Shown here one piece after another: positions 1 to 64,000 of a stretch of 64,000 nucleotides of DNA; positions within the stretch are counted from its first letter, which is position 1, and each line of letters starts with the position of its first letter. The stretch covers positions 320,001 to 384,000 of the forward strand of contig CAWFFU010000003.1 of NCBI GenBank assembly GCA_963815215.1, in the 5' to 3' direction. The position numbers and the translations under genes were made by a program. Below the pieces are notes generated by a model. The model was not told the origin of the DNA and ran no database searches. It saw nothing but the letters and a program-made list of their open reading frames with translations. This stretch comes from an uncultured Trueperaceae bacterium. Its GTDB lineage: Bacteria > Deinococcota > Deinococci > Deinococcales > Trueperaceae.

Positions 1-502
1 TGGTGGTGCCCTCCACGGCCGTCGGCATGAAGAACGGAGCGTCGAAGCGAAGGAAGTCGCGCTCGGCGAAGAAGTCGTGGATGGCGCGCTCGAGCTCGTC
101 ACGGACCCGTAGCATCGCCCACGGACCGCGGTGCCGCAGGTAGAGGTGGCGGTTCTCGAACAGGAAGTCCACGCCGTGCTCCTTGGGCGTGATGGGATAG
201 TCGTGGGCAGGCGACACCACCGCCACGTCCTCGACCCCGAGCTCGACGCCGCTGGGCGCGCGCGCGTCCTCCCGCACCCGGCCGCGCACCACCACGCTGC
301 TCTCCTGGGTCAGTGAGCGCGCCCTCTCGAACGCCTCGTCGCCGGCCTCATTGCGCGTGATGACCCCCTGCACGAAGCCGCTTCCGTCGCGCAGTTGGAG
401 GAAGGCGATCTTGCCACTCGAGCGGAGGTTGGTGATCCAGCCCCGCACCTCGACGGCTTCGCCGACATGCTCGGGAAGCCGCAGGATCGATGTCGTAGCC
501 AT
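1..502 (-). CDS. asnS: Asparagine--tRNA ligase, N-terminal part (runs off window start)
   Basis: Own translation from ATG at 502: MATTSILRLPEHVGEAVEVRGWITNLRSSGKIAFLQLRDGSG...YPITPKEHGVDFLFENRHLYLR...AVEGTT. This is the OB-fold plus motif 1 of AsnRS. Not in the ORF track because it is open at the edge. Confidence 0.92.
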   Translation of the reverse strand, partial: MATTSILRLPEHVGEAVEVRGWITNLRSSGKIAFLQLRDGSGFVQGVITRNEAGDEAFERARSLTQESSVVVRGRVREDARAPSGVELGVEDVAVVSPAHDYPITPKEHGVDFLFENRHLYLRHRGPWAMLRVRDELERAIHDFFAERDFLRFDAPFFMPTAVEGTT

Positions 503-543
503 GCGTGCGAGTCTACCAGGGGGGGCGGACCGACGGTTCGGGC

Positions 544-1353
544 TCAGGCCCGGTCGAGCGTCAGCGCCTCGTCGAGCGCCTCCACCACGCCACACGACTC
601 GACGTCACCGGCCACATCGGCGAAGCGCGCGAGCAACTCCGGGGCGCTGTTCGCCATGACCACCGGGTGGCCTACGACCTCGAGCATGGACAGGTCGCCC
701 AAGCTGTCGCCGACCGCCATGACGTCCGCGAGCGGCACCCGCAGCACCTCGGCGACGTGCCGGATGGCGCTGGCCTTGGACACGCCCTCGCGTGTCACGC
801 TCACGAAGGCGGTGTCCTGCAACGCCGGGCTGGTCGCGGTGGAGACCTGCACGCCGTCACCCGAGATGGCGGTCACCGCAGCGATCTCGTCGATCGGCAC
901 GATCCACTGGGCCCGCACCACCGGTTCGTTCGCGACCACGTCCTCGAGGTCACGGACGATGGCGTTGACACCGATCATCTTGGCGTGCGCCTCGCTCATG
1001 TCGGTCCTACGCTCGATGAACAGGTTGCTCGGGGTGTAGAGCTCCAGCACGCTGCCGCGCTTCCGAGCCTGTTCGATGATGTGGCGTGCGGCCGCCTCCT
1101 TGAGCGCCGACGCCTTGAGCGTCTCGCCGTCCGGATAGGCGATGTGAGCGCCCGATTGGAACACGTGCGGTGACGTCGGCCCCAGCCGTTGCGCCACCCG
1201 CAGCGCGATGCCGAACGCCGGGCGACCGGTGCACACCACCAGCTTGACGCCCGCCTCGCGAACGCGCTCGGCGGCGTCCCACACGCAGGATTGCACCACA
1301 CCCTGGGACCCGATGACGGTGCCGTCGAGATCGAGGACGACGAGGGGGATCAT
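544..1353 (-). CDS. Cof-type HAD-IIB hydrolase
   Basis: [13 protein letters not shown] (DxD motif I), CTGR motif [20 protein letters not shown] motif IV. ATGA overlap with the aspS stop. Confidence 0.9.
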
Positions 1354-3128
1354 GGTCGCTCGCCTGCCACGGCGAGTCCCAGCTCCTGGAGCTGGACGGG
1401 CTCCAACGGCGACGGGGCGCCCGTCAGCGGGTCGCCCCCCCGCTGGTTCTTGGGGAAGGCGATCACGTCGCGAAGGCTGGAGGCGCCGCTCAACAGCATG
1501 ACCAGGCGGTCGAGTCCCCAGGCGATGCCGCCGTGGGGCGGCGCGCCGTAGGACAGCGCCTCCAGAAAGAAGCCGAAGCGGCGTTCGGCTTCGTCGTCGC
1601 TGAATCCCAGCGCTCGGAACATGCGGCGCTGGAGGTCGAGGCGGTAGATCCTGAGGCTGCCGCCCCCGATCTCGTTGCCGTTCAGCACCAGATCGTAGGC
1701 GTACGCCTGGACCGAGCCAGGATCGCTCTCCAGCCGGTCCAGGTCCGCGTCGTTGGGGCGGGTGAAGGGGTGGTGCTTGAAGGTCCAACCCCCGCTCTCC
1801 TCGTCTTGCTCCAGCAGCGGGAAGTCCACCACCCACAGGAAGTCGAGCCTGTCGGGCAGGTCGATGCCGAGTACCTCGGGCAGCCGCGAACGCACCGCGC
1901 CGAGGGCCGTGCAGGCCACGTCCCAGCGGTCCGCGACGAGCAGCAGGACGTCGCCTTCGTCCTCGGACAGCTCCTGCAACCGCCCCCGCTCGTACTCGCC
2001 CAGGAACTTGGCGATGGGCCCGCTGAAGCCACCGTCGCCGCCGTACTTCAACCACGCCATGCCCTTGGCGCCGTGCCGCTTGGCGTGAGCCTCCAGCTCG
2101 TCGAGCGTACGTCTAGTCAACGGCGCGGCCTCGAAGGCGGGCACCCGCAGTGCCTTCACCACACCGCCGGCGTCGAGCACCGTAGCGAAGCCCCGGAAGG
2201 CGGTGCCTTCGAACGCCGACGAGGCGTCGGCGAGGGGGAGACCGAAGCGGGTGTCGGGTTTGTCGCTGCCGTAGCGGTCCATCGCCTCGCGGTAGCTCAG
2301 GCGTGGGAACGGAGTGACGATCTCGGCGCCCGTAGCCGCGGTGACGACCGCTTCCATCAGCCCTTCGCTGAGGTCCAGCACGTCGTCCTGATCGACGAAT
2401 GCCATCTCCAGGTCGAGCTGGGTGAAGTCGGGCTGGCGGTCGGCCCGGAGGTCCTCGTCGCGGAAACACCGCGCCACCTGGAAGTAGCGGTCCACGCCCG
2501 CCATCATCAACATCTGCTTGAAGAGCTGCGGGGACTGGGGCAGGGCGTAGAAGGAGCCCGGCCTGAGCCGCGCCGGTACCACGTAGTCGCGCGCGCCTTC
2601 GGGGGTCGACAGGGTGAGTAGCGGGGTCTCGACCTGCACGAAGTCGCGCGCATCGAGGTAGTCCCAGATGGCCTTGGTCACGCGGTGGCGCACGCGCAAC
2701 GGTGCCAGCGCCTGCGGGCGCCGCAGGTCGAGGTAGCGGTGCTTGAGGCGCAGGTCCTCGCTGACCTCGCCGGCGTCGACGCTGCCGTCGACCAGGAACG
2801 GCGGCGTGCGGGCCGATGAGAGCACCTCGAGCCGCCGGGCCACCACCTCGACCTCGCCGGTGGGATTGTGCGCGGCGCGCTGCTCGGGCGGGCGCAGACG
2901 CACCTCACCTTCGAGCTCGACCACGAACTCGCTCCGGATACTCTGGGCGGTGCTGAACGCCTCGCTGTCGTCGGGCTCCACCACGACCTGGGTGAGACCC
3001 TCGCGATCGCGTAGGTCGAAGAAGATGAGTCCGCCGAGGTCGCGCCTGCGGTTGACCCAACCTTGCAGCACGACGTCCTGGGCGGCGTGCGAGGCGCGCA
3101 ACGCCCCGCAGGAATGGCTTCGTCTCAT
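1350..3128 (-). CDS. aspS: Aspartate--tRNA ligase
   Basis: [78 protein letters not shown] insertion present. Confidence 0.97.
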
Positions 3129-3216
3129 GCCCGTGAGCTTATCAGAGCGCGCCGTGCGCACCGCTGGGGTCGCCGGTGGGAGCCGGGGCCCATCCGGGGT
3201 CCGCCCGGCAGGCGGC

Positions 3217-4476
3217 TCACCGTCGCTCCAGCAGGTAGCGGAGCAGCTCGCTCTCGGCGACCGGTGCCTGCTCGCCACTGGCCAGGTGCTTGACCTGCAG
3301 CACCCCTTGCTCCCGTTCGCTGCCGCCGCGCAGGCCGGCGAACGCTGCGCCGCTGCGATCGGCCTCCTTCAGCCCCTTGCCGGGATTGCGCGGCTGGTAG
3401 CTGTGCTCGACCCGGACGTGGTCCCGCAGGGCGATGGCCAGCCGCGTGACCTCCAGCACGGCCGGTTCGTCGAGCGGCACCAGGAAGAGCGCGGGGCGGT
3501 CCTCGTCGACCGGCGCCACCCCTTCCTGGGCCAGGGCGTCGAACACCCGTTCGATGCCGACCGCCCAGCCCACGCCCGGGAGCGGCGGGCCTCCGAGTCT
3601 CTCGATCAGGCCGTCGTAACGGCCGCCGCCGCCCAGCGCCGACTGAGCGCCGATCCCCTCGAAGTGGACCTCGAAGGCCGTTCGGCGGTAGTAGTCGAGC
3701 CCGCGCACGATGGCGGGGTCGATCTCGTAGGGCACGTCCCACGCGTCCAGATAGCCGCGCACCTCGTCCAGGTGCGCGCGGGCGCCCTCGCCCAGGAAGT
3801 CGATGGGGCGCTTGAGCCCCTCGAGCAGGGCCTGGTCCTCCTCGGACTTGCTGTCGAGCACCCGCATGGGGTTGAGTTCCAGCCGCCGTCGGCTCGTCTC
3901 CGACAGCGCTTCCGCCCGTGGGGCGAGCTGTTCACGCAGGTAGGCGTTGTAGGCCGCGCGGTCTTGAGGATCGCCGACCGAGCCCAGCCGCATGTGGTGC
4001 CGGCGCAGCCCGCTGCGGTGCAGGACCCGGTACAGGAGCTGGACCGCCTCGGCGTCGGCGAGCGCCTGGGAAAGCCCCACGATCTCGAGGTTGATCTGGT
4101 GGAACTGGCGGTAGCGTCCGCGTTGCACGTTCTCGGCGCGGAACAGAGGACCGGCGCTCCACAGCTTCACGGGCCGTGGCAGCGTGTGCATGCCGTGCTC
4201 GATGAAGGCGCGCAGCACACCGGCGGTGAACTCCGGCCGCAGCGTCAGCTGCCGTCCACCGCGATCCTCGAAGCTGTACATCTCCTTCTGCACCACCAGG
4301 TCGGCGGAATCGCCCACGGACTTGTCGAAGACCTCGCTGTACTCGAACACCGGCGTCGTCAGCCGGCGGGCACCGGCGCGCGAGAGCTCGAGCTCGACCG
4401 CGGCCAGCAGATGCCGCCAGAGGGGCTGCTCGTCGGGGAGGACGTCGTGGGTGCCCTTCACGGCTTGCGGTTTCAT
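3217..4476 (-). CDS. hisS: Histidine--tRNA ligase
   Basis: [51 protein letters not shown]. Confidence 0.97.
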
Positions 4477-4582
4477 AGGGTCCGAGTCTACCGCGCTCCG
4501 GCGCGCGCGCCACGAGCAGCGGGGCCGCTCATGGCGGCCCCGCAGGTCGATGGGCGGCGTTGCGCCGCTCGCGAGATTCGGC

Positions 4583-4963
4583 TCAGGGGAAGTTAGCGGG
4601 GAGGCCGTTGCTGGCCTGGCCGTCTACGACGACGAAGACGAAGCCGTACCCCGCGTTCTGCGGTTCGGTGAACTCGATGCGGCTGGGGCTCCACGACGTC
4701 GGCTTCACCTTCATGCCGCCCTCGAGGTTCATGTTCGCCCCGATCAGGACGTAGCTGTTCGCCCCCGTACCACCATGGCCGTCGCCGAAGTAGCGGCCCT
4801 GGAGCACGACGGTGCCGCCCCTCGTCTGTGGGGACGTGACGGAGATCAGGGTCGGGGTCACGTTGGTCGCCACCGCGGTGGTGGGTGCGCACGCTGCTAG
4901 CGTGATGGCAAGCAACCCGAGCGCTATCCAGGCAAGACGCTTCACGGTCTCCTCCTCGTTCAC
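4583..4963 (-). CDS. Small secreted lipoprotein, Ig-like (IPT/TIG-like) domain
   Basis: Signal peptide with lipobox TLAAC; beta-rich body with TVVLQGRYFG, SWSPSRIEFTEP and VVVDGQASN, typical of IPT/TIG repeats. Confidence 0.7.
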   Translation of the reverse strand: MNEEETVKRLAWIALGLLAITLAACAPTTAVATNVTPTLISVTSPQTRGGTVVLQGRYFGDGHGGTGANSYVLIGANMNLEGGMKVKPTSWSPSRIEFTEPQNAGYGFVFVVVDGQASNGLPANFP

Positions 4964-5053
4964 CAGAGCCTACGGAGCGCGGCGCCCTGCGTCAATGGGA
5001 TGTTTCATAGCCTGCGGGCGGGCCCCTCCGCTGCTCACGGTACGATATTCGGC

Positions 5054-5635
5054 GTGAGTAGCCACTACTTCGCCTACCTTGCGCGGCTGAAGTACATCCT
5101 GCGGTGGGGCCTGATGCGCAACACTCGCCCGGAGAACACGCAGGAGCACAGCCTGCAGGTGGCGATGGTGGCGCATGCCCTGGCGGTGATCCGCAACAGG
5201 GTCTACGGCGGCGCCGTCGATCCCGACCGCACCGCGTTGCTGGCGGTATTCCACGACGCCGAGGAGGTCATCACCGGCGACGTGCCGACCCCCATCAAGT
5301 ACTTCAACCCCAAGGTGGCCGAGGCGATGGACGGGATCCGGGACGTAGCCCGCGATCGTCTGTTGGCGATGCTGCCGGAGGAGCTCCGCGGCGCCTATCG
5401 GGATCTGTTGTTCCCGTCGAGCGCGGACGCCGCCGAGTGGCGGCTGGTCAAGCTCGCCGACAAGCTGACCGCCTACCTCAAGTGCGTGGAGGAAGCCAAG
5501 GCGGGCAACGAGGAGTTCGCTCGCGCGGAGCAGGTCATCCGCGCCGATCTCGCCGCGATCGAGGAGCCGGAGGTCGCGTACTTCCTGGAGACGTTCGCGC
5601 CGAGCTTCCAGTTGACGCTCGACGAATTGAACTGA
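5054..5635 (+). CDS. yfbR: HD-domain 5'-deoxynucleotidase (YfbR family)
   Basis: SSHYFAYLARLKYILRWGLMRN, ENTQEHS, FHDAEEVITGDVPTPIKY, KLADKL, GNEEF. GTG start placed 7 nt after TACGAT. Confidence 0.9.
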   Translation: MSSHYFAYLARLKYILRWGLMRNTRPENTQEHSLQVAMVAHALAVIRNRVYGGAVDPDRTALLAVFHDAEEVITGDVPTPIKYFNPKVAEAMDGIRDVARDRLLAMLPEELRGAYRDLLFPSSADAAEWRLVKLADKLTAYLKCVEEAKAGNEEFARAEQVIRADLAAIEEPEVAYFLETFAPSFQLTLDELN

Positions 5636-5824
5636 ATCACGGCTGCGGAATTCACAAGCGCACGAGCAGATACCTTGTGACATCGTGCGCATGCTGGCAT
5701 GACGGGCGTGACCGTCGGCAACGGAGACCGGCGGGGAAGAGCGACGCCCGGCTGGTAGACTTCTCTGGCGCCGGACGCGACGGACACGCGGCAGACCGCC
5801 GGCGACGGGCGGAGGTGAGGCGAC

Positions 5825-7216
5825 ATGGTTCAGGCTCCCGACTTGGAGGCCCAGCGCGAGGAGCTCCTGGAGCTGGTCGAGGCGCGACGCTTCGAGGAGC
5901 TGCGTTTGCGGCTTCGCGACCGTGAGCCGCACGACCTCGCCGAGCTGATGGACGACCTGCCGCACGAGGCCGAGGCCGTGGTGTTCCGTATCCTGCCGCG
6001 CGACCTGGCCGCCGACACCTTCGAGTACCTGCGGGTAGACGCACAGGAGCGGTTGCTCAGGGCGATGGGCGAGCGCGAGGTGGCGCTCGTCCTCAACGAC
6101 ATGTCGCCGGACGATCGCACCGCACTGCTCGAGGAACTGCCCGGCAAGGTGACCAAGCGGCTGCTCAACCTGCTGTCGCCCGACGAGCGCAGCGTGGCCA
6201 CACGCCTGCTCGGTTACCCCGAAGACTCGGTCGGACGACTCATGACGCCCGACTATGTGGCCGTCAAGCCGCACTGGACGGTCGGCGACGCTCTGACGCA
6301 CATCCGCGAGTTCGGCAGTGACTCGGAGACCCTCAACATCCTGTACGTGACGGCCAAGGGTGGCCGGCTCATCGACGACCTTCGCATGCGCGAGCTGCTG
6401 CTGGTCGATCCGGACACCCGCATCGAGGCGCTCATGGACCGCCAGTTCGTGGCGCTGGAGGCGACGCAGGACCAGGAGGAGGCGGTCAGCGCCTTCCGGA
6501 GGCTGGACCGTACGGCGCTGCCGGTCACGGACACAGGCGGGATCCTGGTCGGCATCGTGACGGTGGATGACGTGCTGGACGTGGCCGAGGAGGAAGCCAC
6601 CGAGGACTTCCACAAGCTCGGCGGTGTCGAGGCGTTCGACGAGCCCTACCTCCGCATCGCGATCCCGGCCCTGGTCCGCAAGCGGGCGGTGTGGCTGGTG
6701 ATGCTGTTCATCGGCGAGATGCTCACCGCCACGGCGATGGGGTTCTTCCAGAACGAGATCGCCAAGGCGGTGGTGCTGTCGCTGTTCATCCCGCTCATCA
6801 TCTCCAGCGGCGGCAACTCCGGCTCGCAGGCGGCCACGCTGGTCACCCGGGCCATGGCGCTGGGCGAGGTCACGATGCGCGACTGGTGGCGCGTGACGCG
6901 GCGCGAGCTGGTCGCCGGGTTGTCGCTCGGCGTCATCCTTGGTGCCGTGGGCTTCGCACGCATCACCGTGTGGGCCCTCGCGTTCAACATGTACGGCCCG
7001 CACTGGCCCCTCATCGCCGCCACCATCTTCTTCTCGCTGATCGGTGTGGTGCTGTGGGGCTCGCTGGCGGGCTCGCTGCTGCCGATCGTGCTCAAGCGCG
7101 TCGGCGCCGACCCGGCGTCGTCGTCGGCGCCCTTCGTGGCGACCATCGTGGACGTGACGGGCATCATCATCTTCTTCACGGTGGCGGCGACGCTGCTGAC
7201 CGGCACACTGCTATAG
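5825..7216 (+). CDS. mgtE: Magnesium transporter MgtE
   Basis: N-terminal MgtE domain, tandem CBS (YPEDSVGRLMTPDY; GIVTVDDV), TM region SSGGNSGSQ and DPA..SAPFVATIVD. Confidence 0.95.
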   Translation: MVQAPDLEAQREELLELVEARRFEELRLRLRDREPHDLAELMDDLPHEAEAVVFRILPRDLAADTFEYLRVDAQERLLRAMGEREVALVLNDMSPDDRTALLEELPGKVTKRLLNLLSPDERSVATRLLGYPEDSVGRLMTPDYVAVKPHWTVGDALTHIREFGSDSETLNILYVTAKGGRLIDDLRMRELLLVDPDTRIEALMDRQFVALEATQDQEEAVSAFRRLDRTALPVTDTGGILVGIVTVDDVLDVAEEEATEDFHKLGGVEAFDEPYLRIAIPALVRKRAVWLVMLFIGEMLTATAMGFFQNEIAKAVVLSLFIPLIISSGGNSGSQAATLVTRAMALGEVTMRDWWRVTRRELVAGLSLGVILGAVGFARITVWALAFNMYGPHWPLIAATIFFSLIGVVLWGSLAGSLLPIVLKRVGADPASSSAPFVATIVDVTGIIIFFTVAATLLTGTLL

Positions 7217-7332
7217 ACACTCCGCTGTAGACGCCCTGCGGCGTAGTCGATGACGTCGGCGGCGCTCGGCCCTGGAGGGAGCCGAATGTCCCTGCAGCAC
7301 CGACGTATCGTGGGCTCGCACGGGAGGTGCCT

Positions 7333-9876
7333 ATGACACGGCCACGTGGAATCCCTCCGACTTCAGACGCTCAGACTCCTGTGAAGGATGCGGACCAGCT
7401 CGACGACGTGCTGCATTCCCTCGACACCACACTCGATGGCCTGAGCGGGGAAGAGGCGGCCGAGCGCCTGGAGCGCTACGGCCGCAACGCGCTGGCGGAG
7501 CGCACGCGCAACCCGCTGGGCCAGTTCCTGTCCTACCTGTGGGGCCCGATCCCCTGGATGATCGAGGTCGCGGCGATCCTTTCCGTCATCGACCGGCACT
7601 GGGCGGACCTCGTCATCATCGTGACGCTCCTGCTATTCAACGCAGCCGTGGGCTTCTTCCAGGAGTTCCAGGCCACCAACGCGGTGGACGCCTTGAAGAG
7701 GCAGCTCGCGCTGAAGGCCCGGGTGCGCCGAGACGGCAGCTGGCGGCAGATCGATGCTGCCGAGCTCGTACCGGGCGACGTGTTGCGCCTCCGGCTCGGG
7801 GACATCGTGCCCGGGGACGTCAAGCTGGCGGACGGCGACTTCCTCAGCGTCGACCAGTCGGCGTTGACGGGCGAGTCGTTGCCGGTCCAGAAGCGGGCGG
7901 GTGACGCCGCGTACTCGGGGTCCGTCGTGAAGCAGGGGGAGATGGTGGCCGTGGTGACGGCCACCGGGAGCAGCACCTTCTTCGGCAAGACGGCCAGGCT
8001 GGTGGGCGAGGCGAAGTCGGTGTCGCACTTCCAGCGTGCGGTGTTGCGCATCGGTGACTACCTGATCTACCTGAGCCTGGTGCTCGCCGCCGTGCTGGTG
8101 TTGGTGCAGGTCGGTCGTGGGGCGCCGCTGGTGACGCTGGCGCAGTTCACGCTGATCTTGGTGGTGGCGGCGATCCCCGTGGCGATGCCGGCGGTGCTGT
8201 CGGTCACCATGGCGATCGGGGCCAGGACTCTGGCCGGGATGAAGGCCATCGTCACGCGGCTCGAGTCGATCGAAGAGATGGCGGGCATGGACATCCTGTG
8301 CTCGGACAAGACGGGCACCCTGACGCAGAACAGCCTGACCCTGGGCGACCCTGTGCTGTTCGGGGCGGTCGACGCGCAGCAACTCATCCTGGCCGCGGCG
8401 CTGGCCTCGGTAGAGGAGGACCAGGACGCCATCGACCTTGCCGTGCTGGGCGGTTTGGAGGACGCATCCATGGCGGCAACGTTCCGGCGGCGGTCGTTCA
8501 CGCCGTTCGACCCCGTCGGCAAGCGCACGGAAGCGACGATCGACGACCCCGCGGGTGGCTCGTTCCGGGTCAGTAAGGGGGCGCCGCAGGTGATCCTCGA
8601 CCTGTGCCGGACCGCGCCGTCGGTCCGGGCCCGGGCCGAGCAGACGATCGACGACCTGGCCGCGAAGGGCTATCGCACCCTGGGTGTGGCCCGGTCGGAC
8701 GGTGGACAGGGGTGGACGTTCCTGGGGATCCTGCCGCTGTTCGATCCGCCACGGGAGGACTCGCCCGAGACCATCCGACGGGCGCGTGAGCACGGCGTCG
8801 AGGTCAAGATGGTCACCGGCGATAACGTGGCGATCGCACGCGAGATGAGCGGACGGCTCGGCCTGGGGCAGAACATCCGGGCGGTCGAGGACCTGTCCAC
8901 GGACGACGCGGACGACGCTTTCGACGATGGAGCGGTCGAGGACGCCGATGGCTTCGCGCAGGTGTTCCCGGAGCACAAGTACCGCATCGTGAAGCGCCTA
9001 CAGGCCTTGGGTCACATCGTCGGCATGACCGGTGACGGGGTGAACGATGCCCCGGCACTCAAGCAGGCGGACACCGGGGTCGCCGTGAGCGGGGCCACCG
9101 ATGCCGCCCGCGCGGCCTCCGACCTGGTGCTCGTCGCGCCGGGGCTGTCGGTCATCGTGCGCGCCATCGAAGAGGCCCGCAAGATCTTCGAGCGCATGAA
9201 CAGCTATGCCATCTACCGCATCACCGAGACGATCCGCATCATGGTGTTCGTGGTCCTGGCCATGACGGTGTTCAACGTCTATCCGATCACCGCCATCATG
9301 ATCATCCTGCTGGCGTTCTTCAACGACGTGCCCATCATGGCCATCGCCTACGACAACACCTGGCTCGACCCGAAGCCCGTGCGTTGGGACATGCGCCGGA
9401 TCCTTACCGTCTCGACCGTCCTGGGGCTGATCGGTGTGATCGAGACCTTCGGCCTGCTGGTCCTCGGGCGTGTGTGGCTCCAGCTCGACAACGCCCAGAT
9501 CCAGAGCTTCATCTTCCTGAAGCTGGCCGTGGCCGGCCACCTTACGCTGTTCGTGGCGCGCACCCGCAAGCCGTTCCTGAGCCGACCGCACCCGGCGCCG
9601 GTGGTGCTGTGGTCGGCCATCGTGACCAAGATCGCGGCCACGTTGCTGGTGGCCTTCGGGCTGGGCCTGGTCGCGCCCATCTCGTGGCTGGACATCGGCC
9701 TGATCTGGGGGTACTGCCTGGTCTGGATCTTCATCGAGGACTGGGCCAAGCTCGCGACCTACCACCACTTGGATCTCAGCGGACCTCGGCATCGCTCGTT
9801 CCTCGACCGCATCCAGACGCCTCTCCACGCTTACGGCAAGACGCATCGCGGGCGCTCGGCCTCCGGCGGCGACTAG
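7333..9876 (+). CDS. Plasma-membrane-type proton-efflux P-type ATPase (P3A)
   Basis: DQSALTGES, IPVAMP, AIVTRLESIEEMAGMDILCSDKTGTLT, KGAPQ, MVTGD, GDGVNDAPALK, YRI and FFND. GGAGG RBS before ATG 7333. Confidence 0.9.
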   Translation: MTRPRGIPPTSDAQTPVKDADQLDDVLHSLDTTLDGLSGEEAAERLERYGRNALAERTRNPLGQFLSYLWGPIPWMIEVAAILSVIDRHWADLVIIVTLLLFNAAVGFFQEFQATNAVDALKRQLALKARVRRDGSWRQIDAAELVPGDVLRLRLGDIVPGDVKLADGDFLSVDQSALTGESLPVQKRAGDAAYSGSVVKQGEMVAVVTATGSSTFFGKTARLVGEAKSVSHFQRAVLRIGDYLIYLSLVLAAVLVLVQVGRGAPLVTLAQFTLILVVAAIPVAMPAVLSVTMAIGARTLAGMKAIVTRLESIEEMAGMDILCSDKTGTLTQNSLTLGDPVLFGAVDAQQLILAAALASVEEDQDAIDLAVLGGLEDASMAATFRRRSFTPFDPVGKRTEATIDDPAGGSFRVSKGAPQVILDLCRTAPSVRARAEQTIDDLAAKGYRTLGVARSDGGQGWTFLGILPLFDPPREDSPETIRRAREHGVEVKMVTGDNVAIAREMSGRLGLGQNIRAVEDLSTDDADDAFDDGAVEDADGFAQVFPEHKYRIVKRLQALGHIVGMTGDGVNDAPALKQADTGVAVSGATDAARAASDLVLVAPGLSVIVRAIEEARKIFERMNSYAIYRITETIRIMVFVVLAMTVFNVYPITAIMIILLAFFNDVPIMAIAYDNTWLDPKPVRWDMRRILTVSTVLGLIGVIETFGLLVLGRVWLQLDNAQIQSFIFLKLAVAGHLTLFVARTRKPFLSRPHPAPVVLWSAIVTKIAATLLVAFGLGLVAPISWLDIGLIWGYCLVWIFIEDWAKLATYHHLDLSGPRHRSFLDRIQTPLHAYGKTHRGRSASGGD

Positions 9877-10581
9877 CGGTCGGAGAGGCGCGGCCATCGC
9901 GGCCCCCGGCCGGCCAGTGTGCGACCGCGGGAGACCGCGGTGGCCGCGGTGGCCGCGAGTAGTGGGGACGCATGTCGGCACCGCCCTCATCGCGCGCCTG
10001 CGGCGGCGCGACATACGGATCCGGCCTCGGACCGTAGTCAACAAGTGTTATCAAATCTTCTTGGACCTCAATCACCTCCGCGCACGGTCGGACGCTCCAC
10101 GCCGAACCCACCAACGCATGACTTGCGATGTCGTGTGGGACGCGCTGTCAGGCCTATACCGACCCGTCTGTATAGAACATGATCAACGAAACAGACGGAT
10201 CTCCATCCCGGCAGGTGCAGCCGAACAGGCCCCGCGCAGCGAGTGCGTGCGTTGCTGAAGCGCATGGGAGCGACCCTGCTGGCGTGGGCCGGCCGGCGCC
10301 GCATCGAGGGCGCCGAGCGCGTCTTCGGGATCGTGCCGGAGCGCCGGCCCGCGGGTAGCTGCGGGCGCCTGCGCCGGCGCGGGGCCTGCGCCGGCGTTGT
10401 CGTGCGCCGGCTTGGACCCGCCGCCGAGGGAACGAGGGGTCGAGTGGACTTCGGACGAGTGGACCCGCGGCCGAGCGCACGCCTCGGTCCGAGGCGGCAG
10501 CGATCGGCGTTCCTGGACCGTCCGCTGTCTGGTGGGAGCGCGGTGGCAGCCGGACGCTTCGGCGGAGTGCCGGAGTGTTAA

Positions 10582-10609
10582 AAACCTGATAACTCGTCTT
10601 ATCAGGGTT
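10582..10609. other. dif-like tyrosine-recombinase core site (11-6-11 inverted repeat)
   Basis: AAACCTGATAA CTCGTC TTATCAGGGTT. Arms are inverted with 1 mismatch; inner ATAA-N6-TTAT as in Xer/dif sites; lies 71 bp upstream of a tyrosine recombinase. Confidence 0.7.
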
Positions 10610-10680
10610 TGATATCCTGCGTACATGAAGTGCTGCTGTACGCCATCGCGCCGCCCCGGGTCGGCCGCACGGGGTGCGCT

Positions 10681-11670
10681 GTGAGCGACCTCCAACGCTA
10701 CCAGGGCGACGCTCTCAACCGGGCCGAGGGTTGGGCCTCGCTGCCCGCCGACGAGCTCCGGCGCCGGGCCGCCCGCGCGGCCAACGCCCGCGACCTCGAC
10801 GAGTTGTGGGCGCTGACCGAAGCCTACCTGTTCCTGCATGGCTCCAAGGGCTCACGGGCCAGTCGGCACACGCTCCGCACCTATCGGCGCGGCATCGCAG
10901 ACCTTATCGAGGGCTGGCAGGACGAGAACCTGCTGAGGCCGACGCGCGACGCCGGGGTGCTCTACATCCGCCGGCTGGAGTCCACACCCGGCGTGGTGTC
11001 GGGCGAACGGCCGCAGCCGTCGACGCTTCAAGTGAAACTCGCCGCGGCCCGCACGCTCTTCCGAGCGCTGCGGTGGGCCGGCGCCACCGAGGCGCGCCCG
11101 TTCGAGAACGTGCGCGTCGCCAAGGACCCCACACCTCCGTGGGAGAAACGCCGCCCCTACGGCGATCGTGAGGTCGAACGGCTGATCGACCTGGCCGACG
11201 CGGCCGAGCGCGTGGTCGTCCTTCTGGGCGCGCACGCCGGGCTGCGCATCAGCGAGATGACGGCGTTGCGCTGGGGCGATCTCGATCTGGAGCGCGGCGA
11301 GCTGCTCGTCACGGCCGGCAAGGGCGGCAAGAGCGCGCGCGTCCACCTCACACGCCGGCTGCGCGAGGCGCTGGTGTCGCTCCGCCGGGGTGGATTGGCG
11401 GTCCGGCGTCAGCGCGACGCAGGCTACGTGCTGCCCTGGGGCACCGACCATACCCGCAAACACTTCCGCACCCTGTGCCAGCGGGCGGGCGTCGACTATG
11501 CCTCGGCGGGCGTGCACGGCCTGCGCCACGGGGCCGGGACCCGCTACTACCGGCAGACCCACGACCTGGGCCGGGTGGCGGCGCACCTGCGGCACGCCGA
11601 CATCCAGACCACCAGGATCTACGCCAAGATCGACCAGGACGCTATCGGCGAGGATATCGACGACTGGTGA
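10681..11670 (+). CDS. Tyrosine recombinase/integrase, Xer-like (Deinococcus-Thermus type), 329 aa
   Basis: Full catalytic set: R (HAGLRISE), K (GKGGK), HxxR (HGLRH), H (LRHAD), Y (TTRIYA). SAM-like N-domain (SRHTLRTY). No long arm-binding domain. Confidence 0.92.
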   Translation: MSDLQRYQGDALNRAEGWASLPADELRRRAARAANARDLDELWALTEAYLFLHGSKGSRASRHTLRTYRRGIADLIEGWQDENLLRPTRDAGVLYIRRLESTPGVVSGERPQPSTLQVKLAAARTLFRALRWAGATEARPFENVRVAKDPTPPWEKRRPYGDREVERLIDLADAAERVVVLLGAHAGLRISEMTALRWGDLDLERGELLVTAGKGGKSARVHLTRRLREALVSLRRGGLAVRRQRDAGYVLPWGTDHTRKHFRTLCQRAGVDYASAGVHGLRHGAGTRYYRQTHDLGRVAAHLRHADIQTTRIYAKIDQDAIGEDIDDW

Positions 11671-11745
11671 GCGGGAGCGGGATGGTGCGCCGAAGTGCAC
11701 GATCCGAGCCCGCGCTCTTCGTCCGGGGCCCCTCCCGCGCACCGC

Positions 11746-12234
11746 TCAGCCGCCTAGCGCGTACGGTCTCAGTTGGGCACGCATCTCGCCGGGCTTGTGA
11801 TTCTCGGAGTGGATCTGTATGTAGAGGTCGCCGGCCTTGAGCGACTTCACCTGGTCGGCGGTGAGCTGGAAGGTGCCGCGGATGCTGCCTGCGACGGTGC
11901 CGTCGACGTTGAGGCTGAAAAGGATCGGGCCGTTGTCGCTCGGGCCGCCCTGGTGGATGTGCGCTCCGCCGCGTAGCTCGCGGGCAACGGGGCTGGAGAG
12001 GGCCTGGAACGACCCCAGCACGTCGAGTTGGTTGCCGTCCAACACGGCCACCGCGAAGCCGCTGGCCCCTGTGTTCACCGGCGGAACGACGTTCCTGGGG
12101 CTCAGGTTGGCGCTGAAGACTTCGAGAGGGGCCGACTGGGCCGCGGCGGTCGCCACGATGCCCGGTATCGCCACTAGCGCAAGCGCGAAGATCGCGTTGC
12201 GGACCGTGCGCGGAAGCGAACGAGGACGGGTCAT
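11746..12234 (-). CDS. Secreted CHRD-domain protein
   Basis: Signal peptide, then FSANLSPRNVVPPV..ASG, AHIHQG..NGPI and LYIQIHSENHKPGEMRAQL (CHRD signature). GGAGGT RBS. Confidence 0.85.
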   Translation of the reverse strand: MTRPRSLPRTVRNAIFALALVAIPGIVATAAAQSAPLEVFSANLSPRNVVPPVNTGASGFAVAVLDGNQLDVLGSFQALSSPVARELRGGAHIHQGGPSDNGPILFSLNVDGTVAGSIRGTFQLTADQVKSLKAGDLYIQIHSENHKPGEMRAQLRPYALGG

Positions 12235-12436
12235 ATGCCTCACCTCCACGCCCACGGTGGCATGACAGCGCGAGGGAATGCGTCGCACGCGAATGAGGTT
12301 CGCCTGAGGCCTACCTGAGCCTCCGTGCCCGGCCGATTCCCGCGTCGACCCGCTCACCAACGTCGACCCGCGTCGGCCTTCCCGAGGACCGGGCCAACGC
12401 AACGCTCCGAGCTATCGCATGCCGCTCCGCTGCGGC

Positions 12437-13123
12437 CTACTCTCGGCGTGCGGCTCGCGTAGCGGTTGCAGGTCCCTGTTCGATCGGCCCGACCTCGGGT
12501 CTTCTCCGACCGGTCGCACTCTCCCCTTCGTGAGTTGCGCTTCGACTCCACGGTGTGCTTAGGGCCGGAAGCAGCCAGCGATCGAACCCCCACCAACCGG
12601 CCGTCTTCCATGCCAGCACCAGTAGAGTGGCGATCGCCAACAGGATGGGATTCGTGCTCACCGCCCCCGCGAGCAGATAGCTGGTGTTCATGACACTCCC
12701 GAAGAAGGCGGCGATCCCGGTGAAGATGCCCAGGATCAACGCGACGCCCACCAGGAGCTCGCCCCAGGCCACCACGTAGCCCCACGGGACGGGGTAAGGC
12801 AAGACGATGTGCTGCAAGAACCAGCCGTACCAGGCCTGCACTGCGGGATGCGCCCCTCCCGTTTGCGCCAGGGCCCCTTTGACGAAACCCGTGAGCGCGG
12901 TGCCGGCCTGGCCGCCCGTCCAGGCCGCACTGGTGACCTTCTCCCACCCTGCGCTGGCCCACTGCCAGCCTACGTAGAGGCGCAGGATCAGCCAGATCCA
13001 GGCCCAGCGCACGTCCCCGAACAGCGCTCGGGCCAGAGGTGGATCGTGGATGGTCCTTCTCGCGTTTCTGGCGTTCCTGACGTTCTTCCGAGTCGGTTGC
13101 GTGCCATGTGGAAGGGTTGCCAT
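12437..13123 (-). CDS. DoxX/DoxD-family membrane protein (TQO small-subunit-like)
   Basis: WLILRLYVGWQW..AGWEK, WGELLVGVALILG, MN.SYLLAGAVSTNP, AGWWGFDRW. Confidence 0.85.
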   Translation of the reverse strand: MATLPHGTQPTRKNVRNARNARRTIHDPPLARALFGDVRWAWIWLILRLYVGWQWASAGWEKVTSAAWTGGQAGTALTGFVKGALAQTGGAHPAVQAWYGWFLQHIVLPYPVPWGYVVAWGELLVGVALILGIFTGIAAFFGSVMNTSYLLAGAVSTNPILLAIATLLVLAWKTAGWWGFDRWLLPALSTPWSRSATHEGESATGRRRPEVGPIEQGPATATRAARRE

Positions 13124-13287
13124 GGTGTCACATCCTTCGTTCTTTCAACGGGTGCATCGCAGGCTGCCAAGGCGTGGACTGCGAGACCATCCCATCTGCG
13201 GCTAGGTCGATGTGTGCGTACGGGATCTCCAGGCACCGTCTTCGAGGTCGAGCTGCGCACCCCTCCTCCCGCTCGACCTCCCGACGT

Positions 13288-14688
13288 TCACAAGGCTCTT
13301 GGATGCTTGCCCTGTTTCCAGTGCGCTTCGATCTGCTCGAGGCTTCGGCCCTTCGTTTCCGGCACCAGGGCGAAGGCGAAGACCCATGCCCCGATGCTGA
13401 TGAGCCCGAACAGCCAGAAGGTGATGGGTTTGCCGAGCGTCTGCGTGAGCGTCAGGAACGACACGGCCACGATCAGGTTGGCGGCCCAGTTGGCGAGCGT
13501 CCCGATGCTCATGGCCCGGCCGCGGATTCGCAGCGGGTAGATCTCCGAGAGCATGAGCCAGAAGACCGGTCCCAGCCCTACCGCGAAGGAGCCGACGTAC
13601 ACCATGAGACTGGCCAGCGCCAACCATCCCAGGCTGCCGGACAACTGCGGAAGCGAGAACGCCAGCCCCAACACGGCCAGACTCAGTGCCATTCCCGCGA
13701 GGCTGACCAGCAGCAGGGGCCGCCGTCCGACCCGGTCGATCAGTTGCATCGCCACCAGGGTCAGCGCGACGTTCACGACGCCTACGCCGACGCTGGCCAG
13801 GATCGCTACCGACGAGGACGACAGGCCGGCGAACTTGAAGATCGTAGGAGCGTAGTAGATGACGGTGTTGATGCCGGTGACCTGCTGCGCGATGGCCAGA
13901 CCGACGCCGACGATCATGGCCGGTCGCAGTAGGGGGCTGAGCAGTTCCGACCAGTGTCCCTTCTGTTGCGCCACACTCTGCCCGATGTCCTCGAGCTCAC
14001 CTTCGACCTGGGCAGGGGTGCGAAGGCGTGTCAGCGCAGCCCGGGCCCGGTCGGTGTGGCCGTGGCCGACAAGCCACCGCGGGCTGTTGGGAATGAACAT
14101 CAGTCCGATCCCGAAGGCTGCGGCCGGGATCACCGAGAGCGCGAACATCCAGCGCCAGGCCTGCGCCCCGGCGAAGGCATAGTCGATGATGTAAGAGATG
14201 ACGATGCCGCTCGTTAGAGCGACCTGGTTGATCGAAACCAGCTTCCCGCGGATGGCGACCGGGGCGATCTCGGAGATGTACAAGGGAGCGACGAACGAGG
14301 CGATGCCGATAGCGGCGCCGGCAAGGACGCGGGCGGCGATCAACCACGCCGTGCCCGGCGCCAGGGCCGCCGCGACGGCACCCACCGCGAAGACGGCGGC
14401 GGTGGCGATCAGGAGCCTCCGGCGCCCGAGGCGGTCGGCCAGCATCCCCCCGACGCCCGCACCGATCAGCGATCCCAACAGGACCGAGCTGACGACGATC
14501 TCCTCCATCCCGGACGATAGAGAGAAGTCCCGTTGGATGAAGAGGATGGCTCCGGAGATGACGCCGATGTCGTAGCCGAAGAGCATGCCGCCCAGCGCCG
14601 ATATGGCAGTTGCCACGTATACGAGACGCTTCACAGCTGGCGTGGTGCCGTCCGTCTTGGCCGCGGTCGCCTGGGCCTCAGTCGTCAT
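13288..14688 (-). CDS. Sugar porter family MFS transporter
   Basis: GGMLFGYDIGVISGA, DRLGRR, PLYISEIAP..RG, PNSPRWL, QQVTGINTVIYYAP, DRVGRRPLL, PETKGRSLEQ. Confidence 0.95.
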   Translation of the reverse strand: MTTEAQATAAKTDGTTPAVKRLVYVATAISALGGMLFGYDIGVISGAILFIQRDFSLSSGMEEIVVSSVLLGSLIGAGVGGMLADRLGRRRLLIATAAVFAVGAVAAALAPGTAWLIAARVLAGAAIGIASFVAPLYISEIAPVAIRGKLVSINQVALTSGIVISYIIDYAFAGAQAWRWMFALSVIPAAAFGIGLMFIPNSPRWLVGHGHTDRARAALTRLRTPAQVEGELEDIGQSVAQQKGHWSELLSPLLRPAMIVGVGLAIAQQVTGINTVIYYAPTIFKFAGLSSSSVAILASVGVGVVNVALTLVAMQLIDRVGRRPLLLVSLAGMALSLAVLGLAFSLPQLSGSLGWLALASLMVYVGSFAVGLGPVFWLMLSEIYPLRIRGRAMSIGTLANWAANLIVAVSFLTLTQTLGKPITFWLFGLISIGAWVFAFALVPETKGRSLEQIEAHWKQGKHPRAL

Positions 14689-15662
14689 CGGCCTCCCCCT
14701 TCCGCTGGATGGCGGTTCGCCTGAACCCTCGGTCGGATGCTTCGGATCTCCGACGTTGCAGCGACCTCCACGAACTTCCAGGAGATCTCTATGCAGGCCA
14801 CGCGCCCGTCAGCCGCCGGGGCGGCGTTCGGCGCCAGCCAGAAGGCGTCCCCCGTGCCTGACCTGCGATCGCGATATGGGGCACGGGGGCTTACGGCTTC
14901 CGAAACACGCGTATGGTCTGAGTTCGCGACTCCGCCGTATCTTCCCGGGTCCGTCGCTGAACGCCGCGTAAGCGGCTCCCTAGTCCATCCCGAGCCGAGC
15001 CACGACCTCGATCGTGTTGTGGTGCGGTTCCGGCTGAGCACCCAGGGCAGCGTAGGACAGCTCAGACGCAGGGGGCCGCTGCTCGCAAGAGACCGACTCG
15101 CTCCGGTATGCCCGCAGCCTGAGCGGCCCTGCCAGACCGATGAGGACGCTCGGCGGATGGCGCTGTTCCATCTCGGCCAACACGAACGCGCGCTGTCTGG
15201 CTCTCCGTCTCCGTCCCCGATCTTCGGTAGCGGTGATGCCAGTGATGCGTGACTGCAGCGGCCTGAGATTCTGAAGCAATGACGTGATGGGACTCGCTCG
15301 TTTCATGAGACCACCGTCAATCCGGTGCCGGCCAATGTCAGTCGGTACCCGCCAATACTAGGGACCGCAACCGCCAGTGACGAGAGTTATCTGGACCCTG
15401 AGGTCTGGGTTCAATACCCCAGACGGTACGCGAGGGTCCCGCCCCTTGTCGGGCCTGCTGTCCGCTGGCGGCGTTTCGGTCCCCTCACGAAGGAGCTGTA
15501 CTGTGACCCGAGAAGGCCAGCGGGCGCGGCGGGCGCCGCTGGTGCAGGCGCCCCGTACGGCGGTCAACGCTCGGCCTGGGGGCGCCCGGGTTCTTGGCGG
15601 GCGGCGAGAGCGCCTCCGGCACCTCGCGGGGACTTCGCGGCTCACGAGAGGACTTCGGTGCA

Positions 15663-17765
15663 ATGACGACGGACTGGACCATGGGTGATGCTTGGGGTGC
15701 CCTCAACACGACCCCAGAGTTGGACCAGCGCTGCATCGACACCCTCCGCTTCCTATCGGTCGATATGGTGCAGAAAGCAGGCAGCGGGCATCCCGGCCTG
15801 CCGATGGGCGCTGCCGCGTTCACCTATGTGTTGTGGACGCGTTTCCTCCGGCACAATCCTGCGAATCCGCGGTGGGCGAATCGCGATCGGTTCGTGTTGT
15901 CGGCCGGACACGGCTCGGCGTTGCTGTACAGCCTGCTACACCTGACCGGCTACGATCTTCCTCTCGGGGAGATCGAGCGGTTCCGCCGCTGGGGCAGCGT
16001 CACCCCCGGGCACCCGGAGAGCGAGCTGACGCGGGGTGTGGAGGTCACCACCGGTCCTCTCGGACAGGGCTTGGCAAATTCTGTCGGGATGGCCATCGCG
16101 GAGCGCTACCTGTCATCACGATTCAACCGGCCCGGCCACGAGATCGTGGACCACCACACGTATACCCTCGTGGGTGACGGCGATCTGATGGAAGGCGTCG
16201 CGTCGGAAGCCGCCTCGTTGGCGGGCCATCTCAAGCTCGGCAAGCTCCTCGTTCTCTACGACGACAACCGCATCACGCTCTCCGCCGGCACGGCCATGAC
16301 CTTCACCGAGGATCGCGCGGGGCGCTTCGAGGCGTACGGCTGGCATGTCCGGACGGTGGAGGACGGCAACGACCTGGAGGCGGTCGACGCCGCACTGCGG
16401 GCGGCCCGCTCGGAGACGGAGCGACCGTCGTTGATCCTGCTGCGTACCCACATCGGCTACGGTTCCCCGAACAAGGAGGACACCTTCGAAGCGCACGGTT
16501 CGCCGCTCGGCGTCGATGAGGTCCAGCGGGCGAAGAAGGCCTCGGGATGGCCGGTGGAGCCCCCCTTCTACATCCCCGACGGCGCCCTCGCACACTTCCG
16601 TCAGGCCGTCGAGCGGGGCAAGCAGGCCGAGGCCACGTGGGACGAGGCGTTCGCCGCGTACGCCAGCGACCATCCCGAGCTCGCGCGAGCCTACCAACAG
16701 GCCGTTCGAGGAGACGTGCCGGCCGGCTGGGACGCCGACATCCCCGTCTTCGACGCCGATGGCCCCGGGATGGCCACGCGAGTCGCATCGGGAAAGGTCC
16801 TCGACGCCGTCCGTCGTCGGCTGCCGGGCCTGGTCGGCGGCTCGGCCGACCTCGACCCGTCGACGCACACGGCGCTGGCGGCCATGGGGGACTTCCAGAA
16901 CCCGGCGTACGCCAGCGGCGACTTGCAGGGTTCGGCGGGCGGTGGATGGAGCTACGCAGGACGCAACCTGCACTTCGGCGTCCGCGAGCATGCCATGGGG
17001 GCGATCGCCAACGGTCTCGCAGCTCACGGTGGCCTGCTCCCGTTCACGGCCACGTTCCTGGTGTTCTCCGACTACATGCGCCCGCCCATTCGGCTCGCCG
17101 CCCTCATGCGACTGGGCGTCATCTTCGTGTTCACCCACGACAGCGTCGCACTGGGCGAAGACGGCCCCACACACCAGCCGATCGAGCAGCTGGCGAACCT
17201 CCGTGCGGTCCCGAACCTCACCGTCCTGCGGCCGGCCGACGCCAACGAGGTGGCCGTCGCCTGGCGCGTGGCGGTCGAAACGCGCGATCGCCCGACCGTC
17301 CTGGTGCTCACGAGGCAGACCGTGCCTACCCTCGACCGGAGCCGGCTCGCGACCGCCGACGGGCTCCGGAAGGGGGCCTACGTCCTGGCCGACGTTCCGG
17401 ATGGGCGAGCCGACATCGTTCTCATCGCCAGCGGCTCGGAGGTGGGGCTGATCGAGGAGGCGCGCCGGCTGCTGGCGCAGCAAGGGGTCAAGGCCCGGAC
17501 GGTATCCATGCCGAGCTGGGAGTTGTTCGAAGCACAGCCCCCGGAGTACCGCGAGTCGGTGTTGCCGGCGTCCGTGCCCGCGCGTCTGGCCGTCGAGGCC
17601 GGCGCCACGCAGGGTTGGCACGCGTACGTCGGCGACGGCGGGGCCGTGATCGGAATCGACCACTTCGGGGCGTCTGCGCCTGGCGAGGTCGTGATGGAGG
17701 AGTTCGGGTTCACGCCCGCCAATGTCGTCCGGCGTGCTCTCGCCGTCTTGGAACGTCAGGGCTGA
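15663..17765 (+). CDS. tkt: Transketolase (start position uncertain)
   Basis: [38 protein letters not shown] ThDP motif, [33 protein letters not shown]. Confidence 0.96.
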
Positions 17766-17819
17766 CCGGTGCCGGTGCGCGCGTGGCAGGTAGGGAACGA
17801 AGGGACCGGGGGTGGTTGC

Positions 17820-18665
17820 ATGAAGCCGTACTCGCCCAACAAGGTGTCGTTGGTGCTCGCCGATGTGGATGGGACCCTGGTGACGGAGGACAAACTCCTG
17901 ACGCCGCGGGCGAAGGGGGCGGTCACGTCCTTGCGGGCGGCCGGCATCGCCTTCGCGATCACGAGCGGCCGGCCTCCGCGCGGCCTGAAGTCGATCATCG
18001 ATGATCTCGGTGTAGACACCGTCGTGGCCGGGTTCAACGGTGGCGTGTTCACGACGCCGGAGCTCGACGTGGTGCTGTCACGGTTCCTGGACAGGGCGAT
18101 CGCCCAGCACACGCTACGACTGCTTGGCGAGCACCAATTGACCGCCTGGCTCTACACCGATACGGACTGGTACGTGCCGGAAGCGGACGGGCCGCACGTC
18201 GCTCGGGAAACCGCGACGGTGGAATTCGAGGCCAAGGTGGCCCAGGACTTCGACCCGCTGCTGGAACGCGCCGTCAAGATCGTGGGCGTGAGCGACGATC
18301 TGGACGCGGTCGCCAGCTGCGAAGCGGCGATGCAGGCCGCGCTGAGCGGTGACGCTTCTGCCGAACGCTCGCAACCCTACTACCTGGACGTCACCCACAG
18401 CAAGGCGACGAAGGGCGCGGTCGTCGAGTACCTGTCCGAGCGCATGAGCATCCCGAGGGCGGAGATCGCGACCCTCGGCGACATGCCCAACGACGTGCCG
18501 ATGTTCGACAACAGCGGCATGAGCATCGCAATGGGGAACGCCAGCAGCGAGGTGCAGGCCCAGGCGAACTTCACCACGCTGGGGAATGACGAGGACGGTT
18601 TCGCACGCGGTATCGAGACGCACGTCCTGAGTGGGCGGCGAGCGACGGGCCACGGGGGGACGTAG
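17820..18665 (+). CDS. Cof-type HAD-IIB hydrolase
   Basis: LADVDGTLV, TSGRPP, SQPYYLDVTH..ATKG, LGDMPNDVPMF, AMGNA. Confidence 0.9.
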   Translation: MKPYSPNKVSLVLADVDGTLVTEDKLLTPRAKGAVTSLRAAGIAFAITSGRPPRGLKSIIDDLGVDTVVAGFNGGVFTTPELDVVLSRFLDRAIAQHTLRLLGEHQLTAWLYTDTDWYVPEADGPHVARETATVEFEAKVAQDFDPLLERAVKIVGVSDDLDAVASCEAAMQAALSGDASAERSQPYYLDVTHSKATKGAVVEYLSERMSIPRAEIATLGDMPNDVPMFDNSGMSIAMGNASSEVQAQANFTTLGNDEDGFARGIETHVLSGRRATGHGGT

Positions 18666-18882
18666 TCCGGCCGAGCCCCCAGGGCTTCGCCGGCTGGCCG
18701 TGGCTCCTCTGATACGGCCGTCGGTCGCGCGCCTCGGGGGCTTCGCGCGCGCGTCGAACCACCGAAGGAGAACGCTCGCACGCTGGCGTGATCCAGGTGC
18801 ATGCGAGCATGGCGACCGGCGATCGCGGAGGTACGCTTCGGCTAGGGTCGCCACGACGGGAAGGCCCGGGAAAGAGAGCGAC

Positions 18883-19361
18883 ATGGCCCACGAAGGCACG
18901 TCCGCGCCCCGTAGCTCAATGAATCCCATCTGACGGTGAAGGACTCATCCGAGGACGTTCGCGGGAGGAAGGTCTTCGACAGGGACGGCAAGCACATCGG
19001 TCACGTGGTGGACCTGATGGTCGACGAAGGTGAGTCGAAGGTCAGGTTCCTGCATGTCGCACAGGGCGGTGTCCTGGGTATCGGTGAGAAGCGCTACCTG
19101 GTCCCGGTCGATGCTGTCAGGGACGTCAACGACGACGAGGTTCACATCGACCGAACGCATCACCATGTGGCCGATGCGCCGGACTACGACCCGGCTCTGG
19201 CTGCCGTCGACCACGGAGCCTATTGGGGTCGCATCTACGACTATTGGGGCTACGCGCCGTACTGGTCGGGCGGCTCCTTGACCCCGAGCTTCCCGCGGTA
19301 CCCGACGCGATCCGAAGATGCGTCAAGGAAGCATGATCGGGATGAGCGGGACCACGACTGA
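18883..19361 (+). pseudogene. PRC-barrel protein with apparent 1-nt frameshift near 18912 (downstream ORF 18936-19361 intact)
   Basis: EDVRGRKVFDRDGKHIGHVVDLMVD..KVRFL..GGVLGIGEKRYLVPVDAV is a PRC barrel. The upstream ATG 18883 is in a different frame from ...LNESHLTVKD. Confidence 0.6.
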
Positions 19362-19462
19362 CGGCCCGCGTCAGACCATCGCTACCGACGTGACGGTGCC
19401 CCGGTAGCGTTCGCGGCTCCGCGGCATCTCGGCGACGCGAAGGCGACACCCGGTGTGGCCGT

Positions 19463-20902
19463 TCAACGCTTCGCTTCGTCGACCTCCCAGCGCGTGTGGA
19501 ACGTGCCCTTCATGTCGACACGCTCGTAGCTGTGGGCGCCGAAGTAATCGCGCTGCGCCTGGATCAGGTTGGCCGGGAGCCAGTCGCTGGCGAAGGCGTC
19601 GAGGTAGGCCAGGGCCGTCATCAACCCCGGCGTTGGCACGCCGAGCTCCGCGGCCACGCAGACGATACGCCGGAGATCGCCATCATGAGCCTGGACCTTG
19701 GCTGCGATCGCCTCATCGAAGAGCGGGTTCGTCAGCTCGGGCTCGCTACGGTAGGCCGTCCGGATGTCCTGCAGCAGGGCCGCCCTGATGATGCATCCGC
19801 CGCGCCAGATGCGAGCGACCTCTTGCAGGTCCAGGTGGTAGGCGTAGGCCTCCGATGCCACCTTCAGGAGCGCCATCCCCTGGGCGTAGGTGATGACCAT
19901 GCCGGCGTACAGGGCGCCGCGCAGTCGTGCGAGCAGGCCGTCGCGATCGCCTTCGTAGGACCGCACCTCGCGCTCGAAGGCCCTGGCCGCCGAGTCGCGT
20001 TGGCTCTGGGCCGCCGATAGGTTGCGCATCGCCACCGCGACGTCGATCGTCGGCACCGGCGCCTGGAGCGTCATGGCGATCTGCGACGTCCACATGCCGG
20101 TGCCCTTCTGCTTGGCCGCATCGAGGATCTCGTCGATCAACCGCTTGCCGGTCTCGTCGTCGGCGCGGCTGAAGATGTCGCTGGTGATCTGCACCAGATA
20201 GCCGTCGAGCTCCCCGTCGTTGAAGGTGCCGTAGACGTCGTGCATGTCGTCGTCGGAGAGGCCGAGTCCGCGCTTCATGAGGTCGTACGATTCTGCGATG
20301 AGCTGCATGGCGCCGTATTCGATGCCGTTGTGGACCATCTTGACGAAGTGCCCGGCCGATCCGGGACCCAAGTAGGTGACGCACGGTCGGTCGTCGACCT
20401 TGGCCGCCGCCGCTTCCAGGATGGGCCGGACACGGTCGTAGGCGGCCCTGGGTCCGCCGGGCATGATGCTCGGCCCATGGCGCGCACCCTCCTCACCACC
20501 GGAGATGCCCACGCCCAGGTAGTGGATGCCCTTCTCGGCGAGGGCCCGTGCCCGGAGATCGGTGTCTTCGAAGTAGGAGTTGCCGGCGTCGATGATGACG
20601 TCGCCGGGGGTCAGGTGCGGCAGCAGGTCCTTGATGACCTGATCCACGACCTTTCCGGCCGGCACGAGCATCATCACGGCGCGCGGCTCATCGAGCAGCG
20701 CGACGAAGTCCGGCAGGCTGCCGACGGCTTCGATCGCCCTTCCCTGCGCGGCCTCGCGCAGGGCGTTGACCTTGGCCTCGTCGAGGTCGTAGCCCGCCAC
20801 CGAGAAACCGTTATCGGCCATGTTCAACACGAAATTGCGGCCCATCACGCCCAGGCCGACCATTCCGATGTCGCAGCGTTTGGCTGATCGCGAGTCCGTC
20901 AT
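19463..20902 (-). CDS. gndA: NADP-dependent 6-phosphogluconate dehydrogenase
   Basis: GLGVMG, GISGGEEGARHGPSIMPGG, GHFVKMVHNGIEY, QKGTG, WRGGCII, NLIQAQRDYFGAH. Confidence 0.96.
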   Translation of the reverse strand: MTDSRSAKRCDIGMVGLGVMGRNFVLNMADNGFSVAGYDLDEAKVNALREAAQGRAIEAVGSLPDFVALLDEPRAVMMLVPAGKVVDQVIKDLLPHLTPGDVIIDAGNSYFEDTDLRARALAEKGIHYLGVGISGGEEGARHGPSIMPGGPRAAYDRVRPILEAAAAKVDDRPCVTYLGPGSAGHFVKMVHNGIEYGAMQLIAESYDLMKRGLGLSDDDMHDVYGTFNDGELDGYLVQITSDIFSRADDETGKRLIDEILDAAKQKGTGMWTSQIAMTLQAPVPTIDVAVAMRNLSAAQSQRDSAARAFEREVRSYEGDRDGLLARLRGALYAGMVITYAQGMALLKVASEAYAYHLDLQEVARIWRGGCIIRAALLQDIRTAYRSEPELTNPLFDEAIAAKVQAHDGDLRRIVCVAAELGVPTPGLMTALAYLDAFASDWLPANLIQAQRDYFGAHSYERVDMKGTFHTRWEVDEAKR

Positions 20903-20969
20903 GGACCATCCTACGTCCGCGCAAGATGAGCAGTAGCCCGATCCAGATCGTCAGAGCTGCGGGAATCGC

Positions 20970-21680
20970 TCAGTGATCGGGCGGAGCCGAGATGCCCCGT
21001 ACGCTGCCCGAGCAGACACACACGCGGCCTTCCGCCGTGGCGAGTAGCAGGCAACCGCGCGCGTCCACGCCGAGCGCCTCCCCCGTCACGACGGCTCCGC
21101 CTGACTCCACGCTCACGGTGCGGCCGAGCAGCGCGTCGTGGTGCGCGAACCGTTCGGGCAGGACCGAGCCGTCATCGCCCCAGGCGTCGAGGCCGCGCTG
21201 TATTCCGGCCAGCACGGCACCGTGAACGCCTTCGAGGTCCCAGCCGCGCAGGGCCGTCGCGCCCGGCGGAGGCTCGTTGCCGACGTTGACGCCGACCCCG
21301 ACCAGTAGGTGCCCTCGAAGGTACTCGGTCAGGATGCCGCCGAGCTTGCGCTCCCGGTAGTAGAGGTCGTTCGGCCACTTGACAGCGGCACGCACCCCAT
21401 AGCCGGCGAGCGTCTCCGCCAGCCCCACCCCCACCGCGATGGCGGCGCCGCCGCGTCCCAGGCTCGGTGGCGCCGGGTCGCGCACCACCAGCGTCTGATA
21501 GCTACCGCCGGGTGCGCTCTCCCAGTGTCGATCGCGGCGGCCTCTGCCCTGCGTCTGGCGCGCGGCGCGCACCACCAGACCGGCAACGTCTTCGCCACGC
21601 TCCAACCGACGACGGGCCTCGCTCTGGGTGGACGGCAGCGTCTCGTAGGTCTCGATGCGGAAGGCGATCGCGAGTGGCAT
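20970..21680 (-). CDS. birA: Biotin--[acetyl-CoA-carboxylase] ligase (no N-terminal HTH)
   Basis: STQ, QTQGRGRR..W, KWPNDL, KLGGILTE, GVGVNV, C-terminal SH3-like GVDARGCL. Confidence 0.9.
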   Translation of the reverse strand: MPLAIAFRIETYETLPSTQSEARRRLERGEDVAGLVVRAARQTQGRGRRDRHWESAPGGSYQTLVVRDPAPPSLGRGGAAIAVGVGLAETLAGYGVRAAVKWPNDLYYRERKLGGILTEYLRGHLLVGVGVNVGNEPPPGATALRGWDLEGVHGAVLAGIQRGLDAWGDDGSVLPERFAHHDALLGRTVSVESGGAVVTGEALGVDARGCLLLATAEGRVCVCSGSVRGISAPPDH

Positions 21681-21685
21681 GTGCT

Positions 21686-24600
21686 TCAGCCTACCGGCGC
21701 AACCTCGTCACGCCGGATGCTGAACACCCGGCTCACACCGTCCTCGGTGGTGACGCCCCAGAGCACGTCGGCGACCTCGAAGGTGGCCTTCTGATGGGTG
21801 ATCAGCACGAACTGTGTGCCGGCGAGAGCGAGCCGTTCCAGGAAAGCGCAGTAGCGCCGGATGTTGGCCTCGTCGAGGGGCGCGTCGACCTCGTCCAGCA
21901 CGGCGATCGGCAGGCCCGATCCGGCGCTGTCGTCGTCCATCAGGGCGAACAGGAAGGCCAGGGCGCCCATGGTGCGCTCCCCCACCGAGAGCAGATGGAG
22001 CGACTGCGTCTGCTTGCCCGGCGGTTGCAGCCGGATGCGTACGCCCACGGGCCGTCCCTCCACGTGCTCGACGTCGATGTCTCCCCGTCCCTCGGCGCCG
22101 AAGAGCTGCTGCACGTGACCCCGGAAACTGGCCCGGAGTCGCTCGAGCGAGGCGTGCAGGCGGGCCGTGGTCTCGCGGTCGATGCGCCCCAGCGTGCCCT
22201 CGAGCTCGGTCGCCGCCAGGGCCGCCTGGACGGCTTCCACCTCGAGCCCCTCTTTGCGTTCACGCGCCTCGTGCAGGTCGCGGGCCGCCCGGTGGTTGAC
22301 GGGACCCAGCGCCTCGAGCTCGGCCTCGACCTCGCGCAGCCGGCTCCGAGCGGCGCGCTCGCTGACATCGAGCGACACGACCCCTTCGGGGAAGCCGCCG
22401 AGCTCTTCGGTGGCGAGCTCCAGCGCCGCCTCGCGTCGAGCGAGCTGCACGTTGCAGCTCTCCAGCTCTTGACCGTGCGACGCCTGCCGCTCGGTGGTCT
22501 CGTTCAGCGCCGTTTCGAGCGCGTCGCTGCGTGCGCGGACCTCGGCCAGCGCCGCCTCGGCCTCCTCCAGGCCCGTCGGCAGCGCCGCCTCGGCCGCGGT
22601 GCGGGTCTGCTCGGCGGCGGCCAGCGCCTCCTCGAGTCCGGCCAGCGTCTGCTCCTGGCGGCCGATCGAGGAGCGCAGCTCGCCGGCCCGTGACCGTTCC
22701 TCCCGGTAGCGCTCCAGCGCCGATCCGTACGAGCGTAAGCGCTCCTCCAGCACCAGGCGCCGCTGGCGCACGTCGGCCAGCTCGCTGCGTCGTTCGGCGT
22801 CGCGGTCCCGCAACGCCTCGACGCGTAGGCCGGCGGCGGCGGCGTCCGCAGCGGCTTCCTCGAGGCGCGCCGGATCGGGTGGGTGGGCAGGTGGCTGAAG
22901 GGCTTCGCGCGCCCGGTCCACCTCGTCGGCGCGCTGCTGCAGGTCCTCGAGCAGGCCCTGCCGGCGCGAGCCGTGCTCGCGCGCCGCGGCCAGCCGTGCG
23001 CGCGCCTCCTCCCACGCCCCCGCCGACGCCGGGCCGCGCTGCTGCAGCCCCCGAACCTGCTGCTGCCGGCGCTCGAGCTCCTCCAGCGCAGCCTCGGCCT
23101 GCCGCCGGATCCGCTCCTCGGCCGCTTCGGCCTCCTCGAGCTCGGCGGCGGCGCCGAGCACGCTCGCTTGCGGGCCGCGCCGGCCGCCGCTCATGGCGCC
23201 GGAAGCTTCCAGGATGTCGCCGTCGAGCGCCACCATGCGGGCGCGCGGGCCGCGCGCCCGGGCCAGCTCGGTAGCCACCTCCATCGTCTTTACCAGCACG
23301 GTGCCGCCGAGCAGCTGCTCGGCGACCTTTCGGTAGGCCGCTCCGACCTCCACCACGTCGACCGCCGCACCGATCACGCCCTGCTGCGCGAGCAGCTCCC
23401 GCGGCGGCCTGCGGCCGTCGTCGCGCAGCAGATCGAGGGGCAGGACCGTGACGAAGCCACCGCGCTCCCGCACCCAGCGCAGCACCTTGCGGCCGGTATC
23501 GGCGTGGTCGACGACCACGTACTCGGCGCGCCGGCCGAGGGCGGCCGCCACCGCCGTACGGTAGTGCTCCGGTACGCCCAGCAGATCGCCAACAGACCCG
23601 ACGACGCCGTCGATGCCCGAGGTCAGGGCGTTGCGCGGACCCTGGGCGTACCCGCGCCGCGCTTCGAAGGCCGCCCGCTGGCGCTGCGCGGCTCGTCCCA
23701 GCGCCTGCCGCTCGGCCTCGAGATGAGCGTGCCGCGCGTGCGCTTCGGCGAGTTGCGTGCGGGCCGCCTCCAGCTCGGCGCCGAGCGCCGCGGATCGTTC
23801 ACGCGCGCCGGCCTCGGCGGCCTCGAGCGCCGCCAGATCTTCGTCCGGCGCCGCCTCCAGCGCCGTCAGCCGTTCCCGGAGCTCGCGGGCCTGGCGCGCG
23901 AGCCCGGCGCGCTGGGTCTCGAAGCTCGTCGCATCGCGCTCGGCCGTCGACTGCGCCTCGCGCAAGCGTTCGAGAGCGCCGCCGGCCTCTTCGAACGCGC
24001 GGCGTGCCGCGGAGACCTCGGCGTCCGCTCCCTGCAGGGCTTCGCTCAGCTCCGCCTCGCGTGCGATCAGGGGTGCTGGGTCGCCCTCGGGAGCGCTCGG
24101 CGGCACCGCCGCTTCCAGCCGGACGGCTTCCTCGCGCGTCGCCTCCAGGGCGTCCCCGGCCGCCTGGCGACGCTCTCGGGCACGATGGGCGCGCTCCTCG
24201 GCGACGCGTAGGTCGCCGCGCCTGAGCTCGGCTTCGGCCAGGGCGCTGCGGTAGGTCTCCTCGCGGGAGTCGCGCGTTCGGCGTGCCCCCTCCAGTTCGG
24301 TACGCAGCTCCTGGAGCCGCTCGCGCCCCTCCTGGATGGCGACGGACAGCTCCGCGCGACGCTTGAGGAGGCCGGCGATCTCCTGCTCGAGAGCGTCGAC
24401 GCGGCGCCTCGAGGCGGTGACCCGCAGTCGCAGAGCTTCGGCCGACAGCGCGGCGTGGCGCTCGGCATCGGCGGCTTCTTCGCCGAGGCGCACGCAGCGC
24501 TCGTCGAGCTCCACGAGCACGTCCTGAAGGCGATCGAGGTGGCCGCGGGCTGTCTCCAGACGGGCCTGCGTCTGCTCCCGCCGGGAGCTCATCCGCCCAA

Positions 24601-25078
24601 CTCCGGCGACCTCAGCGACGTACTGCAACAGCTTCGGGGGGTCCGCCATCAGCACCTGGCTGACCTCGCCCTGGCCGATGAGGGCGACCCCGGACCGACC
24701 CAGGCCACTGCCCGCCAGGGCCTCCTCGAGATCGAGGAAGCGTGCGTTGCGGCCGTTGAGCCTCAGCCGGGTGGTGCCGTCCCGGTCCAGGCTCCGGTAC
24801 ACCTTGAAGGCACGCTCGTCTCCGCGCAACTCGACCTCGACCTCGGCCAGGCTCAGCCCGCGTTTGCCGCTGGCGCCGTGGAAGATCAGATCCGTCTTGT
24901 CGCTGGCGCGGAAATCCCGGGCGCGACCGCCACCCGTGGTCCACTTCAGTGCGTCGATCAGGTTGGACTTGCCCGAGCCGTTCGGCCCGATGATGGCGGT
25001 GATGCCAGGTGCGAACTCGACCACCGTGCGGTTCCCGAAGCTCTTGAAGCCCTGGAGCGACAGGGAGGTGAGGCGCAC
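21686..25078 (-). CDS. smc: Chromosome segregation protein SMC
   Basis: GFKSF, Walker A GPNGSGKSN, Q-loop IGQG, long coiled coils, hinge (GVVGSVGDLL..; GAMSGG), GPVN, LSVGE, Walker B LDEVDAPLD, ITH. Confidence 0.95.
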   Translation of the reverse strand: MRLTSLSLQGFKSFGNRTVVEFAPGITAIIGPNGSGKSNLIDALKWTTGGGRARDFRASDKTDLIFHGASGKRGLSLAEVEVELRGDERAFKVYRSLDRDGTTRLRLNGRNARFLDLEEALAGSGLGRSGVALIGQGEVSQVLMADPPKLLQYVAEVAGVGRMSSRREQTQARLETARGHLDRLQDVLVELDERCVRLGEEAADAERHAALSAEALRLRVTASRRRVDALEQEIAGLLKRRAELSVAIQEGRERLQELRTELEGARRTRDSREETYRSALAEAELRRGDLRVAEERAHRARERRQAAGDALEATREEAVRLEAAVPPSAPEGDPAPLIAREAELSEALQGADAEVSAARRAFEEAGGALERLREAQSTAERDATSFETQRAGLARQARELRERLTALEAAPDEDLAALEAAEAGARERSAALGAELEAARTQLAEAHARHAHLEAERQALGRAAQRQRAAFEARRGYAQGPRNALTSGIDGVVGSVGDLLGVPEHYRTAVAAALGRRAEYVVVDHADTGRKVLRWVRERGGFVTVLPLDLLRDDGRRPPRELLAQQGVIGAAVDVVEVGAAYRKVAEQLLGGTVLVKTMEVATELARARGPRARMVALDGDILEASGAMSGGRRGPQASVLGAAAELEEAEAAEERIRRQAEAALEELERRQQQVRGLQQRGPASAGAWEEARARLAAAREHGSRRQGLLEDLQQRADEVDRAREALQPPAHPPDPARLEEAAADAAAAGLRVEALRDRDAERRSELADVRQRRLVLEERLRSYGSALERYREERSRAGELRSSIGRQEQTLAGLEEALAAAEQTRTAAEAALPTGLEEAEAALAEVRARSDALETALNETTERQASHGQELESCNVQLARREAALELATEELGGFPEGVVSLDVSERAARSRLREVEAELEALGPVNHRAARDLHEARERKEGLEVEAVQAALAATELEGTLGRIDRETTARLHASLERLRASFRGHVQQLFGAEGRGDIDVEHVEGRPVGVRIRLQPPGKQTQSLHLLSVGERTMGALAFLFALMDDDSAGSGLPIAVLDEVDAPLDEANIRRYCAFLERLALAGTQFVLITHQKATFEVADVLWGVTTEDGVSRVFSIRRDEVAPVG

Positions 25079-25103
25079 GCGCCAGTCTACCTTGGCCCGC
25101 GGC

Positions 25104-26471
25104 TCATGCCGCACCCCGGGCGAGCGCCCGGAACAGCAGCGCGCTGGTGTGGATGCCTCTCAGGTAGTCGCGAACCGCGAACTTCTCGTTCGGCGCGTGG
25201 GCACGGTCGTCCTCCAGGCCCAGCCCGACCAGCACCACCTCGCTGCCGAGCAACTCCTGGAAGTCCGCCACCACCGGGATCGTGCCCCCGGTGCGGGCGA
25301 AGACCGGCTCGCGGCCGAAGGAGGCGCGCAACGCCTCGGCGGCGGCGCGCACGCTGGCCGCGTCGATGGGCGTCGCGGCGGGCCGGCCGCCGTGGAGCCG
25401 CTTCACCTCGACCTCGATCCCTTCGGGTGCGAGCGCCTCCAGCGCACGGGCGACCTTCTCGGTGATGTCGTCCGGGTCCTGCCCCGGCACCAGACGGCAG
25501 GACAGCTTGGCGGCGGCGGTAGCCGGGATGACGGTCTTGGCGCCGTCGCCCTGGAACCCGCCCCAGATGCCGTTGCAGTCGAGCGTGGGCCGGGCCCACA
25601 GCCGTTCGATGAGGCTGTAGCCGGCCTCGCCCGGCGTGGCACTCACCCCGGCGTCGGCGCGGAAAGCGGCCTCGTCGAAGGGGGCCGCCGCCATCCGGGC
25701 GCGCTCCTCGTCGCCGAGCGCCGTGACGGCGTCGTAGAAGCCGGGTACGGTGACGCGGCCGTCGCCATCCTTGAGCCCCGCGATCATGGCCGCCAGCGCG
25801 TTGATGGCGTTGGGGACGCCACCGCCGTAGGCGCCCGAGTGAAGGTCGCGGCCGGCGCCACGAACGTGGACCTCGAGGTAGGCGAGCCCCTTGAGGCCGT
25901 AGGTCAGGGTAGGGGTGTCGGGAGCCATCATGGCTCCGTCGGAGATGACCACCACGTCGGCCGCCAGCGCGGCGGCGTTGCGCTCGAGGAAGGGACGCAG
26001 GTTGGGGCTGCCGATCTCCTCCTCGCCTTCGACGACGAACAGCACGTTGAGGGGCAGGGCGCCGTCCACCTGCGCCAGCGCCTCGACGCCCTTGATGTGG
26101 GCGTACACCTGCCCCTTGTCGTCGCTCGCGCCGCGGGCGAGGATGTCGCCGTCGACAACGGTGGCCTCGAACGGCGGCGTGTTCCAGAGCTCGAGTGGCT
26201 CGGCGGGCTGCACGTCGTAGTGACCGTAGACGAGCACCGTCGGCGCCCCCGGGACTTCGGGCGAGCGTCCCACCACGACGCCGTGGCCGTCGGTAGGATG
26301 CACCTCCGCCTCGAAGCCGGCCCGGCGCAGCGCGTCGGCGACGAAGGCGGCGGCCTGCGCCACGTCCTCGGTGCGTTCCGGGTCGGTGGACACCGAGGGG
26401 ATGTGCAGGAACGCGAAGAGCTCGTCGAGGTGACGCTCGCGGTTGCTTTCCAGGTAGTCGGTCAGCGCCAT
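25104..26471 (-). CDS. M20-family dipeptidase/deacylase
   Basis: YGHYDVQP, ARGASDDKGQ, EGEEEIGS, DLHSG, GGTIP, AHAPNE. Confidence 0.9.
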   Translation of the reverse strand: MALTDYLESNRERHLDELFAFLHIPSVSTDPERTEDVAQAAAFVADALRRAGFEAEVHPTDGHGVVVGRSPEVPGAPTVLVYGHYDVQPAEPLELWNTPPFEATVVDGDILARGASDDKGQVYAHIKGVEALAQVDGALPLNVLFVVEGEEEIGSPNLRPFLERNAAALAADVVVISDGAMMAPDTPTLTYGLKGLAYLEVHVRGAGRDLHSGAYGGGVPNAINALAAMIAGLKDGDGRVTVPGFYDAVTALGDEERARMAAAPFDEAAFRADAGVSATPGEAGYSLIERLWARPTLDCNGIWGGFQGDGAKTVIPATAAAKLSCRLVPGQDPDDITEKVARALEALAPEGIEVEVKRLHGGRPAATPIDAASVRAAAEALRASFGREPVFARTGGTIPVVADFQELLGSEVVLVGLGLEDDRAHAPNEKFAVRDYLRGIHTSALLFRALARGAA

Positions 26472-26494
26472 GCCGGCGAGTATACCGGGGGCGC

Positions 26495-26950
26495 TCAGCC
26501 CTCTTGCCCGTCCGGGTCCGGCTCGCCCGAGGGGAGCGCTTCCTGGCGCATGATGTCGAGATGGTCCTTGAGGCGGACCTGCAGGTTGGAGATGCGGTTC
26601 TCCATGCTGAACTGAAGCTCGTCGAGGCGCCGGCGCAGCTTGATGATCTCCTCGACGCCCGCCAGGTTCACGCCCAGCTCCTGGGTCAGCCGCCGGATCT
26701 CACGGAGCTGCTCGATGTTGCGCTGCGAGTACAGGCGCGTCTTCCCCGCGCTCCGACTCGGTTCGATGAGCCCCTTGCGCTCGTACAGGCGCAGCGTCTG
26801 GGGGTGCATGTCGACCAGCTCAGCGGCGACGCTGATCACGTACAGCGGCTTGTCCTTGTCGATGCCTTCGGCGCGCCCTTCGGGCGTCTCTGCCTCGGCT
26901 GCGTCCGCCGCCGCGGTCTTCTTCGGTTCGGGGTTGTGCTCCGCGCTCAT
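26495..26950 (-). CDS. hspR: Heat-shock repressor HspR (MerR family)
   Basis: [52 protein letters not shown]. Overlaps the dnaJ stop. Confidence 0.88.
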
Positions 26951-27897
26951 GCCTCCGTCCCTCCGTCCGTCAGCTTACCCAGCCAGTCCGACGCGGCTCT
27001 GGCCGCGCCCCGCCAGAAGTCGTGGCGGACCGTGACGATGAGGTCGCCCTGTCCGAGCCCTCGGCCCGGGACCGTCACGCTGCCGCCGTCGGGCGTGCCC
27101 GCCGGAACGTTCACGGTCTGCCCGGCGAAGCGGGCGGTGACGCCGCGCGCGGCCTCGGCGGGCATCAGGTGGATATCGGCGTGCACGTCGTCGCCTTCGA
27201 AATGCGCGCCGGCGGGCAGCGTGACGCCGATCTTCACGAACAGGTCGCCGGGCGGGTTGCCCGGTCCACCGAGTCCGCGCAGACGCAAGCGCGTTCCGTC
27301 GCGAACGCCCGAGGGTACCTGCACGTCGACCTCGGCGCGACCGTTGCGCACCCCGGTACCGGCGCAATCGGGACACGTCGCGCCGGACACGGTGCGCTGC
27401 CCGTGACACGTCGAGCAGACGCTCGGTCCCGGCACGCGCACGCGCCGGGGGCCGCCCGAGCGCGCCAACGCGAGCGGCACCTGGACGCGGATCTCCCGTG
27501 TCTCCCCGGGCAGCAGGCCGGCGTTGCGGAACAACCCCGTCATCATGCCGAACAGTGCGTCGAACACCGCGTTCCCGGTGTGCGGAGCGCCCTGGCGCGC
27601 GTCCCAGTTGATGGGGATGTCGGCCTCGCGGAAGATCGTGCGCCAGTCCACGGTACTGAAATCGGGCGCGCCGGCCGCGCCGTTCCCGGTGGTCCCGTAG
27701 CGGTCGAAACGCCCACGTGCTTCGGGGTCGCGCAGCACGGCGTAGGCCTCGGAGATCTGCTTGAAGCGCTCCTCGGCCTCCTTGTTCCCGGGGTTGCGGT
27801 CCGGATGGTAGCGCATGGCCAGCTTGCGGAAGGCCGCCTTCACCTCGTCCGCGCCGGCCTCCGGCGTGACACCGAGAACCTCGTAGGGGTTGGTCAT
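26947..27897 (-). CDS. dnaJ: DnaJ-family co-chaperone with reduced zinc finger
   Basis: J-domain ([22 protein letters not shown]); only two CxxCxG repeats ([14 protein letters not shown]); C-terminal GDL motifs. Confidence 0.85.
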
Positions 27898-27928
27898 GAC
27901 CGGACTCACTACGGCGTATAATACATAA

Positions 27929-27949
27929 CTTGAGTCTGACGTTGTTAAC
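27929..27949. promoter_or_regulatory. HAIR-like HspR operator (one perfect half-site)
   Basis: CTTGAGT-ctgacgt-TGTTAAC versus HAIR consensus CTTGAGT-N7-ACTCAAG, in an AT-rich promoter directly upstream of dnaJ-hspR. Confidence 0.6.
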
Positions 27950-28045
27950 CCGTTGGCCACTTCCGGGTGGCTCGACCGGAGGGGCCGAGGCGCCGATGCT
28001 ATCCTGGGGACCGTGCCTCGTGGCCACGGGGCACGGAGGTGTGCC

Positions 28046-28399
28046 TTGAAGAGGACGCTCGTCCTGGTAGTGCTCGCGGTCGCCCTGCTGGCCGGTCTCG
28101 CCGGCTGCCGCAACGAGACGCAGAACCGCATCCGCCGCAGCATCCAGGACTTCACCAACCAGCGCATGTACATCACGCTCTACTCGTACGACGGAAAGGT
28201 CGTCTTCGACGGTGTGGTGGACGGCAAGGTGACCCGCTCCAGTACGGCCTCGGAGGGGGGCGCGGCAGGCAACTCGCAGGGGTACTACATCTACTGGTAC
28301 GACGATCGCGGTCGCTACCACCAGTCCGATCTCCCCTACCTGCTGACGACCTACGATCGCAACAAGCCGGGTGCGCAGCAACCATCGACGACGCCCTGA
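28046..28399 (+). CDS. Hypothetical lipoprotein
   Basis: GGAGGT RBS, TTG start, [21 protein letters not shown] lipobox, GC3-rich coding frame. Confidence 0.75.
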
Positions 28400-28520
28400 C
28401 CGGCGCCGCGGAGCCGCTGCGATTGTGGTGTGCGTTACGATTCCCTGAAGCCCCCATGAACGTGTCACGCACGGGCGGAGGGGTGGGCGCGCGTACCATG
28501 GGAAGCGAGGAGAACCGCTC

Positions 28521-29036
28521 ATGAGCCACCACAGACTCCTTCGGCTGGTCCCTTTCGTGCTCGTCCTGAGCGCGGCGTTGTCCGCCTGCAGTATCTACGT
28601 GCGGCCCGGCGGGCCCATCAGTGTCGGCGTTCCGCTCGACAACGTCATCACCTTCTTCGAGCCCACCCGCGGTGCCGGGGCCAACTACTACGTGGGCGAG
28701 GGAGTCGAGTTCCGCATCCGGACGCGGGACAGCGGCTACGTCACGCTCTCGGCCATGGACCCCGACGGACGGGTATATGTTTTCTCGCGAAACATCTACG
28801 TGCCCGCCAACCGGACCGTCGTCCTGCCCACACCGGAGATGCGCGTGAGCTTCAGCGCAGCTCCTCCGCGTGGCCTGCACCGGATCCGGGCTGCGTTCAC
28901 CTCGGCGCGAACCGATCCCACTCACGTGCACTACAGCGGCCGTCACGGCGAGGGAGACTGGACCAGCGCCATCGAGATCGACATCCGCGGCTATCCTGTG
29001 CGGGACGTGGCGCTGACCACGCTGTACATTCGCTGA
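28521..29036 (+). CDS. Lipoprotein, DUF4384-like domain
   Basis: Lipobox LSAC; YYVGEGVEFRIRT..SGYVTL..DPDGRV pattern typical of DUF4384. Confidence 0.7.
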   Translation: MSHHRLLRLVPFVLVLSAALSACSIYVRPGGPISVGVPLDNVITFFEPTRGAGANYYVGEGVEFRIRTRDSGYVTLSAMDPDGRVYVFSRNIYVPANRTVVLPTPEMRVSFSAAPPRGLHRIRAAFTSARTDPTHVHYSGRHGEGDWTSAIEIDIRGYPVRDVALTTLYIR

Positions 29037-29247
29037 GCTCGGAACACGTGTCCACGACGACCGATCCGCCGCCCTGCCCGGTGTGGGGCGGCGGATGTTC
29101 GTGGCTGCAGCACGGGGCTCGCGCGGCAGGCGCAGGCGACTCGGTCGGTAGCGGTTCCGCTCCCAGCGTGGCCGTGCGATACAATAGGAACTACGCCGTC
29201 CGGCGACATCGTCAGGCAGTCCGCACGCAGACCGGGAGGAAGCATCC

Positions 29248-29976
29248 TTGTCAGGCCATAACAAGTGGTCCCAGATCAAGCGCAAGAAGGCGGTCAACGA
29301 CCATCAACGCGGGAAGATCATCAGCAAGCACATCCGGGCCATCCAGTCCGCCGTGCGTGAGGGTGGTGGCGGTGACCCGTCGGCCAACTTGCCCCTGAAG
29401 AATTCCCTGGCGGCTGCCAAGACGGACGACGTACCGCAGGACAACATCGACCGCGCGATCGAACGGGCCCTCGGCGCCAGCGAGGGCGGGGACTTCGAGC
29501 CCGTCCACTACGAAGGCTACGGTCCGGCCGGAGTGGCTGTGCTGGTCGAGGCCCTGACCGACAATCGCAACCGCACGGCATCCGAAGTTCGTCATGTGTT
29601 CACCAAGCACGGCGGGAACATGTCGGGATCGACGGCCTGGCAGTTCGAGACCAAGGGTGTGATCGTGCTGGACATGGCCAACGACACGCTGCAAGAACTC
29701 GCCATCGATCTCGGCGCCGAGGATCTCGAGCCGGCCGACGGGAGCCTCACCATCTACACCTCGCCCACCGAGCTGTACGCCGTGGTGGACGGTCTCCAGA
29801 AGGCTGGGCACGCTCCGGAGGTATCGCAGCTCAGCAAGTTCGCCCAGACCGAGACGGAGCTGGACAGCAGCGACGCCGACAAGGTGGTCCGGTTCATCGA
29901 AGCGCTCGAAGACCTCGACGACGTGCAGAACGTCTACTCCACGGCCAACCTGGAGAACGCTGAGCTCGTCGGCTGA
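29248..29976 (+). CDS. yebC: YebC/PmpR family protein
   Basis: MSGHNKWSQIKRKK, YEGYGPAGVAVLVEALTDNRNRT, LEDLDDVQNVYS. Confidence 0.95.
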   Translation: MSGHNKWSQIKRKKAVNDHQRGKIISKHIRAIQSAVREGGGGDPSANLPLKNSLAAAKTDDVPQDNIDRAIERALGASEGGDFEPVHYEGYGPAGVAVLVEALTDNRNRTASEVRHVFTKHGGNMSGSTAWQFETKGVIVLDMANDTLQELAIDLGAEDLEPADGSLTIYTSPTELYAVVDGLQKAGHAPEVSQLSKFAQTETELDSSDADKVVRFIEALEDLDDVQNVYSTANLENAELVG

Positions 29977-29993
29977 CCCCACGAGGGAGGGGT

Positions 29994-30704
29994 ATGAGCT
30001 TTCCTGTCCTGCCCTGGGATGACCTCCCGGCGATCACGGCTGCCCAGATGCAGCAGCTCATCATGCTCGCCACCGGCAAGTACGGTCTGGACAACCGTGT
30101 GCTCGTAGAGCACACGGCCCGCAATCTCGTCACGCTGGTCGACACCTTCGCCGGGGACGGTCCCGTGCTGGTGGTCGCTGGTCGCGGCAACAACGGCAGC
30201 GGCGGTCTGGCCGCCGCGCGCCTGCTGGGCGCCCGCGGCCACCGGGTGTGGGTAGTCCCCACGCACGAGGCGGAGAACTACTCCGGAACGCCCAAGGAGC
30301 AGCTCGAGCACCTGCGCCACTTCGACAAGGTTCGGGTCCGCACCAGCCTCCCCAAGATGAAGTTCGCGTGCGTCATCGACGCGGCCATCGGCACCAACCT
30401 GGAAGGACCGCCGCGTGGCCGTACCCAGGACGTCATCACCGTGCTCAACAACATGGGCGACGGCAGCTGCGTGATCTCCTTGGACGCCCCCACCGGCATG
30501 ATGGTGGACGACGGCGAGGTGCCGGGCGATATCGTTCAGGCCACCATGACGCTGTCCGTGGCGCTCCCCAAGCGGGGCGTCAAGCCTGGCGGCACGGTGG
30601 GCCGGCTGTTCGTCGGCGATATCGGGCTGCCGCAGGGCGTGTTCGAGTCGATGGGGCTGCCGGGAGTGCAGCTCCCCGGCTTCATCTCCGAGATCGGCGG
30701 CTGA
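29994..30704 (+). CDS. nnrE: NAD(P)H-hydrate epimerase (YjeF N-terminal domain, standalone)
   Basis: GRGNNGSGGLAAAR, IDAAIGT, SLDAPTG, TLSVALPK, LFVGDIG. Confidence 0.8.
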   Translation: MSFPVLPWDDLPAITAAQMQQLIMLATGKYGLDNRVLVEHTARNLVTLVDTFAGDGPVLVVAGRGNNGSGGLAAARLLGARGHRVWVVPTHEAENYSGTPKEQLEHLRHFDKVRVRTSLPKMKFACVIDAAIGTNLEGPPRGRTQDVITVLNNMGDGSCVISLDAPTGMMVDDGEVPGDIVQATMTLSVALPKRGVKPGGTVGRLFVGDIGLPQGVFESMGLPGVQLPGFISEIGG

Positions 30705-30739
30705 GCCGTGGGCCCGCGGGGGCCCACGGTAGGCCCACG

Positions 30740-30781
30740 GACGAGCGCCCCCTCCACCTTCGGAGGGGGCGCTCGTCGTTT
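30740..30781. terminator. Hairpin between convergent nnrE and tRNA operon
   Basis: 16-bp perfect stem GACGAGCGCCCCCTCC/GGAGGGGGCGCTCGTC with a 6-nt loop. Confidence 0.75.
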
Positions 30782-30855
30782 GGTAGGCGCGGGCGGGATT
30801 GAACCGCCGACCTCTACAGTGTCAATGTAGCGCTCTCCCACTGAGCTACGCGCCT
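30781..30855 (-). tRNA. tRNA-Val(GAC)
   Basis: Reverse complement AGGCGCGTAGCTCAGTGGGAGAGCGCTACATTGACACTGTAGAGGTCGGCGGTTCAATCCCGCCCGCGCCTACCA; cloverleaf with encoded CCA. Confidence 0.97.
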
Positions 30856-30869
30856 ATGGTCGGAAGAGG

Positions 30870-30944
30870 TGGAGGCGCCGACCGGATTCGAACCGGTGAA
30901 TCGAGGTTTTGCAGACCTCTGCCTTACCCCTTGGCTACGGCGCC
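30870..30944 (-). tRNA. tRNA-Cys(GCA)
   Basis: Reverse complement GGCGCCGTAGCCAAGGGGTAAGGCAGAGGTCTGCAAAACCTCGATTCACCGGTTCGAATCCGGTCGGCGCCTCCA; U73 discriminator. Confidence 0.97.
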
Positions 30945-30989
30945 GCATGCCCGCGTGCCGACCCCCTGGCCGACCCACAGAGCTAGAGA

Positions 30990-31019
30990 AGCGTAGCATG
31001 GCCGATTTTCCGTTGTCAA
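30990..31019 (-). promoter_or_regulatory. Sigma70-type promoter of the tRNA-Cys/Val operon
   Basis: Minus strand TTGACA-N18-TACGCT with extended TG. Confidence 0.75.
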
Positions 31020-31136
31020 CGCGCTCGCGGGGGATTTGGTCGACGCCCCGAGGGAGCGCGTGAGGGGCCGGCGGGCGCGGGGTCGGGCCGCTCGAGACGG
31101 CTCCGGTCCCGGGCGTCGAGCGCGTTAGCATGGGGC

Positions 31137-34100
31137 ATGTCGAGCGAGACGACCCCCGGCTTCGCCCACCTCCACCAACACACCGCCTACAGCCTCCTGG
31201 ACGGAGCTGCGCGCATCAAGGACCTGATGCGCTGGGTGCGCTCGGTCTCCCCCGACGATCCGGCGGTCGCCATGACCGACCACGGCAACATGCACGGCGC
31301 GGTGGAGTTCTACAAGGCGGCGCAGGCGGAGGGCGTCAAGCCCATCCTCGGCCTCGAGGCCTACGTCACCAGCGGCTCGCGCTTCGAGAAGCGGCGCATG
31401 TCCAGCACGCTCGACGGCGGCTACTTCCACCTGACCCTTCTCGCCAAGGACTACGCCGGCTACCAGAACCTCTGCAAGCTCTCGAGCCGCGCCTACCTCG
31501 AGGGCTTCTACATGAAGCCGCGCGTCGATCACGAGCTGCTGGCCGAGCACAGCGAGGGCATCATCGCGCTCTCGGGCTGCCTCGGTGCCCAGATCCCGCG
31601 GGCGGTGCTCGACATCGGCGTCGACGAGGGCGAGCGACTGCTGCAGGCCTACCTCGACATCTACGGCGACGACTTCTTCATCGAGCTGCAGAATCACGGC
31701 CTCGACGAGCAGGCCCGACTCAACCCCGTGTTGAAGGATTTCGCGGACCGCTACGGGCTCGGCATGGTGGCGACCAACGACGGCCACTACGTGCGCAAGG
31801 AGGATGCCCGCGCACACGAGGCGCTGCTGTCGATCCAGACCAAGACGGTGCTCTCCGACCCGAACCGGTTCCGCTTCCCGTGCGACGAGTTCTACGTCAA
31901 GACGCCCGACGAGATGGCGGTCGCGCTGCCCGACCGTGAGTATCCCGGCGCGCTGACCAACAGCCTCACCATCGCCGACATGTGCAACGTCGAGCTCCCC
32001 ATCGGCGACAAGCGCATCTACCAGATGCCCGAGCTGCCGCTGCCCGAAGGGCGCACGTTGGCCGAGCAGTTGCGCATCGACTGCTACCGCGGGCTCATGC
32101 ACCGATACCCGCAGGAGGTCGACGAGGCCCTGTTCCGCGCCTACCTCTCGCGGGCGCGCGTGGATGAGGCGGTCGACGGCCTGGACTTCGACGGCGTGCT
32201 GCTGGCGCTCGCCGAGGAGGGCGAGCGCGGTCGCAGGACCCGGGCCCAGGACGAGGCGTACGACCGCTACGACTACCCGCACCTCGAGGCCTTCGCCGAG
32301 GGCCGGGACGACCACGCCACGGCCGTGCTGCTGCGCGCCGAGTACGAGCTCGGGGTCATCATCGCCATGGGCTTCCCCGACTACTTCCTGATCGTCGCCG
32401 ACTTCATCAACTGGGCCAAGGATCACGGCATCGCCGTAGGCCCCGGGCGCGGCTCCGGTGCCGGCTCGATCGTCGCGTACGCCCTGCGCATCACCAACAT
32501 CGATCCCCTGGCGTTCGGGCTGTTGTTCGAGCGCTTCCTCAACCCCGAACGCATCTCCATGCCGGATTTCGACATCGACTTCTCCGACGTGCGTCGCGGC
32601 GAGGTGATCGACTACGTGCGCGAGAAGTACGGCGACGACAAGGTGGCCCACATCGCCACCTTCGGGACGATGGCCTCGCGCGCTGCCATCAAGGACGCAG
32701 CCCGCGTGATGGAGGCGCCCTTCGCCGACGCCGACCGCATCTCCAAGCTGGTGCCCGTGGTGTACGGGCGGAGCGTCTCCATCGAACGGGCCAAGGAGGA
32801 GGTTCCGGAGTTCCGGGAGCTGTACCAGGCCGGCGCGCACGACTACGTGGACGTCGCGCAGACGCTCGAGGGGCTGACCCGGCACGCTTCGGTGCATGCC
32901 GCCGGCGTGATCATCTCCAGGAGCCCGGTCCAGGAGCTCGCCCCGGTGTTCCGCGCCGGCGACGGCCCGGTGGTCTGCCAGTACGACATGGGATCGGTCG
33001 AGGACCTCGGCTTCATCAAGATGGACTTCCTCGGCCTGCGCACGCTGTCGTTCATCGAAGCAGCGGTGAAGATCGTGCGCGACGCGCACGGCGTCGAGCT
33101 CGACCCCGACACGTTCGACCAGGCGGATGCCGCCACCTTCGAGCTGCTGTCGCGCGGGGAGGCGGCGGGAGTGTTCCAGTTCGAGTCGCCGGGCATGGTC
33201 GACACCCTCAAGAAGCTCAAGCCACGGCGCATCCAGGACCTGATCGCGGTCGCGGCGCTCTATCGCCCCGGGCCGATGGAGAACATCCCCACTTACATCC
33301 GGCGCCATCACGGCATGGAGGCGATCGACTACAGCGACTTCCCGGCTTCGCAGGCCCTGCTCTCCCCCATCCTCGCCGAGACCTACGGCATCCCCGTCTA
33401 CCAGGAGCAGATCATGCAGATCGCCCAGGCCGTCGCCGGCTACTCGCTGGGCGAGGCGGACCTGCTGCGGCGGGCCATGGGCAAGAAGAAGGTCTCCGAG
33501 ATGGAGAAGCAGCGCAAGATCTTCGAGGCCGGCGCAGCCGGGAACGGCATCGGATCGCCGGAGGCGAACCGTATCTTCGATCTGCTGGAGAAGTTCGCCA
33601 ACTACGGCTTCAACAAGTCCCACTCGGCGGCCTACGGCGTGCTCTCCTACCAGACCGCCTACCTGAAAGCGCACTACCCGGTGGCCTTCGCCGCCGCGCT
33701 GCTCACGGTCGAGCGCGCCAACTCCGACAAAGTCGCACAGTACGTCGCCGACGCGCGCCATATGGGGATCGACGTGCTCCCGCCGGACGTCAACGAGTCC
33801 AACGCCGAGTTCACACCTGTGGGCGGACTGGTGCGCTTCGGGCTCTACGGCATCAAGAACCTCGGGGACAACGCCGTCGACCACATCCTGGACGAGCGCA
33901 GGCAGGGCGGCCCCTTCGGCGACCTGTTCGACTTCTGCCGCCGCGTGGACACCACGATGGTGAACAAACGCGCCGTGGAGCATCTGGTCAAGGCGGGGGC
34001 GTTCGACCAGCTGGGGGATCGCCACGTGCTGTTGAGGAACCTCGAGACCGCGCTCAAGTGGGGGGCTGCGCAGCGCGAGCAGGCGGAGCAGGGTCAGGCG

Positions 34101-34886
34101 AGTCTGTTCGGCGCCGAGGAGATCAAGCCGCCCACCCTCGACGAAGGCGAGCCCCTCTCGGAGCTCGAGCTGTTGCGCTTCGAGAAGGAGGCGCTGGGGC
34201 TCTATATCAGCGCCCATCCGATGAACTCCTACCCCGGCCTGGCCGAGTCCGCCAGCTGCGAGATCGACGGCATCGAGGGGTACTTCCAGGCGAACCCGCC
34301 GGATCGTCCCGGCGGGCGCGTGCGGGTGGTCCTGGCCGGGATCCTCCAGAACGTCGTCAAGCGCCCCACGCGCAAGGGCACCATGATGGCGCGCTTCGAG
34401 TTGGCCGACGAGTCCGGCGCGCGCGAGCTGGTGGCGTTCAGCCGCAGCTACGAGGCGATGGCCCAGATGCTGGCCGAGGACGCTCCCGCCGTGGTGGTGG
34501 CCGAGCTGTCGGAGGACGGCGAGGGCGTCCGGCTGGTGGCGGATCGTCTCATCCGTTGGGATGCGCGCGAAGGCGCACCCGAGGTCGCGGTGCTCCACTT
34601 CGACCTCGCCGAGGTCGGCCGCCACCACCTGCTCGAGCTGCGCTCGCTCCTGGACGAGTTCAGCGGGCGCACGCCGGTGCATCTCGAGGTGTTGGGACCA
34701 CAGGGAGTCGCCAGCTACGCCACCGCCGGCGTGCGCGTGGACGTCGGGCGGTTGCGAGAGTTGCAGAGCTCGTGCCCGTGGCTGCACACCTCGGTCACCT
34801 TGGATCGCCGTACGCTGCTCGAGAGCCGTCCTCAGAACGGCGGCTTCCGGCCGGCGCCCCCGCCCCCGCCCGAGGTGCCGTTCTGA
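31137..34886 (+). CDS. dnaE: DNA polymerase III alpha subunit
   Basis: PHP HLHQHTAYSLLDGA, TDHGN, GPGRGSGAGS, PDFDIDF, KMDFLGL, YGFNKSH, OB fold; no intein seen. Confidence 0.98.
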   Translation: MSSETTPGFAHLHQHTAYSLLDGAARIKDLMRWVRSVSPDDPAVAMTDHGNMHGAVEFYKAAQAEGVKPILGLEAYVTSGSRFEKRRMSSTLDGGYFHLTLLAKDYAGYQNLCKLSSRAYLEGFYMKPRVDHELLAEHSEGIIALSGCLGAQIPRAVLDIGVDEGERLLQAYLDIYGDDFFIELQNHGLDEQARLNPVLKDFADRYGLGMVATNDGHYVRKEDARAHEALLSIQTKTVLSDPNRFRFPCDEFYVKTPDEMAVALPDREYPGALTNSLTIADMCNVELPIGDKRIYQMPELPLPEGRTLAEQLRIDCYRGLMHRYPQEVDEALFRAYLSRARVDEAVDGLDFDGVLLALAEEGERGRRTRAQDEAYDRYDYPHLEAFAEGRDDHATAVLLRAEYELGVIIAMGFPDYFLIVADFINWAKDHGIAVGPGRGSGAGSIVAYALRITNIDPLAFGLLFERFLNPERISMPDFDIDFSDVRRGEVIDYVREKYGDDKVAHIATFGTMASRAAIKDAARVMEAPFADADRISKLVPVVYGRSVSIERAKEEVPEFRELYQAGAHDYVDVAQTLEGLTRHASVHAAGVIISRSPVQELAPVFRAGDGPVVCQYDMGSVEDLGFIKMDFLGLRTLSFIEAAVKIVRDAHGVELDPDTFDQADAATFELLSRGEAAGVFQFESPGMVDTLKKLKPRRIQDLIAVAALYRPGPMENIPTYIRRHHGMEAIDYSDFPASQALLSPILAETYGIPVYQEQIMQIAQAVAGYSLGEADLLRRAMGKKKVSEMEKQRKIFEAGAAGNGIGSPEANRIFDLLEKFANYGFNKSHSAAYGVLSYQTAYLKAHYPVAFAAALLTVERANSDKVAQYVADARHMGIDVLPPDVNESNAEFTPVGGLVRFGLYGIKNLGDNAVDHILDERRQGGPFGDLFDFCRRVDTTMVNKRAVEHLVKAGAFDQLGDRHVLLRNLETALKWGAAQREQAEQGQASLFGAEEIKPPTLDEGEPLSELELLRFEKEALGLYISAHPMNSYPGLAESASCEIDGIEGYFQANPPDRPGGRVRVVLAGILQNVVKRPTRKGTMMARFELADESGARELVAFSRSYEAMAQMLAEDAPAVVVAELSEDGEGVRLVADRLIRWDAREGAPEVAVLHFDLAEVGRHHLLELRSLLDEFSGRTPVHLEVLGPQGVASYATAGVRVDVGRLRELQSSCPWLHTSVTLDRRTLLESRPQNGGFRPAPPPPPEVPF

Positions 34887-34911
34887 GCGCCGGGTCGCGC
34901 CGAGACCGGGC

Positions 34912-36003
34912 TCAGACTCCGACGACGGGGCGTTGCGCGTCGACCTGGGTGGCCGCCATCTTGAACGCCTGAGCGCTGGTCGCCGCCGCCATGCCGGTTT
35001 CGTAGCTGATGGCGCCGCCGGCATAGAGCTCGGCCAGATGGTCGTCGAACAGCTGCATGCCGTCGAGTCTGGCATCCCTGAGCGCGTCGTAGAGCTCGCC
35101 GGTGCGCTCCTCGTCGCGCACCAGGTCCTTGATGCGCAAGGTGCCCTTGAGGATCTCCATGGCCGCCACGCGGCCACCGCCGTCGCGACGCGGCAGCAGG
35201 CGCTGCGACACGATCCCCACCAGCGATTCCGCGAACAGGATGCGCGCCGTCGAACGCTCGTGAGGCGGGAACAGCTCGATCATGCGGTTGATGGTGCGCA
35301 CCGAATCCTGGGTATGGAGCGTGCTGAACACCAGGTGTCCGGTCTGGGCCGCGCTCAGTGCTGCGGCCGCGGTGGCGTGGTCGCGGATCTCGCCGATCAT
35401 GATGATGTCGGGGTCCTGCCGCATGGCGGCGATCAGCGCCTCCGAGAACGACCGCGCGTCGACCCCGAGCTCGCGCTGGACCACGGCGGAGCGCTTGGAC
35501 TTGTGTAGATACTCGATGGGGTCCTCGACGGTGACGATCATCTTGGCGTGCACTCGATTGATCTCGTCGACGATGCGCGCCAGTGTGGTCGACTTGCCGC
35601 TGCCGGTGGCGCCGGTGACCAGCACCAGCCCCTTCTCCTGGTCGCGGAAGAACTCGATCGTCTCCTGTGACAGATTCACCACTTGCAGCGCAGCTTCCTC
35701 CGACGTGATGATGCGCAGCACGGCACTCACCGAGCCGCGCTGGCGGAACAGGTTGACGCGGAAGCGCGCCAGCCCCGGCACGCTGTAGGCGAGGTCTACC
35801 TGGTGGCGGCTCTTGAAGGCGGCACTCTGGCTCTCGTCGCACATCAGGTCGACCAAGGCCTCGGTGAAACGCGGCGGGATCGTCGCTTCACTGACCGGCG
35901 AGAGCTTGCCGTGGAGCCGGGCGAGCGCCGGCATCCCCACGTGGAGGTGGATGTCGGATGCACCGCGCTCGACCATCTGGTGCAGGAGTTCGTTGAAGTG
36001 CAT
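34912..36003 (-). CDS. pilT: PilT/PilU-family type IV pilus retraction ATPase
   Basis: ASDIHL, RFRVNLFRQRG, GATGSGKSTT, EDPIEY, MRQDPD..GEIRD, TGHLVFSTLHT, GMQLFD. Confidence 0.9.
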   Translation of the reverse strand: MHFNELLHQMVERGASDIHLHVGMPALARLHGKLSPVSEATIPPRFTEALVDLMCDESQSAAFKSRHQVDLAYSVPGLARFRVNLFRQRGSVSAVLRIITSEEAALQVVNLSQETIEFFRDQEKGLVLVTGATGSGKSTTLARIVDEINRVHAKMIVTVEDPIEYLHKSKRSAVVQRELGVDARSFSEALIAAMRQDPDIIMIGEIRDHATAAAALSAAQTGHLVFSTLHTQDSVRTINRMIELFPPHERSTARILFAESLVGIVSQRLLPRRDGGGRVAAMEILKGTLRIKDLVRDEERTGELYDALRDARLDGMQLFDDHLAELYAGGAISYETGMAAATSAQAFKMAATQVDAQRPVVGV

Positions 36004-36026
36004 GGGGCGAGGCTACCCTCAGGCTT

Positions 36027-36064
36027 CTCACGGCGCCCTTACGTGGTTCTTACAGCGCTCTTAC
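36027..36064. repeat. Four CTYAC direct repeats at exact 11-bp period (candidate response-regulator boxes)
   Basis: CTCAC 36027, CTTAC 36038, CTTAC 36049, CTTAC 36060 in the divergent pilT/oxidoreductase intergenic region. Confidence 0.65.
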
Positions 36065-36159
36065 AGCATGGGGGCGCGTGCCGCACGGTGGTCTGACGCT
36101 GGGCGGTACGGCGGCGAGCGGGTAGACTTGGAACCTATGCAACGGTGGGAGAGCGCATC

Positions 36160-37251
36160 ATGACCGTCAGACAGGCTTCGTCGTTCGAGCGCACGGTGCG
36201 CGCGGGCGTGATCGGGACGGGTTGGGCCGACCGCGTCTTGATCCCCGCTTTCCAGGCCGGCGGCGTCGACGTGGTCGGCGTCGCGAGTCGGGACCGGCGC
36301 AGGGCGCGCGCCGTGGCGTCGCGGCACGGCATCGGAACCGCGACCGGATCGTGGCGGGACCTGCTCGAGCTCGAGCTGGACCTGGTTGCGGTGACGTCGC
36401 CGCCCGCCCTCCACCGCGAGCAGGCGGTTGCGGTGCTGGAAGCGGGTCGCCACCTGCTGTGCGAGAAGCCGCTGGCGCTCGATGCCGGCGAGGCCGAGGC
36501 CATCGCTGCAGCCGCGCGTGCCGCCCCCGGCGTACGGGCCCTGGTCGATCACGAGCTGCGCTTCACGCCGGCGCGCCGTAAGGCGAAGGAACTCATCGAC
36601 TCCGGGGCGATCGGCCGGGTCCTCACGGTGACCGCGCGCGTCGCCGGGGGGATGCGGGTCGACCCCACGCGGTCCTGGACCTGGTGGTCGGACGCCGCGC
36701 AGGGTGGTGGCATCTTGAGCGCGTTGGGAAGCCACGTCTTCGATTCGGTCCGCTGGCTGCTAGGCAGCGAGATCGACCTGCACGGAGCGACGCTCGGACG
36801 TGTCTACCCCACGCGGCTCGACGACGAGGGCGAACAGCGTCCGGTGACGTCCGACGACATCGCCTCGCTCACCTTCCGGACCGGCGAGGTCGTGGGCACG
36901 GTACTGCTCCACGGCGCGGCGCTCGACGATGCCATCGACCTGTTCACCGTGCGCGGCACCGAAGGCAGCCTGGTCATCGATCGCTCGTTGAAGCTCTACC
37001 TCGGCAAGCGCGGCGGACCCTTCAAGGAGTACCGGACCCAGCTCCCAGCCATCGTGCCCAACCGCTTCCGGGCGTCGGGCTTCGCGGCGGGCAGCGTGCT
37101 GTTCGCCGATGCGTTGCGTCGCGCGCTGATCGAGGGCGAGGACGACGCGCTCGCCGACGCCGCCACCATCGACGACGGACTGGCGGTGCAGCGCCTCATC
37201 GACGAGGCCCGACGGCTCGACGGCGGCGCCGATGCGCCGCGGGGCGGCTGA
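36160..37251 (+). CDS. Gfo/Idh/MocA-family oxidoreductase
   Basis: GVIGTGW, TSPPALH, HLLCEKPLA, HELRF, GGGILSALGSH. Confidence 0.9.
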   Translation: MTVRQASSFERTVRAGVIGTGWADRVLIPAFQAGGVDVVGVASRDRRRARAVASRHGIGTATGSWRDLLELELDLVAVTSPPALHREQAVAVLEAGRHLLCEKPLALDAGEAEAIAAAARAAPGVRALVDHELRFTPARRKAKELIDSGAIGRVLTVTARVAGGMRVDPTRSWTWWSDAAQGGGILSALGSHVFDSVRWLLGSEIDLHGATLGRVYPTRLDDEGEQRPVTSDDIASLTFRTGEVVGTVLLHGAALDDAIDLFTVRGTEGSLVIDRSLKLYLGKRGGPFKEYRTQLPAIVPNRFRASGFAAGSVLFADALRRALIEGEDDALADAATIDDGLAVQRLIDEARRLDGGADAPRGG

Positions 37252-37266
37252 CGGGATGGTGGCGCG

Positions 37267-38319
37267 ATGACCCGGATCCTCGCGTTGGTGTTGATCATCC
37301 TGGTGCTGGTGTTCACGGGCTTCTGGCTGGCACGCCACAAACCGGCCGGGGCGCCCCAGGGAACCGCCCAGTCCTCGTCCCAGACGGCACCGCCGGCTGG
37401 CACCGCCGCGAAGGGCGGAGCTGGTGCGGGTGGCGCGACCGCAGCTCCCACCACCGCAGCTCCCACCACCGCAGCGCCAACGAACGGAGCTTCTACGGCC
37501 GGAACCTCCGCGTCGGGGGCCGCCACGACCGGAGCTCCTGCTGCCGCGACCGACGCCGTGACCCTTCCCGCCGGCTACAGCGCCGTTCCCTATCTGGGCG
37601 CCAAACGGCGGCTGGTGTTCGACAAGCCGCAGCAGGTACTCGAGCCGGGCATGGCGTACGCCGCCGTGCTCGTCACCAACAAGGGGCCCATCACCATCGA
37701 CCTGCTCAGGCAGGACGCGCCCAAGACCGTCGACAACTTCGTGTTCCTGGCACTGAACCGCTTCTATAACGGCGTGCCCTTCCACCGCGTGCTCGAGGGC
37801 TTCATGGCGCAGACCGGCGACCCCACCGGAACCGGCACCGGCGGCCCGGGCTACGCCATCCCCGACGAGATCTCCCCACGACTGCACTTCGATGAGCGCG
37901 GCGTGGTCGCCATGGCGAACGCGGGGCCCAACACCAACGGCTCGCAGTTCTTCATCACCTTCGCGCCGACGCCCTGGCTCGACGGCCACTACAGCATCTT
38001 CGGTCGGGTGACCGCGGGCAGCGATGTCCTGGCCAAGCTGCAACGCATCGACCCCCAGAATCCGGAGGCGGTCGCCGGGCTCGGAGACACGCTGGGTCAG
38101 CTGGCTTCCAAGGGGGTGACGCTGACCGGCCCCAGCTCCCGAACCGTCGGCGACGCGCTCACCCGGGCGCTCGGGGTCGCCCCAGTCAAAGGACAGTCGT
38201 TCACCGTGGAGGGCTACCGCGCCGTCGTCGGCAGCGCCTCCGGCAAGCCGGCGGTCGCCTTCTTCCCACGACCCGACACGCTCGAGCGTGTGGTGATCGC
38301 GGTCAAACCCACCTCCTAG
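37267..38319 (+). CDS. Membrane-anchored/secreted cyclophilin-type PPIase
   Basis: N-terminal TM segment, Ala/Thr/Pro linker, [53 protein letters not shown]. Confidence 0.9.
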   Translation: MTRILALVLIILVLVFTGFWLARHKPAGAPQGTAQSSSQTAPPAGTAAKGGAGAGGATAAPTTAAPTTAAPTNGASTAGTSASGAATTGAPAAATDAVTLPAGYSAVPYLGAKRRLVFDKPQQVLEPGMAYAAVLVTNKGPITIDLLRQDAPKTVDNFVFLALNRFYNGVPFHRVLEGFMAQTGDPTGTGTGGPGYAIPDEISPRLHFDERGVVAMANAGPNTNGSQFFITFAPTPWLDGHYSIFGRVTAGSDVLAKLQRIDPQNPEAVAGLGDTLGQLASKGVTLTGPSSRTVGDALTRALGVAPVKGQSFTVEGYRAVVGSASGKPAVAFFPRPDTLERVVIAVKPTS

Positions 38320-38370
38320 GCGGCGCGCCGACGGTGCGCTCGACCTGGAGGGCCCCTGAAAGGATTACGT

Positions 38371-38943
38371 ATGGAGAACCCGTCCCAGGCCCTGAACGGA
38401 TACGTTCCGCTCGAACCCCGCAGCACGGAGCGGATCACGCACTTCGCCGGCCCCGAGCCGGTCCTGTCCCCCGGCGCGGACTACCGCGCCCACATCGCCA
38501 CCAGCAAGGGTGCATTGGTGCTGGAGCTCTTCCAGGACGGCGCCCCCACCACCGTGAACAACTTCGTGTACCTGGCGTTGCACCGCTTCTACGACGGGGT
38601 CGTGTTCCACCGCGTGCTCGACGGCTTCATGGCGCAGACCGGGGACCCCACCGGCAGCGGCCGCGGCGGCCCCGGCTACACCTTCGACGACGAGTTCGGC
38701 CCCGGACTGAGCCATGACGGCAAAGGCGTGCTGTCGATGGCCAATGCCGGTCCCGGCACCAACGGCTCGCAGTTCTTCATCACCTTCGACGCCACGCCCT
38801 GGCTCGACGGCCGCCACGCCGTGTTCGGACGCGTGCTGGAGGGCGAGGAGGTCCTCGACGCCCTGACCCGGATCGACCCGGGACGTCCCGGCGGCGCCAA
38901 GCCCGACGTCATGGAGCACGTCACCATCTACGTGCGGGAGTGA
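38371..38943 (+). CDS. Cytoplasmic cyclophilin-type PPIase
   Basis: [49 protein letters not shown]. Confidence 0.92.
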
Positions 38944-38949
38944 CCCTGG

Positions 38950-38998
38950 GCACGCGCATGGGCCGCCGACGTGACGCGCCGGCGGCCCATGCGCGTGC
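38950..38998. terminator. Long hairpin between convergent PPIase and thrS
   Basis: 19-bp perfect stem GCACGCGCATGGGCCGCCG/CGGCGGCCCATGCGCGTGC. Confidence 0.7.
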
Positions 38999-40980
38999 TA
39001 GGCCGCGTCGCCTGCTAGCGGGGCCACCTCGGCTTGCCGCGAACGCACCGCCGCGTCCAGGTGTGCGATGAAGGCGTCGAGCGGGACCCCGTTACGGTTG
39101 CCCTCCTTGCGGCTGCGGAACGAGACCGCACCCGCTTCGGCTTCCTTGTCGCCCACGATGACGATGTAGGGGATCTTGAGCAGCTCCGCGTCGCGCACCT
39201 TGGCGTTCATGCGCTCGCCCCGGTCGTCGACCTCGGCGCGCAACCCGCCGTCGAGCAGGCGCTGCCGGATACGTTCGGCGTACTCGAGGTGACGATCCGC
39301 GATGGGCACCAGGCGCACGTGTTCCGGCGCCAGCCACAGCGGCAGGTCGCCGGCGAAATGCTCGATCATCACCCCCATGAAGCGCTCGGTGGAACCGGTC
39401 ACGGCGCGGTGGAGCACCACCGGCGTGTGCCTGTCGCCGTCCTCGCCGATGTAGCTGCACTCCAGCCGGGCTGGCTGGATGAAGTCGACCTGGATGGTGG
39501 AGAGCTGCCACTCGCGGCCCAGGGCGTCCTTGGCCATGAAGTCGGCCTTGGGGCCGTAGAACGCGGCCTCGCCGGTGGCCTCCTCGTAGGGCACGTTCTC
39601 GGCGTCGAGCGCACGGCGCAGGGCCGCGGTGGCCTTTACCCACTTCTCGTCGTCGTCGACGTACTTGCCCTCCTCACCGCGGAGGCTGAGCTGGACCCGG
39701 TAATCGGTCATGCGGTAGGTCGACAGCACCTCGCGGATCAGCCGTAGCGCCAGCGCGAACTCCTCCTGCACCTGTTCCTCCGTGCAGAAGATGTGGCAGT
39801 CGTCCTGGGTGAGGCTGCGCACGCGGGTCAGACCGGAGAGCTGGCCCGACTTCTCGTAACGGTACAGGGTGGCGAACTCCGCGTAGCGCAGCGGCAACTC
39901 GCGGTAGCTGTGGTGGCCGGCGTTGAACAGCGTCATGTGGCTGGGGCAGTTCATGGGCTTCAGCCGCATGCGGATCTCGTCGTCCTCCATGACGGGGTAC
40001 ATCACGTCGGCGTAGTTCTCGAGGTGCCCGGATCGGGCGTACAACGACTCGCGAACCATGTGCCCGGTCCATACATGCTGGTAGCCGTAGCGGGTCTGCA
40101 GCTCGCGCACGTAGCGCTCCATCTCGAAGCGTACGACTTCGCCGCGCGGGAAGAACATCGGTAGGCCGGCACCGATGTCCTCGCTGAAGGTGAACAGGCC
40201 GAGCTCACGTCCGAGCTTGCGGTGGTCGCGCTTCTTCGCCTCTTCGAGCAGCCACAGATGGTGCTTCAGCTCATCGGCGGTCTGGAACGCCACCCCGTAG
40301 ATGCGCTGCAGCATGGGGCGCCGCTCGTCGCCGCGCCAGTACGCTCCCGCCACGCTCATGAGCTTGAAGTGCGGGGCGATGGCGCCGGTGCGCGGCACGT
40401 GCGGGCCACGACACAGGTCGGTGAAGCCCTCCTCGCCCCCCTGTTCGTAGAAGGTGATGGGCTCGTCCTCGGGCAGATCCTCGATGAGCTCGACCTTGTA
40501 CGGATCGCCGCGCCGCCGGAAGCGCTCCAACGCCTCACTGCGCGGCAGCGCGTACTTGCGCAACCGCAGGTCGTCGGCGAGGATCCGGCGCATGATCGCC
40601 TCGATCGCCTCGAGGTCGTCCGGGGTGAGCGTGCGCGGCAGGTCGAAGTCGTAGTAGAAGCCGTCCTCGATCACCGGACCGACGCCCATTCGCACGGTGC
40701 CGGGCTCCGCGCCCTGTTGCGAGAAGTACTCGGTCACGGCCTGCGCCATGACGTGGGCCAGGGTGTGGCGCATCAGGTCGACGACCGCATCGTCCTTGCG
40801 GGTCAGGACGGCGACGTGGGCCTCATCGGGGACCTCGCTCATCAGGTCGGCGAGCCGGCCGTCGACCACGATGCCGAGCGCGGCCTTGGCCAACCCCGGG
40901 CCGATGGCCCGCGAAACGTCGGCGCCGGTGGCGTGCGCCGGCAGCTCCAAGCGCTTACCGTCGGGAAGAACAACATGCAT
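38998..40980 (-). CDS. thrS: Threonine--tRNA ligase
   Basis: TGS domain, RHTLAH, DLCRGPH, GAYWRGD, RDHRKLG, KPMNCP, GLTRVR, AFYGPK, HRAVTGSTER. Confidence 0.97.
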   Translation of the reverse strand: MHVVLPDGKRLELPAHATGADVSRAIGPGLAKAALGIVVDGRLADLMSEVPDEAHVAVLTRKDDAVVDLMRHTLAHVMAQAVTEYFSQQGAEPGTVRMGVGPVIEDGFYYDFDLPRTLTPDDLEAIEAIMRRILADDLRLRKYALPRSEALERFRRRGDPYKVELIEDLPEDEPITFYEQGGEEGFTDLCRGPHVPRTGAIAPHFKLMSVAGAYWRGDERRPMLQRIYGVAFQTADELKHHLWLLEEAKKRDHRKLGRELGLFTFSEDIGAGLPMFFPRGEVVRFEMERYVRELQTRYGYQHVWTGHMVRESLYARSGHLENYADVMYPVMEDDEIRMRLKPMNCPSHMTLFNAGHHSYRELPLRYAEFATLYRYEKSGQLSGLTRVRSLTQDDCHIFCTEEQVQEEFALALRLIREVLSTYRMTDYRVQLSLRGEEGKYVDDDEKWVKATAALRRALDAENVPYEEATGEAAFYGPKADFMAKDALGREWQLSTIQVDFIQPARLECSYIGEDGDRHTPVVLHRAVTGSTERFMGVMIEHFAGDLPLWLAPEHVRLVPIADRHLEYAERIRQRLLDGGLRAEVDDRGERMNAKVRDAELLKIPYIVIVGDKEAEAGAVSFRSRKEGNRNGVPLDAFIAHLDAAVRSRQAEVAPLAGDAA

Positions 40981-41031
40981 GCTGCACCTCAGAGATGTGG
41001 GTTGGGGATCTACAGGGCAAGGACCAGGGAG

Positions 41032-41121
41032 CTACGGGCATCCACCCGACGTTCGGCGCGTTCGGCGCGAGGTTGCGCAGGCACCGACGTGGGTCATCCG
41101 GGCAGGTCGCACGCTCGCCAT
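41032..41121 (-). other. Putative leaderless uORF upstream of thrS (29 aa, 4 Thr)
   Basis: TGC-TACAGT-ggcgc-ATG, then MASVRPARMTHVGACATSRRTRRTSGGCP*. Confidence 0.35.
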
Positions 41122-41222
41122 GCGCCACTGTAGCACAGGCTCTTCGCCGCACTGCGCGTGACAGACGGGCTCGCGGCGACCCTAGCGGGGGCGCGAGCGG
41201 CGTGCGCGGTATCCTGGGCGCC

Positions 41223-42005
41223 ATGCACCTCGTCGCCGTCGTCAGCGCCGATGCGGACGTTCGCCATGCCCTGCGCACGTTCCGAGACGCCCAGGCCCGT
41301 TTCCTACTCCACCCGGTGCCCGCCGGCGGCATGAGCGAGCTCCTCAAAGCGCTCGCCCGCCTCGACTTCGCGGGCGCGCTGGTGCTCGACCCGAGCGCCC
41401 AGGCCGATGCGCTGCACTTCGCCGATCGCTGCTCCCTCGACGCCGAGGAGATCGGCGGCGCCGACACCGTCACCGTCACACCGGGCGGCGTGATCGCCGA
41501 GTACAACCTGGGGCGCGCCGTCGGAAGCCTGCTGGAGGCGGCACGCTGGGACGCCCGCGACGCAGACGTCGTGCTGCTCGGGGGCGGCGCCACGGCGCGC
41601 GGTGTGGCACGCGAACTGTCGAGCATGGGTGCGGCATCGCTTTCGGTGCTGGCGGAGAGCCCCGCCGACGCCGAGCACAGCCTGCCCGAGCTGGCCGCCG
41701 GCACCGCGGTGGTGGCCCGCGCGGCCCAGGACCCGCTGGTGCCCACTCTGCTGGAGCGCGCCGACCTGATGGTGCGCCTCGACGCTTCGGTGCGGGTGCC
41801 GGCGGCGCTGCTCGGCCCCCACCTGACGTTGCTGGACCTGCTGCCGGAGCCGGTGTCGGCGCTACGCAAGCGGGCCATGAGCGTCGGCGCGCTCACGTTC
41901 AACCGGCGCGACCTCGACGCCTACGCCATCGGCCTCGGCCTGACCCACATGCTGGGCGCCCCGGTCGGCGTGGAGCCGTTGCTCGAACTGTTCCACGCAC
42001 TCTGA
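41223..42005 (+). CDS. Shikimate-dehydrogenase-fold protein with degenerate active site
   Basis: AroE-like layout (DRCSLDAEEIGGADTV; VVLLGGGATARGVA), but the SLSP, TxPxK and NTD motifs are absent. Leaderless TATCCT-N7-ATG. Confidence 0.7.
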   Translation: MHLVAVVSADADVRHALRTFRDAQARFLLHPVPAGGMSELLKALARLDFAGALVLDPSAQADALHFADRCSLDAEEIGGADTVTVTPGGVIAEYNLGRAVGSLLEAARWDARDADVVLLGGGATARGVARELSSMGAASLSVLAESPADAEHSLPELAAGTAVVARAAQDPLVPTLLERADLMVRLDASVRVPAALLGPHLTLLDLLPEPVSALRKRAMSVGALTFNRRDLDAYAIGLGLTHMLGAPVGVEPLLELFHAL

Positions 42006-42055
42006 AGCCCGGTCTCATCAAGCCGCCGTTCCGACCTGCAAGACTCGCTGGGTCG

Positions 42056-43624
42056 GTGACCACTCTCCGTTCGCTCCTCCCTGCTGCTGTGGCGCTGCTC
42101 CTCGCTTTGTCGGGAGCGGCGTGGGCACAGTCGAGCACTCTCTATCGCCTGCCCGGAGCGTCGGTGCAGGTGGCGGACGGCGCCATCCGCTTGAGCTACG
42201 GCGGTACCGAGCTCACCTACGTCGAGGGTCTGGGGTGGCTCGGGGACGTCCGGGCCGATCCGCCCCAGGTCTCCCCCGCCGGCGTGCTGGTCGACGGCAC
42301 GGTGCTCGACGCCCTGGGCGTGTCGCTGCCGCGACTCGCCGACGTGCGCTTCGGGGGCGACGGAGACGTTCGTGTGGTCCTGGACGTGCGGGACCTGTCG
42401 CAGGGGGCCGTGAGCGGACTGGTGCGCGAGGGGGACGTGGCCAGCGGCAATCCGCTGACCCTGCACCTTCCCCCGCTGCTCCTGCCGGCCGCGTCACCCG
42501 ATCCGTACCACGGCGTCGAGGTGGCGGTGGATCCCGAGCCGGGCGGGGTGAAGGTCAGCGTCAGCGGCCCCGCATTCCACTACAAGGTGTTCCCCCTGGC
42601 CGATCCCACGCGCGTGGTGATCGACATCGTCCCGCAGAAGCAGGCGGCGCTACCCGAGATCCAGCGCACGCTCGCGCCCGGGGTGAGCTACCGGCGCTTC
42701 AATGCCCCGTCGTCGTCCGGAAGCAGCGTGGTGCACCTCATCTCGGTGGCCCCCGGCGACGCCGAGCTACGCGTGGTCGGGGCCAGTCGCGAGCCCAGGA
42801 CCCTGACGCAACTGACCTCGGGCGCCGTCGCAGGCATCAATGCTGGCTACTTCGATCCCAGCACCTTCGCCGCCGTCGGTCTGCTGCGTGTCGACTTCGG
42901 CGTGCTGTCGCTGCCCACGCGCAACCGCGCGGCAGTGGCGTTCGCTCCCGACGGCGCGACCATAGCGCGGCTACACGCGCATCTCAGCCTGCAGGTCGAC
43001 GGCCGCAGCGTCGACGTCGGGGAGTCCGGCAACGGCGAGGTCGGGGTGGCTACGGCGGCGGGCGCCCTGGTCGGAGATCCGCGCGTGGGCGTGATCACGG
43101 TGCAGCAGGGCGTGGTGCTCGGCAACCGGGTCGGGCCGCGGACCGTGCCCCCGTCCGGCTTCGCCCTGGTCTACCCGCCCGATCGCCGGCCCCTGGCGCG
43201 CATCGATGCCGGCGCTTCCGTGACGCTCGACATGCAGCTCCAGCCGGCCGCCTTCAATGCCGCGCCCTACGTGGTGGAGGCCGGCCCGCTACTGGTGAAG
43301 AACGGCCAGGCCGCCTTCGATCCCAGCGCCGAGGGGTTCCCGACCGGCCAACGCATCCTCGACGCCGTGACCCAGCAGTCGGCCATCGGCATCAAGCCCG
43401 ATGGCACGGTGCTGCTGGTCGTGGCCCAGTCGATGCGGGCGGCGGACCTGGTGCCGCTGTTCTTGCGCCTCGGGGCGCGCGATGCCATGCGGCTCGACAG
43501 CGGTTCGAGCGCCACCCTGGTCGCGGACGGCAAGCCGCTCAACCGGACCTTCGAGCGCAAGGTCGTGAGCGCCATCGTGGTGCGCGCCAAGCAGGCGGCG
43601 GTGGCGAGCCTCTCGAGCCCCTGA
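42056..43624 (+). CDS. Secreted phosphodiester-glycosidase-family (NAGPA/DUF2233) protein with AMIN-like segment
   Basis: Signal peptide; DPTRVVID; AGINAGYF, EAGPLLVKNG, SAIGI, DAMRLDSGSSATL. Confidence 0.8.
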   Translation: MTTLRSLLPAAVALLLALSGAAWAQSSTLYRLPGASVQVADGAIRLSYGGTELTYVEGLGWLGDVRADPPQVSPAGVLVDGTVLDALGVSLPRLADVRFGGDGDVRVVLDVRDLSQGAVSGLVREGDVASGNPLTLHLPPLLLPAASPDPYHGVEVAVDPEPGGVKVSVSGPAFHYKVFPLADPTRVVIDIVPQKQAALPEIQRTLAPGVSYRRFNAPSSSGSSVVHLISVAPGDAELRVVGASREPRTLTQLTSGAVAGINAGYFDPSTFAAVGLLRVDFGVLSLPTRNRAAVAFAPDGATIARLHAHLSLQVDGRSVDVGESGNGEVGVATAAGALVGDPRVGVITVQQGVVLGNRVGPRTVPPSGFALVYPPDRRPLARIDAGASVTLDMQLQPAAFNAAPYVVEAGPLLVKNGQAAFDPSAEGFPTGQRILDAVTQQSAIGIKPDGTVLLVVAQSMRAADLVPLFLRLGARDAMRLDSGSSATLVADGKPLNRTFERKVVSAIVVRAKQAAVASLSSP

Positions 43625-43683
43625 CGCCCGGCGGCGTCTGCCGCCACGCGGCGGGGCGCGGCGCGCTCGTATACTCGAAGCAC

Positions 43684-45147
43684 ATGAACCTCGCGACCGC
43701 CGGGTCGGGCCTCGAGCGTCGCGGCATCGTCCGCGTCGCGTTGGGGATCTGTATGGCGGCTGTACTCGCCGTCGTGCCGCAGGCCGCTGCGCAGACGGAT
43801 GGCGTGCGGGTCGAGCTCGGCCTCGGCGGCCACCTGGTGGTGGGCTCCTGGAACCCGTTGCAGGTCACGGTGCGTGACGCGGCTCCCAGCATGCTGCGGC
43901 TGCGCATCGACGAGGGTTCGTTGCTCGAGGGCCCGCGCATCGTGCGCTACAGCGCGTCCGTGCCCGGCGGCAGCGGCGTGACCGTGTTCCAGGACGACCT
44001 CTACCTGCCCGCTTTCCGCTCGTTGAGCTGGACACTGGCCAGCGGCCGCACCGTACTCGCCAGCGGCAGCCTGGGTCCCGGCGACGCCGACCCCCGTCCT
44101 CTACAGATCGTGCTCTCGGCCTCGCCGGGGAGCTGGCGCGGCGCCTTCGCCCCCGATGCCCGCATCGTCGACGTGGCTGCGTCCGACCTGCCGGCCCGCG
44201 CGGCCGCCTACGACGGGGTGCAGACCCTGCTCGTGGACGGCAGCGCTGCGGCGCCGCGCGCAGCGTCGCTCGCCGCCGCAGCGGCGGGGGGCGTCCAGGT
44301 GATGCTGGCCGGCGCGCTGCCCGCGAGCCAGGCGGGCCTCGCCAGGCTGGCAGGCGGCGGTACCGCCCGGCTCGGAGCGGGCGCGGTCGAGCGCGTCGCC
44401 GACGATCCCGCGGCCGTGCGAACGCGCCTCGCGGCGTGGCGGTCACTGGATCGATCGGCCCTGCTGCAGGCGCTGGCCGCCGAGCGGCTCGTCCAGCCAC
44501 CCGCAACGCCGGACCAGCCGCTGGTCCTGGCGCTGGCCGCCACCTATGCGCTGCTCGCCCTGCTAGCGTTGCGCTTCGGTGGCACGCCCGGCCTGGCAGC
44601 GGGCCTGGTGCTCGCGGTGGTGGTCTCGCTGGCCGGCTGGCGCCTGTTGCGGCCGCCGTCGCCGGAGCTGACGGCGTCGCGCACCGTTGTGCTGGGCGGC
44701 GGGGAGCTGGCGCTCGCGCTCCGGGTCGAGGAGCGGCTCACGTTGCCTTCGGGGGTGGCGAGCCTGCCGGGCGCCGGGCATCCGCTCTCCGGTCTGCCCT
44801 ACTCGGTCGATGACGGCGTCACCCACGTCGAGCTGCCTCGTTGGAATGCGGTCGCGGTCGCTGCGCGCCCGGTTCTGCGCCCGGCCGCGCTCCGTTTCGA
44901 GGACGGACGGTTGGCCAACAGCGGCGACGGTCCCCTGCGTGACGTCTACGTCCTCGGTCTGGGGCGCCAGCCCGACCTGGCGGCCGGGGCGTCGCGGCAC
45001 CCGGAGCCCGGCGAGGAGGGCGGCTTGCCTCCCGTGCTGACACGACTGTCGTCGCTCCTCCCCGCCGGCACGGCCCTGGCCCTGGCCCCTGAGGCGGTCT
45101 GGGTGGCGTTGCCCCCGTTGGACCCCGGAGCGGGAGGTCGACCGTGA
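43684..45147 (+). CDS. Hypothetical exported/membrane protein
   Basis: TATACT-N8-ATG; signal peptide; GSWNPLQVTV; DLPARAAAYDGVQTLLV; two internal TM helices. Confidence 0.7.
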   Translation: MNLATAGSGLERRGIVRVALGICMAAVLAVVPQAAAQTDGVRVELGLGGHLVVGSWNPLQVTVRDAAPSMLRLRIDEGSLLEGPRIVRYSASVPGGSGVTVFQDDLYLPAFRSLSWTLASGRTVLASGSLGPGDADPRPLQIVLSASPGSWRGAFAPDARIVDVAASDLPARAAAYDGVQTLLVDGSAAAPRAASLAAAAAGGVQVMLAGALPASQAGLARLAGGGTARLGAGAVERVADDPAAVRTRLAAWRSLDRSALLQALAAERLVQPPATPDQPLVLALAATYALLALLALRFGGTPGLAAGLVLAVVVSLAGWRLLRPPSPELTASRTVVLGGGELALALRVEERLTLPSGVASLPGAGHPLSGLPYSVDDGVTHVELPRWNAVAVAARPVLRPAALRFEDGRLANSGDGPLRDVYVLGLGRQPDLAAGASRHPEPGEEGGLPPVLTRLSSLLPAGTALALAPEAVWVALPPLDPGAGGRP

Positions 45148-45791
45148 GCCGCGCCGGTTCCGGCCTCGGAGCACTCGGTCCGGTCGCGGACCGGCTCCGA
45201 AGCGCCGACATGCTGCAGGTGCTGGCGCTGTTCCTGGCCGCTCAGCTCTTCGTCATGGCGGTGCGCTGGCCCGGCGCGGGCGGCAGCAACGAGGCGTGGT
45301 TCGCTCTGGCCCAGGCCCGCATGGTGTTGCTGTCACTGGCCGCGCTCGGCTTCGGCGCTGCCGAGAGCGGCGGGAGCCCGCGCTCGAGGCGCGCCACCGC
45401 CGGCGCGTTGCTGATGTTCGTGGTCCTGTCCGCGCCCATCGACGTCGCCAGCTACGCCGCGAGCTACCCGGCGGTTCCGCTCTGGTGGTCGAGCCTCCTG
45501 CCGTTGCCGGAGACGCTCGCGTACTTCGGCGTCGGTCTGGCGCTGGGACGTGCGGCGACCTGGTCGCGGATCGGCGCCCTGCTCCCGCTGCTGGTCCCGG
45601 CGCTGCTGGTCGCCGGCATCTGGGCCGATGTGCGTCTGGGAGTCGACGTCTTCAACCCGTTGACGGCCGTCTTGCAGGTGTCGGTCGTCCATGCCGTGGC
45701 GATGATCTCGCTGGCCGCAGCGACGGCCGCCTGGCTGGCGCGGCGCAGTCCGCTCGAGCGGACGGACGAGGCTGGGGAGGAGGCGGCATGA
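45144..45791 (+). CDS. Hypothetical polytopic membrane protein
   Basis: About 6 hydrophobic segments; GTGA/ATGA overlaps with both neighbours. Confidence 0.7.
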   Translation: MSRAGSGLGALGPVADRLRSADMLQVLALFLAAQLFVMAVRWPGAGGSNEAWFALAQARMVLLSLAALGFGAAESGGSPRSRRATAGALLMFVVLSAPIDVASYAASYPAVPLWWSSLLPLPETLAYFGVGLALGRAATWSRIGALLPLLVPALLVAGIWADVRLGVDVFNPLTAVLQVSVVHAVAMISLAAATAAWLARRSPLERTDEAGEEAA

Positions 45792-47266
45792 TCCGTCCGA
45801 GCCGGCGCCAGCGCGCCAGCCGCCCCACCGCGGAGCATGCCTTCGCGCTGCACCTGCGCATCGCCGCGCGCAGTGCCTGGAGCACTCGCTTGCTGCGCGG
45901 CGCCGCGGCCGCCCTGCTGGCGTCGCTGATCGCGGCCGCCGCCGGCGCGTCGCCGTGGCTGCAGGGTGGCGGACTCTGCGGAGCCTTCGTCATCGCCGCC
46001 CTGGCCCCGGTTCGCGGCCATCGCGCGCGGGCCGTACGCTTCATCCGTGAGCGCGCCGGGCTGAGCTACGAGACCGCGCTCGAGCTCGACGCCGGGGCCC
46101 ACGATCCGTCGTTCGCCGACGCCGTCCGGGCCCGAGCCGTCGACAGCGTGCGCGACGTGCGCCTGCCCGATCTGCAGGCCTGGTGGCTGCCACTCTTGGC
46201 GGCGGCGCTGGCGCTGCTGCTGTTCCCGTTGGCGAGCCGCACGACGGTGTTCTCCGGAACCTCGAACGCCCCCGCCGCGACGGCGCAGCCGCCGGCGGCC
46301 ACGCCGAAGGGGCCGCAGTCTCGAAGCGTCTCCGCCCCGCCGGCGAGGGCACCGGAGCGCGCCCGGAACGGTGCCGGCGGCGCGTCGCAGGGCGCGGCCG
46401 CCGACGCGCCCACGGCTGCGGGAGCGGGCGGGCAGGGAAGCGACCAGCAGGTCCTATCGAACTACCTTCAGACGCTGCAGCAGCAGGCGCCGGCCGGTGC
46501 CGCACCGTCGGGCGATGCGGGCGCGGTCACCGACGGCGCGCCGACCGCGCCGTCCATGGCGCCGGGGGTGCCGACGCCCGGCGACACCCGCGGCGGGTCG
46601 GTCGGCAACGCCGGAACCGGCGCCCCATCCTCCGGCGCCCCATCCTCCGGCACGCAGGCCGGCGGGCCATCGTCGGGACAAGGGTCGAACGACGGAGCAT
46701 CCGGCTCTAGCGGCAGTGGTTCCGGCAACGAACCCTCGCAGGGAGCCGGCGGGGCCTCCCCGTCCTCGCCGTCCGCCCCGAGCCGCTCCGACGCGGCGCC
46801 ATCGGCGGGCACCGCAGCGACGGACGCCGCCGGCACGCAACCGCCCGGCGACAGCGTCGGCTCCGGGCAGAAGCCACAGCAAGGCGCTGCATCGGCGCCG
46901 CAACCCGGGGGAGGCAGCGCGGCGGGCGAGGCCGCCGGTCAACGGCAGGCCGCTGCGGCCGACGGCGGAACCCTGCCGGGCGCACGCAATGCCGAAGGGT
47001 CGGGCACCGGCGGCAACCAGCCGGGCTCTTCCGGCGCCGCCGGCCCCGCCGCCCAGGGAGCGGCACAACCGCCGCAGTTCCTCCCGGGCGACCTTCGTCC
47101 CGGCGCGCAGAGTGCCAGCGGCACGCTCCGACTCCCGGGCTCGAAGGATGTGACTCTGCCTCCCGGCACGTCGATGGACAGCTACCGGCGCGCGGCCGAG
47201 CAGGCGCTCACCGAGGGCGACGTACCGCTCGAGTACCAGGAGGTCATCCGCCGCTACTTCCGCTAG
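45788..47266 (+). CDS. Hypothetical membrane protein with long low-complexity linker and VPxEY..IRRYF C-terminus
   Basis: Starts MIRPSRRQ after a GGAGG RBS; TM pair, G/S/A/P-rich linker, terminal EGDVPLEYQEVIRRYFR. Confidence 0.7.
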   Translation: MIRPSRRQRASRPTAEHAFALHLRIAARSAWSTRLLRGAAAALLASLIAAAAGASPWLQGGGLCGAFVIAALAPVRGHRARAVRFIRERAGLSYETALELDAGAHDPSFADAVRARAVDSVRDVRLPDLQAWWLPLLAAALALLLFPLASRTTVFSGTSNAPAATAQPPAATPKGPQSRSVSAPPARAPERARNGAGGASQGAAADAPTAAGAGGQGSDQQVLSNYLQTLQQQAPAGAAPSGDAGAVTDGAPTAPSMAPGVPTPGDTRGGSVGNAGTGAPSSGAPSSGTQAGGPSSGQGSNDGASGSSGSGSGNEPSQGAGGASPSSPSAPSRSDAAPSAGTAATDAAGTQPPGDSVGSGQKPQQGAASAPQPGGGSAAGEAAGQRQAAAADGGTLPGARNAEGSGTGGNQPGSSGAAGPAAQGAAQPPQFLPGDLRPGAQSASGTLRLPGSKDVTLPPGTSMDSYRRAAEQALTEGDVPLEYQEVIRRYFR

Positions 47267-47282
47267 GTGACGGCCGGCGCCG

Positions 47283-47897
47283 TCAGGAGCCGGAGGTCTG
47301 GCTCTGCAATGCGTGCCGGAGGGCTCCCACCACGGCCGGCGCGACATCGCCAACGCCCTCATCGCGCAGGGCGACGACGGCGGGGTCGGACTGGAGCGAG
47401 GGGAGTGCCTCGGCGGTGCTCTCGCGGCGACTGCGCTGCATCAGCGGGGCCTCGAAGCGGGCGACCACGGAATCGCTCGCTGTGTCGACCACGATCGCCT
47501 GGACCTGGACCGTGACGTCCACCGTGCGTGCGCTCCCGTCCTTGGATACCGTCACATCGCGCTTCATGTCGGGAGCTCCGATCAGTACGGAGTAGGCGGC
47601 GCCGTAGCTGCGGCCGATGCGGGCGGAGGCGGGCACCGCGCGATCGTAGAACAGATCGCTGTGCCCCTCCGCGAAGCGCATCGCCGCAGCGCTGACGAAG
47701 GCGAACGGGAGCGGTCCCTGCGCGCGCATCTCCGACACCAGCAGGGCGGCGCTCCCGCCGATCCTGCCCTGCGCGGGACCGTTGATCACGGCGACCAGAG
47801 GTTGCGCCCCGGGGGCGGCGGCGGGCGCGCAGGCGACGAGCATCAGGGCGAGCGTTACGAGCGCCATCGTCAGGTTGCGGATGCGGGATGTCCTCAC
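47283..47897 (-). CDS. Hypothetical lipoprotein
   Basis: Lipobox LVAC after a hydrophobic stretch; alpha/beta body. Confidence 0.65.
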   Translation of the reverse strand: MRTSRIRNLTMALVTLALMLVACAPAAAPGAQPLVAVINGPAQGRIGGSAALLVSEMRAQGPLPFAFVSAAAMRFAEGHSDLFYDRAVPASARIGRSYGAAYSVLIGAPDMKRDVTVSKDGSARTVDVTVQVQAIVVDTASDSVVARFEAPLMQRSRRESTAEALPSLQSDPAVVALRDEGVGDVAPAVVGALRHALQSQTSGS

Positions 47898-47961
47898 ACC
47901 CTACATGCTGCCACCCGCATCGCCGGCGATGCGTAGCCGCGGCGTCAGCGAGCGAGGATCG

Positions 47962-48585
47962 TCACCGCCCGGGCGGCCCCGACGCCCCGTCGTCGAGCTC
48001 GATCCGCGCTTCCCCGCGGGTGAGCTCCGCCAAACGGCGCCGGAGCCCGTCCGCGTCCGCCTCGGGCACTACCAGGGCCACGCGAACGCCCTGCGGCTCG
48101 AACGCCGGGTCCTCGCGGTGGACGCTGGGAAGCGCGTCGAGTTCGCGCAGAAGCGAGTCGACGAAGGCGAACGGGGCGCGGACGGAGATCCGGACGGTGG
48201 TCGGTACCTCGCGCTCGCCGGCTGCCTGTACCGCCCGGGCCACGGCGCCGCCGTAGGCGCGCGCCAGGCCCCCGGCGCCCAGCTTGCGCCCCCCGAAGTA
48301 GCGCACCACGACCGCCGCCACGTGATCGAGGTCGCGCTTGAGCAACACCTCCAGCATCGGCCGACCGGCCGTGCCGCCGGGCTCGCCGTCGTCGGAGAAA
48401 CGCTGCTCCCGGCCCACGCGGTATGCCCAGCAGTGGTGGCTGGCGTCGGGGTGGGCGGCGCGTTGCGCCTCCACCAGCGCCAGCGCCTTCGTCGTGTCGG
48501 TCACGGGCGCCACCGTGGCGATGAAGCGCGATCCCATCACCATGTCTTCGTGCTCGGCGGGTCGGAGCAGCGATCGGTAGCCCAC
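47962..48585 (-). CDS. yigZ: YigZ/IMPACT family protein
   Basis: SRFIA, DASHHCWAY, SDDGEPGGTAGRPML, VRYFGG.KLGAGGLARAY. Confidence 0.92.
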   Translation of the reverse strand: MGYRSLLRPAEHEDMVMGSRFIATVAPVTDTTKALALVEAQRAAHPDASHHCWAYRVGREQRFSDDGEPGGTAGRPMLEVLLKRDLDHVAAVVVRYFGGRKLGAGGLARAYGGAVARAVQAAGEREVPTTVRISVRAPFAFVDSLLRELDALPSVHREDPAFEPQGVRVALVVPEADADGLRRRLAELTRGEARIELDDGASGPPGR

Positions 48586-48638
48586 GGCCGATCAGTCTAC
48601 TCCCCGGAGCGACGCGGCCCCGTGCTACACTCTGCTCC

Positions 48639-48695
48639 ATGGTGACGCCGGTGATGAAGATCTACCTGCCGCGATGTCTGCGTCACACCGCCTGA
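48639..48695 (+). other. Putative leaderless uORF upstream of cysS (18 aa, 1 Cys)
   Basis: TGC-TACACT-ctgctcc-ATG, then MVTPVMKIYLPRCLRHTA*; stop lies 68 nt before the cysS ATG. Confidence 0.4.
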
Positions 48696-48763
48696 CCCTC
48701 GGTCCCAGCTACAGCCAGTGCCTTCGCGGGCGCGTTCCCGCCCGCTCTCATGCGAGGAGTGCC

Positions 48764-50182
48764 ATGGCGCTTGAGTTCTACAACAGCCTCAGCCGCAGCA
48801 AGGAAGTCTTCGAGCCGGTGGTCCCCGGCCGCGTCGGTATCTACATGTGCGGCCCTACCGTCTACTCCGAACCGCATCTGGGCCACGCGCGCGGGCCCAT
48901 CGTGTTCGACGTGCTGCGGCGCTGGCTCGAACACAGCGGCTACGTCGTGCGCTTCGTGTCCAACGTGACCGACGTCGGTCATCTATCCGACGTGGAGGAA
49001 GGCGAGGACAAGCTCCAGAAGCGCGCACAGCTCGAGCGGCTCGAGCCCATGGAGGTCGCGGAGAAGTACTTCTGGGCCTACTTCGACGCCATGGCGCGCC
49101 TGAACGTGCGGCGCCCCGACGTGGTCCCCCGGGCGTCGGGGCACATCATCGAGCAGATCGAGCTCACGCGCGTGCTGCTCGACCGGGGCTTCGCCTACCG
49201 CAAGGACGGTAACGTCTACTTCGACGTCTCCGCCTTCGAGCCCTACGGCGAGCTGTCGGGCCGCGATCCCGACGAGCTGATGGAGGGCACGCGGGTGGAG
49301 GTGCGCTCCGACAAGGACGACCCGCGCGACTTCGCGTTGTGGAAGAAGGCCGAGGAAGGGCACATCATGCGCTGGCCGAGCCCCTGGGGCGAGGGCTTCC
49401 CCGGTTGGCACATCGAGTGCTCGGTGATGAGCACCAAGTACCTCGGCGACGAGTTCGACATCCATGGCGGTGGGCTCGATCTGATCTTCCCCCACCACGA
49501 GTGCGAGCTCGCCCAGGCGCGCGCGGCCGGCAAGCCCTTCGCGCGGGTGTGGCTGCACTGGAACATGATCACGCTCGAGGGCGAGAAGATGGCCAAGTCG
49601 AAGAACCACTTCGTCACCCTCTCGAAGCTTTTCGAACGCTACGACCCGGTCGCCGTCCGCTTCCACCTGCTCCGCTCGCACTACCGCAGCGTCTCGGATT
49701 TCTCCGACGAGAGCCTCACGGCGTCGGCGCAGGGACTGAAGCGCCTGCGCGAGAGCTACCGGCAGGTGAGCGGAGGGGCCGAAGGCGAGCCCACGCCGGG
49801 GGCGTTCGACGGTCTGCGCGCGCGCTTCGCCGAGGCGATGGACGACGACATCAACACCCCCCAGGCGCTCGCCGTACTCTTCGACGGAGCGCGTGAGATC
49901 AACCGCCGCGTCGAGCAGGGTGCGAGCCCCGAGTACCGGGGCGCCGCGCGCGCGTTCTTCCACGACCTGCTCGACGGGGTGCTCGGTATCCCCGCGCAGG
50001 CCGAGGCGGCCGGTCAGACGCGCGACGCGATGGATGGACTGGTCGGTATGCTCCTGGACGAGCGGCAGCGGGCGCGCGCGCGCCGCGATTTCGACGCATC
50101 CGATGCGATGCGCGCGCGGCTCGAGGCGCTCGGCATCGAAGTCGAGGACACCCCCGAAGGGACCCGCTGGAAGCTGGCGTGA
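48764..50182 (+). CDS. cysS: Cysteine--tRNA ligase
   Basis: [54 protein letters not shown]. Confidence 0.97.
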
Positions 50183-50283
50183 GTCGCCGGCATGACGCCG
50201 GCAGGGACAGTCGCGGCCCATACCGGCTGGGCTCATGCCGCGCTTCTCGCGACCGGCGCGCCGCCGCCGTAGCAGCATGGCGT

Positions 50284-51453
50284 ATGTCCGACCCGGCGGT
50301 GCTGACGCTCGCCGCGCTCGAGGCCGAGGGCGTTGGCGCCGGGCGCCTGCTCCAGCTCCGTGACGCCTTCGGCACCGTTGCGGCAGGCCTCGAGGCGGCG
50401 GCGAAGGGGGCCGATCCTCCCGCCCGCTTCCCGCGCGCCCTGTTCCATCAGCTGTCCGCCCGTCTCGACCTCCGGGGCGCGTCCCGCCGGGTCCGGAGCC
50501 TGCGCGAGGCTGGCATCGAGGTGGTCGCCTGGGATGACCCGCGCTATCCTGCTCCCCTGTGGCTGGACGACGATGCGCCACCGGCGCTGCTGTACCTGCA
50601 GGGCACGCTGCCGCCGACGCTGTCGCGCTCCGCCGCGCGGGTGCGCGCCGCTGCCATCGTCGGCACGCGCCGCCCCACGGGGCGGGGCGTGGCACTGGCG
50701 AAGGAGCTGGCAGCCTCCCTGGCGGCGCTCGACGTTGCGGTGGTGTCCGGGCTGGCGCTGGGTATCGATGGCGCCGCGCATGAAGGCGCCCTGGACGGCG
50801 CGGGGCCGACCGTCGCGGTGCTCGGCGGGGGGCACCGCTACCTCCACCCGCCCAGTCACCGGCCGCTGGCTCGGCGCATCGTGCGATCGGGCGGCGCCGT
50901 GCTCAGCGAACACCCGCCCGAGGTGCGTCCCGACCGGCACACCTTCCCGGAGCGGAACCGGCTCATCAGCGGACTATCGCGGCTGGTCGTGGTGGTGGAG
51001 GCTGGGCTCCGCTCGGGCTCCAACAGCACCGTCGAGCATGCCTACCGGCAACACCGCGACGTCTTCGCCTGCCCCGGACGCCCCGGCGATCCCGCCGTTG
51101 CCGGCACGTTGCGCCTCATCCGGGACGGAGCGCTCCTGGTCACCGAGCTCGAGGACGTGCTCTGCCACTTCCGCGCCGAGCCCGGCGCTCCCGCACCGAG
51201 GCCCCGGCGAGCCGGCCCGGCTGCGCACGACCGCTTGCTCGGGGCGCTGTACGCCGTCGAGGAGGCCACCGTCGACGAGCTCGCCAAGGCCGTGCGATCA
51301 CCGGTCGGCCAGGTGCTGGCCGGCCTCACGGCCCTGGAGATGCGGGGCAGCGCGGTGCGGACGCTCGCCGGCCGCTACCGGCTGGCAGGCCCCGAGCGTG
51401 ATCGTCGGACGGCCGCGGCCCAGGCCCGCACGGCCGAACGGTCGCGGACGTGA
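50284..51453 (+). CDS. dprA: DNA-processing protein DprA
   Basis: YPAPL, AIVGTR, VVSGLALGIDGAAH, FPERNRLISGL, VVEAGLRSGS, C-terminal wHTH. Confidence 0.93.
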   Translation: MSDPAVLTLAALEAEGVGAGRLLQLRDAFGTVAAGLEAAAKGADPPARFPRALFHQLSARLDLRGASRRVRSLREAGIEVVAWDDPRYPAPLWLDDDAPPALLYLQGTLPPTLSRSAARVRAAAIVGTRRPTGRGVALAKELAASLAALDVAVVSGLALGIDGAAHEGALDGAGPTVAVLGGGHRYLHPPSHRPLARRIVRSGGAVLSEHPPEVRPDRHTFPERNRLISGLSRLVVVVEAGLRSGSNSTVEHAYRQHRDVFACPGRPGDPAVAGTLRLIRDGALLVTELEDVLCHFRAEPGAPAPRPRRAGPAAHDRLLGALYAVEEATVDELAKAVRSPVGQVLAGLTALEMRGSAVRTLAGRYRLAGPERDRRTAAAQARTAERSRT

Positions 51454-51586
51454 AGGAAGCGCGGCGCGCGACGCGGCCGCACGCCCGACGAGCGCTCGCG
51501 GGCTAGGCTGAAGGGGTGAGCGCGTTCCTGCCCCCGACCCCCGCCTTGCGCCCCGCCCTGTGTCCTGCCCCGCGGCGCCTCGCGCC

Positions 51587-52837
51587 ATGAGCCGGACTCG
51601 GGACGCGGTCGCGCAGCGGCGCCTCAGGCGCGGCCCCACGTTGGCGCTGTTCGCCGTGTTGCTGTGGCTGCTGCCCGGCGCGGCCCTGGCGCAGGGGCTG
51701 ACCGTGTGGACCACCTACCAGGGCTCAGCGCTCGCTTGGCTGCGCAGCGAGGCGACCACGTACCAGCAGGCGTTCGGCAAGCCGGTCGAGGTCATCACGC
51801 GCAAGCTCGGTGAGATCAAGCAGGGAGCCATGACCGAAGCCGCCAAGGGCGCCGCGGCCGACGTGTTCGTGGGCATCCCCCAGGACCAGTTCTCCGCCCT
51901 CGCCGACGGCGGCGTGCTGGCCGACGTGGGGAGCTTCGCCACGGCCCACTACCTGTCTCAGCTCAGCGACCAGGCGCAGCGCGCCTTCCGTTACCGCGGG
52001 GTGCTGTACGGACTGCCTCTGTCCGTGCAGGGGCCCGCGCTCATCGTCAACACCGACCTGGTGCCGCGAGCCCCGGCGAGCTACCCCGAGATGGTGTCGA
52101 TCGCCGAGAAGCTGACAGGTGGAGGCCGCTACGGGTTCGCCTTCGATGCGGGCAATTTCTACTACAGCTACGCCTGGCTCCGCACGTTCGGAGGCGCGGT
52201 GTTCGGGCGCACCGCGGGCGGAGCCATCGAGCCCGGTCGCACCGAGCTCGCCAGCCCGGGTGCGGTGGCGGGGGCCCGCGCCTTGAAGGCGCTGCGCTTC
52301 GACCACGGGCTGATCCCAGACGGGCAGGACTACGCGTCCTTGCGCAAGCTGTTCCTGGACGGACGGCTCGCCATGACCTTCGACGGACCGTGGGCGATCC
52401 CGGCGATGCGGGCCGCGGGCATCCCCATCGCCGTCCTGCCGATGCCGCCCCTGGCGGACGGGACCCCGTTCAGGGGCTTCATGAACGTCGACGGCGTGTT
52501 ACTGAACCGCTACAGCGAGGATCCGGTGGCGGCCGCGAACCTGGCCAAGTGGCTCACGACCACCGACGCCCAGGCGGCGCTGGCACGCCGGGCAGGGCTG
52601 GTTCCGGCGTCGAACGCCGCGCTCGGCAAGGTGCGCGACGACGCGGTCGTCGCCGGCTTCGGCGCCGCCCTGGCGAACGCCCAGGCGATCCCCAACGTCC
52701 CCGAGATGGGGGCCGTGTGGGGGCCGATGGACCGGGCGCTCGGCACGATCCTCGCCTCCAAGGACAGCGACGTAGCTGCCGCGCTCCGGGCGGCGGCGCG
52801 ATCGATCACCGGCTCGACCCCATCGGCGAGCCCGTGA
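51587..52837 (+). CDS. Sugar (MalE-like) extracellular solute-binding protein, orphan
   Basis: Signal peptide; LYGLP, LIVNTDL, FDGPW, PNVPEMGAVW. No permease genes adjacent. Confidence 0.82.
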   Translation: MSRTRDAVAQRRLRRGPTLALFAVLLWLLPGAALAQGLTVWTTYQGSALAWLRSEATTYQQAFGKPVEVITRKLGEIKQGAMTEAAKGAAADVFVGIPQDQFSALADGGVLADVGSFATAHYLSQLSDQAQRAFRYRGVLYGLPLSVQGPALIVNTDLVPRAPASYPEMVSIAEKLTGGGRYGFAFDAGNFYYSYAWLRTFGGAVFGRTAGGAIEPGRTELASPGAVAGARALKALRFDHGLIPDGQDYASLRKLFLDGRLAMTFDGPWAIPAMRAAGIPIAVLPMPPLADGTPFRGFMNVDGVLLNRYSEDPVAAANLAKWLTTTDAQAALARRAGLVPASNAALGKVRDDAVVAGFGAALANAQAIPNVPEMGAVWGPMDRALGTILASKDSDVAAALRAAARSITGSTPSASP

Positions 52838-52901
52838 ATCCCGTCACAGGCGGGTCTTTCGGCCCCTGCAAGGGGTCCGGGGCCGTGGTAGGCTGGGCAG
52901 G

Positions 52902-53357
52902 GTGAACGGCTACGACAATCTCGGATACGGAACCCACCTGATCCTCGACGGATTCCGCGCCGATGCCGCGCGGCTCACCGACGACGCGGCGATCGCGGCG
53001 GCCCTCGAGGCCGTGCTCGGTCTGATGGGCGAGACGGGCGCCGCCGGGGTACTACTCCGCCATGATCGGGACGGCGCCGCCGGGGCCAGCGCGGCGATCG
53101 TCGGCGCGGAAGCGCACGCCTGCCTGCACGCCTTCCCGGCGCTGCGCAAACTCTCGCTCGACGCGTTCTCCGCGCGCTCGCTGCCGAGTCAGGCCGTCAC
53201 CGAGGCGTTTCTCCAACGCTTCGCGGTGGGGCGCTACGAGTCGCGCGTCCACGGTCGGGGGCGCTTGCTACCCCCCGGGCATGAGGGAATCGAGCGTGCG
53301 CTGGACGGCGATCGCGACTACGCCCGCTTGAGGTTGCGGGACCTGCTGGGAGCCTGA
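52902..53357 (+). CDS. S-adenosylmethionine decarboxylase (SpeD)-fold protein lacking catalytic residues
   Basis: GYGTHLILDG and GASAAIVGAEAHACLHAFP..LSLDAFSAR align with class 1B AdoMetDC (G.SG...IAESHISIHT.P..D.FSC). The Ser and the Cys are both Ala. Confidence 0.75.
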   Translation: MNGYDNLGYGTHLILDGFRADAARLTDDAAIAAALEAVLGLMGETGAAGVLLRHDRDGAAGASAAIVGAEAHACLHAFPALRKLSLDAFSARSLPSQAVTEAFLQRFAVGRYESRVHGRGRLLPPGHEGIERALDGDRDYARLRLRDLLGA

Positions 53358-53454
53358 AGCGGTTCGAGGGATCATGCCAGCGGAGCGGTCGTGCGCCGGG
53401 GCGGCGTCGGCGACCGCGGGCGGGGGCCGAGGCGTTCCGCCGTGGAGGTGAAGG

Positions 53455-54945
53455 GTGCCCGATTTCGTTGTTGCGCTGGACCAGGGAACGACCAGCTCGC
53501 GCGCGATCCTGTTCGATCGCGCCGGCTCCATCCGCGCGCTCGCGCAGCGCGAGTTCGAACAGCTCTACCCTCGGCCGGGTTGGGTCGAGCACGACCCCAC
53601 CGAGATCTGGTCGTCGCAGGCGGCGGTCGTGGGCGAGGTGCTGGCGAGGGCCGGCATCCGCGCCAAGGACGTGGCCGCAGCCGGGATCACCAACCAGCGG
53701 GAGACTACCGTCGTGTGGGACCGGAAGACCCTGGAACCGGTGCACAACGCCATCGTCTGGCAGGACCGCCGCACCGCCGGTCTGATCGATGCGCTGCGCG
53801 TCGAAGGCTTCGAGTCGGAGGTCCAGTCGAGGACCGGTCTGGTGCTGGATGCCTACTTCTCGGGCAGCAAGCTGGCCTGGCTGCTGGACAATGTGGATGG
53901 GTTGCGGGCCCGGGCCGAACGAGGCGAGGTCGCCTTCGGCACGATCGACAGCTGGCTCGCCGCGCGCCTGAGCGGTGGTGAGCTGCATGTCACCGATATC
54001 TCCAACGCCAGCCGCACCATGCTCTACAACATCCACGAGCGAGACTGGGACGACGTCCTGCTCGAGCGCCTGCGCATCCCCCGCGCCATGATGCCGCAGG
54101 TGCGGTCCTGCTCCGAGATCTACGGCACCATCCGCGAAGGCGGCCTCGCCGGCGCGCCGCTCGCCGGTATGGCCGGGGATCAGCAGGCCGCCACCTTCGG
54201 GCAGACCTGCTTCGAGGCGGGGCAGGTCAAGAACACCTATGGAACCGGTTGCTTCCTCGTGCTCAACACCGGTCCCGTGCCGACGCGCTCGGCCAACCGC
54301 CTGCTGACCACCGTCGCCTGGGACGTGGGCGGCGAGGTCGACTTCGCCCTGGAGGGGAGCATCTTCATGGCCGGAGCGGTGGTGCAGTGGCTGCGCGACG
54401 GGCTGGGTCTCATCCGCTCGGCGGAGGAGGTCGAGGGACTGGCCGGGAGCGTTCCCGACAACGGTGGCGTCTACCTGGTTCCCGCGTTCGCGGGGCTGGG
54501 GGCGCCGCACTGGGATGCCTACGCCCGCGGCACGGTGGTGGGGCTGACGCGTGGAAGCAGCGCCGGGCATCTTGCCCGGGCCGCCTTGGAGGCGATCGCC
54601 TTCCAGGTCGCCGACGTCGTCGAGGCCATGCAGGCCGACAGCGGCTCGCCGATCGGCGAGCTTCGCGTCGACGGCGGCGCCGCCCGCAACGACCTGTTGA
54701 TGCAGCTCCAGGCCGATATCCTCGGCGTTCCGGTGGTGCGCCCGACGATCACGGAGACGACGGCGCTGGGCGCGGCCAACCTGGCCGGACTGGCCGTCGG
54801 CTTCTGGACGGGCAAGGAGGAGCTGGCGAGCCACTGGAAGGTGGACCGCCGCTTCGAGCCCGCCATGGCGGACGCCCGACGCGAAGCGTTGATGCACGAC
54901 TGGAGGCGCGCCTTGGAGCGCGCCGGAAGGTGGGTGGAAGCATGA
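53455..54945 (+). CDS. glpK: Glycerol kinase
   Basis: [51 protein letters not shown]. Confidence 0.97.
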
Positions 54946-56579
54946 GGCCGGCATGGCCCGATCGCGAAGAACAGCTGGCCCGAATGCGGGCCGATGATGG
55001 CGCCTTCGACCTGCTCGTGATCGGCGGAGGCGCCACCGGCACGGGGGTAGCGCTCGACGCCGCCACGCGCGGCCTGCGTGTCGCGCTGGTCGAGCGCGGA
55101 GACTTCTCCGGCGGTACCAGCAGCCGCAGCACCAAGCTCATCCACGGCGGCGTGCGCTACCTGGAGAAGGCGGTCAAGCACTTCGACCGCTCGCAGTTCA
55201 ACCTCGTGCGCGACGCTCTGCACGAGCGGGCGGTGCTGCTGCGTATCGCTCCGCACCTCAGCAACCCCTTGCCGATCGTCACGCCGCTGTACAACTGGCT
55301 GGAGGTCCCCTACTACCTCACCGGCCTGAAACTCTACGACTGGCTGGCGGGCCGCTCCAACCTGCAGCCGAGCCGCTTCGTCGATGCCAAGGAGGCGCTC
55401 CAGCGCTTCCCCATGCTCAAACAGCAGGGGTTGCGCGGGGGCGTTCTGTACTACGACGGCCAGTTCGACGACGCGCGCATGAACCTCGCCATCGGGCTCA
55501 CGGCGGCGCGCGAGGGCGCCGTCATCGCCAACCACGTCGCCGTGGAATCCCTCATGCAGCAGGGAGGCCGAGTGAGCGGAGCCGAGGTCGTCGACCGGCT
55601 CACGGGCGAACGTTTCGAGGTGCCGGCACGCGCCGTCGTCAACGCCACCGGACCGTTCACGGATGCCGTGCGGCGCATGGAGGATTCCGATGCCCGGCCG
55701 ATGGTGACCGCCAGCTCCGGCATCCACATCGTCTTGGACCAGCGCTTCTCCCCACCGGCCACCGGCCTGCTCATCCCGCAGACCGAGGACGGGCGTGTGC
55801 TGTTCCTGTTGCCCTGGCTCGGGCACACGCTGGTCGGCACCACCGACGACGAAGCAGCCATCGAGGAAGAGCCCCGGGTACACGAGGAGGAGATCGCCTA
55901 CGTGCTCCGGCACGTGGATCGCTACTTCGATGTACCCGTGACGCGTGCCGACGTGAAGGCCGCGTGGTCGGGGTTGAGACCGTTGGTCTCCGATCCCGAG
56001 GCCGCGGATACCGCCGGATTGTCGCGTGACCACATCGTCAACGTCGGCCCTGCCGGACTGATCACCATCGCGGGCGGGAAGTGGACGACCTACCGCCGCA
56101 TGGCGGTCGACGCCGTCAATGAGGCGGTGCGTGTCGGTTCGCTGTCGCCGAGTGCGCCGAGCAGCACGGCGACGCTCACGCTGGTCGGTGGCGAAGGCTT
56201 CAGCGCCCAGGGCGCGGGAGCGCTGCAGGAGCGCTTCTCGCTCGACGCCGACGTCGCCAGCTACCTCAATCGCGCCTACGGTAGCTTCGCCCCCGAGGTC
56301 GCGGGCCTGGCCCGCGACGGCCACGGCGACCGCTTGGTCGACGGCCACCCTTACCTCGAGGCCGAAGTCGTGTATGCCGCGCGCCACGAGTACGCCCGCA
56401 GCACGAGCGATGTGTTGTGGCGCCGGTTGCGTCTCGGCGTGCTCGACGAGACGGCGGCCGCGGCCGCGCTGGAGCGCGTGTCCGAAGTGCTCGCAGGCGA
56501 GCTAGGCTGGGACGGGGAACGTCGTGCGAGCGACCTCAGCGGCGCGCGCGCGCTCATCGGCGCCGCAGCCGTGCCCTGA
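54942..56579 (+). CDS. glpD: FAD-dependent glycerol-3-phosphate dehydrogenase
   Basis: [47 protein letters not shown]. Confidence 0.95.
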
Positions 56580-56644
56580 CCCGTCGGCTCCACTTCGCTT
56601 GGGAGGCATCGGTGGCCGCGCGACGCGCGGCCACCGAGCTTCGT

Positions 56645-58342
56645 CTAGGCCTCGTTCTTCAGCTCCGGGAAGTCCTCTTCCCAGTATTCCGCCTCCGCCC
56701 GCGGCCCGCCGCTGTGGGCGTGCTCGTCGCGGCGCAGCTCGACCCGGCGGATCTTCCCGGAGATGGTCTTGGGCAACGAGCCGAACTGGAGGCGTCGCAC
56801 GCGCAGGTACGGCGCCATCCGGCGCCGGATGAACCGGAAGATGTCGAGGGCGGTCTCGCGGTCGGCCAGACGACCGACGGAAAGCGTCACGAACGCCTTG
56901 GGCACCGACAAGCGCACGGCGTCGGGGCTGGGCACCACCGCCGCCTCCTGGACCGAAGGGTGCTCGATCAGGATGCTCTCGAGCTCGAAAGGGCTGATGC
57001 GGTAGTCCGAGCTCTTGAACACGTCGTCGGCCCGTCCCACGTACCAGTAGTAGCCGTCGTCGTCGACCGAGGCGACGTCCCCGGTGCGGTAGAAGCCTCC
57101 CTGGGTGGCGGCTGCGGTTCGTTCGTCATCGTCGATGTAGCCGTCCATCAGGGCCAGCGGGCGGGGGTCGAGATTCAGTGAGATCTCCCCTTCGGGCACG
57201 CCTACCTGCCCATCGGGACCCAGGAGCGTCACCCGGTAACCGGGGAGCGGCCTTCCCATCGAGCCCGGCTTGACCGGCTGCCCCGGCGTGTTGCCCACCT
57301 GAGCCGTCGTCTCCGTCTGGCCGTAGCCGTCGCGAAGCGTGATCCCCCAGGCCTTCCGCACCGACTCGATGATCTCCGGGTTCATCGGCTCGCCGGCCCC
57401 CACCAGCTCGCGTAGCTTCACCGGGTAGGAGGCGAGATCCTCGCGGAACAGCAGGCGCCACACGGTGGGCGGCGCGCACAGCGAGCTCACCTCGTGCCGG
57501 ACCATCGCCTCCAGCGCGCGCCCGGCGTCGAAGCGCTGGTAGTCGTACACGAACACCGTCGCGCCGGCGTTCCAGGGGGAGAAGAAGTTGCTCCAGGCGT
57601 GCTTGGCCCAACCCGGCGAGCTGATGTTCCAGTGCACGTCCCCCTCCAGGTGACCGATCCAGTACATGGTCGACAGGTGGCCGACCGGATAGCTCTGGTG
57701 GGTGTGGAGCACCAGCTTCGGCTTGGAGGTGGTGCCGGAGGTGAAGTACAGCAGCATAGGATCGCCGGCACGGGTCTCCCCTTCGGGCGCGAACGCCGCG
57801 CTTCCCGACAGCGCCTCGTCGTACGACACCCAGCCCGGGCGCGGGCCGCCAACCACCATGCGCGTGAACTCGCCTCGGACCGCGTCCACCTTGTCGGCGC
57901 CGGCCTCGTCGGTGATGACGTGGCGCACGCGCCCCCGCCCGATCCGATCGCGCAGGTCCTCCGCTGTCAGCAGTGTGGTGGCAGGGATCAGGACGGTGCC
58001 GAGCTTGATCGAGGCCAGCATCACCACCCACAGCGGCGCCACATTGGGGAGCATCACCAGCACGCGGTCGCCGCGACGAGCCCCCAACCCCTGCAGGGTC
58101 CGGGCGAGCTGCGAGGACCGCTCGGAGAGCTCCGCGAAGGACAACCGGGTGTCGTTTCCCTCGTCGTCCACGACGTGCAGGCCGGTGCGATCGTTGCCCT
58201 TGGCGAAGACATCGAACCAGTCCAACGCCCAGTTGAAGCGGTCGAGCACGGGCCAGGCGAAGCCGTTGTAGGCGGCGTCGTAGTCCTCGCGCTCGCGGAG
58301 CAGGAAGTCGCGAGCCTGCAAGAAGGTATCGGTGGCTGTCAA
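56645..58342 (-). CDS. Acyl-CoA synthetase (AMP-forming, medium-chain/acetate type)
   Basis: FNWALDWFD, YFTSGTTSKPK, DGYGQTET, YRTGD, GRADDVFK, LPKTISGKIRR. TTG start after GGAAAGGAG. Confidence 0.92.
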   Translation of the reverse strand: MTATDTFLQARDFLLREREDYDAAYNGFAWPVLDRFNWALDWFDVFAKGNDRTGLHVVDDEGNDTRLSFAELSERSSQLARTLQGLGARRGDRVLVMLPNVAPLWVVMLASIKLGTVLIPATTLLTAEDLRDRIGRGRVRHVITDEAGADKVDAVRGEFTRMVVGGPRPGWVSYDEALSGSAAFAPEGETRAGDPMLLYFTSGTTSKPKLVLHTHQSYPVGHLSTMYWIGHLEGDVHWNISSPGWAKHAWSNFFSPWNAGATVFVYDYQRFDAGRALEAMVRHEVSSLCAPPTVWRLLFREDLASYPVKLRELVGAGEPMNPEIIESVRKAWGITLRDGYGQTETTAQVGNTPGQPVKPGSMGRPLPGYRVTLLGPDGQVGVPEGEISLNLDPRPLALMDGYIDDDERTAAATQGGFYRTGDVASVDDDGYYWYVGRADDVFKSSDYRISPFELESILIEHPSVQEAAVVPSPDAVRLSVPKAFVTLSVGRLADRETALDIFRFIRRRMAPYLRVRRLQFGSLPKTISGKIRRVELRRDEHAHSGGPRAEAEYWEEDFPELKNEA

Positions 58343-58600
58343 GGAGACGCTCCTTTCCGGGTCGGAGCCGGTGCCGCGCAGATCCGCACCGACCCTCGGC
58401 GGCGATGCGCTACGCGTCGCCGGTGACGCGGAAGCCACTACGTCCGGACGAGCCCCCGCGACCTGTGAGTGAGCGGAGCGGCGTTCGAGCAGCACGCTCC
58501 ATGCGCGCATGGTACGCCCGTTGGATGAGCCCCGTCCCCGGACGCGCCGTGCGCGCCCTGAAGCGGGGGCCGCGAGGCTCCTGTACACTTCGGAGACCGT

Positions 58601-58687
58601 GCCGGGATGGCGGAATCGGTAGACGCAGCAGACTTAAAATCTGCAGCCCGCCAGGGCATGCGGGTTCGAGTCCCGCTCCCGGCACCA
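58601..58687 (+). tRNA. tRNA-Leu(TAA)
   Basis: GCCGGGATGGCGGAATCGGTAGACGCAGCAGACTTAAAATCTGC...GGTTCGAGTCCCGCTCCCGGCACCA; long variable arm. Confidence 0.97.
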
Positions 58688-58703
58688 GTTCAGGACGGTA
58701 CGT

Positions 58704-58862
58704 ACGGCAGGTCGTTCGACTCACTCCGAACGACCTCACCATCTGCTCCTCAGCGGGCAACGTCTCGTTTGGCCCATAGACCCTTCCAGAAGCTGTTGTC
58801 GGACGATCTGGCTGGCCAGACATGCGAGCGGAACACGAATCGCGCTCGAGCCGTCGCCTCAT
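58704..58862 (-). pseudogene. GntR-family regulator fragment (N-terminal wHTH, frameshifted, truncated)
   Basis: Joining frames gives MRRRLERDS/VPLACLASQIVRQQLLEG/VYGPNETLPAEEQMVRSFGVSRTTCR, matching the GntR HTH pattern LP.E......FGVSR.T.R. Confidence 0.6.
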
Positions 58863-58980
58863 GGTATGCCCATGATCTATCCCTTCTCTGGTCGTCGAGG
58901 TGCCCGTCGTGGGTTCATCGCCGATCGGGACCCCGGCGGGTGATTCGCCCTGCCCGGCGGGCGGTAGGCCCAAGGCCAGC

Positions 58981-59451
58981 GACCATGATCGGGCATTCAT
59001 CGGGCGCGTCGTCGGGGTTCTATTCCTCGGCGCTTTCCTCCTCTGCGGCACGGGTTCGCTACTCGTGATGTCCATCGAGGCGGCCCTCCTCGCCGTCGGG
59101 ATCGCCGGCGTCCCGCTCGTCGTGCTGGCCGCCGCGGCCGGTGACACCGGTCTGGCACGGATTCTCGTCGAAGGGAACGGGCAGGCTCTTCAAGTCGCCA
59201 TGGTTGGACTCGGCATCGGGAGCGTCCCCTTCTTCTGGGCGCTCGGACGGGAGCGGCTCATCCCCCGCTTCCTCGCCGCCTGGGGGGCGCTCGGCTACGC
59301 GATCTTCGCCACCGGCGCCGTTCTCGAGATCCTCAACGTTCCGGTCGGCGTATGGCTCGCCGCGCCTGCCGGCCTGTTCGAGGTCGCCTTCGCCGCGTAC
59401 CTCCTCGTCAGGAGCATGCCGCTCGACCGGAACCTGGTGCTCGGGCCATGA
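58981..59451 (+). pseudogene. DUF4386-like membrane protein, apparently internally deleted
   Basis: GRVVGVLFL..GSLLV fused directly to SIEAALLAVG; C-terminal RLIPRFLAAWGALGY..GLFEV. No clean start/RBS. Confidence 0.5.
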
Positions 59452-59921
59452 ACGTCGACGATGACGGCGGTTAGCAGTTCCGGTTCTTCACGCCATGACC
59501 CTACGGGTCGACGCCGACTGGAGGTATCGAGACGCCAGCCTCCGTCGTTCAGTCCACGCAGTCGTCCGCAGAGACGATGCACCGCGGCTGACCGCAGGTC
59601 GGGGAGCAGTATCGGTCCAGCTCTCGATCGGCCTGGTAACGAGGTACCTCACGGAAGCCGACCTGCTAGACGCACCCAAGTGAGGATGGGTGCGCATCGG
59701 TCCGAGGGGCCCGGGCGCCCTGCCGGAAAGTGGGTGTCCCCCCGACCGCGGGAATCTGGGTGTCCCTAGCGGGTCCTCGATCTGCAGGCGCTTGTTGTGC
59801 TGCGTGACGGTGGGTAGAGTCACGGTCGCGCCTCCCAATCATGAGAGGTTTGTGAAGCTTTGTATGGAAGGGGCCTGGGGCAAGGGGCAATCTTGCAGAG
59901 ATTACGCTCGGAGGGGGCGGT

Positions 59922-60248
59922 ATGGAGAACTTCAACCCGTTCAAGTTCGAGGGACGCATCGGCCGGCTCCAGCTCTTCGGTTTCGGCGTCATCTGGGGCG
60001 TCATCCTGTTCATTCTCATGCTCATGTTCGGCGGCAGCAGCTCCGGCATCTTCGTGTACTTCGTCATCTGGGTCGTGTACGCCATCGCTACCGTCAGCTA
60101 CGGCATCCGGCGTCTGCACGACTTCGACAAGAGCGGTTGGTGGTACCTGCTCGGCTTCGTTCCGCTCGCGAACTTCGTGCTCGCTGTGATCCTCCTGTTC
60201 GCGCCAGGCACCCAAGGGGCGAATACCTACGGCGTCCGCGTCCGATAA
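59922..60248 (+). CDS. DUF805-family inner membrane protein
   Basis: FKFEGRIGR, IRRLHDFDKSGWWYLL, PGTQGANTYG. GGAGG RBS. Confidence 0.88.
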   Translation: MENFNPFKFEGRIGRLQLFGFGVIWGVILFILMLMFGGSSSGIFVYFVIWVVYAIATVSYGIRRLHDFDKSGWWYLLGFVPLANFVLAVILLFAPGTQGANTYGVRVR

Positions 60249-60552
60249 GCGCTCGCCTATCGGACCGAGACGGACGCCCTGACATACGCAGGGTGTCCGT
60301 GCCTCGTTCAGCGGCGTCGGCGCGACCAGCTTCTCCACGAAGTCTCCCCCCCAGCTCCTCCTCCGGACCTACGTCGGCACACGACTCAGCCGTGTTCCGA
60401 ATCGTCGGCTACTCCTTGGACCGTCCCGTCCACCAAGGTCCTGCGGGCGCAACCCGGCACCTTGCGAAGCGGACGCCCGAGCGGAGCGGGCCGATCGACG
60501 ACCGCGGAGGATAAGAAGTCTGTAAGACCCCTACTGGTACACCATAGTCACC

Positions 60553-60816
60553 GTGATGCGTGCGTCGTCGCTCCCCTCCGAACCTCACCGGAACAAATCC
60601 CTCTGCCCCGCCTGCGGCGCCGACAGCGTCCGCATCCTGACGTCGATCGAGGTCTCCGTGGACGTGGTGATCGATGCGTCCGCCGACGAGTTGCAGGTGA
60701 TCGACGAGGCGCTCGGGGACGCCGCCTGGGACGAGGCGACGGCCGCCGCCTGCCGGCGTTGCGACTGGCACGGGACCGTCGGCGATCTGCACGACCACCT
60801 GCTCGCCGGCACCTGA
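60553..60816 (+). CDS. Small hypothetical protein with two CxxC pairs (zinc-ribbon-like)
   Basis: CPACG...CRRCDW, acidic middle, GC3-biased codons. Confidence 0.65.
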   Translation: MMRASSLPSEPHRNKSLCPACGADSVRILTSIEVSVDVVIDASADELQVIDEALGDAAWDEATAAACRRCDWHGTVGDLHDHLLAGT

Positions 60817-60860
60817 GAGAGTCCCCTTCCCGAGAAGCCGCACGAGCGTCGCGTGGCATG

Positions 60861-60899
60861 GAACAGGGCGCACGTTCTGAGTGAACGTGCGCCCTGTTC
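60861..60899. terminator. Hairpin downstream of tRNA-Met
   Basis: 17-bp perfect stem GAACAGGGCGCACGTTC/GAACGTGCGCCCTGTTC. Confidence 0.75.
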
Positions 60900-60905
60900 A
60901 GGCTC

Positions 60906-60982
60906 TGGTAGCGATGCGGGGACTCGAACCCCGGACCTCACGATTATGAGTCGTGCGCTCTAACCAGCTGAGCTACATCGCC
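60906..60982 (-). tRNA. tRNA-CAT, probably elongator Met (Ile2 not excluded)
   Basis: Reverse complement GGCGATGTAGCTCAGCTGGTTAGAGCGCACGACTCATAATCGTGAGGTCCGGGGTTCGAGTCCCCGCATCGCTACCA. Lacks the initiator C1 mismatch and the three G-C anticodon pairs. Confidence 0.93.
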
Positions 60983-61015
60983 GCGATGCCCGCGACCCCA
61001 CGGGCCCGAGGGAGA

Positions 61016-61044
61016 AGTATAGCGAACGTGTCCGCCGCCGACAA
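61016..61044 (-). promoter_or_regulatory. Sigma70-type promoter of tRNA-Met
   Basis: Minus strand TTGTCG-N17-TATACT. Confidence 0.7.
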
Positions 61045-61082
61045 GGCGCGGGAGGGAGCGCGGGCGCGCGTCCGAGATCCCG

Positions 61083-61985
61083 TCACGGCGCGTCCGGCCG
61101 CGCGACCCGAATCCGCAATCCGATGCCATCGGGATCGGTGAGGTCCAAGACGCGTTCGCCGGCCGGCACGGTGAGGTCGTGGCCCGCCGCGGCCAGTCGC
61201 CGCCCGGCCGCCGTGAGCGCGGCCTCGTCGGGCACCACCACCTCGAAACGGCGGAGTCCGGTGGAGGGGTCCGGCTCCGGGTCGGACCGGCGCACGCCCC
61301 AGGTGTTGAGGCCGAGGTGGTGGTGGTAGCCGCCTGCTGCCAGGAAGCAGGCGCCCGGGAAGGTGTCGTTGGTCCGGCGGAATCCCAGGACGTCGCCGTA
61401 GAACGCCGCGGAGCGCGCCAGATCGCCGACCTGCAGGTGGACGTGGCCGACGGTCGTGCCGTCCGGCGCGCCGTCCCAGGTCTGCGCTGCGGCGGCAGCG
61501 AGGTCGCGTGCGTCGAGCGGCTCGGTGGTCATGGCGATGCGTCCCTGGCGCATCTGCCATGCGTCGCGCGGTCTGTCCCGGTAGACCTCGACGCCGTTCC
61601 CTTCGGGGTCGGCCAGGTAGATGGCCTCGCTCACGGCGTGATCGGCCGCTCCCTGCAGGGTGACGCCCGTCTCGACCGCGTGGAGCATCCACGCCCCCAG
61701 GGCGGGACGGTCGGGAACGAGCAGGGCCAGGTGGTAGAGCCCGGGAGCGCCCGGCGCCGCACGGCTCCCGGCGGCCTGGTCGAGCCGTACCAGCGTGCTG
61801 CTGGTCGTACCCAGCTCCGACCAGCCTGGCCCGCGGCGCCGGGACTCGAGGCCGAGGGCGTTCCGGTAGAACTCGTCGACGGCGTCGAGATCGGCCACGG
61901 CCAGCGTCACCGCGCCCAGGGCCGTGGCGGCCGGGAGGTCCGTCATGGCGGTACCGTCTTCGACGGTGGTGTCATCCTGGCGCAT
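61083..61985 (-). CDS. VOC-family protein (CatE-like catechol 2,3-dioxygenase)
   Basis: GLYHLALLVP, DHAVSEAIYLADPEGNGVEVYRDRP, GHVHLQV, GGYHHHLGLNTW. Confidence 0.88.
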   Translation of the reverse strand: MRQDDTTVEDGTAMTDLPAATALGAVTLAVADLDAVDEFYRNALGLESRRRGPGWSELGTTSSTLVRLDQAAGSRAAPGAPGLYHLALLVPDRPALGAWMLHAVETGVTLQGAADHAVSEAIYLADPEGNGVEVYRDRPRDAWQMRQGRIAMTTEPLDARDLAAAAAQTWDGAPDGTTVGHVHLQVGDLARSAAFYGDVLGFRRTNDTFPGACFLAAGGYHHHLGLNTWGVRRSDPEPDPSTGLRRFEVVVPDEAALTAAGRRLAAAGHDLTVPAGERVLDLTDPDGIGLRIRVARPDAP

Positions 61986-62191
61986 GCTGCCCCTCCTCGG
62001 ACGTCGAGCGGCGCGCCTCGGGTGCGCGGCCGGTTGCGTTGCGGGCCCGTCCAGACTGAAGCCTACGGGCGGGGGACCGGTTGCCAGGCAAGCTGAGCGA
62101 CGCCGGTCACGGGCGCGCGCGTGGCGGCCCGGGGCCGCGGAGTGGCGTGTTCGACGTTGATGGATGACGGACGACTGCTAGAGTGTGGCCC

Positions 62192-62692
62192 ATGCTCGAG
62201 CCCTCCCTCGACCTCTACGGCGAGACGTACGAGAAGGTCGATGCCATCCTCGCGGAGCTGCTGACCAGGAGCCATGCCCGCTACGCGATGATCATCGATC
62301 GCAAGGGCTTCGTGCTGATGCACCGGCGCGCCTTGTGGGCGCCCAAGCCTCCATCGCTCGACTCGTTGGCGACGCTGATCGCGTCGAACTACTCGGCCAA
62401 CACCGCGATCGCCAACCTGTTCGGCGAGAGCGCGTTCAAGGAGACGGTGCAGCAGGGGGCGGAGGTCGGCACCTACCTAGAGGAGCTCGGTGACAAGGCC
62501 CTGCTGGTGGCGGTGTTCGACTCGTCGGCGGCGTTGGGCCGCGTCAAGCTCTTCACCAAGAAATCGGTCGAGGAGATCCGTGTGGTTCTCCGCGACTCCA
62601 AGGACGAGGCTCCCAAGGTCGAGTTCGACCAGGAGTGGTCGAGCTCTACCGAGGCCCTGCTAGACGGGCTGTTCGGATCGGGCAAGCCATGA
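62192..62692 (+). CDS. mglB: MglB roadblock/LC7 GTPase-activating protein
   Basis: [41 protein letters not shown]; directly upstream of mglA. Confidence 0.88.
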
Positions 62693-63279
62693 GCACCATC
62701 AACTTCTCGGCACGCGAGATCAACTTCAAGATCGTCTACTACGGCCCCGGTCTGTCGGGCAAGACCACCAACCTGAAGCAGATCTACGAGCAGGTGCCCT
62801 CGGAGTCGAAGGGCGAGATGGTGTCGCTGGCCACCGAAGATGAACGCACCCTCTTCTTCGATTTCCTGCCGCTCGACCTGGGCAAGGTCAACGGCTTCAG
62901 GACGCGCTTCCACCTCTACACCGTGCCGGGCCAGGTGTTCTACAACTCCTCGCGCAAGCTGATCCTGCGTGGCGTCGACGGCATCGTGTTCGTCGCGGAC
63001 TCCGCGCCCAACCGGCTGCGCGCCAACGCCGAGAGCCTGCGCAACCTGCGCGAGAACCTGCAGGAGTACAACCTGCGGCTCGCCGAGATCCCGCACGTCA
63101 TCCAGATCAACAAGCGGGACCTGCCCGACGCCCTTCCCTCCGACATGATCCAGCAGGTGCTGGACCCGGGGAAGCAGGTGGAGGCCTTCGAGGCGGTGGC
63201 CTCGGAGTTCCAGGGCGTGTTCGAGCCGCTTCGCGCGGTGTCGAAGCTGGTCCTGGAGAAGCTCGCCCAGAAGACCTGA
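62689..63279 (+). CDS. mglA: MglA small Ras-like GTPase
   Basis: [52 protein letters not shown]. Confidence 0.95.
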
Positions 63280-63370
63280 AGCTCCGCCGGCCGGCTCGGC
63301 CGGAAACGTGTCGTGAACCCCGCCGGAAGCGGGATTCGGCGGACTGAACGCTGTGCTATCGTCGGGTCGA

Positions 63371-64000
63371 ATGAAGCGGACCCCCCTCTACGACACGCAT
63401 GTCGCCCTCGGAGCCCGGATGGTGGAGTTCGCCGGGTGGAGCATGCCGGTGCATTACCCGACCGGAATCCACCAGGAGCACATCGCCGTCCGCTCGGACG
63501 TGGGCCTGTTCGACGTCAGTCACATGGGCGAGATCCGAGTGCTCGGTGACGACGCCACCGCCTTCCTCCAGTTCGCGACACTGAACGACCCCGGTCGCCT
63601 GAAGCTCGGACGCGGTCAGTACACCATGCTGCCCAACGACCGCGGCGGCCTCATCGACGACCTCTACCTCTACCGTGACAAGGAGCAGGAGTACCTCGTC
63701 GTCGCCAACGCCTCCAACGTCGAGGTGGTGCTCGCGCACCTCCACGAGGTCGCCCGCGACTACGACGTCCATGTCGTCGACGAGTCGCCGACCTGGTCGC
63801 TGCTGGCGCTGCAGGGCCCGGGCAGCGCGCTGTTGCTCGGGAACGTCGTCGACGTGGACCTCACCGAGTTGCGCAAGAACGCCACGGTGCTCGCCAGCAT
63901 CTCCGGGTGCCCGGTGCGCCTCAGCCGCACCGGCTACACCGGGGAGGACGGCTTCGAGCTGTTCTGTCACCCCACCGACGCCTCCATCGTGTGGGACGTT
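63371..64000 (+). CDS. gcvT: Glycine cleavage system aminomethyltransferase T (runs off window end)
   Basis: Own translation: MKRTPLYDTHVALGARMVEFAGWSMPVHY..EHIAVRSDVGLFDVSHMGE..GGLIDDL..NASN..ALQGP..SRTGYTGEDGFEL. Confidence 0.95.
   Translation, partial: MKRTPLYDTHVALGARMVEFAGWSMPVHYPTGIHQEHIAVRSDVGLFDVSHMGEIRVLGDDATAFLQFATLNDPGRLKLGRGQYTMLPNDRGGLIDDLYLYRDKEQEYLVVANASNVEVVLAHLHEVARDYDVHVVDESPTWSLLALQGPGSALLLGNVVDVDLTELRKNATVLASISGCPVRLSRTGYTGEDGFELFCHPTDASIVWDV

Follow-up and report, generated by a model that had tools for sequence, protein, structure and literature searches.

In E. coli, B. subtilis and most other bacteria, two recombinases, XerC and XerD, act on dif, a 28-bp site of 11-6-11 geometry with an ATAA-N6-TTAT core that is kept as a single copy at the terminus and works with the gamma domain of FtsK. 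In the available text of a 2022 study, skewed, G-rich octamers are described as converging on dif, KOPS in E. coli and SRS in B. subtilis (PMC9764985). The xerC and xerD genes lie apart from dif itself. According to the accessible part of the survey by Kono (2011, PMC3025954), xerC genes are often near it.

Other organisms make do with a single enzyme. To go by the available portions of the XerS report, every streptococcus and lactococcus analysed has difSL directly upstream of xerS, and the authors speculated on a promoter role for the site and observed that a site beside its own recombinase gene is typical of mobile modules (PMC1914069). XerS, and XerH of Helicobacter and Campylobacter, are described as acting alone on asymmetric sites (PMC5357621, PMC1914069, as far as the accessible text of each goes). 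In archaea, XerA is likewise a single Xer protein working on a dif-like site.

Deinococcus and its relatives, whose genomes are polyploid and multi-replicon, serve as models of extreme recombinational DNA repair, and crossovers in genomes of this type should often yield chromosome dimers. Within the open-access literature and bioRxiv, neither a dif site nor a dedicated single Xer recombinase is described for Deinococcus, Thermus or Truepera, a report in a subscription journal being possible. The accessible part of Table 1 of the 2011 dif survey does not have Deinococcus-Thermus among its phyla (PMC3025954), and the 2022 FtsK study, in its accessible text, had to work with dif and XerCD borrowed from E. 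coli (PMC9764985). Here we describe a locus in an uncultured Trueperaceae bacterium that is, in our judgement, probably a single-recombinase module for dimer resolution resembling difSL-xerS, in which the candidate site abuts a predicted leaderless promoter.

The dif-like site and the adjacent recombinase

The module occupies the following positions of the window, by which we mean the whole 64,000-nucleotide stretch of DNA that was analysed.

10582..10609, no strand assigned: dif-like site, 28 bp, 11-6-11; unique, conserved, at the skew maximum and the motif polarity switch
10610..10618, + strand: extended -10 element, TG-A-TATCCT, abutting the right arm
10625..10684, + strand: short open reading frame of 19 codons, with its ATG 7 nt after the -10 and its TGA overlapping the recombinase GTG (GTGA)
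10681..11670, + strand: Xer-like tyrosine recombinase P0001, 329 aa, GTG start, 71 bp after the right arm

The site is made up of a left arm, AAACCTGATAA (10582-10592), a centre, CTCGTC (10593-10598), and a right arm, TTATCAGGGTT (10599-10609). One mismatch interrupts the inverted repeat of the arms, the 6-bp centre is asymmetric, and the conserved block reaches left beyond the 28-mer to about 10576 (TGTTAAAAA). An earlier note on this DNA had reported the sequence of the site, its coordinates, its 71-bp distance from the gene and the TG-n-TATCCT element, and all of these were confirmed. In surroundings of 68-70% GC, no other 30-nt stretch of the 6.8-kb interval examined is as AT-rich as the site (67% AT). 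The genome-wide count that the same note had proposed returned a single copy: with up to three mismatches allowed, the 28-mer has one match in the window and no further match in the entire 3,316,786-bp assembly, which comprises 14 contigs and is 97% complete, so that a second site or a partner recombinase could lie in unassembled DNA. The ATAA-N6-TTAT pattern also has a single occurrence in the 3.32-Mb assembly, as the core of this 28-mer. By estimate, an 8-base AT core is expected about once by chance in 3.3 Mb of 70% GC DNA, and the significance of the site therefore comes from its conservation (33 of 33 orthologous loci) and its position rather than from the palindrome alone. Since the genome holds one site, the recombinase could recombine sister copies only.

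P0001 carries the Pfam domains PF00589 and PF02899 and has an N-terminal three-helix extension (residues ~9-53), a SAM-like core-binding domain and a catalytic domain. The catalytic residues, said in the earlier note to be all present, do form a complete R-K-H-R-H-Y set (R189, K214, H279, R282, H305 and Y314), invariant in alignments of 17 and of 52 sequences. The structure model (pLDDT 88) has its top fold matches in XerA, IntI4 and XerH, and the nearest solved relatives are Xer-type: XerA (5hxy and 4a8e), IntI4, XerH and XerD. Among solved structures, XerA is the best match in both sequence and fold (4a8e, E=2.6e-12; 5hxy, E=6.6e-12; Foldseek rank 1), and XerH is a weak one (5jjv, E=1.1e-7, residues 174-327 only). 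By the curated models, the protein falls outside XerC, XerD, XerS and XerA, with 74.4 bits against the XerC model TIGR02224 (cut-off 335.15), 53.9 bits against the XerD model TIGR02225 (cut-off 329.6), 48.1 bits against the XerS model NF003462 (cut-off 267, C-terminal half only) and 77.4 bits against the XerA model NF040815 (cut-off 220), the last being its best NCBIfam match. No XerH family is among its NCBIfam matches.

Nowhere in this genome does a protein match XerC or XerD above the cut-off; its other full-length tyrosine recombinases, two in number, are integrases of phage type with PF14659, and XerD matches above the cut-off number 0 in 151 Deinococcota genomes. The recombinase had been called a lone one, which holds for this genome but not for the genus, as a second paralogue of about 50% identity is found in 7 of 9 congeners and also in genome G017; upstream of the congener paralogue there is only a half-site, CATTTGATAA. 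The paralogue did not turn up in G000 and G003, each 97% complete, nor in G004 (81%). G020, which belongs to another genus and is complete in one contig, has a single P0001-family match and no XerD-like match at E<=1e-25. A complementary distribution of the P0001 family and XerD-like genes was considered and rejected: across 61 Trueperaceae genomes (XerD-like at E<=1e-25, P0001 family at E<=1e-60), 12 have both, 11 only the XerD-like gene, 25 only the P0001 family and 13 neither, which is no clean anti-correlation. Among genomes with orthologues of at least 63% identity, an XerD-like gene occurs in 1 of 14, all 14 being close kin. One of the Trueperaceae genomes counted as having both genes, G191, is flagged as unpublished.

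The predicted promoter and translation start

Upstream of the recombinase -10 there is no -35 hexamer, and the site fills that space. A generic sigma-70 scan found no -35/-10 pair at this promoter, a result that fits an extended -10 promoter but adds no independent support for one. With a strict script pattern, a TAnnnT-type hexamer 9-10 nt after TTATC, followed 5-7 nt on by ATG, was found in 23 of 36 loci. The ATG at 10625 is the predicted leaderless start, and it opens the short reading frame listed above. The 20 public runs listed for this locus included no RNA data set. Short frames of 18-51 codons, unconserved in sequence and all ending in an ATGA or GTGA overlap, precede the recombinase at 9 loci by script and, by eye, at this window's locus and one other (L021); in other genera the equivalent ATG is the recombinase's own start (14 loci). 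The public gene call begins the recombinase at GTG 10630 and gives it 346 aa. Most of the orthologues listed, whose identity goes down to about 73%, have 328-335 aa and a start position matching 10681.

Conservation among relatives

Orthologues of P0001 are present in 9 of 9 congeners at 82-98% identity. In all 33 distinct orthologous loci (Trueperaceae, identity at least 63%), GATAA-N6-TTATC lies within 200 bp upstream of the gene, an adjacency of the XerS/difSL type that here amounts to 71 bp. More distant homologues have 6-bp-spaced inverted repeats of their own upstream; the search for an upstream motif in homologues across the lineage, which the earlier note had suggested, thus found this spacing kept. 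The outer arms differ in most other genera, the left reading AAAAA[C/G] and the right being variable or ACCTA-like. The description of the site as near-symmetric is accurate for this genome and fails for most other genera, where inversion is confined to the inner 7-8 bp of the arms. The argument built on it, that symmetric arms imply one type of protomer, is a weak one, because most relatives have asymmetric outer arms. Such asymmetry would be compatible with two distinct binding proteins as well. Many relatives have broken stem positions (TTATCCG opposite CTGATAA), and the 6-nt centre is the best-conserved part.

Other Trueperaceae, a second family (f3) and a large genus, presumably Deinococcus, have related modules with diverged arms at the terminus. 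In the last of these, the right arm (TTATCAT) itself resembles a -10, 5-8 nt before ATG. The idea of one module per replicon in this presumed Deinococcus genus was rejected: genome G033 has homologues on four contigs, and a dif-like site adjoins the main-chromosome copy alone, none being seen upstream of the copies on its contigs C1, C3 and C5 or of three other paralogues. Recombinase homologues of 41-47% identity are also carried by 62 plasmid records, all of them from Deinococcus.

Position at the terminus

On the 1.21-Mb contig C3, cumulative GC skew reaches its maximum at 330-342 kb, and the site is at C3:330,582; the maximum is broad, and the curve stays on a plateau between about 340 and 490 kb. 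Skewed k-mers were trained only on positions 1-250 kb and 500 kb to the end of C3, and the 250-500 kb region was held out. The top trained 7-mer was GGGGGAG (152:42) and the top 8-mer GGGGGAGA (44:2). Within the held-out region, GGGGGAG flips strand between 327,935 (+) and 334,693 (-), a 6.8-kb interval that contains the site and no other candidate site, and GGGGGAGA flips between 327,935 and 351,246. The 7-mers that bracket the switch are, in window positions, as follows.

7935..7941, + strand: last + GGGGGAG (KOPS-like) before the site, left bracket of the polarity switch
14693..14699, - strand: first - GGGGGAG after the site, right bracket of the polarity switch

The 8-mer stands at 62:3, leading to lagging, against 67% for 28 permutations of the same composition pooled, and genome-wide it occurs 139 times against 49 for its reverse. 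Within the 64-kb window, GGGGGAG is not over-represented relative to shuffles (11 found, 19 expected). An attempt to derive the motif from the remaining contigs, each oriented by its overall GC skew, was set aside; it gave only generic G-rich, codon-like 7-mers, probably because several of those contigs span skew switches. In the complete genome G020, GGGGGAGA runs 42+/10- up to 1,308,731 and then 13+/32- to dnaA (2,790,041), the last three + copies being 1.1-1.8 kb away from the site core (1,309,824-1,309,839). The terminus test that had been proposed, by GC skew and skewed-oligomer polarity, thus places the site at the skew maximum and the polarity switch, and it was replicated in G020.

Of 17 finished chromosomes from three families, 16 have the homologue or its site at a distance from dnaA of 45-52% of the replicon. 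The exception is CP070651.1, a finished MAG chromosome in which a 63%-identical orthologue and its site are only 25% of the replicon from dnaA. Because xerC is itself often near dif, the terminal location of the gene is not by itself proof that the palindrome is the site. An FtsK gamma domain (PF09397) is encoded at C12:116,584 (86.9 bits, cut-off 30.6).

Discussion

The locus combines features of the Xer/dif class, namely the catalytic set and fold, a site of about 28 bp in single copy, a terminus location, and polar motifs together with FtsK gamma. With XerS/difSL it shares one recombinase, a site directly upstream of the recombinase's own gene, the terminus, FtsK and the absence of canonical XerCD, insofar as the accessible report describes that system (PMC1914069). 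It departs from XerS/difSL in its 28-bp site with a 6-bp centre and ATAA-N6-TTAT, where the same text calls difSL an 'atypical 31-bp' site (PMC1914069), and also in its phylum, its predicted leaderless promoter and a protein that is not XerS by NF003462. Like archaeal XerA, it appears to pair a single Xer with a dif-like site; unlike XerA, it belongs to a bacterial host with FtsK, carries the extra N-terminal three-helix extension and has its site adjoining the gene. With XerH/difH it has in common a single recombinase, a dif-like site with two non-identical arms and the structural neighbour 5jjv, whereas sequence similarity to XerH is weak and confined to the C-terminal half; the available part of the source on XerH contains no statement that difH adjoins xerH. 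The geometry, core, single terminal copy and FtsK gamma are those of XerC/XerD-dif, and GGGGGAG(A) converges on the site as KOPS and SRS do on dif, but there is one enzyme instead of two and the site is fused to the recombinase promoter.

From this arrangement we infer recombination at the site, a dependence on FtsK and autoregulation, and the general course of events can be outlined. Two protomers of one recombinase would bind the two arms, with the inner CTGATAA/TTATCAG repeats as their shared recognition core. Sister sites would synapse at the closing septum, where FtsK would be steered by the polarised GGGGGAG(A) copies, whose convergence on the site is observed and which FtsK may recognise. 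Strand exchange would then take place on either side of the asymmetric CTCGTC, which would set the alignment of the sites, and would resolve the chromosome dimer to monomers. The site occupies the place of a -35 against the extended -10 of what would be a leaderless transcript, and recombinase bound there probably acts as a repressor of its own promoter. In this genus, translation would enter the recombinase gene by way of the short coupled upstream frame.

We consider it unlikely that the palindrome is an operator only, through which the recombinase or some other regulator controls transcription, with dimer resolution, if any, left to another site or mechanism. An operator would suit a site that abuts a -10 and fills the -35 position, the -10-like right arm of the presumed Deinococcus modules, 5-8 nt before ATG, and the half-site of the congener paralogue, which looks regulatory. 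An operator, however, would have no cause to coincide with the polarity switch or to be antipodal to dnaA in 16 of 17 chromosomes; in its 11-6-11 geometry, its ATAA-N6-TTAT core and its conserved asymmetric centre the element has the features of a recombination site, and the switch interval offers no other candidate site and the genome no other Xer-type enzyme. Quite improbable, too, is a dif site served by two recombinases in the manner of XerC/XerD, the second being the ~50% paralogue of the congeners or a gene in the unassembled 3%. The paralogue's presence in 7 of 9 congeners and G017, an assembly that is 97% complete, and outer arms that differ and are each conserved would all fit such a pair; yet the paralogue was not found in G000, G003 or G004, the complete G020 has a single P0001-family match and no XerD-like one, and XerS and XerH manage alone on asymmetric sites (PMC5357621, PMC1914069, in their accessible parts).

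A mobile or plasmid-derived element, whether an island, an exploiter of Xer sites or a system for plasmid multimer resolution, with the palindrome as its att or res core, might be suggested by a site adjoining its recombinase gene, as is typical of mobile modules (PMC1914069, available portion), by the 62 Deinococcus plasmid records with homologues and by the DNA immediately left of the site, which varies within the genus (a P-type ATPase is present or absent). We regard it as very unlikely, given that no attL/attR repeats and no second att-like copy were found in the genome and no tRNA within 30 kb of the site, that orthologues occur in 9 of 9 congeners with the terminus position kept across families, and that the order MgtE, site and gene, CHRD/DoxX is conserved in congeners. 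The neighbours, described earlier as accessory genes, proved to be housekeeping ones instead (AspRS, HisRS, MgtE, P-type ATPase, transketolase, 6PGD, BirA and SMC). Nor does the protein look like a phage or island integrase, its N-terminal domain being PF02899 and not PF14659, with no tRNA, site repeat or mobile cargo; an island integrase with att repeats, far from the skew inflection, had been named in the earlier note as the outcome that would count against a chromosomal role, and it was not seen. Least probable of all, to the point of being hardly tenable, is an RNA hairpin, for instance an intrinsic terminator for read-through from upstream genes. A terminator scan does flag both strands (an 8-bp stem with 3 GC pairs, followed by TTTTT on the - strand), and the RNA fold has -13.6 kcal/mol (z = -3.5). 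Against this, the T-run is antisense to the gene, with none on the + strand in relatives, the stem is broken in many relatives with the 6-nt 'loop' best conserved, transcription is predicted to start only downstream of the element, and an Rfam scan of 9000-12600 gave 0 matches.

The dimer-resolution module preferred here offers a concrete site, an enzyme and a candidate FtsK-orienting motif, which make dimer resolution in this lineage directly testable and give a natural terminus marker for these genomes. We tentatively put forward the possibility that much of Deinococcota resolves chromosome dimers with an unrecognised single Xer-type recombinase, whose dif lies within its own leaderless promoter so that occupancy both sets up recombination and shuts the gene off. 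If this is true, the missing Deinococcus dif would be GTTGATAA-[T/G]GCATG-TTATCATC, beside the gene at the terminus of the main chromosome, and FtsK would be steered by a lineage-specific polar motif, GGGGGAGA in Trueperaceae. XerS, XerH and XerA would then be joined by a fourth independent single-recombinase Xer solution, in this phylum. A dif fused with the promoter of its recombinase would clearly exemplify the coupling of site occupancy to gene expression.

Site and gene

The element and the gene beside it are confirmed, in sequence and coordinates, as the earlier note described them; they are set out here with a short reading frame that lies between them.

10582-10609, dif-like site, AAACCTGATAA-CTCGTC-TTATCAGGGTT (sequence)
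10610-10618, extended -10 element TG-A-TATCCT, directly after the site (sequence)
10625-10684, short ORF, 19 codons, GTGA overlap with the recombinase start
10681-11670 (+), gene of the recombinase P0001, GTG start, 329 codons (open frame)

P0001 combines a Pfam Phage_integrase domain (2.9e-23) with a Xer-type N-terminal SAM_1 domain, and its catalytic residues R189, K214, H279, R282, H305 and Y314 do not vary in alignments of 17 and 52 members of the family. In an AlphaFold2 model made from 52 sequences (pLDDT 88.3, pTM 0.72), three additional helices (residues 9-53) stand ahead of a standard two-domain tyrosine recombinase fold. The best Foldseek matches are XerA 5hxy, IntI4 2a3v, XerA 4a8e, Tn1549 Int, lambda Int and XerH 5jjv, with which a sequence search of solved structures agrees, and public annotations of family members read 'integrase/recombinase XerC', 'tyrosine-type recombinase/integrase' or 'site-specific integrase'. 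The genome-wide count proposed in the earlier note gives a single copy of the 28-mer at up to 3 mismatches, in the window and in the whole G000 assembly alike (14 contigs, 3,316,786 bp, about 70% GC, 97% completeness; its contig C3 supplies the window, C3:320001-384000), where the ATAA-N6-TTAT inner core also occurs exactly once.

The surroundings of the recombinase place the locus in the core chromosome, not in an island. To the left of the site lie AspRS, HisRS, a YfbR-like HD protein, MgtE and a P-type ATPase, and to the right of the recombinase CHRD, DoxX, a sugar transporter, transketolase, a HAD hydrolase, 6PGD, BirA and SMC; there is no tRNA within 30 kb, and the order from MgtE through the site and gene to CHRD/DoxX is kept in congeners. 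What varies within the genus is the P-type ATPase, present or absent, and some 0.7-1.2 kb left of the site (window 7327-10581; loci L015-L023 and L044-L050). About 700 bp there (9877-10581) hold no recognised gene, and a 112-aa frame at 10243-10581 has no Pfam match. The SMC condensin gene (21686-25114, -) is 11 kb from the site, within the terminus region.

Conservation of the site

The recombinase family is carried by Trueperaceae, in the Deinococcota. A search of 41 related genomes found orthologues in all nine same-genus genomes (82-98% identity) and in several other Trueperaceae genera (51-76%). When upstream DNA was compared, as the earlier note had suggested, GATAA-N6-TTATC was present within 200 bp of the gene in 33 of 33 distinct loci with at least 63% identity, in 35 of 49 at 50% or more and in 35 of 69 at 30% or more. 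These counts exclude duplicates between searches, loci whose upstream DNA was shorter than 60 bp and loci with no more than 200 matched residues, a filter that removed L027 and L083, though both carry the site; L091 and L099 are fragments.

The consensus of the orthologous sites, [T/A]GT[A/G]AAAA[A/G][C/T]CTGATAA-CT[C/A]G[T/C]C-TTATC[A/C]G, is as conserved in its 6-bp centre as in its arms. Reliable inversion is confined to the 7-8 bp of each arm nearest the centre; further out, the left arm is an A-tract that the right arm does not match. Thus the near-symmetric arms on which the earlier note laid weight are real in this genome but are a trait of G000, not of the element. More distant homologues have sites of their own, of other sequence and with the 6-bp spacing kept.

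Sites of distant homologues
OY764543.1: ATTTCCAATAA-GGTACA-TTATTGGAAAT, 14 bp from the start
OZ252252.1: ACTTACCATAA-GCTGTG-TTATGGTAAGT
G015: GTGGAAACATAA-TGTGTA-TTATGATTCCAC
G118: ACCCACCTAA-TCAGCC-TTAGGTGGGG
G176: ACCCACCCAA-GTATCC-TTGGGTGGGT
G190: TCTCTTTTCA-AATCGG-TGAAAAGAAA

Homologues in family f3 are preceded by 13-6-13 repeats, read by eye, and no repeat of the required form was found upstream of L085 (within 220 bp), G182, G208 and several paralogues.

Two variants were also seen. In low-GC Trueperaceae (L030, L071, L075, L077 and L079; 55-59% identity) a site of the [A/G]GATAAG-N5-TTATC type, for example AAGATAAGTATCCTTATC, stands about 600 bp upstream of the gene in four loci and about 1.9 kb upstream in L071, and a small HTH-like ORF between the two suggests a site-HTH-recombinase operon. 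A long subfamily of 453-468 aa (P0113-P0121; L072, L074, L129 in G118 and L133 in G176) joins an N-terminal sigma-70 region-4 HTH (PF04545) to the recombinase; the long forms of G118 and G176 adjoin ACCCACC[T/C]AA-N6-TT[A/G]GGTGGG[G/T] and lie near the dnaA antipode (50.0% of 3,260,398 bp in G118, 45.1% in G176).

Position at the terminus

The earlier note raised the possibility that the site marks the terminus, and both GC skew and the polarity of skewed motifs support it. Cumulative GC skew along the 1.21-Mb contig C3 climbs as far as 330-342 kb, where it peaks, and then runs level until about 490 kb before dropping; the site is at 330,582. To keep the choice of motif independent of the answer, k-mers were ranked by strand bias on 1-250 kb and from 500 kb to the end of C3, with 250-500 kb held out. 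Ranked first in these training regions were GGGGGAG among 7-mers (152 leading : 42 lagging) and GGGGGAGA among 8-mers (44:2). Across the held-out region the signs of the 8-mer run +++++++---+--------, with the switch lying between 327,935 and 351,246; the 7-mer switches between 327,935 (+) and 334,693 (-), or 7935 and 14693 in the window. This 6.8-kb interval contains the site and no other 11-N(6-8)-11 inverted repeat with at most one mismatch. Split at the site, GGGGGAGA divides 62:3, against 67% for 28 same-composition permutations pooled, and it occurs 139 times genome-wide versus 49 for its reversed sequence. Since polarity is mostly '-' across the skew plateau, it is the motif switch, not the plateau edge, that marks the site. 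The plateau itself (C3 about 340-490 kb; window 20000-64000 and beyond), some 150 kb of flat skew right of the site where GGGGGAG polarity has already flipped, possibly reflects a wide zone of termination, a recent rearrangement or the acquisition of DNA.

Independent replication of the switch comes from G020, a single-contig genome of another Trueperaceae genus whose orthologue is 70% identical.

1,308,776-1,309,759 (-), G020 recombinase gene
1,309,824-1,309,839, G020 site core
2,790,041, G020 dnaA

Among the 100 matches listed of 105 in total, GGGGGAGA is 42 + / 10 - up to 1,308,731, then 13 + / 32 - to dnaA, and + again beyond it. The last three + copies are at 1,308,045, 1,308,711 and 1,308,731, and the next copy is - at 1,328,834; the maximum of the running sum is tied again at 1,358,466 and 1,384,382. 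The reversed control gives 45 matches versus 105.

Finished chromosomes: how far the homologue or its site lies from dnaA, in per cent of the replicon
Trueperaceae: G118 (3,260,398 bp), 50.0%; G208:C7, 49.7%; G190, 47.6%; G182, 47.3%; OZ252252.1, 50.3%; OY764543.1, 49.9%; OZ243927.1, 45.1%; G020, about 51% (replicon size rounded); CP070651.1, 25%
Family f3: G026, about 50% (rounded size); G030, about 52% (rounded size)
Genus g17: G033, 50.9%; G064, 50.3%; G079, 50.4%; G093, 49.5%; G102, 50.1%; G048, 47.4%

The distance is 45-52% in 16 of 17 chromosomes, which include kin and hence are not independent; the antipodal pattern nevertheless covers three families with differing site sequences. Five additional g17 genomes were chosen for few contigs and a site on contig C1, before their dnaA positions were known. 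In the exception, CP070651.1 (L069 / G193), a 63%-identity orthologue with ACGATAA-GTGGCC-TTATCAA lies at 25% and a second homologue (52% identity) at 49%, possibly reflecting a rearrangement, misassembly of the MAG or a swap of roles.

Other recombinases in the genome and the lineage

P0001 falls far short of the curated models for XerA (77 bits against a cut-off of 220), XerC (74/335), XerD (54/330) and XerS (48/267). The G000 assembly contains no XerC or XerD over cut-off, and its five PF00589 matches are P0001, two open frames of 409-415 aa on C10 and C11 that carry the phage-integrase SAM_3 domain, one long divergent frame and one fragment. An FtsK with a gamma domain is encoded at C12:116,584 (86.9 bits). 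None of the 151 Deinococcota genomes sampled has an XerD over cut-off, and many of those in families f2 and f4 have XerD-like matches of 150-215 bits. Across 61 Trueperaceae genomes, including the unpublished G191, 12 carry both an XerD-like and a P0001-family gene, 11 the XerD-like gene alone, 25 the P0001-family gene alone and 13 neither, a distribution without clean complementarity.

The description of P0001 as a lone recombinase therefore holds for the G000 assembly, within the limit of its 97% completeness, but not for the genus: seven of nine congeners and G017 (L105-L112: G001, G002, G005-G009, G017) have a paralogue with about 50% identity to P0001, which was not found in G000, G003 and G004. 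Upstream of it is only a conserved half-site, CATTTGATAA, with a GCTACACT -10 and then a leaderless-type ATG. This paralogue could be a partner, a regulator-like relative or a second system.

A predicted leaderless promoter

In relatives TTATC is followed, at a distance of 9-10 nt, by a TAnnnT-type hexamer that often has a TG before it; an ATG comes 5-7 nt further on. A strict script pattern for hexamer and ATG matched 23 of 36 loci; four of the other 13 show the pattern on the + strand, and in nine the hexamer begins with C/A or ends in A/G (for example CAATCA, CAAGAC or TAAGCA), with an ATG 5-9 nt later. Given this spacing, the recombinase transcript is probably leaderless; leaderless mRNAs are common in Deinococcus. 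In 14 loci from other genera the recombinase itself begins at the predicted leaderless ATG. Within this genus, and in G019, that ATG opens an ORF of 18-51 codons, not conserved in sequence, whose TGA overlaps the recombinase start (ATGA/GTGA), an arrangement that suggests translational coupling. Because the site fills the -35 region of the predicted promoter, bound recombinase should occlude its own promoter. The same suggestion has been made for difSL (PMC1914069).

A candidate site in the presumed Deinococcus genus

Genus g17 of family f2, presumably Deinococcus in view of its many multi-replicon genomes of 3-6 Mb and of hits that bear the Deinococcus name, has a homologue 38-43% identical to P0001. 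In 8 of 8 loci (L126-L128, L135-L139) it is preceded by CCGTTGATAA-[T/G]GCATG-TTATCATCGG, with an ATG 5-8 nt after the repeat and a right arm, TTATCAT, that resembles a -10 itself. The pattern GTTGATAA-N6-TTATCATC (at most one mismatch) occurs in 37 of 81 g17 genomes, mostly once each, and its reversed control in 0 of 81. In all six chromosomes checked, the distance between the site and dnaA is 47-51% of the chromosome, and the site has the core TGATAA-N6-TTATCA in common with the Trueperaceae site. We consider the repeat a candidate for the Deinococcus dif.

Plasmid records with P0001 homologues number 62, all from Deinococcus. One, L140 (NC_000958.1, D. radiodurans R1 plasmid MP1, 124398-125432), is a 'site-specific integrase' of 44% identity, which, judged by its position, is probably the Dr_B0104 that the mBio paper lists; upstream are a degenerate TGATAA-TTCAAG-TTATAC core and a TATCCT -10, adjoining an ISDra7 insertion.

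Full-text searches of the open literature found neither a dif site nor a dedicated Xer reported in Deinococcus, Thermus or Truepera. In Kono 2011 (PMC3025954), a passage of Table 1 names no Deinococcus-Thermus, and 'Deinococcus' and 'Thermus' do not occur in the main text. A section of the 2022 D. radiodurans FtsK paper (PMC9764985) lists six putative recombinases, and E. coli dif/XerCD were used there; according to a passage in a 2026 paper, neither polarised KOPS nor a canonical dif could be found in D. radiodurans.

Overall reading

In its geometry the site is like canonical dif, and in having one enzyme, a site immediately upstream, a position at the terminus and FtsK, the locus resembles the difSL-xerS module. 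The uniqueness and conservation of the site, its position at the terminus and polarity switch, the absence of canonical XerCD and the presence of FtsK gamma are all observed. Overall, we believe that the locus is probably a dif/Xer module at the terminus in which a single recombinase resolves dimers, its site fused to the leaderless promoter of its gene. FtsK, guided by GGGGGAGA, would be led to the site, where the recombinase would bind and exchange strands around CTCGTC; the same protein would repress its own promoter, and the short upstream ORF may couple translation into the recombinase.
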